Shown here piece after piece: positions 1 to 64,000 of a stretch of DNA of 64,000 nucleotides (position 1 is the first letter of the stretch; each line of letters begins with the position of its first letter). Made by a program: the position numbers and the translations under genes. The DNA is from Octopus vulgaris (Eukaryota), in contig OX597826.1 in the NCBI GenBank assembly GCA_951406725.2, forward strand, positions 4,650,001 through 4,714,000, given 5' to 3'. The notes beneath the pieces were generated by a model. The model did not search any database. It saw only the letters and a list, made by a program, of their open reading frames with translations, and had not been told where the DNA came from.

Positions 1-294
1 CTGAAAACCTTGCTAGTGAAGTTTCACCTGATTTGAATTAGTTTTCGAGCGAGGCAGTTATACATTTCCTTGCTTCATACGCAATACCATAGACAGAATT
101 TCAGCTTCATAAAATTCTCTGCGTGCCCGTGTTTGTTTGTTTGTTTTCCGGCCTATTATGAACATTTATGAACAGAACTAATCTGAGCGTAACTGCAGAA
201 GCCCTATAGTTGCAAATGAAGATAGAAGCAAGTAAGAGTTATAACACCAGAGTGTTTTGTTTCTTTTGCCAATTCCGAAATCCACTCTTGTTGG

Positions 295-376
295 ATTCTT
301 TGTAAGCCTAGTACTTATTCCATCGGTCTCCGTTGCCAAACCGCTAAGTTACGGGGACGTAAACACACCAGCAACG
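295..376 (-). mobile_element. Internal fragment of SINE family A
   Basis: attctttgtaagcctagtacttattc...gctaagttacggggacgtaaacacaccagca matches the full copy at 51820-52238. Confidence 0.85.
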
Positions 377-573
377 AAATCCATTTACAGTCCATTATAA
401 AAGGGTTTTTAACCCGAAATAGCAGAACTAATTAAATATTTCTGTTATAATTTGATCATTATTAATGTTTCATTTAATATTTAATACTTTATCTTCGTTA
501 TCCTTGTCTTCTATATCACGCTCATTTTATGTGTGTGTGTGATTGTTGGTTTGTTTTTGTGTGTCTGAGTCTC

Positions 574-620
<47 letters not shown>

Positions 621-1755
621 CCCTATGACATTGTATAAGTACATTTATCCTGAGAACCTCGAGAGCACCTCGACACTAAAAGCAACTGATAACGTTTGCA
701 CGGGAAGTTGAGTTGACGAGACAGGGCAAAAACAATTTGTCTACACATCACCCTACCCGTTTACTACCATCATCGTTGTCGGCAGCGTTGTTGTTTTCTG
801 TTATATTTGTTGCTGTTATATTCTGCTGAAGTTAACGGGAAACTAGTCCAGTAGTAACCAAAAAAGAAAAAAAAAAGAGAAAGAAAAAAAACATAGGTAA
901 AAACAAACAGTACGAAACAACTGCAAAAACAAAAATTAAAAAAAAAAGGCCACTTGTCAGTAACACCACCTTCCGTTTGCAAGAGTAAAGAATCATTAAT
1001 GCTTGACAGGGAGCCATTTTGTATGTTGTTGCTGTTGTTGATATTGCATTTGTTTTTGTTTTTGTTATTATTGCTGCGTTCGAGAGATGTTTAGGTTGTG
1101 GTAGTTACGTGTCTCTATATGTATGCGTAGATGTATACTTGCTTGTGAGTACATGCATGCATGTATGTATATATATATATATATATGTATGTATATGTGT
1201 GTCTGTATGCATATATGTAGGCTTATGTGCGTGTGAAGCGAGATGGCGTGTGTTGGTGTTGCTAAAATTGTTAAAACAGCCTGATGGGAAAAACAGAAGT
1301 TTTTTGACAGGGAGTTCGGGCGAGAAAAAGCTTACTAAGGTACGCCGGATTCGGCTCGTGTCAGGCTTGGATTAATTTCTTCCGTTTCGAAAGAGTGGCT
1401 TTGCATGTGATCACGAGTTAGACAGTGCTGAATTGGCTGTTTTGGGAAGAACGATAACTCCTGGGAATTAAACAGACAAAAAAAAAAAAAAGAAGAAGAG
1501 GAAGGAAAAAATACAAAGAAATAAGGCAAACGAAGAATTGGGCAATTTATACTTCATGGCTTGCCAGAAATAGAAACCATATGTCCCTCAAATTACCAAT
1601 GGCAAAAGTGACAGATAAAATAAATACCAACTTTAAAGATGAAGTCCTGGGATAGATGCTCTAGCTTGGCCTGTATTGATTATTACAAATAAAAGAATAG
1701 GTAGGCAGACAGACAGACAGAGAGAATTATGTCATCGCTAAATGGAAGAGACTGA

Positions 1756-1952
1756 TACTCTTTTACTCTTTTACTTGTTTCAGTCATTTGACTGTGGCCA
1801 TGCTGGAGCGCCGCCTTTAGTCGAGCAAATCGACCCCAGGACTTTAGTACTTATTCTATCAGTCTGTTTTGCCGAACTGCTAAGTTACGGGGGGCGTAAA
1901 CACACCAGCATCGGTTGTCAAGCAATGTTAGGGGACAAACACAGACACACAA

Positions 1953-2019
<67 letters not shown>

Positions 2020-2197
2020 TATATATATACATATATACGACGGGCTTCTTTCAGATTCCGTCTACCAAACCCACTCGCAAGGCTTTGGTCTCGGCCCAAG
2101 GCTATAGTAGAAGACACTTGTCCAAAATGCCACGCAGTCGGACTGAAACCGGAGCCATGTGGTTGGTGAGCAAGCTACTTACCACAGAGCCACTCCT
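1756..2197 (-). mobile_element. SINE family A, near full length (tRNA head, CORE-like segment, internal (CA)n/(TA)n, (AAAGAGT)n tail)
   Basis: Reverse complement of the 3814-4209 and 44440-44859 copies; small internal deletion; possible 6-bp TSD ACTGAT at 1751-1756 and 2198-2203. Confidence 0.93.
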
Positions 2198-2861
2198 ACT
2201 GATGTTTATCATTTTGTTGCTACATCGTTGTGGCTAGAAAAAGAATTATCAACCAACCGGAAGTTTAAATCTTCTGATATGTTTTCGGGAATGACAGCAT
2301 ACCCTCTTTATCTGCCCACAGAGACATAGCTTATAAATCAACTATTATGGAGGTCTTAAATAAAACGGAGCGACCGATGTACCGAGTTTATCACCATGTT
2401 AATTATCGAATTCAATTAATAAGTTACTTTCGCATGAATAAGGATTTGTTTTAGTGCTGCACTGTACTACAGAAATTTGTACCGTTGACCCCTCCTTTCT
2501 TCTAGCCACGAATATTTACATAACGTCAATATGTTTACACCTATCAATTATATACTGCATTAACTAAAATCTATAGACATGCTCTGTAGTACTGTGTTAC
2601 CTTCAACGGATCAGTGATTTATTGATATAACATATATGTATGGCTAAATTATATTCAATTATAATATTTGCTACGTTTATATATTATTCATGTATCTATT
2701 TGTATATGGAGGTATGTGTGAAGGCGGATTTTATAATAGCAATATGCTTTATGCTACTCAGCGAATTCATTTCCAAATCTAGCTGGTAAATGTTAAGGGA
2801 CTCGGGAATATGCAACGGAGGACTTCCCTAATACTTTGAAATTATCTATCTATTTGCCAAT

Positions 2862-2874
2862 ATCTATCTGTATG

Positions 2875-2956
<82 letters not shown>
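2862..2956. repeat. (TATC)n microsatellite
   Basis: Direct reading. Confidence 0.95.
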
Positions 2957-2957
<1 letters not shown>

Positions 2958-3721
2958 GTCTGTCTATCTCTCAATCTACCTCCCAATCTTTCCATCTCTC
3001 TGTTACATACACACGCACATGTGCGCGTGTGTGTGTGTGTGAATACACAAACACTTATACACACATGTATGCTTACAATTATGCTTACGTATTTGTTTAT
3101 GAAAATGAGGGCTTATATACCTGTATGTATATGTTCGATTTTCATATATTGACATATATTCGCAGCGTTTCGATCGCATTTTAATTTGCCACACATGAAT
3201 TGTTTTACGATAAAATACACGAGCATGTACATGTATGTGTATGTATGTATGTGCGTGTGTATTTGTGTGCGTTTATGCATAGACCTTCACAACATCATAG
3301 GCAAACTTGGCGAATCTATGCTATTACGAGTCCAAATTGAAGGAAACATTTTCGCTTGCAATCTGTTCAAATAGCTCAACATCAAAGCTCATTGAAAAGA
3401 TAAGAATCACTGAACCAGCGGTGCGGAACGTAAACGCGTGAAATATTCACAAGTTTAAAGCTTACAGAAAGATTTGACGAAGTGTGGCTTGGCATCGTTA
3501 TCACACGTATTTACTTAATACATGATGTAAATATATAAATAAGTAATCTTTACCTGTTTTATTCTATACTATGACCAGGATAACATCACGTAGATGAAGG
3601 TGAAACATCACCACAAGCGACTATTAGCAGTTAGATATTTATAAGCAAATTAATTCTATTTGTGTAAATATGCATGCATCAACACAGGGATAGACATATA
3701 CGCCTATACTTATAGATAATC

Positions 3722-4255
3722 TACTAGAAATAGCAGCACAGTGGCCTTCCATTAACACGCACTTTACAGTGTTTTAAGAAGTAAAAGGAAGACACTTAGG
3801 ACAAAGGATTTTTAGGCGCAGGAGTGGCTGTGTGGTAAGTAGCTTGCTTACCAACCATATGGTTCCGGGTTCATTCCCACTGCATGGCACCTTGGACAAG
3901 TGTCTACTATAGTCACAGGCCGATCAAAGCCTTGTGAGTGAATTTGGTTGACAGAAACTGAAGGAAGCTCATCGTATATATGTATATATGTATGTGTGTG
4001 TATATGTTTGTGTGTCTGTGTTTGCCTCCCCCCCCCCACATAGCTTGACAACCGATGCTGGTGTGGTTAGCGGTTCGGCAAAAAAGACCGATAGAATAAG
4101 TGCTAGGCTTACAAAGAATAAGTCCTGGGGTCGATTTGCTCGACTAAAGGCGGTGCTCCAGCATGGCCGCAGTCAAATGACTGAAACAAGTAAAAGAGTA
4201 AAAAGAGTAGGTGCTATATCTGGAAATGAGAAGTTTTAGTCATGGCTAGAAATGG
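3722..4255 (+). mobile_element. Old dispersed repeat (family I), split by a SINE A insertion
   Basis: ctagaaatagcagc...gacacttaggaca | tatatctggaaa...gtcatggctagaa aligns by eye with the uninterrupted copy at 62480-62670. Confidence 0.55.
3814..4209 (+). mobile_element. SINE family A, full length
   Basis: aggcgcaggagTGGCTGTGTGGT (A-box-like), GGTTCATTCC (B-box-like), ccttggacaagtg (CORE-like), tail taaaagagtaaaaagagta. Confidence 0.93.
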
Positions 4256-4289
4256 ATGACCGCTGCTAGTCGAAGCAACAAAGGGAAAG

Positions 4290-4465
4290 GGGTCTCTTGT
4301 ATTGCTGCTACGCGAAGGACTAAATCTCCTCAAATTACACTTTAAATTACTGCTTTAAAATAAGAAAAGATAAATTTTTTTTTTAAAAACCAGAAGACAG
4401 GACGGTCATGGTTGGAATGATTTAATCAGATTCATTTGATCTGAAAATAAACAATAACAGTAACA
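4290..4465 (+). mobile_element. Old dispersed repeat (family I), degraded
   Basis: aaatctcctcaaattac...gacaggacggtcatggttggaatg...(CAA)-like tail; motifs recur near 1565, 22285, 39745 and 62480. Confidence 0.5.
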
Positions 4466-4469
4466 TTAA

Positions 4470-4570
4470 GTGCCGGATCGACTCCAGTACAGGTCAGGTA
4501 CTTTTTTCATTGACTGTGAAAATTTGAAAAACAAAGATATCCTCGGCCGTATTTGAACTCTGCGCAGAGT
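4470..4570 (-). mobile_element. Degraded SINE family B fragment
   Basis: atcgactccagtac...ggtactttt...cctcggccgtatttgaactc resembles 13709-13932. Confidence 0.5.
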
Positions 4571-4668
4571 TGGAATGATTGTTGCAAAGCATTCTGTTTA
4601 AGATTCTAATACCTTTGCCAAATGACCGCTCCAGACACACACAAACACACAAACACACGCTCACACGT

Positions 4669-4761
<93 letters not shown>

Positions 4762-4769
4762 TACGTATA

Positions 4770-4955
4770 ATGTTGTTGTTGGTGTTTACCCCTAGGTAGG
4801 CTTGACTGTGCAACCTTTATGATGAAAGACATTTCAGCAGATGAAAAATGGCCTCCATTATACAACATTGTTTTCCAATTTTTATCTGCGCGAGGAGATT
4901 TCGCTTCTATTTCTAATAGGTCTAGCGACCAGGTAGGGGCTCCATCATTGGTTCG
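4770..4955 (-). mobile_element. Old dispersed repeat (family I), degraded
   Basis: (TGT)n tail followed by ggagatttcgcttctatttctaataggtc, the reverse complement of the family I motif. Confidence 0.45.
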
Positions 4956-5509
4956 ATATAAATAGGTGTTCCTTTGATGTACGTTTTGATCAATTCTGAA
5001 CATAGACAATTTATAGAAATATGATTATATACCACTACTCACCGTGTTTGAAGTACTCTAGGGTTAATACACATTATTTGGTAGTAATGGATAATTGACT
5101 AATGAATATAGATAATTGGTTAATTGAATAAGTCGAAATGTAAAAGCATTATAATTATCATAATGACACAAAGAAAAACGATAAGTTTAAATAAGCAAGT
5201 AAATTATCATATCAATATACGCTTGCGCGAATCGGCACAGGCACACCCATATATAAACATAACACACACACACACACACACACAAGCACAAACACACACA
5301 CAAGCACATGCGCGTGCGCACAAACCACTCATATTTACATAACCTCTATATCTTATGGATAAACAAAAAATTGAGACCGTCATAGTTTGAAATTTTGTTT
5401 GGAGGTTTTGTTCCATCAGAGATTTCCAACGAAGCTAACTTTTCTCTGTGCCGTCTCTTGAATCCTGCATTAAATAACTCTTGCCCCAACATTCTTTCCT
5501 ATATGGTTA

Positions 5510-5830
5510 GATCTCTAGAGGAAGGTGTGTACTGATGGCCTTCGTAGATCGTTTGATACTGGGGAGATTTATGCCATTAACACTTTGTTGAAACTGTTGG
5601 AAGTCATGTACTGGTAGAGAATTCCAGAGGAGCGAAATCCCAGAGTAAGCAAGCACTGACCATATGGCTGGCGTGAGGCGTCGAGTGATGATAAACGGAG
5701 AGACGAGTGAGACAAGTATGTTCGAGTAGAGCAACGATCGCAGTAATAACGATAGGAAATACGTATAGAGAGGCAGGGTATTTCTAGGACAGAGTTTGGC
5801 ATGTGTTGGTGAGCGATTTCTGAAAATCAA
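5510..5830 (-). pseudogene. Fossil 3' fragment of a CR1/Jockey-group LINE ORF2
   Basis: Two minus frames give SYRYYCDRCS and SLLWNSLP...FQQSVN, resembling the FYRYYxxxCS and LWNxLP...FKxxVN C-terminal motifs of CR1/Jockey-like ORF2; frameshifted. Confidence 0.6.
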
Positions 5831-5982
5831 TCCAGTGGTCCTTCCATGGATTTTGGTCAGCTATGTTTGTGTATGCAGGAATAGCACAACCCTAGTAATG
5901 GAAGCAGAACATCATTGCGAGTTTCTTAAATTTTGTAGATGTTTAGTACTTGATAGGTATATACTGGTGCATTGTTGTACCA

Positions 5983-6037
<55 letters not shown>

Positions 6038-6039
<2 letters not shown>

Positions 6040-6165
6040 ATGATAATATTAGGGAATATAATTCCGAACTTACAGGGAAAAATTCAAATTAGTATTAAAT
6101 CAAATTTCACAATATAAATATATAATATATATTGTTTGAGTTGCATAATAGTGGTTTTTCTCTAA

Positions 6166-6170
<5 letters not shown>
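6038..6170. mobile_element. Family D terminal fragment in (TA)n with an internally inverted segment (putative Penelope-like end)
   Basis: Similar to 41001-41140; 6131-6168 is inverted relative to the rest and resembles 34966-35003. Confidence 0.7.
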
Positions 6171-6253
<83 letters not shown>

Positions 6254-6610
6254 CATATATGCATACGTAAAAATAAATTCGAATATGAAAGAGAAGCCGT
6301 GCTAGAGTAACAAACATTATACATTAAGTATATGTAGTAGATTATATATGACGACCAGAAACAGACAATAACAACAACGTCTAATTTTGTTAGAAAATAT
6401 TGTAACGACATCTTATGTAGTTAGCAAAGCAGAGACACAGGAGCAGCAGGGAAAATTGACTACATTGAGCACAGCAATTGGTTAATGATGTTAGAATATT
6501 GTAAGTCAGAGACAACCACTGTGAGGTTCTTTCTTTACAGAAAACGTAAAATGTAAGTACATAAAAGTTTCAAAGTTTACCTCAAGATCAGCAAATGTTA
6601 TTGGTAGATA

Positions 6611-6762
6611 GTACGTCGACTGGTGCTTATTTTATCGACCCCAAAACGAATGAAAGATAATGTCGACCTCGGCAGGATTTGAGCTCAGTACATAAAGAAT
6701 TGGGAAAAATGGCACTAAGCATTTTGCCTGGCGTGCTAACGATTCTGCCAGATCGCCGCCTT
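6611..6762 (-). mobile_element. SINE family B (tRNA head plus Nin/Deu-like domain)
   Basis: Reverse complement reads aaggcggcgatctggcagaatcgttagcacgccagg...gaggtcgac...ggggtcgataaaataag, matching 53979-54205. Confidence 0.88.
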
Positions 6763-6970
6763 GATTTCTGAATTAGGCACAAAGCCAGCAATTTTTGAGT
6801 GGAGCGTATGAATCATAAACATTCAACTCTAGTACACGTATCCGGCTGGTACTTTATTTTATCAAGGCCCGAATGGGTGAAATCAAAGTTGACCTTGATT
6901 TCATATAAACTCAGAACGTAAAGAGCCGGAAGAAATAAAGCAAAGCATTTTGTCCGACTGTGTAATGCTC
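6763..6970 (-). mobile_element. SINE family B, older degraded copy in tandem with the previous one
   Basis: ggcacaaagccagcaattt...ctggtactttattttatc...ctcagaacgtaaagagccggaagaaat...agcattttgtccg. Confidence 0.7.
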
Positions 6971-7679
6971 TATCACTTCCCCAAACCCACTGTCCTCACA
7001 TATTATAAATAACTGAAACTTGATGTATAATGATCTTATAATTCTTCTTCCTATCCTATCACCTCATCCATCACCATATTTTCACTTACCTTCCCCGTTC
7101 TGTTTGTCAATTCCTCATCCATGTCTTCTCTCAGCACACAACACTTTTTCCTCTTGACCTTTGCTGAACCCGTTGTGAACAATATTGCAACTTACACGAA
7201 TATTATGAAGACATTTTCTTTCTTTACATATCTAGGACAAATTATGAGTGTAGAGGCGCGAGTGCTCGCACACACACGAACACATACAAGCGCACACACA
7301 CACAAACAGACACACACACACACAAACAGACACACACATATATATATGCACATAGACGCACATTCACGGACACACACAAGGGCATACACATACATGTGCA
7401 CTCACACACACACATGCTGACGCACATAGTGCCATGAAAGGCGTTACATGACAAACTTGCAGTTTCAATAAAATAAAAACATATACTCTACAGCATATAT
7501 TGAGCACTCCTTTGTCATTAGTTTGAGATAAAGCACGCATGTGTACACACACACACACACATACACAAATACGCACTCACATTCACGTGCACGTTGCCGT
7601 CATACAGTTTACTGGTGTACACTAATAATATGAGATTAATAATATAACTACTGACTTCGTTATGACTGACTAAAGAGCC

Positions 7680-7750
7680 TTGAAGTTGTTGCCCCAGCAT
7701 GACCGTCGCCCGGTGACTGACACGAGTAGAATATTAAAGTAGTAAAAGTA
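7680..7750 (+). mobile_element. SINE family A 3' tail fragment
   Basis: gccccagcatgaccg...tgactgacacgagta matches the family A 3' end. Confidence 0.55.
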
Positions 7751-8119
7751 TATACAAGTGAGGGTTACACAGAGCGAATGTTAACAATCAGGCTACACAA
7801 TGGAGTTATAAAGCCTCAATTCTGTTCTGCGAAATCGACCACGCCTTCTTCATATTAAAACTTCCAGAACAACATAATACCAGGGTAAGAGAACAATGCT
7901 CTGCAGGCGGTTAGAGTTCGGGTATGTAGATAGATGTGTCACCTTTCCTTTACCATCATCATCATCATCTCGTAAATGGTATAGCATGTGTGGATGTATG
8001 TGTGTGGATGCATTATTAACAATTTTGTCATATTCCCCTACGATACTAGGTATTGAAACAGTATCTCTTTGGATGGAACCATCCCTTCACGGGGTTAACA
8101 TACCCCCTAATTTTAAATT

Positions 8120-8162
<43 letters not shown>

Positions 8163-10184
8163 ATAAAATTCTCTTTGAGTGCCACTGTCTTGTGGTGGAA
8201 ATATATGTACGTTTGTATGGGGAATCTAAATGCAAGGGCCTTTTTTTAACACATACCCACACACACGGTTACACAAACAGACACGCGCAGACACACCCAT
8301 CCAGCAATACGTGTATGACCTTGTGTGCATGTGTGTGTGAGCGTGTGTGTAATATGTGGAGAGAGAACTGGTATTCATTCTATCAGGATTGTCACCTTTT
8401 TCCCGCCTACAACCAGAGGGTTACTGTACAGCCTACGCTGTGTGTGTATGTAAGATTCTGTGTGGTGCGAACGTGTATAGATTGTTAAGAAGTGTGCTTG
8501 CATGCTCGGGTGCGTGCGTGGGAGTATCCGTGCACACTTGGCGGGGTACATCACTTATTGTTCTTTGCGAGTTTTAATAGCTTCAGCTGCCGAATTCTAT
8601 CCTGTCGAAACGAAATGAACTGAACCTAGCGTGAGTGAGTACGTACGTACGTATGTATGTATGTATGTACACATGTATGTATGTACGTACATATATATAT
8701 ATATTTATATGTAGTGTGTGTGTTTGTGCATTTGTATATGTGTATATCGTAGTATATATTTCCAATGCGAATTAACAAAAGCTATCTATGCAATGTTTAG
8801 ACATGCTTATAATGACCGTGAGGAGAAAAAATTGGGAGTAGAATTAAATGAAGACAATACTAATACTACTACTACTAATACTAATAATAATAATAATAAT
8901 AATAATAACAACAACAAGAGTGACAATAACAACAGGGGTTAAATTATTTGAAATCGTGTGAATATGTGTGTGTTTGTGAGTGTGTATGTATGTGTGTGTG
9001 TGTGTGTTTGTGAGTGTGTGTGTGTGTGTGTGTACATACACAGGTTTTCCAATAAAGTTCATAAGAAAAAAAGTAGAAGTGAAGTACTCATTCGTCCTAT
9101 TCAAAATACATGAGATAAAGAAGTAAATAAAAAGCGAAATGGAAATAATTTAAATTCATTGTTAAGACTAGGGTACAGAATTGAGTAGCACTCTGGGTGG
9201 ATGACAACCTATTTTAATTTTATATGCATTTGTGTATTTGTATTATCCTTTTCTTGTAGTTTTATGTATATTTCTATCATATAATTTTGTATTTTCTTTT
9301 CCTCAAGGTTTACCGTTTTTTTTTATATATTCAAGTGCATTTGAAGGACTTGTCAAATTATATTCTATAAGCCTGTATGTGTGTGCCTGTGAGTATGGTT
9401 GGGTGTGTTGCTGAGATAGTTGTTAAGGACATGCTCGCGGTGTAGCTGTGGCGGCGGGTCGGGAAGTGAAAGGGCATGTGTTTTTGTTGTTGAAATGTAT
9501 TTATATTATGTCTGAGCGTTTTTGTAGCTTTATGTGCTTGAGTATATATACATATGTATATATTTGTCAATGTCTCATGTATGCATTACATTCATGGAGC
9601 GATCTGCATACTAAATGTATGTGCACGTGAAAGAGAAGAGAGAGAGAGAGAGAAGGAGAGAAAAGAGAGAAGGAGTCTATGTCTGCACTGTGGTGTTTAT
9701 GGTTTCTCGTGTAATTTGGATTTCAGTTTAATGATGTCTATAATATTATTGATACTCTTTGGTATCTGTAACTGGCATGAAAGACCAGATCGTGTTTGGT
9801 TTGCATGTATATATAAATCATAACATACCACTGTGCATATTGTAATTGTTTGTATGTAATTTTGGTGGATGAAATTCGACTTCTTGCGTGTAAGTCATTC
9901 ACATTACTCTGTGTGTATGAGTGGCTTGTATTCATGTGTTTATATATATATATCTGTATTTGTGTGCGTGCGTGTGGTTGTGGTTGTGAGGGTGTGTGTA
10001 AAACTGACCCAAGGATAATCTATAAATATATATATTTTTTCATCTGTTCGTTTTAAACTGTCGTAGCGAAACATCCGTCGTTGGATAAAAGAGAGTAGAA
10101 TCATACACGCTAGAGTAATAAACACATAGAAACTTACTGTAATACGTATAAACCACACTCACACGCACGTACACACACATTCTG

Positions 10185-10230
<46 letters not shown>

Positions 10231-10511
10231 TATAAATATATATATAGATCGATAGATATGCAATATATACGGATATATATTATATATATATGTTATACAA
10301 TATATATATTTTTGCAACGTCTAAATATAATGTATATATATATATATATATACAATCACTCTATATATACACAATCTATATATATATATGCATATATCGC
10401 AAGATAAAGAGATTGAGAGAGAATAAAAACTGACGAATAGGCATACAAACACTAGGAGACAAGAAGAATGATGGTGTTAACGATTGAAATTCACACTTTG
10501 TTATAAAATGG

Positions 10512-10584
<73 letters not shown>

Positions 10585-11044
10585 CAGCCATTTTGTGCTT
10601 CATAGTTTGACATTTTGAATCCATGATAGTAACAAAAATACCAAATTGAAAATTAAGTATTTTGAAACACATATTGAAAATTGTGTGTGAATTGTGCATT
10701 AATTTCTGCTTTGTAGTAAAATACGCTCAGGCACACATATAAGTATTTGTATGTGTTTTTCAGTGTTGCTTTTTCTGTGTTTATTCTTGTTTTTTTTTAA
10801 CAAAAAATGTAGCCTCGAAGTTGTTTTCTATTGATTCACATATTCAGCCAGTGCATATTTTATTAACTTATGCTGTCACTGAAAATGTTTAAATAAAACA
10901 CATAGAAACGTAGACAAAATATGAACGGTTCAAACAGTACAATTTGTATTAAACTGGAAACCGTAAGCCAGAGAAACATAAGAGTAAACTAAAGCTATTC
11001 GATACTCAAATAATACGCGTCTATTGATTCCAACCTATGATGGT

Positions 11045-11334
11045 GGAGACACGTGGCCTCGTGGTTAGAGCAGCGGTCTCGCGGTCGAGGGATCGCGGGT
11101 TCGAATCGCAGACCGGCCGATGTGTGTGTTTATGAGCGAAAACACCTAAACTCCACGCGACTCCGGTAGAAGGTAATGGCGAACTTCTGCTGACTCTTTC
11201 GCCACTCATTCCTCCTGTATCTTGCAGCTCATCTGCGACGGACCGGCGTCCCGTCCAGGTGGGGAACCTATACGCCAAGAAACCGGGAAACTGGCCCTTA
11301 TGAGCCAGGCATGGCTCGAGAAGGAACAAACAAA
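11045..11334 (+). mobile_element. Intact-looking tRNA-derived SINE (family F) with a 13-bp TSD
   Basis: A box TGGCCTCGTGG, B box GGTTCGAATC, central ctgcgacggaccggcgtcccgtccagg (V/Meta-domain-like), 3' hairpin GAGCCA-ggca-TGGCTC, (AACA)n tail; TSD AACCTATGATGGT at 11032-11044 and 11335-11347. Confidence 0.93.
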
Positions 11335-11474
11335 AACCTATGATGGTATTAAAGCACTTTGAGAGATTGCATTTCTCAAGAGGCTTCTCGCGCTCGAATT
11401 TTTGAGTCAGTGGAAATACAAAACCAATACGATTTAGACAGAAATGATTTGGTGGTCAAGGTAGAAGCTTTATT

Positions 11475-11866
11475 ACTGACTTGTACTTGTGACGGCATTC
11501 ACCCAGGGTGGGTCGAGCCGGCTTCTTCTCTGGTCTTGACGGCATCACGAACCATGGTGGCCCACGCTCGACGGTCCTATGCGAGGTCACTGGAGACAGC
11601 GAGCAATTCGCAGTTCCATCTGCGCAGACCGACCACCTGCGGACCTGATAGTTCGGAGAGGTCGTCCTTTATCGTCATTGCCCAGGTCTTCAGCTGCCCG
11701 CCCGTGCGTTTGCGCCAGCTGGGAAGTGGAGGTGGGAGGAGGACTTTGCGAATCAGCTCACCCTCTGGACACCGGGCCGCATGACCGAGCTACCTTCAAC
11801 GTCGGTGTAGAAGCACCGAAGAGAGAGGCCGGAGATTCAGACGATGACGAAGACCGAAAGACCGAA
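11475..11866 (-). mobile_element. 5'-truncated RTE-clade LINE (ORF C-terminus plus short 3' UTR) with a 12-bp TSD
   Basis: Minus frame: HRR*R*LGHAARCPEGELIRKVLLPPPLPSWRKRTGGQLKTWAMTIKDDLSELSGPQVVGLRRWN...DLA*DRRAWATMVRDAV; final stop at 11499-11501; (ACAAGT)2 tail; TSD AGAAGCTTTATT at 11463-11474 and 11867-11878. Confidence 0.92.
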
Positions 11867-12057
11867 AGAAGCTTTATTGAAGACCCTTCTCTCTTTGTAA
11901 GCTTTATAGATGGTCAATGATACGATAAGAATCTAAGGAGATTTTTCTCATTTAATAAGCGACGGTTCTTTCTTGAAAGCATGCGGATGAATTTTACGTT
12001 TATCAGTGGCAAAATCGTAAAACATACACATTCATATTCATATTGTTACACAGATGT

Positions 12058-12092
<35 letters not shown>

Positions 12093-12286
12093 TACACACA
12101 CACATACACACACACACACACTCACACACACACACACACATTCAAACTATTACATATGTACGTGTCTCTATTCATGCTTGCGTAACATTTGACGTTGTGT
12201 TAAGAGCCGACGAATCTTTAACTAATGCAGAGCTATGTCTGTTTCTATCTGTCTGTCTGTCTGTCTCCCCCTCTCTCTGTGTCTCC

Positions 12287-12350
<64 letters not shown>

Positions 12351-12357
12351 ATGTATT

Positions 12358-12392
<35 letters not shown>

Positions 12393-13278
12393 GTATATGT
12401 GTGTATATGTGTATATATATATATACGCGCGCGCACGAAGACACACACATAGCTCTGTGCGTATACGTGTCTGTGTGAGCCAATATAACGATAAATGAAG
12501 CAAAATTCCAAAGTCTGTACGAAAATCTACTGCAAATAGGTGGTTATTACGAAGATAGCGAGGTAAGTCAGTAGCTATGTAGGTAGGCTGTTAGGAAGAT
12601 AGATAGGTTGGTAGGATGTCGGGTTGGTCGGTTCCTTGATAATTAGCTTGTAGATAGAGGTAAAGGAAATAATGTAACACCAATTAGTTTATAGGGGAGT
12701 TTTTTTTTTTATTTATTTGTTGATTTTCTTTTTGTCTTTTCTTTTTCCTTCTTGCTACGATCACGGTACCAGCATCCATATTCGTTTTCGGAATAAAATG
12801 AATCTAAATCCTAGACGTCAACATAATCAACATCCTTCCAAGCAATTTCCTGCAAATGGATATAAAATTAGTAGAAACATTAATTTGCATGTAATTATGT
12901 TGGCCGACATTGGTGGATGATGAAAGGCAATTTTTAGGTATTCCTTAATTGGCAGACGATAGTCATGCGAGGTCGCTGAGCATTTTGAATGACAGTCAAA
13001 ACAAGATGGCTGCCATTCTGAGATGAAAGCTGTAATGGCTTGTATTTGAAACGAGAGAGAGAGAGAGAGAGAGAAAGAGAAGCAGAGGGAGAGAGAGATA
13101 AACATATATATAGAGAGAGACAGAGAGAGAGAGAGGGATATAGTGAAAGAGTGAAGGCGAAGGAAACGTAGGTAAGGAAATTAAAGGGAAGAAATGAAAG
13201 TAGGAAACTAAGTACTAAAAGCATATGCTTATATAGTAGTAGTAGTAGTAGTATTGTTATTATTATTATTATTATTAT

Positions 13279-13317
<39 letters not shown>

Positions 13318-13499
13318 AAAAAGAAGAAGAAAACGAAGTAGTAGTAATTGAAAGGGTATACTGAGTTGATACGGAAGGTTTAAGGGAAGAGAGAGAATAA
13401 TAGGAGGAAGGAAAGAAAAATGAAGTGGAAGTGAAGAAGAATTGGTAGGAGAAGAGAAAGGGGAAAAGGAAGACGATGGCTAATAATGTGAGTAACAAT

Positions 13500-13696
13500 C
13501 TTTTCTGCAATTTGAGTGGGGGTGGATGGTCGATCACATCGACTCCCCAGCACCTGAGTAGTTCTTAATTTATCGACCCGAAAGGATGAAAAGCAAACTC
13601 GACTTCGTCGGAATTTGAACCCGGATCGTAAAGACAGACAACATACTTCTAAGCATTTTGCGCGGCGTGCTAACGATTCTGCCATCTCGCCACCTT
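13500..13696 (-). mobile_element. SINE family B
   Basis: tatcgacccgaaaggatgaa...gaatttgaac...taacgattctgccatctcgccacctt. Confidence 0.88.
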
Positions 13697-13708
13697 GATA
13701 ATGATAAT

Positions 13709-13932
13709 AATTCTTTTCTTCTATAAGCATAAGGCCTGAAATGTTGGGAGAGGGGAGGGGAGGGGACGAGTCGATTACATGGACCCCGGTGATTCATTGG
13801 TGCTTTAGTTATCGACCCCGAAAGAATGAAAGGCAAAGTCGACCTCGAGGCAAATTGAACTCGGAACGTAAAGAAGGAAGAGACGCCGCTAAGCACTTTG
13901 CCAGGCGCGCTAACGATTCTGCCAGATCGCCT
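13709..13932 (-). mobile_element. SINE family B, tandem with the previous copy
   Basis: gtcgattacatggacccc...atcgaccccgaaagaatgaaaggcaaagtcgacctc...gattctgccagatcgcc. Confidence 0.9.
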
Positions 13933-14124
13933 CTTCATTTAATAACACTAATAATAATAATGATAATAATGATAAGAAGAAGAAGATGAAGAAGAAGAAG
14001 AAATGATAATACGCAACCACCACAATACTTATAATAGCAAGAATACTTATTTATTCCTTCTTCTTTTCCCTTCTCTCAATTTTACTTTTTTCCAGTCTCC
14101 TGTATGATTTTCTTACGCTTTGAA

Positions 14125-14304
14125 TTCTTCTTCTTCTTCTTCTTCTTCTTCTTCTTCTTCTTCTTCTTCTTCTTCTTCTTCTTCTTCTTCTTCTTCTTCT
14201 TCTTCTTCTTCTTCTTCTTCTTCTTCTTCTTCTTCTTCTTCTTCTTCTTCTTCTTTTTCTTCTTCTTTTTCTTCTTCTTCTTCTTCTTCTTCTTCTTCTT
14301 CTTC
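14125..14304. repeat. (TTC)~60 trinucleotide tract
   Basis: Direct reading; two TTT interruptions. Confidence 0.97.
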
Positions 14305-15590
14305 TCTTCGGCCTCCTTCACAATACATAGTTCATTGGCACAATCTTGTCATTTTTCTTACCCACCTCATTTACTTTTCACGACAAGCAGCATCAAATAG
14401 AATGGTTTTTTTTTTTGGTTTTTTTTCTGTCTAGTCCATCTATCACCGGATGATGCGGAAATGTCTTGGGCGTTTCTCCGGAAACATAGTGTTCGCTCCT
14501 TGGAACATTTTTGACATCACAATTTTACCGTCATGTCCATGTAGCTGTCTGTACGATAGACCTCATTTTTTTTTATCGCCAAGGGCCCTTCTACTTTAAT
14601 GACATAATACAAAAGAAATATGCATAAGATATGTGTATATAATATATATGCATAATATATAGTGTATACATTCACGTGTGTGTGAGTAAGTTCTTGTGCG
14701 TATGTGCTTAAGTGACGAAACTATATAGGTTACTGGAGGTGAAATAGTATAATATATTGGAAAGTGAATCATATAGTTGCCGATCTTCGGACGATTGTGA
14801 AAAATGGATGGATAATTGAATTTGCTACATATTAACACTCAATAAGATTCTTGCATATGATGACGAAAACCAGTTGGATAACGAAATCTATTATTGGGAA
14901 ACGTTAACCCTTATATCTTTAGATGGTACACGTTTAATAGTATTTGTAATACAATTGTCGATTTACAGATAAAATTTATAGAGTAATCGTCTGTTTTCCC
15001 TAGCTTAAAAGTAAACGAAATAATTCTATGACAAAATACACGAATTTAAGCATAAATTCACATTCAATTTAACAGCTTTTTCCGCTGTGTATTAATTACA
15101 AAATTTTAAACACAAATTAAATGACGCTCATTATTGTTGTAAGCATTTGAACTACTCTCTATTACTTCCTTTCCAGGAAAGTTTCCATTTAACGACAATA
15201 CTGACTCTGCCACATGTAACTATATTACTCTAAAGAAATTGTCTTTCTATGATATATTTCTTATCGAAATCTCTAATACAATGAGTTAAACGAAGATAGA
15301 TATTAAAAAAAAATAGTTTGGGGTTATATTTCTTTGAGCAATGCTATTTTAACTCTTACTTTTATTGACATATCTATTTTAGAAAGCGAAAATATTATTT
15401 TCCATAAGGTTCTCAAAGCATACATTGTTATTAAACGGATGGCTGGTGGAAAGATATGATAATTAAAGATGAAGAATGCGCGTATATTTAGAAACTACTT
15501 CTTTGTGGATGTATTTCTTACGTATCTGATTGTGAATCTATGCAAAAATATATAGGCACATGCATCTATATTTATGCACATACACTCTTA

Positions 15591-15627
<37 letters not shown>

Positions 15628-15640
15628 CATACATAATGCG

Positions 15641-15741
<101 letters not shown>

Positions 15742-16618
15742 TATGTATATATTTGGAATGTGCTTACATGCACAAATACATATAGGTATATACACAAGCA
15801 CACATACACACATGCACACAGATTGGGAGGAAGAGCCGAAAGAGAGACATTCTCATCAAACTTGGATTCGTCCTTGAGAAAGTGGGTTAGGAAATTTTAA
15901 AAACTTCTTTGAAATTGTTTTTAAAAAGCGAAAACTAATGAAAAAAATAAACCACAAATAAAAACAGCAACAAAATACAATTAACATTTAAAAAAGAAAA
16001 ACTGGTATTGAGAATAACATCAAATACGTGCCGCAGAAATCTGATGACATATTGCAAGGAAGAATTTGTTCAAAACCAGTCTTGTTTGAACGCTGTAAAA
16101 TTTGCGTAAAATAAGGGCTCTTGAAAAATCTCAAAGACCAACTACTCGAAATTCACTACCAAGAATAAGAACAAAACAACAATGCAAAAAGCAAAACAGA
16201 CGCAATTAAAAATAAAGAATTAATGAATGAATAAAAAAAGAATAAAACTAACAAGAAAATTAAAGTCAAGAAAAAAGTTTAAAAACTGGTGAATTAGTTT
16301 TATTTTTTTCTCATTTTACCAAACTTTACACAAATCAAGAACTGTCCTCTTTTTCTGAGATGTCTTCTGTAATGAGTCTGCAACCATCTCCGGTGTTCCA
16401 AGAATAACATCCATCGAAGCGCCATGACACTCAATGCATTTTTAAAATCATTCTCTCAAAATGGTTTGATTTCTCATCTCGTTCATAATTGTAGAATTCG
16501 TGGCGCTTTCTTTCCTTCTTTACTATCTTTTTTTTAGTTTCTACCATAACAGTTGCTTCTTTCTTTCTCTCCTTCCGCTGTGTTCACCTTACAATTTTTT
16601 GGTCTCGTTATATATTTG

Positions 16619-16778
16619 GAAACGCAGAGCAAAATGCTTAGCGGTATTTTGTCCGTCTTTACGTTCTGGGTTCAAATTCCAACGAGGTGCCATTTACTTT
16701 TCATTCTTTCGAGATCAACTGGATTGGTTTAACCCCTTTCCTTTCGTGTACCTGCTGGCCTTCTACCAAAATTTGAAA

Positions 16779-16780
<2 letters not shown>
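16619..16780 (+). mobile_element. SINE family B, degraded and 5'-truncated
   Basis: caaaatgcttagcggtatttt...tacgttctgggttcaaattcc...ccaaaatttgaaacc. Confidence 0.75.
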
Positions 16781-16830
<50 letters not shown>

Positions 16831-16849
16831 TATATATACATATATATAC

Positions 16850-16890
<41 letters not shown>

Positions 16891-17131
16891 CATCATTATT
16901 CTACAATTTCTACCTAGCTACCTAACGAAACATTTTGCTATCGGAATCACTTTCTATTGGGTTTATGTATGTGTGTTTCACACACACATACACACACACG
17001 CACACACACAAGCATATGGTGATCTCGGTAGCTTCCATTTCTCCAAAGTTGTCAAAGAAAAATATCTTTTCTGTTTACTCAGTTAGAAGAATGGTTGAGT
17101 GAGGGAGAAAATGAGTGTGACTGAGGGAAGA

Positions 17132-17168
<37 letters not shown>

Positions 17169-18122
17169 GGAGGGATGGAGAGAGAAAGAAAGAGAAAGAA
17201 GATAGAGTAAGCGAGAGAGATTGGAGAGAGCGTGGCCATGATAAAGCAGGATTTATGAGAATGAATGAGGGAGAGTACCCATTGAATATATCTAGCTTTT
17301 TTCCCTATCTTCATACAAAAATTAAATATTACAGATTTGCCCTACGATATTTACGTAAATTCTGCCACACACGACCCCTTTCTCCCTTGCTCTCTTTTCT
17401 CTCTTTCCAACTCAAACGCAACTCCGTCTCCCAACCAAAGGAAACTCGATATCAAACAAAATGCTGAATCTAACCTAATCGCAACAATAAAACTCTGCGA
17501 CCTTCCTGAAATCCCGTCACTCATCTCTATACATCCTTATTCACTCTTTTCCTTTATATCTCTCTTCTCACCCCCTCTCTTTCTCTCTCTTTCCCTCGAT
17601 TTCTTCAGCTTTCTTCTCCCCCTCCCCACTCCCTATTTTCTGTCTCCTTCATCAAAATCTCTCCACATCAAATCGAATGCATTTTGCATTCATACTCATT
17701 CAACATTACAAATATTAAAAAGGGGAAAAAAATAACAACGGCACTAACAAAACAATTCTGGTATTATCTCTTTTGGAACCAACATCCACTTCAGGTGTTC
17801 ACGGCCAACAGGCAACTCTAAACAAATCAAGAGATACATTAATTATTACAGCGATTCCACTCGAACTCCTAACCTTACGTTTCAGTTAGGAACCCTTTTA
17901 AGATCTCAAAAACTATTTTTGCAGGAATTCTGTCTCTTTGCTTTTTCTAGTGATTCAGCAGTTACGCGCATTTTCACTTGCATTACCCTGCACACAAGTA
18001 AAAATAAAGCAGGATGCGTATGACACGAAATATTGAAAAAAAAATTATGCCCATTCATTTAGCCTGATGTTCACACATACATACAGATATATATATATAC
18101 ATATACATATATACATATACAT

Positions 18123-18189
<67 letters not shown>

Positions 18190-18192
<3 letters not shown>

Positions 18193-18292
18193 GAAACACT
18201 CCTGTCACAAACTGGGACCTTGAAGACTGCTTTAATGCAAGAAAGTATACTAGTCCCTTAATATTTTATATTCAATACTTCATTTCATTTTA
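18190..18292 (+). mobile_element. Short (TA)n-embedded element carrying a hammerhead motif
   Basis: About 100 bp of unique sequence between TA-rich tracts, containing the fold at 18214-18257. Confidence 0.6.
18214..18257 (+). ncRNA. Minimal type-I hammerhead ribozyme-like motif
   Basis: Stem I GGGAC/GTCCC; core C(T)TGAAGA; stem II TGC-tttaat-GCA; GAAA; palindromic stem III AGTATACT; CUA triplet. Confidence 0.75.
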
Positions 18293-18419
18293 CTATATAT
18301 ACTATATATATTATTTATACTATATATTCTATATTCTACATTAATATTATAAAGAATATAAATAAGACATAAAAAACAGACAGAGTTGGAATTTCTTTGA
18401 ATAATATATATATATATAT

Positions 18420-18488
18420 GGAAACACAGAGCAAAATGCTTAGCGGTATTCCCTCCGACTTTACGTTCTGGGTTCAAATTCTAACGAG
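18420..18488 (+). mobile_element. SINE family B fragment
   Basis: ggaaacacagagcaaaatgcttagcggtatt...ttacgttctgggttcaaattctaacgag. Confidence 0.75.
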
Positions 18489-18543
<55 letters not shown>

Positions 18544-18849
18544 ATACATACATACATACACATATATACACACTCACAGACACACAGTGTAGTTACAAAA
18601 TTTCAGACATGAATACATGCGCATACACATCGCATGAGAATGTTTTTAGACGCAAAGGGGTGCAGCTATCTATTCACACATACAAGCAATGCATTTAAAA
18701 GTATGCATACATATATACTTATGTGCATTCGTCCACGCATACAGAGCTATACACCAGCGATCACATGCATACACGCACTAATACAGACGCAGCTATAATC
18801 ATGGATATACAAGTGTTCGAAAACACATGGAAGGATATACACACGCATT

Positions 18850-18880
<31 letters not shown>

Positions 18881-18881
18881 A

Positions 18882-18920
<39 letters not shown>

Positions 18921-19608
18921 GAGTATATAATTCTTCTATGCACACACATCAGCACAGAAACACGCAAGCGGAGCCTGTAAAACATGCAAAACAGCATTTG
19001 TCTCTGATAATTGTTGACATCTTACTCTATAATCAGACAACAAATTGACGTCAGCAACAATAACAGCAGCAGCAGCAGCAGTAGCAACAGCAGCAGCAGT
19101 TACATTAATATAACAATGACAACATTATTTAATAACAGCAGCAACAACAACAACAACAACATCAACAACAAGGACTTTAATATAATTGACAACAACATCA
19201 ATGAGATAAGAATGACAAAAGCTGGAGAAGAGAGAAAACAAAACAACAGCAACTGACTTTAGAAAAATTGTATAATTCAGTAATCACCACCACTACTACT
19301 ACTACTGCTACTGCTACTACTACTACTACTACCACCATTAATACTACTTTGTAATTTCGTTTTTCGTCCCGGTGTATTTGTTTTTGCATCAACTACCATT
19401 TGAAGCTTTGTTAGGTTTTAGATGCATTTAGTCTTTCAAATCCGCCATCTTGTTTATCTCACTTCGTATCTCCTCTCTCTCACGCATACACACATATATA
19501 TATGTATGCATGCATGTATGTATGTATGTATGTATGTATGTATGTATGTATGTATCTATGTATGTATGTATGTATGTATGTATGTATATGTGTATGTATG
19601 TATATATA

Positions 19609-19650
<42 letters not shown>

Positions 19651-20452
19651 ACTTTCTGTCTATTCGTTATTGTCTCAGTCTGTCTTCCCTGTCTCTCTCT
19701 CTGTCTCTCTCTCTCTCTTCCGCTCATTTTCTACTTCCGTGTCGTTCTCTCTTGCTTCCATTTCACTACAGTCGACTCAACTCCGTTGCAACACAATGAA
19801 TAAATGGATAAACAAACAAACAAACAGACAAACACACACGTCAATAAATCAATCAATAAACAAATATATAAATACTGTTTCCAAAGAGATTGTCTGAAAT
19901 GAAGAAGAATAAAAAAAAAAGCAACAACTACACACAAACCAATAGAAGAAGGATAAAAACCAAAAAAAAAAAGAAAAAGAAGTAATTAACATAAATAAAA
20001 TGGTAACTAGAAATACACAAATAACAAAAAAAGAAAGAAAGAAAATTTAACAAATACAAGGAAAGAAAATTTAGAAAAGCATGTGGAAATGTCTAAAACA
20101 AATGACTAAAACAAAAGAAAATGAAGAAAAAATAACAGTAAAACATAAAATATACAAAAATTTACGAAAGTATATAAAAAAAATTAAAAAGAATTGTAAA
20201 GAAATAATAGAAAGAAAGAAGGAAAGAGAAAGAAAACATAAATAGATAAATAAAAATGTAGACAAACAAATAAATAAAAATGGTATGAAAATCAAAGATT
20301 GAATTTAGAGAGGAAAATATAATTGGAATTGTTTCTTATTTAGCATGGAAATGTAACGTTAAGTATTCCATTAGTTGCTAAGACTTAGGCAATACACGTT
20401 GAAGCAGAGAGAAGCCATACACACAAACAGATACACGCAAACACTAACATAT

Positions 20453-20521
<69 letters not shown>

Positions 20522-20649
20522 CATATGTATATGTGTGTGTATGTAGGTATATATATGTATATATATATATATATATTACTCATATACACGCAAACAAACA
20601 CACACACTCAGACACACACACACACACACATATATATACATATATATTT

Positions 20650-20779
20650 AAACTTGTGTATATTCCTTGCGTTTATTGTGCATATTGTGTGTGCATGTTT
20701 GTCGTGTGTTTGGGTGTGTGCGACCTGAAGACTAGCAAGGCGAGAAATTCAAAGTCGTAATGACCGGGAGACGGTACTC

Positions 20780-20783
<4 letters not shown>
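20650..20783 (+). mobile_element. Short (TA)n-embedded element with a degenerate hammerhead-like core
   Basis: Unique insert between TA tracts; tgcgac-CTGAAGA-ctagc-aag-gcga-GAAA-ttcaaa-gtcgta at 20719-20759. Confidence 0.5.
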
Positions 20784-20814
<31 letters not shown>

Positions 20815-20889
20815 CACACATGCACACACATATATATATATGTGTATATATTTGTACGTATGTATTCATACATACATAGACATCAACAC

Positions 20890-20929
<40 letters not shown>

Positions 20930-21190
20930 GTATATTATATTTGCATGCATGTATATATTCTTAAATAGATATCACATGCATATATATATATGTGTGTGTG
21001 TGTGTGTGCGTGTGCATGTACATATGCACATGTCTGCGTATGTATATATGTACATGTGTGAATATAAACATATATGAACACGTTGGTTTGTGAGGGTATG
21101 TGCATGTATCTTCGCCACTTACCGTTTCATGTGTTATATAATCAAACTGTATTTGCCTTTTGTTTTGAAATTAACAAAACTCTGTGAGTG

Positions 21191-21260
<70 letters not shown>

Positions 21261-21627
21261 AGGAGAAAGATTATATGGTGTGAGAACCGACGGGAAATGG
21301 ATAGCGAAGAGACGAATAAATGAAAGGAAAAATGGTAAAAACTACAGGGCGAATAAATAAATGTTTCCTTTTTTTTTTGTTTGTTTTAATTTTATTTATT
21401 TATTTATTTTTGTATTGAAATTGAAAGTAAAAATACGGAGGGCATAAAACTGAAAGGAATCTGAGAGAGTTTGACTGAAACGGCGGAGGTAAATGGGTGA
21501 ATACAAGGTATTAGAATGACATACATATATATATACATACATCCTTACATACACAAATACAAATACACATGCACACATACATGCATGCACGCATGCATGC
21601 ATACATGTATGCATATATATATATATA

Positions 21628-21651
21628 TATTTCTTTACTACCCACAAGGGG

Positions 21652-21654
<3 letters not shown>
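21628..21654 (-). mobile_element. Extreme 3' end of SINE family B (or of its partner LINE) inside (TA)n
   Basis: tatttctttactacccacaaggggcta is the reverse complement of about 54178-54204 with one mismatch. Confidence 0.8.
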
Positions 21655-21832
<178 letters not shown>

Positions 21833-22284
21833 TTCTAAAACGAACGGTGGATACAGGGGGAGATAGAAAAGAATGAATCTAATAACAATAGAAACACATA
21901 GGAAAACAGTTACATAGGAAGTAAAAAAGAAAGAAAGGAAGAAAGGAATGAAGGAAAACATAAAGAAAGAAGAAAAGAATGAGGGAATGAAAAAACAGAA
22001 TGAACGTTTAATCGGAAAACACAAAAAAAAAACAAAACACACAAACTGGAGAAAGAATTCCAAATAAATAGATAAAATACAAAAAAATACGAATCACAAA
22101 AATTGGACTGAATGGAATCGGTAAATAAGAAGTGATTTCTTTTTTTTTTAACTGCTTTATACATCGAAATGTGTTTCCAAGAGATTGGTGCTTCGGTTTG
22201 GTGATGATTGCTACAAGCCATTTTCCCAGTCTCTTATACAGAAAATATTGTAATTTGGTGAGATAATGCCGAAGCCTTTATGCG

Positions 22285-22770
22285 GTCCGTTGTCCGGATA
22301 GAAAAGAAAAAACAGCCAAGTCTTCCTCAAATGAAAGCATTCCGTTTTATGAAAGAAAAAAGACTCACATGAGAATATGATCGAGAATTCACGCTCCCTG
22401 CAAAAGAATACGAAAATAAAAATAAATTTTACTTATAAATCGAAATGGTCGCAACTTGAACGCTTGTCTGCAAATGTCTGCTGACTTAAATCTAAACATC
22501 AACAACTACTACTCTAACTACAACAATCTTCTACTACTACTACTACTACTACTACTACCACGGGCTATCTTGATCCCGATCAAATTGAAGGGTCCAGGAT
22601 GTTTTAATCAGTAAGAGGAGTGGATGGCAATGTGTACGGGACCCAGCAGACATATACGTGTGTTTAATGTGTTCTTTTCTTAGGGAGCGGAGAGCGATTT
22701 GTAGGAGATATAGCTATAGCTTCTATTTCTAACATGTATCTAGACCACATAGAACTTTTCTCTTTGACTC
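22285..22770. mobile_element. Two degraded family I copies in inverted orientation around a (CTA)n tract
   Basis: Plus copy acagccaagtcttcctcaaat (about 22310); minus copy ggagatatagc...ttctatttctaacatg...gaccacataga (about 22705-22755). Confidence 0.4.
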
Positions 22771-22834
22771 GTTGTAATTTAAATTGTGATGGCATGTGTG
22801 ATGATGAGACATGTGATCATAATGCTATGGGAAC

Positions 22835-22981
22835 AGGCGCGACTATGTGATGAAGAGATTGCTTCCCAAACACATCGTTCCGGGTTGAGTCCCACTTACC
22901 TTCGGTTAGTGTCTTCTACTATTGCCTCAGGCCGACCAAAGCCTAGTGAGTGGATTTGGTAGATGGAAAATGAAAGAAGCC

Positions 22982-23064
<83 letters not shown>

Positions 23065-23089
23065 CAGCTTGTTGCTTATTTTGATGATA

Positions 23090-23144
<55 letters not shown>

Positions 23145-23372
23145 GTGTGTGCCTTTGTGTCAATGTTTGTCTACTACCACTGCTTGTAAACTGGTGTTGG
23201 TGTGTTTACGACCCTGTAAGCTAGCGATTCGGCAAAAGAAACCGATATAATAATTACCGGGCTTAAAATAGAATTATAAACCGGGCCCCATTCGAATAAA
23301 AATTCTTCATGGCGGTGCCCCAACATGGCCGCAGTCTTATATTTGAAACAAGTAAAATACATAAAAATAAAA
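22835..23372 (+). mobile_element. SINE family A, degraded, with expanded internal (TC)n(TA)n
   Basis: ttccgggttgagtcccact...gccgaccaaagcctagtgagtggatttggtagatggaaa...ttcggcaaaagaaaccgata...ggcggtgccccaacatggccgcagtc. Confidence 0.85.
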
Positions 23373-25490
23373 GGCATATAGTTCCAACTGATACTGCCCA
23401 CCTATTAAAAACCATTCAACAGTTCACCTTATTGCCATTTTCCTAGTCCTCAAATTACCCAGGACTAAATAATCCAACCTGATATTTTCGAAAGCAGTTG
23501 GATGTGATCTGATAGAGATTAGACTACTATTTCTCGGAAATGCAGTATCCTCTCAGATATCCTCTCGTTGTCCCGCAAATGTGTTGTATATTTGCAGATG
23601 ATGCCCCTAATTTTATAGTATAAGTGTATTCATATCAACGATGCTATATGATTTTTTTTTCTATCGAAGCTGGAATGATTAAAGACAAAGTTGACCGCGA
23701 CGAGATTTGAACTAAAGAGTTAAAAGGCCATAACTAAATTATACTGTTTCTGGTGTCTTGTATTCATTAGCCGGTTTCTGTGCACAGTTTGTACGTGTCA
23801 AACAACTCATACGTTTGATGGTTGTGTCTGGGTGTGTGAGTGAGAGAGAGAGAGAGAGAAGCGGAGAGGCTGGATAGAACTGACACAAACATCAGAGTAA
23901 CAAGCAAATACAACTATAGAAGAAACACGATGATAATAATGTCTATGAAGTTAGTGGTTATAGTGTTGCTGACTGACGACGATGAATTTGATTAAATGCT
24001 TACAAAAAATAAATACTACCAGCGCAACATCAAAAGTGTAATTAATTGTTGAGTATATAATTAATTAATAAAATAAGTTTCGAAATATGTCATCAAATAA
24101 CAATTTAAAAATAAGATAAGGTTACTGGGAAAATGAAACAATATTTTAATTCGTCCATTTATTGAAATATCAAAAGGAAAAAAAATATTCTTTTTTTTTT
24201 CTTCATGGAAATATAATATAAAAATACTAAGTCACATGTTTCTTTCTTCTATTTGTTGTTTCCCTAGTTCTGTCACTGTATAAAAATGTGGAAGGGGAAA
24301 GCATTGGGTGTACCGAGAGCGGTGGAAGTGAATGTATGATAAAAATAATGTATGATAAATGAAAGTGGATCTGACAGTTATATACATAGCTTGCAGATTT
24401 ATTGTATGGAAGAGAGTGAGAGACATAACCAACCACCAGCAAGCAAGAAATAATAAACGTAGTAAGTTGACTAAAGAAAATATAATACAAGAAAGAGATG
24501 GCGCAAGTATTCAAGCAGAAGTATGAAGAATTAGTTGCAGTATCCGGCTTTTCTAGAGTTTATTAATATCTAAAAGACATAATATCATTTGAATTAACTA
24601 TATTTGGTATAAATTGCTTGAAAATGATGGTGATCATTTCCAGCTGCTACACGAATGTTTTTATTCACTAATAATTGTTCATTCTTTAAGAATTCCGAGT
24701 ATTGTTCATGTTGAGCTACATAAAAAAGTGTTCAAAATATGCAAATAGAGAAATTAAAGGTCATTTGGCCTAAAACCCACTTCTTTCAAGCATGTGCCCA
24801 CTATGCAATATTTCAGGCACAAAAATGTGGCCTACAACCTAGAACACACTTGCATGCATCGCTCATATACGTGAAGATCATTAAAACGAGACTGAAGTGA
24901 ATTCCATTCCTTTTGAGAGGTACTACATTAAGTTTCATATATTCCGTTACGTTTTGGAAGCTATCTAAGTATTATTGGCGTTATAAAGAATCTCTGTTGA
25001 CTATAGCCGACTAACCGCAACAACAATTACAACATGAATTTCTAAGAAGACAATAGAGTTGGTGAGGAGGGGTAGTTGGTCATTTGAATTTGGAGCAGTA
25101 CTTGATGCACACTTATTTCACCCTTTCTAAAAGATATATTTAGACTCAGTGGACGCCGGCAGAATTGAGATTTAGCGATTGGTTCACTATCCTCTTCGTT
25201 CAGCTAAAGAAGCAGAGGGCAGAATCCTTCTCCGCCTGCTGCAGCTTTTGTGACTTAATTGGAACGGCGGACAGTAGGTAATGTACATCTGCAGAAATGT
25301 AAATATAATTGAACTGAGAACTTAAATAGCCAAATGATTTTAGTGCAAAGCATCATATCTGTCTTAATATTTCTGTGATTCAGCAAATCCAACACCCAAG
25401 ATACCTGTTCTGTGTAAGAAGTCGGTTAGATTTAGCTTCACGTTTAAGGATTTAGCTATGGTAGGGTTTATATCCATGGTGTCTAATGAG

Positions 25491-25807
25491 TAAAGGCCCC
25501 CTTCGGTCATGAATAATCATAGGATTGCACCTAGAAGGTTCCCCTCCAAGGCACAAGTCTGGGCAAGGTCTTTTATGGTACTAGCACCATCCCCTCTCCA
25601 TGCTACCGATGTTATGCTAGGGAAAAGCAAAGGCCGATACAGCTTGGCACCAGTGACATCACAACTCGTTTCTATAACGGAGTGAACCGGAGCAACGTGA
25701 AATACAGTGTCTTGCTCAAGAACATCAACATGCTGCCTGGTCCGGGATCGAACTCAGTACCTCTTGATTGTGAGACTGGCACTCTAACCACTGAGTCATG
25801 CGCCTTC
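25491..25807 (-). mobile_element. CORE-type tRNA SINE (family G)
   Basis: Reverse complement gaaggcgcaTGACTCAGTGGttagag...GAGTTCGATCC...ttcttgagcaagacactgtatttcacgttgctcc; matches 29118-29330. Confidence 0.88.
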
Positions 25808-26346
25808 GTGGTGTCTAATACGTAATTTGTATTTATGCGAATCTTACCATTGTTAATGTTATTACTGTTGCCCTTTATTGTTATTACTTTTATTACTCTT
25901 ATCATTCCATTATAATTACTATATTTAAATGATGGCATGGAAGGTCTTCTATTGAATGTTTCTTCAGAGAGAGGGTTAAGTTAAAAAGTTATGTACGATA
26001 TGAAGTACGAGTTATCTGTAGGCCAAAGAGTGGCCGTCAGTATTTCGATTGCGTATCTAGTTAAACTTTAATGATGTCCTTATAAGTATATTTGGATTTG
26101 TGCAGTAAACTGAGAACACCCCGTGTTAGTGTGCATACATTCGTACGAGTCAATATATATGTCCTTGTGTATATGTGAGTGAAAGACTTATTTCGTTACA
26201 CCAGGGTATATTATCACTGTTCCTTGTGTTAGACGGTATGAGTTTCAAGATTATACCACCCATTCATCGGATCATAATGGTCATATACTATGTGTTTTTC
26301 TTGGGCAAGATCAAATTTAGAAACATTTCTGGTACACTAGAAATGT

Positions 26347-26425
<79 letters not shown>

Positions 26426-26426
<1 letters not shown>

Positions 26427-26561
26427 TCTGTTGTATCTGGGGAGAGTCATTCTCTTTTTGTGGCTTATTATGTAACACACTCACCGGTAATATTTCCACG
26501 TTTTTCTTATTTTTATTGTCCTAAAATTTTCGTTGCGTCTTGCAACCTTTTCAATACTTTT

Positions 26562-26564
<3 letters not shown>
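26426..26564 (-). mobile_element. Short (TA)n-embedded element with a degenerate hammerhead-like core
   Basis: TA tracts on both sides; minus strand TTGAAAAG-GTTGC-aagac-GCAAC-GAAA-ATTTTA at 26518-26557. Confidence 0.55.
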
Positions 26565-26598
<34 letters not shown>

Positions 26599-26673
26599 CA
26601 TACACACGCACACACACATTTATATATATATTTATATATATAGGGAGAATTCACAACAAAAAAGACTAAGATA

Positions 26674-26832
26674 GTTTACGTCCCCGTAACTTAGCGGTTC
26701 GGCAAAAGAACCGATAGCATAAGTACTAGGTTTACAAGGATTAAATCCTGGGGTTGATTTGCTCGACTAGAAGGCGGTGCTCTATCATGGCCACAGTCAA
26801 ATGACTGAAACAAGTAAAAGAGTAAAAGAGTA
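26674..26832 (+). mobile_element. SINE family A, 3' half
   Basis: gtttacgtccccgtaacttagcggttcggcaaaag...caagtaaaagagtaaaagagta. Confidence 0.9.
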
Positions 26833-27075
26833 CACTGAATCAATATTTGATGCCTTTCAGAATAATTGGGCTCGGCCTTTTGGCTAAGATGAAATCCAAA
26901 TTGCGAAATCTTAAGTTAAGAAATTTTTCAATAATATTTCTTGTCGTTTTGGGCGGATGCGCCTGAAGGTATGACATCACTTTTAGTGTTAAAGTTACAA
27001 ATCAATTTTTATATTGATTTTTCTCATCAGATCGACAAAGCTACACATTTGGCATTTGTTCAAAGACGATTAAAT

Positions 27076-27088
27076 CGCCCCCTGGTGG
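27076..27088 (-). promoter_or_regulatory. CTCF-like core motif CCACCAGGGGGCG
   Basis: Matches the bilaterian CTCF consensus core; similar words also occur in transposon remnants. Confidence 0.25.
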
Positions 27089-27278
27089 TTGATCTGGTAA
27101 CTTAAAATAAGTTAGCAAGTTAAAATAATTTTTACGACTTGATGAAACCAGAAGGACGAAAATAATGATGCTCGAAACAGAATATAAAACTCGGAGTAAT
27201 TTATTACACTCAGTGTTCACCTTTACGAAGGTAAGAAATTAATACTACTAGGAAATGATCACCACGGTATTAAGAATA

Positions 27279-27486
27279 TTGATTTCAACTTTTGACACAG
27301 GGCCAGCAATTACAGGAAGGGGATTAGTCGATTACCTCGATGCAAGTGTTCAGTTGGTACTTTCTTTATTGACCCTAAAAGGATAAAAGGCAAAGTCGAC
27401 CCCGGTCGAATTTGAACTCAGAACGTAATGCCAAGCCGCTAAGCATTTTGCCCAGCGTATTAAAAATTCTGACAGCTCACCGCTTT
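27279..27486 (-). mobile_element. SINE family B
   Basis: gattagtcgattacctcga...gaccctaaaaggataaaaggcaaagtcgacccc...tttgaactcagaacgta...attctgacagctcaccgc. Confidence 0.85.
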
Positions 27487-28055
27487 ATGATATGATATAA
27501 TTTAATATAAGTATAATATTAAGAATAGATCATTTGTATTTACTGTCAATTTATATAGGTTACATATATCAAATCTAGTGCCTAACATTTCGTTGGTAGT
27601 TCTTAATTAGTTACTATTGAAAATATAGGCCAGCAGATCTGAATAATCCTAAAGAACATGTTTGAAGAGATAAATATTACTGATTTCAAGATTTATACGA
27701 CAAATATTAATTATTGAAAATGGTGAACATGCAAATTAGAAACAGATGTAGTAATTGAAGTGCAGCTGCTGCTCTCAGCAGCTGACACAGACTTATTAAG
27801 CACAAGGTTGTATTTTTTTAATGCGATAAGCTGGCAATTATAAATCTCGGAGATTATTGGAAATTCTTTAAAAAATCTAAGACAGTGAGAATCGTACAAA
27901 AACAAAGCAAAAAAATTAATCATTGTTTTACTAAGAATATAATTAGAAATTTGAGATAAACAAAGAAAATATTTTAATAGAATTTAAACTATCTGGATGC
28001 AGTTAGTTCGGATAATAATAATAATGATGATAATGAAAATCTTAATAGCAATAAT

Positions 28056-28418
28056 AACAAGAGCACTCCGAGAGCGAAAACCCCTTCCAAGAAAACACCA
28101 ACGTCCTCTCAGCGATTTGTCAGAGATGATTTTTAAAATGAGAATATCTGAAATGAACTCGACTGCTCTCACTAACGAGAACATGAACCCGACTGCTCTT
28201 AAAAATTAAGTAAAAAACCCGGGAAAGTAATCCAGAATCCTTGTCCGGACCGGACTGAATCGATCCCAAAATCTAATCAGTTCGTGTCTGTCACAAGGTA
28301 AAACATCTCTGAAAGTTTCATCCGAATCCATCCAGCGGTTCTTGAGATATTTTGTCCACGGTCAAACAAACAAACACGACTGAAAACAATATCTCCGCCT
28401 TCGCTAAGGCAGAGGTAA
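28056..28418 (+). mobile_element. Non-autonomous Helentron-associated (HINE/DINE-1-like) element
   Basis: Begins AACAAGAGCACTCCGAGAGCG; internal aagtttcatccgaatccatccagcggttcttgagatat and (CAAA)n; 3' hairpin ATCTCCGCCTT-cgct-AAGGCAGAGGT at 28391-28416. Confidence 0.7.
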
Positions 28419-29117
28419 TAATGTTGATAGAAATGGTGGTGAAGAGCAGATGTTTAAGAGATTGAATCAACTTTATTATATTTGACGGTTGATTCAGACA
28501 CTAAACTTTGAATCAACTTCTTAGTTATAATCTCAGTCCTTGAATCAGAACGTTATATTGCGAGTCTAAAGTGATCTAGTAAACGAAATAAAAATAATTT
28601 TTAATAAATATGGAGAGGTAATGCGTATAGAATAAATGAAACTTGATCCATCGGGAAGAACTCTTGAACTGCTAAAAATAGTAAAGGAAACTCTGAGTCA
28701 CAAACAATGTGTCATTAGAAAATGTTAAACCCAAAGCTAATAGATATATAACATGCCGTAAATTACTTCATAATTTCACGGAACTCTTTCATTTTCAAAT
28801 TGTCTTACTTTCTTGATTGTTAAGAACGAAACACCTAATCCGGCGAAACAGAAGCTAAAGGTTATTTGAGGGTAGCAAATGCCCCACACACCTCACCTTG
28901 GACAATCTTGTCTGTGTGATAGATAACACATCTGAAATGAGGACAGAGGAAGAAGATTCGTATTCCGTTGGTAGCCATCAGCCATTTTTTCCCATCCACT
29001 AGATTGTTCAACCCAATATATTAATTGCTATTATTTATAGCTGTATTCGCTTCGATATTCGCTGTATTTCACTCTCGTATGTCAGCCGGTGGGTTTGCTA
29101 TGAAAGTCAAGCAGTTG

Positions 29118-29330
29118 CCCCCGCGTAGCACCTATGTTATCCAAAGGAAAGGCAAAATCCGATACAGTTTGGCACCAGTGAAGTTACAACTCGTTTCTAT
29201 AGTTTAGTGAAGTGGAGCAACGTGAAATAAAGTGTCTTGCTCAAGAACACAACACGCATCCCGGTTCAGGACTCGAACTCACAATCATGTTTGAACGTCT
29301 GACGCTCTCACCACTAAGCCATAAGCCTTC
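29118..29330 (-). mobile_element. CORE-type tRNA SINE (family G), 3'-truncated
   Basis: ggagcaacgtgaaataaagtgtcttgctcaagaacacaac...ctcgaactcac...ccactaagccataagccttc. Confidence 0.88.
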
Positions 29331-29834
29331 ACACTTGCATACATATACACACATACGCGCGCGCCTGTGTGCACGCATTACATTTTTAGATGGACATCAC
29401 AACAATGAGAGTCCACCATGTTCGAATAGAGAAGATATTATTAAATGCTCATTTTGGTACTATTTATAACTTTTAAACTTGCAACCACTTCCTTTAGAAA
29501 CAACACACAGGCACACAGACAGACACAGACACACAGACAGACACAGACGCACACATACTCAAGCTCAGGAAAAAAAACAACAACACATCATTCATATGAA
29601 GAACATATTGAAACCATTACAAAATATCCCTATGGAGTTCTGAATGTACACATGATATATACCAGGATATTCATGGATAGTAAACAATTTTAATTCTTGT
29701 CACATGCATTTCAAAGAAATATCGTTTGTGTTCCTTATTATTTTCTGCGTGGATATATATTTTTGTTTTTTTTTTCTCCCCGTTTGAAATGATCTCATAC
29801 CGGCCTATATATATATATAGATATATATATTTAT

Positions 29835-29871
<37 letters not shown>

Positions 29872-30005
29872 CTTCGTATAGGTTTCTAACGTCTGTTGAC
29901 CTAAAAAGATATATTACATAATTATAATAAATTTTGATATACTGATTTTTTAAATGCTAAGTCGTCTGTCTATGTATGAGGTTTTCACAGTTTTGTTTGC
30001 GCATG

Positions 30006-30062
<57 letters not shown>

Positions 30063-30469
30063 GTAATTATATATAGACTTAATTATGTGTTCACGTTTAT
30101 TTGTACATATAGCTATATGTATACTTATGTATATATATATATACATAAATGCATACACAAAGATTTATATATTTAAATATATACTGCTCCTGCACGTTTT
30201 CGTGTGTACGTACTTATATGTACACACAAGCCACTCTCTGTACGTACATTACTGTCTGTCTATGGAAAAGATCAGACGAGGTTTAAGCGGTTCTTTCTTG
30301 ACTTAAGTGGAATCGTATGGAAATGGTTCAGTGCTCTTAGAATAGGGTTAGAAGTCTTCATATTTTGTGGCAAATACAAGGTTATGCGAGGGTAAGCCGT
30401 CACTGCTTTTCGTTTCACGCTGTTAATTTTACCGCTTCACTTCCTCCGGTAATATCTCTTCGAATTTGG

Positions 30470-30496
30470 TATATATATATACACACACACACACAT

Positions 30497-30540
<44 letters not shown>

Positions 30541-30772
30541 ATACATATATGTATACATATATGTATACATATATGTATATATATATATGTATATATATAT
30601 ATGTGTATATATATGTATATATGTATGTATATATGTATATGTATGTATGTATGTACATATATATGTATGTATGTATATGTATATATGTATGTTTATATAT
30701 ATATATATACATATATATACAAAAATATATATGTTTATATATATATATATGTATGTATATATATATATATAT

Positions 30773-30821
<49 letters not shown>

Positions 30822-30837
30822 CAAAAATATATATGTT

Positions 30838-30869
<32 letters not shown>

Positions 30870-30870
30870 A
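30470..30870. repeat. Compound (TA)/(TATG) microsatellite
   Basis: Direct reading. Confidence 0.95.
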
Positions 30871-31028
30871 TGTTTCTGTATTTACGTACGCATATACGTA
30901 AATATATATATACGTGCACGAAGGAAAACCAGTATACTTAATACGTGTAGTAGAGTTTAGATATATTTAAAGTTTATGATTCATCCCATAGCTACTTGGA
31001 GATTTACGAACACATATATATTTATACA

Positions 31029-31142
<114 letters not shown>

Positions 31143-31844
31143 TAATAATTTCTCCGATGTATCATATTACTTGCAGAACGTTAGTGCGATCAGAGTTAAA
31201 ATGAACGCTTATTTGAAATATGAACCTACAGCGAATAAAATACCTTCAGGCCACATTGCCACCGTGATACTCATTCTGAATGCCATTATAGAAGCGGGCG
31301 AGATATAGATAGCATCGGATACCTTGTCTTCTTGATATGTATCTAACACAAGTCTGCTTCACATCACGCATATTTCTCCAAATATATAACCTTCGAAAGA
31401 AGATGGACTTCCGCTTGACGTCTTCGAATTTTACATAACTCTCATGATATTAACGTTGCTTCTTTTCAATAAACTGTACGCAGTATTTGGTTATATAACA
31501 GAATGCTTAAGGAGGCCAGCTCTTTTCGCAAATGCAATAATTTAGTTCCTCCTTGTTGAGTCACTCCCTTTTTATAAGGCAAGCAGAATCACACACGCGC
31601 GCGCACACACATATAGCTTGTTTGAGTATTTAGACTGCGGTCATGCTGGGGCACTGCGTTGGGGAATTTTACTCCAACGGATCAACCCCAGTACTTATTT
31701 TTATGTTTTTAATCTTGGCATTTATTCTATCGGTGTGCTTTGAATTACGCTAAGGTCTGAGGACGTAAACACAGCAATACCAGTTGTTCCAGCTGAGTGT
31801 GGAAAGGAAAAACATATAAACACCTATATGGGTGTATATATATA

Positions 31845-32051
31845 ATGTGACCTCGTGTGTACCGTTGGTGACTTTTTTTCCTCTGTCTTCCCTTCTCTGG
31901 ATCTTTCCTTCTCCTATGTTTCCGACGAAGAGCTCCGCTCGAAACGTTAAACCCTCCTTCTTCCCTTCTTTCCTGAGCGTCCAATAATACTATATTTGTT
32001 CCACGTCCTCGCGATGTTGTGTTTTTTTGTGTTTTGTTGTTTGGATTAACA
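31845..32051 (+). mobile_element. Family C, about 207-bp hammerhead-bearing element (putative Penelope-like pLTR or retrozyme monomer)
   Basis: Closely matching inverted copy at 35094-35304 with the same ends; inserted in (TA)n. Confidence 0.85.
31918..31952 (+). ncRNA. Minimal type-I hammerhead ribozyme-like motif (CCGACGA variant)
   Basis: Stem I GTTT/AAAC; CCGACGA-A; stem II GAGC-tcc-GCTC; GAAA; palindrome AACGTT; GUU triplet. Confidence 0.7.
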
Positions 32052-32084
<33 letters not shown>

Positions 32085-33327
32085 ACTTTTTACGTGTACT
32101 ATATCCACTCACGAGGCTTTTGTCGCCTCGAAGCTATAGTGGGAGACACCTGTCCAAGGTGCCACGCAGTGATACTGAACATGGAATCATATGGTTGTGA
32201 AGCAAACTTCTTACCACACAGCCAAGCCTTCACCTATAAAGTCAACCAGTTCCCAAACCGGGAGTTGAACCCATGGCACCGGAATGAGAACCAGGAAACT
32301 TAACCAATAGACTACATGGGAAAACATACATATATATCTATATACACTCATACGCACATGTAAAAAAACACTCGAAGGATTCTCCATGTGTGGTTTATGA
32401 CCTGAAAACATGCATTTTTCTTTTTGTTATGAGCTTGGATTTTGCAAAGGAAGAAATAAATAAAACCCAATGCAAAATTTACATTCAAATATGTATCCAT
32501 AGTAACTGAAGATCCAAGTGTTTCGTAAATTAGAGCCAGGAGTAACAACACAACGTGTTAATATAGAGGTATAAATAGTTACAAGCATATCGAAATATAA
32601 TTGAACAGCATTGCATCGGAATTTGCTTTCTCCAATGAGTATTATGGAATTGCTTTATGCTGAGCCAATGCTAATTTCCTCTATTTACATTTATAAACTG
32701 GTGATGCTTTCATGTTTTAGGCATCCCGTTTACGAAACGGCCACAAGCAATGGAGTTTTATTACTGGTTACTCAGTGAGCGAAGCTGTTATATCTTACTT
32801 GATGTTGAACCGTTAAAAGAGAAACGGAAAACATTTCAAATGAACCAGATCTGCGGCATTTAAAATCGTACTTTCGGATTGTACTCTCCCACATATAGAT
32901 TGTAGTTTTTGTTCCAAAATTCTTTGAAAGCTATATTTAACTTTTGTAATTACTGAATTTCTGAGACTTTATAAAATTACAACGGTTGAATGGCGATCCA
33001 GAAGTGTATTTCAACCGACAATTTTCTTTCTTCACAATATGTCACAGTAGGTGTAAGAAGGAGAAAAATTTGCAGATTCTGGAAGAAGACATACTTTACC
33101 ATTTTGTATGCATTTAGAGACTCGTAAATACAGTTAGGAATCATTTGTGCTAAATAGCTAAACTATTTTATGTTTATAGATATACACCAACATGGTATAG
33201 CTTTTTATAACAGTGTATAACCTTGTGTAGCTGATACTTGGTCTTTTCGTCAATCAGCATATATCCATAAAATAATTCCTAAGTCACAGAAATCATTACA
33301 GGAGTTCAATATGCGCCCCATATTCAC

Positions 33328-33380
33328 TTAAAGGCCGTGCCCCAGCATGGCCATGTCCAGTGACCGAAAAAATTAGAATA
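33328..33380 (+). mobile_element. SINE family A 3' tail fragment
   Basis: aaggccgtgccccagcatggcc...tgaccgaaa. Confidence 0.55.
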
Positions 33381-33453
33381 ATTCAAACACATCTATATAG
33401 AGATAGATATATATATATGGATGTGTTTGAATTATAGACAAACGAAGATATAG

Positions 33454-33578
<125 letters not shown>

Positions 33579-34172
33579 TATATTATATTATATTATATAG
33601 ATGTGTTTGAATTTTATACACACTCGTATGCAAACACACACGAAGTGCGTGAGAGAGTATGCATTTATATAACAACACATGCATACATATATAAATACGC
33701 ACACATATATTATATATATATTATATATATCCTATCAATTTGTTTGTCTGTCTCTGACTCTCTGTTACTCCACACTCCCTTCTCTCTGTCTTTCTCCCTC
33801 TCTCTCTCTCCGATATAATACATACACGCACGCGCGCACACATAGTTGCATATATTTCTTCTGTATTTTTGTGAAATGTCAAGGTCGGTCATGCAGAAGG
33901 TGAGTGTCCTGTCGTGGGGGGAATCATGTCGGTGATGATATGCATTTATCCAACGGAAAAGGTGCTGCCACACATTGAATTGATTGCATCATATTGGTAT
34001 TGACACGGATAAAAGGAGCGGATCGCTTCTAAGATGCCATGCCTGCATATAACATTTCACAACTTCAAAGCTTCTCTCTTGCCACTTCAAACACTCAACA
34101 CCCAAACGCACACATGTATAACTACACATATATCCATACATATTTATATACATACATGCATACATACATTCC

Positions 34173-34212
<40 letters not shown>

Positions 34213-34438
34213 TGTGCACACGCTCGCAGTCACACACAGATATACAATCGTTCAGTCTGTATATCCGTTACTTGCTTGATCGATACCTACAAAATAATGA
34301 TATTGATAATAATAATAACCCAACAAATATCGATATTTGGAAGAAGAGAGAGAGAGAGAGGGAGGAAGAAAAAATAGTCCGGTTTTTATTTCAAAGATTA
34401 TTGGTCATTGATTCTATTGATTTCATAGACTGTAGTAT

Positions 34439-34838
34439 GTGTGTGTGTGTGTCTGTGTTTGTGTGTATGAGCGTGTGTGTGCACACACGCACAGATAGAG
34501 AGAAAGGGAGATGTGTTGGAAGTCTTTATGGTGTGAAAGTTTACGATGTAAGACAATTGAGAGTGATGCGTGCCGGCTTTAAACAATGTCTCATTTCCCT
34601 ATACTCATTTCACCAAAAACTGTACAATCCAATTTGCAATGTTCCTACAAGATATATATATATACACGCACACAGATACATTCATCCATGCACATATCTG
34701 TGATCGTATGTGTGTGCATATTGTCTTACATCGTAAACTTTCACACCATAAAGACTTCCAACACATCTCCCTTTCTCTCTATCTGTGCGTGTGTGCGCAC
34801 ACACACTCATACACACAAACACAGACACACACACACAC
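34439..34838. repeat. 119-bp near-perfect inverted repeat with a 162-bp spacer
   Basis: Arms at 34439-34557 and 34720-34838; two mismatches by manual comparison. Confidence 0.95.
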
Positions 34839-34844
34839 TTCAAA

Positions 34845-35000
34845 ATTTGATACTGATTAGAAGATCGAAAATCCACCTGAAGATTGTCGGTAGCAGACAT
34901 GAAACATTTGTAGTGGCGGTTTATTTAATTTATATTAAAATTTTATGTATTGATTAAGTCTTTCCTTGTTTGGTTTTAAAATAGTGGTTTTGTCTCGAAT

Positions 35001-35003
<3 letters not shown>
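34845..35003 (+). mobile_element. Family D-related hammerhead-bearing element ending in (TA)n
   Basis: Contains the motif at 34873-34916; 3' end ttgtttgg...aatagtggttttgtctcgaatt resembles 6132-6168. Confidence 0.7.
34873..34916 (+). ncRNA. Minimal type-I hammerhead ribozyme-like motif
   Basis: Stem I CCAC/GTGG; CTGAAGA; stem II TGTC-ggtagca-GACA; GAAA; stem III ACA-tt-TGT; GUA triplet. Confidence 0.78.
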
Positions 35004-35093
<90 letters not shown>

Positions 35094-35096
<3 letters not shown>

Positions 35097-35304
35097 TTAA
35101 TCCAAACATGAAAACACAAAGAGAAAACACAACAACGCGAGGCCGTGGAACAAATATAGTATTATTGGACGCTCAGGAAGGAAGGGAAGAAGGAGGTTTT
35201 AACGTTTCGAGCGGAACTCTTCGTCGGAAACATAAGAGAAAAAAAAGATCCAGAGAAGGGAAGACAGAGGAAAAAAATCGCCAACGGTACACACGCGGTC
35301 ACAT
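35094..35304 (-). mobile_element. Family C element, second copy
   Basis: Reverse complement of 31845-32051; abuts (TA)n(TG)n. Confidence 0.85.
35196..35231 (-). ncRNA. Minimal hammerhead-like motif in family C copy 2
   Basis: Minus strand GTTT-CCGACGA-A-GAGT-tcc-GCTC-GAAA-CGTT-AAAAC; the stem II change keeps pairing as U-G. Confidence 0.65.
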
Positions 35305-36001
35305 TTATACATAAATATAATTTGAGTGGGTACACACATATGTACTCAATAACACGAAAATTTGATATTTTAAAATGTATTTTGATGTTTTATGTAATAA
35401 ATCGTTATGTAATAAATTGTATACATTATATATATATATATACACACACTCGTGTGTGCATAGGCATTGGTGCCTCGCTACTATACTCGTTTTTGTGTAT
35501 TTTCTAATACATTGCCTAGCTTTTATACTGTATTGTTTCATATGATTTTCTTATGCTAATATCATGTTTTTTCTTTTTCTTTTTTAGGTAAGTACATTCG
35601 GACGCATTTTCCCGCTTTATTCCAAACATGCAATATGAGGTATGGATGCTTGCAATATCACATTAATTATGTAATATATACCACACAGGGTAGGCAAATG
35701 GCGATTCCAATATATATATATACGTAGAGTATATTGGAACACAAACGTCCAAGTGTAGACTACATTGATATCTGCTTTTATATGTGAATGCATATTGGTG
35801 TATGTGTTCGTACCACTGTATGTGCCTATCCATATTTAAGGAAATAAGTGAATCATTCAGACATATACACACACACACACACACAAAGGGCATTTGTGAT
35901 CAAGATTCTTCATCACAACTTTTCGATGAACAGACACGTGAAACTCTGAGTGACAGTTTTTGTGATGGCTTTTCAGATTTAACTTCTGAAAAATATGTTC
36001 G

Positions 36002-36061
<60 letters not shown>

Positions 36062-36544
36062 TGTGTGTTTGTGTGTGTGTGTGTGTGTGTGTATGTACAC
36101 GCACAGGGAGCAAGGGAGTTATGTAGATATTTATCAATATCATTTTTAATAATTTCCACTTAAATACAGAGGTGGTTTCTAATAACCAAAGCCCTATCTT
36201 TGGATCTACAATGTTGCCAAAAGCTTGCTACATCTCTGGAAACTCTTATATATTCTGATCCGTTCCTGATGTATTTAATTATCTTAATTACTTGTTAGAT
36301 TATCATTACCTCTGGTTTAAATGACCATATTTTTCTACACAAGTAGCGAACTACTTAGTAACATAAAATAAAGTCTTACTTATAGAAAGTCTTAGTGCAA
36401 TCAGAGATCATATCATTTGATTATTCTTGTAAATTCTTTTGCTTGATTTCGTAGCTCATTGCCAAATTTATATAAATATATTTATGTGTATATGATATGT
36501 ATGCGATATATGTGTTGCTTATATGCATCGATGCAATCTGTCTC

Positions 36545-36590
<46 letters not shown>

Positions 36591-36720
36591 TGTATGTTTG
36601 TTAAGCTGCACATGTGTCTATGCATGTTATATTTAGATTCTAATAATCTGAACGCTTTCTCATAAAGGAGGAGCTGAATTCCATTAGTGGATAGCATAAA
36701 TGATGAGTGTTAATTGTTAA

Positions 36721-37042
36721 GGCTTGGTACTCCGTCGGTCACTACGACGAGTGTTCCAACTGATTCTATCACCGGAACAGTCGGCTTGTGAAATTAATGT
36801 GTCAGTGGCTGAGCACTCATCAAACACTCGTTCTCTTAACGTAGTTCTCAGGGAGATTCAGCATTACACACAGTTTGACAATGCTGGACCTTTGGATTAC
36901 CGGTGCGACTCACTTTTACCAGTCAATTTGACCGGAGAAACGTAAAATAAAACGTCTTGCTGGAGGACACAACGAATCGCCGGGAATCGAACTCACGTGC
37001 TAACGATCGGGAAACGAATAATCCTACCATTAAGCCACACGC
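36721..37042 (-). mobile_element. CORE-type tRNA SINE with a different 3' body (family H), degraded
   Basis: Shares ggagaaacgtaaaataaaacgtcttgc...gacacaac...gggaatcgaactcac with family G, but has an unrelated tail. Confidence 0.75.
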
Positions 37043-38853
37043 TGTGACTACATGTTGAACATTAGAAACCTCATACATATTTTTGCAGGTCTGCATATAG
37101 ATTATATTTGGCGAATTGGGTTTCGCTCTTCGTTTATTATTATTTTTTTTTGCCTGAGAATCCCATCTTCCTGAGATTGCCACTTTGCCATTTATTTCGC
37201 GGTATACTCACTTGCATCAACAATTATCAGTATCAATGTATATTTATAATCTGAGAAGAGAAGCTGTAGGTTTCGAAGCATCTATCCATAAATATTCCCG
37301 TTATCACTGGTTTTGAAAGAAGTGTTCATATGTTCAGGGCAGTTCACCTCAAAATGACTGTTATTTATAAATAAATGTATGTATGAATATATGAATGCAT
37401 CGTGATTTCTTCCTTTATATGCGTATGTGTATATGTATTAGGATGTATTGACGCGAGTCTATATGCGTGTATCTGTGAATCTGTTTACACATTCGGGCTT
37501 TACCCAAGTGTGTGTGTGTGTGTGTAAGTATGTATCTATGGATGCCCACCTCATTTGCTCCTTCGCGGTACTGAATCAGTTTATGTTAATCGAGCTTCAA
37601 TGTGCATTCATAAATGTCTGTATACATTTTCTATTCATGTTTAGAAGTGAGAAATGTTGTGGTACATTAACTGAATATTCATAGAGAGTGCATATATCAA
37701 ATCTAAACTGATACGAAACTGAGAACTGAGCCCCGTAAACACACACACACACACACACATTTATGTATATATTTTCATATGCATATAAGGATAGAGATAT
37801 CATACTTCCCCGTGTGAGTATGCACATATATAAATACATATACACACATACGTAAGTATATTTCTGTGCTCTAATCAAAAAGATGCATCCTCAGCGGTGT
37901 GTGTGCGTGTATGTATGTCTATTTGTGTGTGTGTACGAGCGCGTGGGGTTGTGTGAAAGTTTATCTGCATTTTTATAAACAGAACACCGGATAAAAATGA
38001 TCTACGCATGCGCTGACTGAGACTTCCCTAAATTCGACTTTTCGCATGAATTCACACGTGTAAAACATTTTTGATTGTTTTGCACATATTTATGAATATA
38101 TTCATGTGAAAAATCGTGCGGGTGTAACACGAGGGCATGGCTCTTTCTCTTGGAAGGGGAAAACAATCTATAGAATAAAACAGGAATTTAAAACCCTCGC
38201 TCATATACTCGCTCACACACACACGTACAGAACAGCAGGGAAAAAATATCTTTTATTCGTTCGACCTTCTGTTTTATATGAATCCGATAATCAATAATGG
38301 GAGGGTCGATACGCAAACCTCCGTTCATGGCCCTAATCGAAATCTTTGCTCCTTGACTACTGCTGTCAAATGGATTGGCAATAGAGAAGATCGTTGGACG
38401 ATGCTTGTATGACTGAATTGATGTTTAGTGCAACGCTGGCTGGCTGGCTGGTTGGTTAGTTGGATGGCTGGCTGGCTGGTTGGCTAGCTGGTTGGTTGGC
38501 TGGTTATTAAGGATGGTTGGGTGGCTAAGATGGGTGGCTGGATGCATGCTGCTGATTGATGTTTTGTGTTGCTTGGTGTGGTTGGACGAGCGTTCAATAA
38601 TGGCGGAGTGATTCGATTAAGTTGAAGGTAACAGAGAAAAAAGAAAGAAAGAAGGAAAGGAAGAAAGAAGGAAAAGAAGAAAATGAAAGGTAAAGGTGAT
38701 GCAGTGTCAATGATGACGGTAACAAACAGAGGAAGAGAGAAAATGTGGATGAGGATGATCATGATGCTGATGATGGTGTTTGTAGTAATGATGAAGATAT
38801 CAATAAGAAAATTAACGATAACAATAATAAACGAATACAGTTGTAGTAGTAAG

Positions 38854-38929
<76 letters not shown>

Positions 38930-40920
38930 AAATTTTGACATTGCAAAAGTGGAAGAAGACATAATGAAGGTTTGTATCACGTCAAGTGAAAAGATACTGA
39001 AAAAAAATATATACACCCGGTTTTATATTTTATATTAAATAATAATAATATCGATATAATATACGAAAAACTGATACTAAACCCCAATAAGGAATAGTCA
39101 CATAGGATAAATCATGGCACTTAGAGGATGTGACATTTTTCAAGCGAGGCAAAGCATGTTGAGCAATGAGAGGAAGCGTGGGAGAACCTTTAGAGAAAAT
39201 AGAGCTGTCTTGACCGAGAGACTAGTAACCTCTTCTAATAAAATAACATTTACTTGCTACTGAAATTGTCTAAGGAAAGCCTAATATACGACAAGGAAAA
39301 AGAAAACGAATCAGTAATATTTCGTCAAAATTAAGGGAGTTAACTCTAAAATCCTAATTCAGTAAATATGTAGTGAGGAGTGAAACCAAAACAAGTGGTG
39401 TGAGAATTATCTCCACTAACACCACCAGACATAAGCCAGTAGTGGCATCTTCAACTCCATCAACATCGACACCAAAGTAGCTCCCTCAGGTAGGGGTAAA
39501 GTCAGAAACGTTGGTGAAGGAATACAACCGATTAAGCTTAAATACAAAACGTATTTCGCCCACCATATATAGATGGATCACTGAAGTGATTCCCGACTGG
39601 ACTTGAACTCACAACTTATATGATTGTAAATATATTGTGCAACACATTCATAATGTCACAGTATTCTGATAATGATTCCACAGTCAATGGAACAATTACG
39701 AAAACCTGCTAACGAGTCAAAAAGGCTGCTACAATAAAGGAAAATGTGCCTCTTGACCAGCTAGAAAAAGCAGTTAAATTTTTCTCAAACCATTTGTCAT
39801 ACTGAGTTTTAAAATGGAAATCGTAGGCGTCTCATAAGACGAGATATTCATGACTTGAATCTCTCTGCTTGTACATCTTTACGAGCGCCGTGGTTGATGC
39901 TGTTCTTCATCTCTGTATAAAGACATCATCATTATTATTACATAATGTTATTACTGCCAATATTCAATGACTCATCAGAGTGTCGCTCATGCATGTTTCT
40001 GTGTATGTATTTGTATATATTAGCCTATGAATGTGTCTGTTGACGCCTAAGCGCTGTCTGTGCATATATATATATGCGTATAGGTGTGTGTGCGTTTATG
40101 TGTGACTATGGATGTGGATGTTGATGTGCAGCGATATGATGCAGCAAAAGGTGTTATTAATGATGAGCAGGGGAGAAAGGAATGGGTTTCTTGAAGGCTT
40201 GCTGTGACAATGAAGTGTTGGCAGTGGCGACGTTTGTCATCGTCATCGCCGAGATGGTGCCGTTACTGGTGATGGTGTGCAGATATTACATGAAAACAAG
40301 TATAATAATGCAATTATCGATTCGAGAAAGATCGTCAACTTAATATTGTGATCGTTGCTTAAAGATATTGAATGTTTCAAGTTTGAATTCCTCGTGACAG
40401 CTTTTCATTCGATTCCAAAGAACACCTCCACTTCCACACAACCGTAAGCTGGCGTACAGCGGTAAGGGTAGGGCGGACGAAGAGACACTTGAAATGGAAA
40501 TGCAATCATGCGCACGCAGCGGGAAACATTTGCCTGCGTATGCGAAATATGACATGCCTTTCAGTATGTGCACATGTCTGTCTGCCTACACACACACAGA
40601 CACACACACACACACACATACACACACATACATACATACACATATATATATGCACATTTTTCTCATATATATATATATCAGTGCACTGTGCATGCAGCAT
40701 TTGAGTGTGCTGCTGTGTACAAGAATGTGCAAGTACAGACGCTTCTCGGTTGCATCTAATTCAGATTGTTGATAGATTCAATGACATGCTCCAAACAAAA
40801 ATTATAATATATATCTTTATATGTGCGTACGTGTGCGCGTGTCAGTGTATGTATATGAATTGTTTTATATATAATATAATATATATATATATATATATAT
40901 ATAAATAATAATAATAATAA

Positions 40921-40980
40921 TTGGGCTTCGTATATTTTACCCCAGTGTCACTTTGATGGCATGAACTGCTCTCTCACTCA
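40921..40980 (+). mobile_element. 60-bp insert within (AAT)n, probable 3' end of a microsatellite-targeting LINE
   Basis: Unique sequence ending ctctctcactca, with (AAT)n on both sides. Confidence 0.5.
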
Positions 40981-41000
40981 ATAATAATAATAATAATAAT

Positions 41001-41137
41001 AATGATATTAGGGAGTATAACTCCAAACTTACAGGGACAAATTCAATTTAGTATTAAATCAAATTTCACAATATAAATGCATAATATATATAAATTAGAG
41101 AAAAAAAAAACATAATTACATAATAGTGTTTTTCTCT

Positions 41138-41140
<3 letters not shown>
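41001..41140. mobile_element. Family D terminal fragment with a fold-back end
   Basis: Similar to 6038-6170; TTAGAGAAAAA (41095-41105) pairs with TTTTTCTCTAA (41129-41139); followed by (TA)n. Confidence 0.7.
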
Positions 41141-41205
<65 letters not shown>

Positions 41206-41249
41206 TATATACCAGTATCATGTGCGTGAGTGTGTATGAAAGCGTGTCG

Positions 41250-41445
41250 CTTAGTGTTGATGGTGTTGCACTGGTTTCGATTCCCAAAGCGGCGCTGCCT
41301 TGTATTCTTCAGCAAAACATTTTGTTTCGCGTTGCCCCAGTTCAATCAACTGTATATGGGAATCAACGCGAAGAACTTGCGTTCTATTCTAAAGGAACGT
41401 TGGCCTTCCCGCCATAGCGAGCGAGATGGCATCATTCGGAAGCTA
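41250..41445 (+). mobile_element. Degraded CORE-type SINE
   Basis: B-box-like ggtttcgattcc, then ttcttcagcaaaacattttgtttcgcgttgccccagttcaatcaactgt. Confidence 0.6.
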
Positions 41446-42048
41446 CAACAATGGGAGGGAGAGCACTCTGTGACCAACGGTACTGATCCAATAATCTGCT
41501 CGATAGAATGATACAGCGGAACACACACACACATACACACACACACACACACACATGCATGAAGATGTATGTCTGTATGTGAGCATACTCTCATGTATAT
41601 TTGAGTGGCTAAGTGGTGCGCTTCGCAATTTTACGGCACCAAGTTCAATCTACGCCTTTCCATCTTCGAGAAGTGTCTTTTACGACAGACTCAACCCAAT
41701 CCATGCCCCAAGTTTCACCATCGAATTTCGGCAGAACGAAACTAACAATTCCATCCCAACAAATAAATGATATCTGTCTGTGGAATACTCAGCTGCTAAA
41801 ACTAAAAGTTTATTCCGTAGCAAAAGTCGAATACACATGACCAAAACGAACAACGTGTCTGGGGTGTGGGCGTGGATGTGTGAGTGTCGAACTGTAGGTA
41901 GATATATATACGCAAATGATAGAATATAAAGCTGATGGTGTTCGTATGTCTGTAAATGCTGTTAAGAAATTGATTAACTGATAGTTCAGATACACAAATA
42001 TGCATTTATTTATTTTTCACGCCATAATCTTTCTCATAATCTTGATCT

Positions 42049-42099
<51 letters not shown>

Positions 42100-42180
42100 T
42101 GTCTGTGTCTGTGTGTGTGTATGTGTGAGTGTGCTTAGATAGATAAATAAATAGAGAGAGAGAGAGAGAGAGAGAGAGGT

Positions 42181-42335
42181 CTTTTATCGTTCACTTGATT
42201 TACTCCTTGGATTCCAGCTTTGAAGGTTTTAGTCGAATGAATCTGTCCAAGTAATGGGGTTTTTAAAAGTTGAGTACGAAATCAATCGCTCTGTTTGTGG
42301 AACTGTTAAGTTACGGGGTCGAGAGCAAACCAGTG
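42181..42335 (-). mobile_element. Degraded SINE family A 3' part
   Basis: tttagtcgaatgaatc...gaactgttaagttacgggg. Confidence 0.55.
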
Positions 42336-43352
42336 TGCAAATGTAGCATAGAAGCATAGAGCCCTTCTTTTCAGGAGAGCCGATTTTATGCTTCGAACTT
42401 TGACTGGTAAATCTGGTCGAGCGCAAAATAGATGGCCTATTGTTCACATATATATATATATATATGTCTGAGAGAGAGAGAGAGAGAGCGAGAGAGTGAG
42501 AGGCGGGGAGAGGGGCAAGGGCGAGAGAGAAAAAAGAGAGATGCCGATAGATATTCACGTGTGTGTGTGTGTGTGTGTGTGTGCAAATATCAGAGAAAGC
42601 CGTGTCACTAAGAACACTCTATACATACACAAGTGTAAAAACATACGTACATTTTTATATACATACAAACATGTATGTATCACGTTTAAATCAACCTCAC
42701 ATAATTACCCTACTAGAGTGTCCCGTGTGAAAAAATAGCATACTGTATTTATTTAAACATTTATTTTGCTTTATCTAATTTGCTTCGTTGAAAAACAGAA
42801 CCAAAAATCTAAAATTTCTCTGAAAATGTCCCACAAGCTGCTGCCTGTCTCATAGGTTCTATGTACGTTTTGTGTAAGTGTGCGTGTGGTATAGAGACGT
42901 AAAAGATAAAGCAAAGGAAAACAGTTGAAGAAATAAATATGAAACGGAATCGTTGATTACATAAAAAAATATATATATTAAGTATGCATACTTCAGAGAA
43001 TTTTGAAAGCTAAAGTATTTTATAAGCTCCACCCAGTATATATGCATACGCACACGCACATACACACGCACGCACACAAATATTTATACATACATACATG
43101 AATACATACATACATACATACATACATACATACACATATATATATATATATGCATGCATGTATGTATGTATGTATATACACATATATATATTTGTATATA
43201 CAATTGTTTGGATTTACTTATATATATATATATATATATGTGTGTGCGTGTGTGTATATATATATATATGTATGTATATATATATATGTATATATGTGTA
43301 TATATATTTATATGTATATATATATGTGTGTATATATATTTATATGTATATA

Positions 43353-43392
<40 letters not shown>

Positions 43393-43756
43393 TATTTGTA
43401 CATACAAATGTATGTTTGGATTTACATATATATATGTATATATACATTTCCCTTGATCTCACAGTCTTTCTCCTCCCTCTCATTCTTTCCCTATTCGCAC
43501 AGATACACTCGCTCATATATATTCATGCGTTGTGTATTTATGTACGTGTATTCATGTCTTGTATGCATATGTATACGTTTCTCTCTTTACGCATTTCTAT
43601 TTGTGATTCAATATTAGAAATATGTAAATGTGCATATTTCAACTGGGTTATATAGGTTTTCCAATTTATGGTTTTGTGCAGCTCCTTTGAAGTTATATTC
43701 AATAAAAAAAATAGTTTGTAATTTACGTATGGACCCACAATATCGAAGAAATGTTG

Positions 43757-43835
43757 GCCGATAATATCTACCCCAGTACTTGACTGGTACCATATTTTAC
43801 GAACCCGAAATGCTGAAAGGCAAACTTCAACTCCC
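43757..43835 (-). mobile_element. SINE family B fragment
   Basis: ccccagtacttgactggtac...cccgaaatgctgaaaggcaaac. Confidence 0.6.
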
Positions 43836-44439
43836 CACATGTTCAATTCATTCACACATATTCAATATTTTCTGCTCCAAAGCAGATCTACAAATTTTGT
43901 TATATAACTCTTCATAGCAGTATTTGATATATTTTATGTATTAACGCTTTCGGAGTTAACACACAGTTGGCGTAACATTTTGACTAAAGATCTTATAAAT
44001 AAATGAGTAATTCTCTGAGAATTGATAATATCTTGTCATTTCAGCAGCTACATCGCCTATTTTTCCTTATTTTTGTTTCAATACATACGCTTCATTACCA
44101 ACGTAATAATATAAAAAGTTTATCTAACGCAACCAATGCAGTATACGAAATCACTTGACCATAAGACCATTGCTAATGTCTTAAACCATTGCACATGAGA
44201 GATACAATTTGGATTCTAAGCAAATGACTGAAATCCTCGCTGGAAAAATGGTGCACCGTATACGTATAAAGAAAATACATTAGAAACGAGAGTTACAAAT
44301 ATTCTCACTACTTATATGTATGTGCGAGTGTGCGTCTGTATATGTGCATATGTGTGTGTGTAAATGTGTACGTGTATATGAGCTTATCTATGGAAATATG
44401 AGTGTGTGTATTTGTATTTGATTATATATATGCATATAT

Positions 44440-44859
44440 AGGTGTAGGAGTGGCTGTGTGGTAAGGAGCTTGCTTACCAACCACATGGTTCCGGGTTCAG
44501 TCCCATTGCGTGGCACCTTGGGCAAGTGTCTTCTACTATAGCCGCGGGCCGACGAAAGCCTTGTGAGTGGATTTGGTAGAGGGAAACTGAAAGAAGCCCG
44601 TCGTATATATGTATATATATAAGTATGTGGTTGTATATGTTTGTGTCTGTGTTTGTCCCCCCCAAAAAACATCGCTTGACAGCCGATGCTGGTGTTTACG
44701 TCCCCGTAACTTAGTGGTTCGGTAAAACAGACCGATAGAATGAGTACTAGGCTTACAAAGAATAAGTCGTGGGGTGGATTTGCTTGACCAAAGGCGGTGC
44801 TCCAGCATGGCCACAGTCAAATGACTGAAACAAGTAGAAGAGTAAAAGAGTAAAGAGTA
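44440..44859 (+). mobile_element. SINE family A, full length
   Basis: ggagtggctgtgtggtaag...ggttcagtccc...ccttgggcaagtg...gaaagaagcccgtcg...caagtagaagagtaaaagagtaaagagta. Confidence 0.95.
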
Positions 44860-44895
44860 TACGGATGCTTTCGCACGCACACAGAAATATACATG

Positions 44896-44927
<32 letters not shown>

Positions 44928-46129
44928 GTCTATCTAATTGCTATCTTTAAAGCTACGGATGGATTATTGAGTGTGTGAGAGAAAGTTCTTCTTGTCTTCA
45001 CAGATAGAAACCAAAAAAAAAAAAAAAATTGGATTCCGTTTGAAAAACTAAAATAGAAAGAGATAGAGAAAAAATACCCGATACGCCCCACCCCACCCAC
45101 CCAATCCGCAAAAATTGTCGATGATTGTATAAACAGATCTAAAAATACAACTAAAAAAAAAAAATACGGTGATGATAATTCTTTACAATTTATCTCTATT
45201 CATTCTCGTTTTATGTATTCATTCCCTTCTTTCTTTCGAAAATCCTAATCTCATTCTTCTCCCCTTCTTCTGCACGATTCTCCTTCCAACAACTTGAAAT
45301 GAATTTTAGCGTGTTTTTAAATTTTACTTTGGCGTTGTTACTATGTTGATGTTTTGTTATAAATTTATTAACACGTATTATCCAATTTAGTAGCGATACA
45401 ATAAATTTGGTAAACAATTTCATTTATTTCACCATTCCTCTCTGTCACTTTTTCTCCAACGATGTTCATTTCTCTTTGTATTTTGAGTAAGAATTAAATA
45501 ATAATAAAACAACAAAACACAATGAAAGCGAGTGAGAAAGAAAGAGAGAGAGAACAAAACAATGTTATAAAGGTATTGCTGGAATAAAGTCTATTTCTTA
45601 AAGGAGAATGGAGGTTTGATTTGGTGATGAAATTAATGTTAGTTTTAAACAACAACAGGCGTTCGCGTAGAAACAGTTGCAAAAAGAAGAAAAAAACATT
45701 AAAAGTATTTCTAAGAGTCAAATAAATGCACAAATGCATATTCCAAAGAGACAATAAAAAAAAAAAACGGGAACAAAACGAAAACAAGAAACAGGATGTA
45801 ATTTTTTTTTTTTTCGCAAAAATAAAGAATTTCTAAAATAAACATAATGTTATTATTAATGAAATTAAACGTAAAAGAAAAAGAAAAAAAAGAATTTACA
45901 CTGAAAAAGATAAAAGATATTTAAAAAAATAGAAGTATTCAGCAGCTAGAAAACAACAACAGTTATAACGTTACTGACAACAACAAAAGTGATATTGGCA
46001 CAGATAGTACTAGCAACAGCAGCATTGCAGCTACTACGTTTAATACTACTAATAATAACATTATCAAAATGATGACGCTGATAATACTAATAGCAATGAT
46101 AATCATAATAGTTTCAAGCAGGAGCAGCT

Positions 46130-46173
<44 letters not shown>

Positions 46174-46317
46174 TATAGTAGTAGTAGTAGTAGTAGTTGT
46201 AGTAGTAGTTGTAATAGCAGCAATAGTAGTAGTAGTAGTAGTAGTAATAGTGGTGGTGGTAGTGTTTTTGGCGATGGAGGTACAACTATTACAATTAATA
46301 CTTCACTAACGATATTA

Positions 46318-46352
<35 letters not shown>

Positions 46353-46988
46353 TAGCTCCAAATCCAAACAGCAGGAGGAGTAGTAACAGTAGGTATTGTA
46401 AACATAATTCAGAGACAATTTCGTTAATCTTCACACACAATCTATAAAGCTAAGCAAACAATAAGAGTAACAGCAACAACAAATATTTCTATAAAAGAAA
46501 TAAAAAAAAAATCTGAGGATAATGTTTATAAAGTATTTTTATGCTTTTTAATTTTTTTTTTTACTGTTTCTGTATTTTATTTCAAGATATTTTATTTCAG
46601 TATTATATCTGAACATTTTTTAAGAATATATTTTGTTTCTATTTTCTTGTTTGTTTGGATAATCCTCCTTTTATAATTTGGTTTATTTTATTTCAAGGTT
46701 GATTCTTATAAATTTCATATCCAGGATACGGTAAATTAGTCGATCGTCAGCAGTATTGTATGTCAAGGATGAGCAGTGTCAATTATGTTAGCGTAGACTT
46801 TCTTTTAGAATTGAAGCACAACAAGGCTTGCTCATTCGCTCTCGGCACTACATCGATGCAAACATGCATACAAAGCGTTTGTATAAACCGACTTTTCCAG
46901 TTGAAGTAAATAATTTTGTACATATAATAAGTATATATCTAAGTTACTTGAGTGCGCTCATATGTTTGTGCGTGTATGTGTGTGTATG

Positions 46989-47054
<66 letters not shown>

Positions 47055-47233
47055 TGCGTGTGCATTATAGGTCAGTTAGTCATGGATTTTTCATTGTTGA
47101 AACTGTGCAGTAATGGAAGGGTAACAAAGCTATTATACACATATATACACATATATACTGTCTACTAAAATGCAGAATTTGCTGTGTTCTTCGATATTAT
47201 CATACGTTAATGCACATTGCATTATTCACACAC

Positions 47234-47285
<52 letters not shown>

Positions 47286-47295
47286 TGATAATAAA

Positions 47296-47359
47296 TCACC
47301 GTGATCAACGTGGCCGACCAGGCTATCAGATGTTGCTACACATCGCTGGTCACAATGCG
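47296..47359. mobile_element. Short structured insert beside (AAT)n, possible LINE 3'-end remnant
   Basis: GACCAG...GATGT-tgctac-ACATC...CTGGTC stem-loop; family assignment is from recollection only. Confidence 0.3.
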
Positions 47360-47709
47360 GATATTTCCTTTAGCTGTTGCCTTAGATTAACTGCATCATG
47401 ATCTGATCTTCACTTAACAAGATCGACAGCAACGTATCCTGGTAGAAGCTGCATACCCTGGTAGAAGGTAGAGCCGATTTAATGTAGCCTCTCTGTTAAT
47501 AGATTAGTACTTGTTTTATTGATCTCGGTGCAGAAAAGGCAAAATCACCCCACCCCCCCCCATAGTATTTGGACTAATAAGACAAATAAAGGTAGCATGA
47601 ATATGGCCATACATTTTATTGCATGGTCTATTGATTCTGATATACAATTAGCAACAATAAAAATAAATGATTGCCATTAATCTTGATATTGTTGATCTTC
47701 CTTATCGTA

Positions 47710-47930
47710 TCACATCATCCTGATCCTCATCCTCATCCTCATCATTATCATCATCATAATCGTCGTCGTCGTCGTCGTCATCATCATCATCATCGTCATC
47801 GATGTCGTGATTCTCATTATCGTCGTCTTCATCACTACTATCATAATTCTCATCCATCCCAATATTATCTTTGGACGCAGGTCTTCAGTCGTCGTCTTCC
47901 ATTGGCCATCATCATCACCATCTTCATAAC

Positions 47931-47980
<50 letters not shown>

Positions 47981-48245
47981 ACAACATAATCATCACCATC
48001 ATCACCATCATTATAATCATCATTAGTTTTATTATTGAGGCTTTCCTCGTCGTTATCGTCGTCATAATCATAATCACCCATCAATATCATTAGTAGGAAT
48101 GTTCACTTCAACCTTCCCAACATCGTCTTTGCCTTTTTTAGATACGGTTTTTTTTAAAATCGACAACAGTCGACATCACTATCATCATTATTATCATCAC
48201 ATTCATCAACATCATCATCATCATCATCATCATCGTCACCTTCAT
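47710..48245. repeat. Degenerate (CAT)n/(CGT)n trinucleotide region
   Basis: Direct reading. Confidence 0.9.
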
Positions 48246-48736
48246 CAACATCAACCTCCTCCTCAGAACATGTTCAACGCATACCCACTTAAACCTGACC
48301 AGCTCCAACAATAGTAATTTTCGGTTAATTTGCTTTACTCATTTTTTTTTACAATATAAAGAGAAAGTTGTTTTCTTGTTCCTGTCATCCGTTTTAACAA
48401 ACAAACAAAACAAAAAATATTACAAATTAAATCACGGAATGCAATGTCTCAAGAGTAGAAAACACCAATTATTCACCGAAACAAGATTTTGTTCGGTATT
48501 GTTGTCAGTACTAGTCGAAGCGCTCGGTCAGGGTACAATGGAGACTTTTTTTTCTGCCATCCTTTTCTGATGCAGAGTTCAGCTTTTATCATTTCAGCTG
48601 GTTACGTAGGGTGAAGGAGGAAGACACCAAATAAAACCGGTAAATTACGCACATACACACTCACACATACATATATGTATATGTATATATATTTATAAAT
48701 GGGTATGTGTATGTATAGTTATATATATATGTACAG

Positions 48737-48780
<44 letters not shown>

Positions 48781-50046
48781 GCATATATATCTATATATAT
48801 GTATGTATATATACATGAATATATACGTGTGTGTGTGTCTGTCTGTATGTATGTAAGTAGAAATATGTATGGATAAGCGTCTCTGGATAATTGCACATAC
48901 GTGTATGTATGTATGTATAAATGTATACGCATTTATGTCTCTGGATAAATGCACACTCGTGAATGTATGTATGTACGTATGTATAATATTTCTGTATAAA
49001 TAACTAATTAAACGTATTGCCTTGAAATGTGAAGTAGACGATATTAAATCAGCTCTGAAGTTTCGCATTCTTTAATTGAGGAGATCTACTGCTAGGAAAA
49101 AGAAATACAATGGAAACTATATATACATGTGTGTGTATATGTATGTATGTGTATGTGTGTGTGTGGGGGGGTGTTTAGAAATTTAAAGAGAAAGACATTA
49201 AGATAGATGGAGAAAAAGAGCAAAATAAGAGTTAAAAAAAGAACGAAGAAAATAAGAGAAAGAAACTCTAAAGAAAATGTAAAGAAATATTGTGAGGGAA
49301 ATTTAAAAATAAGAAATCTTAATGATATTTTGCAGGAGTAGCAAAGGAAAAGACAAGAAGAAAAGTCTAAAAAATTATTTTAAATATATACAAATACAAA
49401 GAAATGAATAAAGGAAATAAAACTGAAAGAAGAGAACTATTTTAAAAAATGTAAGAAAGCCTAAAAAAATTCAGATAAATGATGTTCTTAGTGAGAGAAT
49501 AAATACAAGGAAAAAAAACAAACACATTATATAAATGAACGAAAGAACATTCTAGAGAGGAAATCAACAAAGACCAAGTTTGTCAGCCATTTTGTTTCAC
49601 TTTTCGATTGTCATTTCTCGTTTCGTTTACATAAAATTTCAGATCATGAACTTTGCTCTATTTTCCGCCATCTTTTCATTCTTCATTCTCCCTCTTTCCT
49701 TCTCTTTCTAAGATTCTAACTTCCTTCACTGATATCTGAACATATCTTGTTTCTTAGCTCCCCCCCCCCCGCACCAACACCACGTCCACAAAATTTTAAA
49801 ATTATATTTCTTTCTCATATACTCGCATTCCTGCTTCATCTATTTACTACTCGTTCTTTATTCTCCCTGGTTCTTCTACGTTGTATCTTATTTTCCTTCT
49901 ACTTGGTAATTTCCCCCTTCTTCCCCCTTCTCTCCCACACTCATCCATTTTCCATTTCCAACCTTGCTCCAATTTTATTTCTAAACTTAGAGTACATTTC
50001 ACTATTCACCCTCTTACAAGCAATGTTTACACACACACACACACTC

Positions 50047-50079
<33 letters not shown>

Positions 50080-50115
50080 GTGTGTATGTATGTATGTTTG
50101 TATGTATGTATGCGT

Positions 50116-50162
<47 letters not shown>

Positions 50163-51453
50163 TGTGCGGAAGAAATGGGAGATTAAATGCTATTCTGAAA
50201 TAGGTTAATGGCGTAATGTATGTGAAATTACTTTAAACAAGGATTGAACGCTGATAATTTTTTACGAACATACGTATTTAATTGATTTTTCTCTTTCTAT
50301 CGAGTCCCACATGATGCATATACGTTGAGTAATAATAATGCATCTGTGTCTTAATTTGGTTAATCATGTTTATTAAAGTGACTATGTACCTGCAGTATTG
50401 ATCACTTGGTTGAAAAAAATAATAGTAACGGTAAGACTTAATGAAACAAAATCTAGCTAAAAGAGAATAAAAAAGTAACTTTACATCTGTAATTCTTCGG
50501 AATAAAAAATAATGATTTAATCAAAGAACAACGCCATTTTTTTTTACTATTATCTGTGACGAAAGTATTAAAACATTTTAAAGATACATTTTATCCTGCT
50601 GAAATGATATTTGCAAAACCACGAAGCACGACTGTCATATCTAATTATTTTCGTACTTTTGGTTTCGTGTTTTTCGTCAAGAAGATTAAGAAGTATATCT
50701 TTCAAACAGAAAACATCTTCAAACGCTAATAGTTGATTTAATAAGCAAGTTATTATTTTACACGTGTTCGGGAATACTTTTGTTTGAAGTATTTTTTTAA
50801 GAACGATACTTACAGACAATAAAAAATAACACACTACACATTGAGCTGGTGCGTTTTTCTTTTAACTATCAAAAGGAAAGCAAAAAGAAGACAAAGCTTG
50901 TCAAACACTATTCTCTCGACAATTGATATTTGTAATTAACAGAAAAGTTTTGTGTGCATAAGAAACAATATATAAAACGAAAGAGACTACTTGCCCTTTC
51001 GAAAGAAAAAAAAAAATCATTCACATATGTGTAGTTGGAAACGATGAAACATTTTCCTAAGACAGCCATGCAGTATTTCACAGGTGTTTCCTTTTTACTC
51101 ATGTAAAACGATTTTGAACTGTTTAACTCTAGTTGTTTCAATAGTTACAGTTGTATAATTTTGGGTCAATGAACGGAGATTTGTATAAATCAATGGGGGA
51201 AAAAAAAACTGATAAACATATGAAATCTCAGAAGCTTATTCCGATTATTTATTCCAAACTATTATACCACAGGATATAAATTGGTGCTACCAGTCGTTAT
51301 ACTTAGTGAATGATTGTATTTTGTTTGCAGAACTGGGCAGCAAACGTAAATACTCCTATAATAACAAAGACTATAATAGCTGCCACAAATATCCATTGCT
51401 CTCTCTAGCTTGGTCCCTAATTCTATATTTTATTCCCCCCCTCTCTCTCTAAG

Positions 51454-51484
<31 letters not shown>

Positions 51485-51819
51485 CACACAAAAAAGAAAA
51501 AAATCCTTGGACACTTCAGGAAAGGAAAAAAGCTGTATAAATATTCTAATTCAGTGTTATTGCAATTTGATAAAACATCGAAAGAGGTGCCTAAATTTAT
51601 AGGGCGTACTTATACAAGTCACATATTAATACAAATTTTTTCCTTTCGTGGAGTGTGTGTACATTCTTTTGGCGGACTTATATACGTGTATGTGTGTGTG
51701 TGGGGGGGAAATCCTGATTGTCAATTTGAAACAAGAGTAACAAGAGAGTATTCTCTAACGAGGTGATACATTACTGAGAATACGCTCAAATTTGTTATAC
51801 GATTTTTTGTGACCCGGTA

Positions 51820-52238
51820 TACTCTTTACCCTTGTTGCTTGCTTCAGTCATTTGACTGCGGTCATGCTGGAGCACCGCCTTTAGTCGAGCAAATCGACCC
51901 CAGGACTTATTCTTTGCAAGCCTAGTACTTATTCTATCGGTCTCTTTTGCCGAACTGCTAAGTTACGGGGACGTAAACACACCAGCATCATCGGTTGTCA
52001 AGCGATGTTGGTGGGGGGTGACAACCACAGACACACAAACACACACACACACACACATATATATATAAATACATATATAAGACTGGCTTCTTTCAGTTTC
52101 CGTCTACCAGATCCACTCACAAGGCTTTGGTTGGCCCGAAGCTATAGTAGAAGACTCTTGCCCAAGATGCCACGCAGTGGGACTGAACCCGGAACCATGT
52201 GGCTGGTAAGCAAGCCAGTTACCACACAGCCACTCCTG
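51820..52238 (-). mobile_element. SINE family A, full length
   Basis: Reverse complement of 44440-44859 with few differences. Confidence 0.95.
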
Positions 52239-53264
52239 ATTAATTTTTGCCTAACGGAAGTGTATAAGTGTGTGCGTGTGTCTGTGTGTCTGTCTGTGAA
52301 GTGCCCTGTGGCAGTTCTGTACAGTGTCCTCACTTCTATGTGTAGCAAATTTGAACCGTATTCAATTTTACTTACCGTCCTTTATTAAATCAATGAAACA
52401 CTATTGCAGGATTAGTTTTAATAGGGGTTTTTTTAGCAGTGGTAGATATTGTTGTTGTACTTTCTCCATTAATCGATCAGACTTGAACAAATGCATTTAA
52501 ACCATGACTTGTGTATTTTTTTTTTATTATTCCTTTATGATTTATGTGCCCTTGACTTCATTAAGACACTGGTGTCGAGAAACCATGTTAAGGCTTTCTA
52601 GTTGACTGGTCAATCATTGATATCGTAAAACTAAGATAATAGAAACGTCGCGCTCTCGCTTTAAAAGTTTGTGAAATACAAGGGGGGAAATACATGCATA
52701 GATAGATAATTTGATGGATAAAGAGACACAGAGAAACACAGAAAGACATAGATTGCTAGAGAGATAGAGAGATAAAGAGAGTGTTTGTGTTTGAAGGAGA
52801 GACGCATGAATGAAACAAACAAAAGATTAAATGAAGTAAGTATGGGTTATCGTTACATGAGTGTGAACGAGAGGATGAAATTAAGGTCACAAGAGCCTTC
52901 CTTTTTTTGAATGTCAGCTATGGTCTCTCTCTCTCTCTCTCTCTTTCTTTCTGCCTCTCTCCTCGAATTCCGCTCGACAATATAATTGTAAAAGACATTG
53001 TAATTATTGAAGAAGTAGAAGAAAGAGTAGAAAAGGGGGAAAAGAATAAGACAGAAAAAATGAAAGTAAAGAAGGAAAGGTGCCCCCCCCTCCCAACTGA
53101 TTTAGAGTTTATGAATAAAACAGAGGTGGATAGTTTTGTTGTCAAAGACAGACGCCATGTCAGGATAAACTCGGGAATAACAATAATATGGAACACGAAT
53201 ACTTATGGAAACAATGAATGGCGTGGTTGTGGTTCTGGTCGTGGTAATTGTAGTTGCTGTTGTT

Positions 53265-53492
53265 GCTTTTCGATTCAGTTACTATTCTAGGGTCATGCTG
53301 GAGCACTGCTTTCAAGAGTTTAGTCAAACGATTTGACACATCCCTCCGAGTACTTTCTTTTTTTCAAAGCCTGATACTTATTCGATCGGTCTCTTACGCC
53401 GAACCGCTAATGTTCCGAAGTCGTAAGCAAATCAAGAATGGGTGTAAGCGGTGTGTGGTGGGGGTGCAGAACAAACACGCACACACACACAC
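53265..53492 (-). mobile_element. Degraded SINE family A 3' half
   Basis: ggtcatgctggagcactgc...tacttattcgatcggtctcttacgccgaaccgctaa. Confidence 0.75.
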
Positions 53493-53702
53493 AACTTCTT
53501 AACACACAGTAGGGTCTACGCAAGTACTGGCTGGTGCGTCCGCAAGGTGAGGTTATCAGCGACAGTGTTTAAGGGACCTTAATAGGACTAATGTTAAGGG
53601 ACCTTAATAAAACCAGTTAGTTGTTTCTCAATCTGGATAGTTGTAGCAGACTTACAGATGACGATATACATCAGAAACATTTACTTATTTATGTATATGT
53701 TG

Positions 53703-53736
<34 letters not shown>

Positions 53737-53737
53737 G

Positions 53738-53907
53738 AAGGCGGTGAGCTGGCAGAATCGTTAGTGCACTGGACGAGATGCTTAGCGGTGTTTCGACCGT
53801 CGCTACGTTCTGAGTTCAAATTCAATGAAACACATGGGTCGATATAATCGACTAGTACCCACCCCACAAATATGAGGCCTTGAGATCCAGTAGAAAGGAT
53901 TATTATT
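53738..53907 (+). mobile_element. SINE family B with an internal deletion
   Basis: aaggcggtgagctggcagaatcgttag...gagttcaaattc | gggtcgatataatcgacta...tagaaaggattattatt. Confidence 0.85.
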
Positions 53908-53925
53908 GTTATTATAAATTATTAT

Positions 53926-53966
<41 letters not shown>

Positions 53967-53978
53967 TCATCATCATCA

Positions 53979-54385
53979 AAGGCGGCGAGCTGGCAGAAAC
54001 GTTAGCACGCAGTCCTTAACCGTATTTCGTCTGCCGTTACGTTCTGAGTTCAAATTCCGCCGAGGTCGACTTTGCCTTTCATCCTTTCGGGGTCGATAAA
54101 TTAAAGACCAGTTACGTTGTGGGGTCGATGTAATCGACTTAATCCGTTTGTCTGTCCTTGTTTGTCCCCTCTGTGTTTAGTCCCTTGTGGGTAGTAAAGA
54201 AATAGGTATTTCGTCTGCCGCTACGTTCTGGGTTCAAATTCTGCCGAGGTCGGCTTTGCCTTTCAAACCTTTCGTCCTTACCGAAGTTCGTAAAGTATGT
54301 ACCCACAAGTACGTGGATTCATATAACTGACTAATCCCCCTCCTCTCAAAATTAGTACCAAAATGAGGAAGCATGACAATTATTA
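53979..54385 (+). mobile_element. SINE family B followed by a head-less second unit (184-bp period)
   Basis: Unit 1 at 53979-54205; gtatttcgtctgccg restarts at 54206 (first seen at 54022). Confidence 0.9.
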
Positions 54386-55117
54386 CCATCAATCATTAAC
54401 ATTGCTGAATTAAGATAATGTCGATATTGGGTGTGGTGGTGATGGTAGTGGTGGTGGTGGTGGTGGTGGTATCGATGGTGGCAATGACAACGAGGATGAT
54501 GGTGTTCATGATGATGATGACAATGTGGCCCACGACGGTAACGACAGCGAAGTACACAACGACTATTATGACAATGGAAATGACGACGTAAAGTCTACCA
54601 AAAGAGTCAAGAAGAAAAACATTTTTAAAAGTCATGGCGATGAGAAAACACATATTGAACATATTGAAGAAAGAGAAAAAAAAAGCACCTTAATCAACAT
54701 ATAATCATCATGATCTACGTCAGCATCTGCATCCTCCTTATCGTCGTCATCATCATCGTCATTCTCGTCATCATCTGTCACATACGCAATTGTGTGGTTG
54801 CAACTGAAAATGTTCCTATTGTATTTGAAAACAATATGGCTGCCTGTGGGTTGGTGAAGTAGCATATGTGAATATGTATTCGTATATTTATGAATATATG
54901 TGTGTGCGCGTGTGTGTATGTATGATTGCTTAGGTAGTGCGTGTGTGTGTGTGTGTGTGTTTTGTGGGCATATGATTCATGCATATATGTATGTGTACAT
55001 GTATGTATGTGTGTGTATGTGTGCATGCGTCTGCGTATATGTTAAGCTTATACATATGCTCAGACACACGTACGCATTTATGTATCTGTGTGCATGTGTA
55101 TTTATGTGAAAGTATAA

Positions 55118-55169
<52 letters not shown>

Positions 55170-55299
55170 CATACATATATATATATATGCATTTATATGT
55201 ACATATCTATATTGGCGTATATCTATATATATATATGCATATATATATATATATATATACACACATATGCATATATAAATGCATATATATATATGTGTG

Positions 55300-55339
<40 letters not shown>

Positions 55340-55806
55340 TATATATATATATGTACGTGTATATATATGCACACACATGCGCCATGCTTGTTGGCCTGTC
55401 GAGGCTTTTTTACATGTGCATGTCCCTGTGAGCAGAGATACGTGTGTGTCTGTGTGTGTGTGTGTGAGTGGTTTTAAATATGGCGAGCGAGTAAGTGTGC
55501 ACGTGTGTGATATGAATAGCAAAGCGGGGGGTATTTCACATGTTTCAGGTCAGAGGTGACAGGAGATTTTTTAAAACACACCGCTGCCAACGACAGAACG
55601 AACAAAGACGCATTCACTCAATATTTACTTACATTCACACGCGCGTGTGTACACATACATAATTCACTCACGCACACACGCACACACACACACACGCAAA
55701 GTTACACACACGCACATACACGCCTACGCGCTGATACTTACACTCATATTAACATGTACACACACATATGCTTACAATTTTTCAAGTATTCTATAGATAC
55801 ACACAT

Positions 55807-55809
<3 letters not shown>

Positions 55810-55860
<51 letters not shown>

Positions 55861-55866
55861 CGTATA

Positions 55867-55904
<38 letters not shown>

Positions 55905-56080
55905 TATATGTATATATATGTATATATATACATATATATATATGTGTATATATATATGTATATATATATGTGTATATATATGTATATATATATACATATA
56001 TATATGTGTATATATATGTATATATATATACATATATATATGTGTATATATATGTATATATATATACATGTATATATATG

Positions 56081-56111
<31 letters not shown>

Positions 56112-56168
56112 GTATATATATATACATATATATATGTATATATATACATATATATGTGTATATATACT

Positions 56169-56210
<42 letters not shown>

Positions 56211-56435
56211 TATATGTATATGTATGTATATATATACATGTATATATATGTGTATATATATATATGTATATATATACATATATATATATGTGTATATATA
56301 TATATTTATATATATATATTTATATATATATATTTGTATATATATATGTATATATATATAATTATATATACATATATATGTATATATGTATATACTTATA
56401 TTTATATATATATGTATATATATATATAATTATGT

Positions 56436-56482
<47 letters not shown>
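55810..56482. repeat. About 670-bp degenerate (TA)n array
   Basis: Direct reading. Confidence 0.97.
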
Positions 56483-56485
<3 letters not shown>

Positions 56486-56696
56486 TCAGACAAGGGGGTA
56501 TAGTGAAGAAGTTCTTTGCAAATTGACCAATAATGTGAGTGGACAACAGCAGACGGTAAGTGTGTGTGTGTGGGAGGTCTGTAACGCATGTGTGTGATTC
56601 TATGTACATGTTTGTATTTATGCGTAGTGGTCTGGAAAAAAGAAAATGAAAGCAAAACAAAAAACAAAAGAAAAGCAAAACCAGTGTTGTCTCTTG

Positions 56697-56812
56697 ACAA
56701 TAAGTACCAGGATGAAGTATGTTCGAGAATCAGATCCGATTGGCAAAAAACTCAGAAAACGGTACCACAATTGGCTGCGGTCCAATTACCGAAGACAATA
56801 AAAGAATAGATA
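56697..56812 (+). mobile_element. Very degraded SINE family A 3' end
   Basis: aataagtaccagg...ggctgcggtccaattaccgaagacaataaaaga. Confidence 0.4.
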
Positions 56813-56839
56813 CCCACTCGCGTGCACACATACTTATTT

Positions 56840-56885
<46 letters not shown>

Positions 56886-56906
56886 AAAAACACACTCACA
56901 CAAACA

Positions 56907-56948
<42 letters not shown>

Positions 56949-57405
56949 CACACACACACACACAAACACACACACATACACACACAATACATATGCACAA
57001 GCGCACATAACTTCATATATGCGTATATACTAACTACAAATAGAAAAAAAAGATCTTAAATATGGTTCCATATTTAGTTCATATATGTGCGTGTATATCT
57101 GTGTGTGTGTGTGTGTGTATATATGTACATATATGCACACGTTGATGTGTTATTAATTTCCGCGATGATGATGATGGTAATGGTGGTGGTGGTGGTGGTG
57201 ATGGTGGTGATGGTGGTTGCGGCTGCTGTAGTAGTGTGACGATGACAAGGGTGGCATTATGTTGGTGATTATGATTATGGTGAAATTCAAGATGCTACAC
57301 AAGGTCTTTTGTTCTTCAGAAAGCTGTTGGCATGCTCAACATGACGTCCGAACCAAACTACCAGCACATGTCTGCTATTTCTTCATAACGAGTTAAAAAC
57401 GACAC

Positions 57406-57516
57406 ACATACATACATACACACATACATACATACATACATACATACATACATACATACATACATACATACATACATACATACATACATACATACATACA
57501 TACATACATACATACA
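57406..57516. repeat. (TACA)n microsatellite
   Basis: Direct reading. Confidence 0.95.
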
Positions 57517-57686
57517 TGCATGCATACATACATAAATGCATACATACATACATACGTACGTACGTACCCACACGCAAACATACACATAGGCGGACAGATC
57601 GGTAGAAGAGACAGCCAAAGTTTTGGTATATATGTGTGTGCGTGTGTGTCGAGTATGTATGTTATGTGTGTCTGTATGTGTGAATA

Positions 57687-57755
<69 letters not shown>

Positions 57756-57802
57756 ATAGATAGATAGATACATAGATATTTACACAAATATGCGCATATG
57801 CA

Positions 57803-57856
<54 letters not shown>

Positions 57857-58005
57857 CGCATGCATATGTGTATATGTGCGTGTTTATATCAATGTGTATA
57901 TGTGTGTTTAAGTTCCTGTATATACAGGAGTGTGTTTATGTATGCCTGTTTGAAAACACACGCATACACATACATACATATATACTTACATACATACACA
58001 CAGAC

Positions 58006-58056
<51 letters not shown>

Positions 58057-59149
58057 GCGCGCGTGCCCGCACACTCACAGAGAGGCAGGCAGACAGCAGA
58101 GACTGAAAGATAGGCTCATATATATGCATAAACCTATAGGTAAATTTGTAGAGGATGAGATACAAAATTTCGAGAAATAGTAACAAAAAGAAGATAGCGT
58201 AGTCAGAGAAGGAGTGACTGCTTCAGCGGAGAAGCGAGAGTAACAAGAGGAGAGAGCGAAGCGGGATTAGAAGAGATGGAAGATCTATGCGGCAGGGGGC
58301 TAGAATTGAAAGTTTTCGGGGGTATTTGCATGTGCGTGCTGTAATTACTGCGGAATTCCATATGGCCATGTCGAATTTGTGAGTACACCATTGTGGTTTG
58401 GATAGGGTTTTGGGTCCATGTGGGGATGATATTCGCAGGGTGATTCATTGATCAATTATGTATCTATCTTTGTATGTGTTTGTGTGTCTGCGCGTGCGTC
58501 GAGACGATGGCATGAGTGTGCGCGCGCCTGCGTGCGTGTAAGTGCCTGTGTGTATCGTGTATAGTAGATCCCAATGAGAGTGAAAGTGTGAGAGAGAGAG
58601 AGAGGGAGAGGCAGAGATGCAGGGAGGAAGAGAGTGAGACGGAGATAGAGAGAAAGACAGCAGAACGAAGGAGTGTAAGCCAGAAGGAATGGAGGACAGC
58701 GTGACATAGAGGCCTAGAAAGAAATATGGATGAGCGTTATACATATATGCCACACAACGTAGATTATATATATATATATGCACACACACACACGCAAATA
58801 TGTCATGTTCCAGAATGAACGTTTGTCCGACAGTGAATATATGTACACACACGCTCACGGACACACATATAGACATATGACATACACATAGACATATAGA
58901 CGTGTGTTTGTGTGTGTGTGTGTGTGTGTTTGTGTGTGTGTGTGAGTATCAGTGAGTGATTGAAGGAAAGAAAGTAGCACTCGCCACACTGAACTGCAGA
59001 TTTACTCAGCTCCACATTACTTAAAATTTCGGACACCCATACACAAACACACACACACATATATATACATATATATATAGATATATAGATAGATTTGATA
59101 GGTAGATAGATAGATAGATATATAAATAGATAGATAGATAGATAGATAG

Positions 59150-59228
<79 letters not shown>

Positions 59229-61084
59229 CAGAAGGAGGTTGAGGAACGATAGGTGAAAAAAAAACAAAGAACAGAATCACAGAAACTGTCTATAGAATTA
59301 TGGACGAAAGGGATAAAATGTACAGAGAATGAAACATATAGGATATGTATGAGAGAGGTGGGGTGAGAGGAGTGAGAGCGAGAGTTGAAAGGATTGCGGC
59401 GAAGTTTAAAGTGAGGCACAATAGCGTCCCACTTATAAACTCCCTGATGCACCGAAATGGGCATCAACAGATAACTAGAAACGCCCCATTGAATTCAAGA
59501 ATTGGCACTCCATACATGTTCCCTAATTCCTTTGAGAACAGATGGCACGATCGCATCGTGACAGAATACACTCTGCTCCCAAATAAATACAGAAAAGAAA
59601 AACAAGAAGTGAAATAAAAAATAATAAATATATAAATAAAATATGTAAATAGAGATACAAAAAAGAAATAATGATACACATAATGAGATACTTCCCTTTT
59701 CGTCATCAGAGGTATTTATTCTTCAGTCGGGTGGGAAAGTCTTTTATATTTCTTCAGAGGCAATGAGTATGAGTCAGGGGGTTGGTTCGTGCGGTGAAGT
59801 CGCTTTATAGTTTCTAGGGATTGAATTTCAGTAAAACATAAAAGATTACAATATATTTGCACGGAAAATGATGTGTTCCTGTGATATTTATCTATATATA
59901 TGTATACATATGTGTTTAGTGCGCCACTGTTTATGTACGTATGAGTGTGACCGTGTTTAGAATTTCTGTTTATATTTAATTCGTTCATTTTTATTTAACT
60001 CGTTCGTTTACGTTCAAAGTACACACTTAAAAGAGCCCACGATACGGATGAGAAATTCTCCTTATAAACCATGTATGTGAACACATATCGAGCTGAGCTA
60101 TGACTGATGTTATCGACTTGTAGAACAGGTGTTTCTGGGTCGCTACGCTTCAACAGCTGAAGGTGTTAAATTCATCGTTTGTAGCCCGCTAAGAATTGCC
60201 GTTTTACAAGGAAACAGCAAGTATAAAATTCGCTGGAGTGTGCAAAGCTTTGTCAAGCTGGAATTAACAGCACGCTAAGTAACGGTGATCAAAATAAAGA
60301 TGCGTACACGTTTATATTTAACATATTCATGATCGCTCAAATGTAGAAAGACCTTCGCTACGATTATAGTATCAGACGATAAACGTAAAATGATATCTTT
60401 GCTGTTCATCACATTTGTGACAGCAATATCAAGAATTAATGTAAACCAATTTTTGATATATACAGAAGTGCGAAAAAGTGACTGTGTTGAAAACGAACGT
60501 AGAAATGATATCTATATAAATATTAAACGCTGCTGATGCAGTTTATCCATGTTAAGTAAAACACACAAAATGCGATTTTGCATTAATCCTGTTGCTAATA
60601 ACGAAATTTCACAATCTGCTGGTTATTTGCGTTACCAGTAATTTGTTTATCATTTTTTTCTATATCACTGGAGCTAAATTTGTCTAAGTATGCAGTTGCT
60701 AGTGGCTACTTGCTTCTGATAACGCTCAAAGTAGTAGAAATCTGGATTTAGCATTTCCACCGGCTCCATTGAATGTTTTTTTGTAATGCAACTTATATAC
60801 TTCTTCGCTTACCTGATTCGTTCTTGTAATGACGAATATCGCAGTTTTCTAGCTTTCTACAGTATAGCCAAGTTAAATAAGATATACAGAATGATATAAA
60901 TATGTCTTTAGAACTTAAGAAAATCTTGAACGTAGGAGAATAGCTGTGACTATGGATTTTAGAAAATCGAGTAAAGTGCTCATACAAACAATTTTCCATC
61001 TATAAGGATGCATCGTAAAAGCCATTGATACTACTATTCTCTTGCGCTCAAGATTTTCTTAATATCTAGATATATATATATGCC

Positions 61085-61436
61085 CAGGTGTGGCTCTAAG
61101 GTAAGAAGCTTGAATGTAAACATCATGGTTCCGGAATTAGTCTCACTGCGTGGCACCAAAGCCTTGCGAGTGGATTTGATGGACAGAAACTGACAGAAGC
61201 ATATCATATATATGTGTGTGTCTGTGTTTGTGCTTGTTCCCCCACCAACGCTTGACAACCGATGTTGGTGTATTTATGTCCACGTAGCTTAGCAGTTCAG
61301 CAAAAGATATCGATAGAATAATTACCAGATTTCAGAAAATAAGTACTGAGGTTTATTTCTTTCACGAAAATTCTTCAAAGCGGTGCCCTAGCATGGCCGT
61401 CAATTAAAGACTGAAACAAATAAAAGATAAAAGATA
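61085..61436 (+). mobile_element. SINE family A, degraded, with an internal deletion at ACC microhomology
   Basis: ctgcgtggcACC-aaagccttgcgagtggatttg lacks the ttgggcaagtg...ggccg segment; tail taaaagataaaagata. Confidence 0.88.
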
Positions 61437-61503
61437 TGTCACCCGCCTGACACTTCTATGTTTGTCTATAAAAATGTTCTTGCCTACGCATGCTCGCACG
61501 CAC

Positions 61504-61552
<49 letters not shown>

Positions 61553-62013
61553 TACACGCACACGCGTACACGCACACACATATATAATGTGTGTGATACA
61601 GGTCTTACATGTAAGTGTTAGCGTCAATCTGACGAACGAGAAATCCGTTCCTGTAGTGGGCGCTTGACCATTCATTTCAGGTAAAGTTCTTAGTAAACCT
61701 GACACATAAAACAAATATGTGACTTTTATTGTTCCTGAAACACAACAAGGCATACAAGGCAACGAGGTGCAAGTATGATAGCGTCCGAGCTTTTGTTGAT
61801 TAGTCATATATTTATTAAATCATAGGAAGTTAGATACGGTGCACTCGTTTTTCAAGATTTGAAACCAACGATATTTAATGAAACAATAGCGTCATCAGAT
61901 ACTTTTTAAGCTGAACAATGTGCATGTGGACTTGGCAATCGATTGAAGCTATTTTTATCTACACTCTCTTTCACTCATACACACACACATACACACACAA
62001 ACACACACACAAA

Positions 62014-62130
62014 CACGCACGCATATGTATATATGAGTATATATATATATGCATATGTGTATATATTCGAATTTTCATTTTGATTTTTTACTGTATTTTT
62101 TTTTACTTCTAGTGTATATTTAAGTATTAC

Positions 62131-62196
<66 letters not shown>

Positions 62197-62333
62197 AGCA
62201 CGCACGCATATGTATATATGAGTATATATATATATGCATATGTGTATATATTCGAATTTTCATTTTGATTTTTTGCGGTTAGTTTTTTACTTCTAGTGAT
62301 TTATATTTCAGTATCACAGTACATACACACACA

Positions 62334-62400
<67 letters not shown>
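62014..62400. repeat. Tandem duplication with a period of about 185 bp
   Basis: cacgcacgcatatgtatatatgag...ttcgaattttcattttgatttttt starts at both 62014 and 62199. Confidence 0.9.
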
Positions 62401-62479
62401 ATTACGCATATACACATATGACTAGCATGTGGTACTATTAAACCGCACCCATAACCCTGAAAAGTGTGGTTTTTCAACA

Positions 62480-62670
62480 GTGTTAGAAATGCCAGCAAAA
62501 ATTCTTCTAAAACCGCTCAAAACCATTGAAGGACATATTGGATAATGTATTATCCTGGTTCCACTATGTCTGGAAAAATAATGGAATTGTCACGGATGGA
62601 ATGCCTTTGAACATAAACTCTGCTCTCGCAGGGACGACTCGAGGCCGAAGAAGAAAACAAGATTACAAAG
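62480..62670 (+). mobile_element. Old dispersed repeat (family I)
   Basis: ttagaaatgccagcaaaa...ggacatattggataatgta...gtcacggatggaatgcctttgaacata. Confidence 0.5.
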
Positions 62671-63022
62671 CAATATTTTTATTTAAAACTTCCTCATTTT
62701 TTGCATATTTTATAATCGTTCTTAAATTATTGCGGTTTCTTTCACTCTTATCAGTTTAGCTGCTTTCCTTTTCTATACACTGCCATGTGTTCTTTCTTTC
62801 TTTCTTTTTCCCATTTCAAAGACTTCTTCTTAAAACTGGGTGGTAGATTTTAAATCTTGGCTCTTTGTAAGGCTTAATCCGTTGCCTTGTTTCGAAGCCG
62901 CCATCATCACCATCACCCCCACCACCACCATCACTTCCATCACTGCACCCCACCAGCTGGCCCTTCATTGCCTTTTACTGGTGGGTTCTAAGTTTCTTTG
63001 TTGCAAACCCTTAATCAATGTT

Positions 63023-63595
<573 letters not shown>

Positions 63596-63624
63596 TGTAT
63601 ATACGTGTGTGTGTGTGTGTAATC

Positions 63625-63770
63625 TACGAGGCGTGGCTGAAAGACTCAGTAAATAAAAATGAGTCATGAAAATTATCCTTCAACCTTAGTCTGAGACATG
63701 TACCTTTTAAAAATGGTTTTAATTAAGACAACAACTTTTACTCGATCTAGCTCATTTTTTGTTTTTACTA
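63625..63770. mobile_element. Possible degraded Tc1/mariner terminus
   Basis: TA-CGAGGCGTGGCTGAAAG resembles the mariner TIR start (TA-CGAGGG...); no partner TIR seen. Confidence 0.3.
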
Positions 63771-63835
63771 AGTCGTATATCTTTCCTTTTGTGCTGTTCT
63801 TTATTATACAGTCTTTCAGTGTCATTTCTTTCTCT

Positions 63836-64000
63836 AAGGCGGCTGACAATCGTTAGCACATCAAACAAAACTTATAGCAGTATCTCTTCGGGTTCTGGGC
63901 TCAAATTGCCGTTGTGAGCAACTTAGTCATTCATCCTGACTGGGCTAATAAAATTAAGTACCAGTCAATTACTGGGGTCGATGTAATCGACTTGCCTCTC
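63836..64000 (+). mobile_element. SINE family B, degraded, running off the window end
   Basis: aaggcgg...atcgttagcac...aattaagtaccagtcaattactggggtcgatgtaatcgactt. Confidence 0.8.

What the first reader, a model, noticed from the sequence alone, without database searches (positions are those of the whole stretch)
34873..34916. Best-preserved hammerhead core in the window
The core nucleotides CUGAAGA, GAAA and GUA are all present, with 4-bp stems I and II and a 3-bp stem III. The main departure is a U-U pair closing stem II. Predicted cleavage is after 34912. If the region is intronic on the plus strand, it could cut host pre-mRNA.
Basis: partly seen in the sequence, partly recalled or inferred. 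Interest (0 to 1): 0.7.

Follow-up and report, generated by a model that had tools for sequence, protein, structure and literature searches.

The report
Spliced Penelope retrocopy carrying silent hammerhead
This is a real hammerhead-ribozyme motif, but it is one of 165 identical copies belonging to a Penelope-type jumping gene; the copy here matches that element's front end with its intron precisely removed, so it was likely copied from spliced, uncut RNA, and on its own it is predicted to cut poorly or not at all.

Summary
The motif is present as described and is not chance (0 of 200 shuffles). It is not a lone ribozyme. The 44-mer has 165 exact copies genome-wide. It lies in a 175-bp insert (34837-35011) identical to exon 1 plus exon 2 of a young Hydra-clade Penelope-like retrotransposon, with a 1.1-1.3-kb GT-AG intron removed exactly.

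The U·U closing stem II is a clade norm (14 of 25 published Hydra families), not a defect. Stem III cannot close as a monomer (P about 0.01), no partner core lies nearby, and no host gene was found, so cutting of host pre-mRNA is unlikely.

The family records its mechanism:
- 293 spliced junctions versus 26 intact donor sites.
- 24 of 25 head-to-head pairs have one 175-nt and one 255-nt arm.
- Splice state matches in 16 of 16 scorable pairs.
- Copy 5' ends do not pile up at the cut site (13 versus 14 in a control).

This fits reverse transcription of one sense, uncleaved RNA from two internal start sites and argues against the antisense-template idea. The scan found this reading before on other DNA of this genome. 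Ordinary ribozyme, informative family.

The parts
34837..35011 (+). Solo, intron-less copy of the 5' end (pLTR) of a Hydra-clade Penelope-like element, short (175-nt) form without the 80-nt tail
   Evidence: No mismatch to exon 1 + exon 2 of parent locus L063 over 34837-35011; 121-bp core 100% identical at 40 loci listed
34837..34863 (+). Exon 1 (27 nt); starts in an initiator-like TCACTTC of the parent (motif recalled), inferred transcription start
   Evidence: In parents it is followed by GTATGT and an intron of 1105-1312 nt (9 of 12 loci with both ends found); none of 58 spliced copies extends more than about 9 nt further 5'
34863..34864 (+). Exact exon-exon junction (AAG|ATC)
   Evidence: Parent reads AAG|GTATGT...TTTTAG|ATC; 293 junction copies versus 26 donor copies
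34873..34916 (+). Type I hammerhead core: helix I 4 bp, U10.1·U11.1 plus 4-bp helix II, quasi-palindromic helix III strand ACAUUUGU, predicted cut after A34912
   Evidence: 165 exact copies, reversed-pattern control 0
34862..34922 (+). Predicted helix I extension (34862-67 with 34917-22) beyond a 5-nt bulge; exon 1 can lengthen it further in the spliced form
   Evidence: predicted only, depends on fragment ends and is not shared by all sister subfamilies
35006..35095 (.). (TA)n(TG)n microsatellite, the insertion target; the element's 3' end runs into it
   Evidence: the same (TA)n context at sister copies
34720..34838 (.). 119-bp inverted duplicate of single-copy host DNA at 34439-34557, abutting the element's 5' end; likely made by fold-back synthesis during insertion, where sister copies carry an inverted element arm
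   Evidence: 98% complementary arms; arms found only at this locus; origin inferred, empty site not seen

Best explanation
The motif is the type I hammerhead of a young Hydra-clade Penelope-like retrotransposon, and the window holds a 175-bp intron-less copy of that element's front end, likely made by its reverse transcriptase from a spliced, uncut sense RNA and predicted to be nearly inactive as a lone ribozyme. Shown: identity to the parent's exons, exact intron loss, an RT and GIY-YIG parent, the (TA)n target, and two 3' end points (175 and 255 nt from the start). Inferred: a pLTR promoter starts the mRNA at about 34837 and the intron is spliced. The element protein nicks a (TA)n tract and primes cDNA at an internal site just downstream of the hammerhead, as shown in vitro for PAc. 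It copies through the uncut hammerhead to the RNA 5' end, giving a short dead-end insert. Usually the other break end is primed at the second site on the same RNA, giving head-to-head 175/255 arms; here that end likely folded back on host DNA instead. The hammerhead is likely kept by selection in the parent element for dimer- or protein-assisted processing at another step, and rides along in this copy.
For: Family: 165 exact copies and 2311 copies of the family's 3' half. Parent ORF has YRDD, DKT, CxCX5C, GIY-YIG-type YIGST and CxxC/CxH motifs, matching the Hydra definition; 74 homologs at E <= 0.001. Splicing: of the first 100 of 494 listed copies, 58 are spliced, 22 unspliced and 20 truncated or ambiguous. 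Six hammerhead haplotypes each occur in both forms (counts there include overlapping loci). In a sister subfamily the spliced junction matches a GT 4 nt further upstream (L069). Pairing: 24 of 25 two-arm inverted pairs are long plus short; 12 are spliced/spliced, 4 unspliced/unspliced, 0 mixed, and 9 have a truncated arm. Cut site: 13 true 5' ends among 17 matches versus 14 among 15 in a control window 6 nt downstream. Constraint: across sister subfamilies the core and stems are unchanged while loop II, N7 and 10.1/11.1 vary, and the common helix III variants self-pair.
Against: No RNA evidence: transcription start, splicing and cleavage are read from DNA copies only. The initiator and the cap-derived G are not established; 14 of 25 non-C starts have G but most are explained by an inverted arm. 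One pair (L145) has both arms starting at the cut site, and about half of the cut-site ends join host or (TA)n DNA versus 1 of 14 controls (counted by eye). That could mean rare cleavage, but TA/TG microhomology confounds it. Stems show no compensatory changes within the family, so structure support is by invariance only. No fully open ORF copy was seen among the 36 long loci fetched (longest 822 aa, broken near the C-terminus). Clade placement is by motifs, without a tree. Matching arms could also arise if one arm is copied from the other.
Confidence: 0.87

Rival explanations
1. One reading: this copy is an active cis-ribozyme that cuts a plus-strand host pre-mRNA.
For: Complete core and GUA triplet. 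Helices I and II are well populated in some fragment lengths, including host context (P up to 0.77). Plus-strand splice-like signals lie nearby. U·U is natural in this clade.
Against: Helix III P <= 0.015 in every monomer context. Its dimer duplex is -2.9 kcal/mol versus -5.8 to -10.0 for four self-pairing sister variants, though one rare variant is weaker at -1.0. No partner core in 84 kb. No host gene shown. The copy is identical to its parent's exons, so it shows no locus-specific selection.
Confidence: 0.06
2. The short spliced copies are a self-propagating non-autonomous mini-element (SINE- or retrozyme-like) that lost the intron once and now amplifies from its own copies.
For: Spliced copies outnumber intact donors 293 to 26. 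One haplotype (GUU triplet) was seen only spliced. Retrozymes are proposed PLE derivatives (bioRxiv 10.64898/2026.07.22.740005, abstract and introduction read).
Against: Six haplotypes have both spliced and unspliced members, the GUU haplotype also turned up unspliced (L246), and a sister's junction follows its own donor. This implies repeated origin from each parent. Copies are solo or head-to-head, not tandem arrays.
Confidence: 0.07
3. The motif is a chance match in AT-rich DNA.
For: No Rfam hit; fold z-score +0.66.
Against: 0 of 200 shuffles hit. Same position in the pLTR and same layout as published Hydra hammerheads. Core is invariant across subfamilies that are 84-89% identical.
Confidence: 0.01

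Closest known systems
Hydra clade of C-terminal-EN Penelope-like elements and their hammerheads (Craig et al. 2021, PMC8557442; passages, section 11, supplement File S1 Hydra sheet and File S2 read)
   Same: DKT, CxCX5C linker, CxxC/CxH around E and N, (TA)n target, hammerhead in the pLTR with U10.1·U11.1, short near-palindromic helix III and GUA/GUU triplet.
   Different: KWK instead of RWK. Unit about 5-6 kb (estimated) with a 1.1-1.3-kb pLTR intron, versus generally under 3 kb. Its hammerhead sequence differs from all 25 listed families, including Hydra-1_oBim. Spliced short copies are not mentioned in the parts I read.
PAc (Poseidon of Anolis), internal RT initiation and protein-assisted hammerhead (Frangieh et al. 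2024, PMC11167929; main text up to methods read)
   Same: Two 3' end points defining a tail downstream of the hammerhead, AT-rich targets, and uncleaved RNA as the template.
   Different: Tail is about 80 nt here and lies before the ORF start, whereas the PAc ORF starts at stem II. Here the evidence is genomic and includes spliced templates and paired long/short arms.
Penelope of Drosophila virilis (Schostak et al. 2008, PMC2377424, passages; Cervera and de la Pena 2014, PMC4209133, results and discussion read)
   Same: pLTR promoter, short first exon, 5'-UTR intron ending just upstream of hammerhead helix I, young near-identical hammerhead copies.
   Different: There the intron is 75 bp and genomic copies are described as mostly retaining it. 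Here 58 of 80 classifiable copies lack it.
Metazoan non-LTR retrozymes (bioRxiv 10.64898/2026.07.22.740005; abstract, introduction and part of methods read)
   Same: Short, non-coding, type I hammerhead, PLE-related.
   Different: Not tandem; ends are set by the transcription start and RT start sites, not by ribozyme cut sites.

Membership tests
Type I hammerhead ribozyme | Conserved core CUGANGA, GAAA, UH | tested here: met
Type I hammerhead ribozyme | Helices I and II can form | tested here: met
   P 0.74-0.97 in the 44-mer, falling to about 0.13 in 232 nt of context
Type I hammerhead ribozyme | Stable helix III in the monomer | tested here: not met
   P about 0.01; the 3-bp, 2-nt-loop form is disallowed
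Type I hammerhead ribozyme | G10.1-C11.1 pair typical of canonical and minimal hammerheads | tested here: not met
   U·U here; U-A, A-U, A·G, A·C and U·G in sisters
Type I hammerhead ribozyme | Rfam model match at gathering score | tested here: not met
   0 hits in the window
Type I hammerhead ribozyme | Self-cleavage | not testable with these tools
   No bench data; genomic 5' ends show no excess at the site
Metazoan PLE hammerhead (dimer-dependent) | Located in the pLTR of an RT + GIY-YIG element | tested here: met
   L062, L063, L237-L254
Metazoan PLE hammerhead (dimer-dependent) | Palindromic helix III strand allowing a dimer | tested here: inconclusive
   6 of 8 pairs with two central U·U in this subfamily; fully self-pairing in the common sister variants
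Hydra-clade PLE | DKT motif, CxCX5C linker, CxxC and CxH in a C-terminal GIY-YIG EN | tested here: met
   Translations against the definition
Hydra-clade PLE | N-terminal RWK motif | tested here: inconclusive
   RIKWK found: a K for R change
Hydra-clade PLE | Insertion into (TA)n | tested here: met
Hydra-clade PLE | Generally short (under 3 kb); a tendency, not a rule | tested here: not met
   About 5-6 kb per unit including intron and 3' region (estimated)
Hydra-clade PLE | Phylogenetic placement of the RT; absence of the CCHH motif by alignment | not tested
   No tree or alignment with named Hydra proteins was run; Pfam found nothing on the two ORF pieces scanned
PLE insertion anatomy | Inverted 5' copy and optional 3' tail | tested here: met
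   44 of 58 spliced copies have an inverted arm upstream; 24 of 25 pairs long plus short
PLE insertion anatomy | Intron retained in genomic copies | tested here: not met
   Window copy is spliced; 58 spliced versus 22 unspliced of 100; 293 versus 26 genome-wide
Non-LTR retrozyme | Tandem units each with a hammerhead | tested here: not met
   Single core in the window plus 10 kb each side; sisters solo or inverted

The most novel reading that the evidence does not exclude
Penelope 'intron retention' comes from architecture, not from an antisense template. In vivo the element's enzyme primes one sense RNA at two internal sites from both ends of a (TA)n break. Spliced mRNA gives only 175/255-nt dead-end head-to-head copies like this one (0 of 58 spliced copies extend past the start region). 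Only read-through RNA that keeps the intron can carry the ORF. The hammerhead stays uncut during copying. This family gives countable genomic evidence for the mechanism.
Probability: 0.6. Interest if true: 0.6.

Novelty: new member of a known kind. Interest (0 to 1): 0.38.

Why it matters
The ribozyme itself is a textbook passenger, so the host-cleavage idea should be dropped unless bench data say otherwise. The family is the useful part. How Penelope elements keep introns and form head-to-head repeats was left open in PMC3846280 (Discussion read), which favoured self-priming on an antisense template. Hundreds of exactly spliced copies, paired arms that match in splice state and differ by the tail, and no excess of ends at the cut site favour a sense, uncleaved template primed twice. 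That would be in vivo support for the in vitro PAc result. It also warns that many 'orphan' hammerheads in such genomes are spliced PLE leaders.

Tried and rejected
- Rfam scan: no hit.
- Pfam on the two parent ORF pieces: none.
- A family search for RT in the own genome did not complete and was not needed.
- An upstream extension seen in L029 proved unique, not the ORF end.
- RNA: no RNA holder listed on record. Contigs laid on a neighbouring stretch gave no joints and only short pieces, so transcription and strand of the locus remain open.
- Host gene: 150 of 230 candidate ORFs scanned; only a below-cutoff Atrophin-1 match in a low-complexity stretch.
- Cap-derived G at copy 5' ends: inconclusive.
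- Splicing as a switch for hammerhead folding: predicted for this subfamily group (helix I P up to about 0.9 spliced versus mostly <= 0.1 unspliced). It is absent in the GATCAA sisters, high in unspliced L198, and depends on fragment length, so it was not adopted.
- Pile-up of 5' ends at the cut site: not seen (4 of 17 and 1 of 15 matches dropped as point mutants or internal deletions).
- A literature search for the kinetic cost of a non-G-C 10.1-11.1 pair gave nothing usable.
- Searches for spliced or intron-less Penelope copies or this family in print found no such report. The library is limited. Arkhipova 2003 and the supplements of PMC4209133 and PMC11167929 were not seen and may bear on this.

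Full report
Observation. A hammerhead descriptor finds this one hit on both strands of the window and none in 200 dinucleotide shuffles. Rfam has no match at gathering score and the local fold is not unusually stable (z +0.66). Helices I and II are well populated in the isolated motif. The proposed 3-bp helix III would close a 2-nt loop, which is disallowed, and the 2-bp form has a probability near 0.01.

It is a repeat. The surrounding 121 bp are 100% identical at 40 listed places, with 1082 first-look candidates. The exact 44-mer occurs 165 times with a reversed control of 0, and a pattern for the family's 3' half occurs 2311 times. Copies end in (TA)n at one of two points, about 175 or 255 nt from their start, and often sit head-to-head.

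The parent. Widely spaced copies flank an ORF with reverse transcriptase (YRDD, DKT), a CTCRDKSKC linker, a GIY-YIG-type nuclease (YKC...YIGST) and CYLC/CRH motifs. These match the Hydra clade of Penelope-like elements as defined in PMC8557442 (section 11). RWK reads KWK here and the unit is longer, and I ran no tree. The RT region has 74 homologs, and the only informative names are two Octopus bimaculoides proteins. None of the 36 long loci fetched has a fully open ORF; the longest is 822 aa.

The window copy is spliced. In parents a 27-nt exon is followed by GTATGT, an intron of 1105-1312 nt (9 of 12 loci with both ends found) and TTTTAG, then the hammerhead exon. The window has the two exons joined exactly at 34863/34864 and shows no mismatch to L063 from 34837 to 35011. 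Genome-wide there are 293 such junctions and 26 intact donor sites. Of the first 100 of 494 copies listed by a 28-mer just downstream of the cut site, 58 are spliced, 22 unspliced and 20 truncated or ambiguous. No spliced copy runs more than about 9 nt past the inferred start. Six hammerhead haplotypes occur in both forms (whose counts include overlapping loci). In a sister subfamily the junction matches a GT 4 nt further upstream in L069, while other parents of that group read differently at that spot. This points to repeated copying of each parent's spliced RNA rather than one intron-less lineage.

The U·U pair is normal. In File S2 of PMC8557442, 14 of 25 Hydra-clade families have the same U10.1·U11.1 arrangement (counted by eye), with short near-palindromic helices III and A or U at many cut sites. 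Within this genome the core and stems are unchanged across subfamilies of 84-89% identity, while loop II, N7 and 10.1/11.1 vary. The common helix III variants self-pair. That suggests constraint in the parent lineage, though there are no compensatory changes. The window's subfamily has a weaker dimer helix: -2.9 kcal/mol against -5.8 to -10.0 for four sister variants and -1.0 for one rare variant.

Does it cut? There are no bench data. Published relatives do not cleave as monomers and only weakly as dimers (PMC4209133, results and discussion read). The PAc hammerhead needs the element's protein, and uncleaved RNA is its main template (PMC11167929, main text read). If cleaved RNA were commonly copied, 5' ends would pile up at 34913. 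They do not: 13 true ends among 17 matches, against 14 among 15 in a window 6 nt downstream. Against my reading, one pair has both arms starting at the cut site, and cut-site ends more often join (TA)n or host DNA; TA/TG microhomology can explain this. For this locus, no second core lies within 84 kb and no host exon was found, so cutting of host pre-mRNA is improbable but untested.

Mechanism. In the 100-copy sample, 24 of 25 two-arm inverted pairs have one long and one short arm. All 16 pairs with both junctions scorable agree in splice state (12 spliced, 4 unspliced). Together with the two internal RT start sites shown for PAc, the simplest model (inferred) is that both ends of a (TA)n break prime on one sense RNA at the two sites and copy towards its 5' end. 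Spliced mRNA then gives only short dead-end inserts, and ORF-bearing inserts come from read-through RNA that still has the intron. This argues against the antisense self-priming proposal in PMC3846280 (Discussion read), although copying of one arm from the other is not excluded. The window copy has only the short arm. In place of the inverted arm it has a 119-bp inverted duplicate of single-copy host DNA abutting its 5' end, likely from fold-back synthesis at the left break end; the empty site was not seen.

Novelty. Hammerheads in PLE pLTRs and the Hydra clade are known, and this is a new member. I found no printed report of spliced PLE leader retrocopies, with the limits stated. Earlier notes of this scan reached the same reading on other DNA of this genome. 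I had reached it independently and tested it here. Verdict: real, ordinary ribozyme motif; moderately interesting family evidence.

Noticed in passing
window 34439-34557 and 34720-34838: 119-bp, 98% inverted repeat of single-copy host DNA whose right arm abuts the element; could form a long hairpin if transcribed, and likely arose at insertion.
   Followed up: partly
window 41106-40993 and 6129-6022 (minus strand); 41312 (minus): Decayed tails of an older related pLTR family; a degenerate hammerhead-like core lies about 200 bp upstream of the first, separated by a (TA)n tract.
   Followed up: partly
window 35567-35594 (+) and 33897-33905 (+): A pyrimidine tract followed by AG|GTAAGT (looks like a recursive splice site, label recalled) and a strong donor-like AAG|GTGAGT; neither tied to a gene.
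   Followed up: no
L062, L063, L237, L238 ORFs: Asparagine/lysine-rich insert of variable length between RT and nuclease, like the N-rich inserts described for Adineta Penelope elements (PMC3846280).
   Followed up: no
L145 (G000:C2:209628180-209629060): Head-to-head pair whose two arms both begin at the predicted cut site with (TA)n between them: the best single candidate for a cleaved RNA template.
   Followed up: partly
L089, L091, L116, L121, L246: Subfamily with a GUU cleavage triplet and palindromic ACAAUUGU helix III, a natural variant for comparison in cleavage assays.
   Followed up: no
L063, L249 versus L239, L243, L254: Two lengths of the region between ORF end and splice donor (about 0.8 kb and about 1.9-2.0 kb) within the family.
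   Followed up: no
window 11024-11917: GC-richer stretch with several overlapping open frames and no Pfam match; possible exon or promoter region.
   Followed up: no
window 35160-35277: Another repeat, about 87% identical to sequence in L003 and L004, just downstream of the insertion.
   Followed up: no
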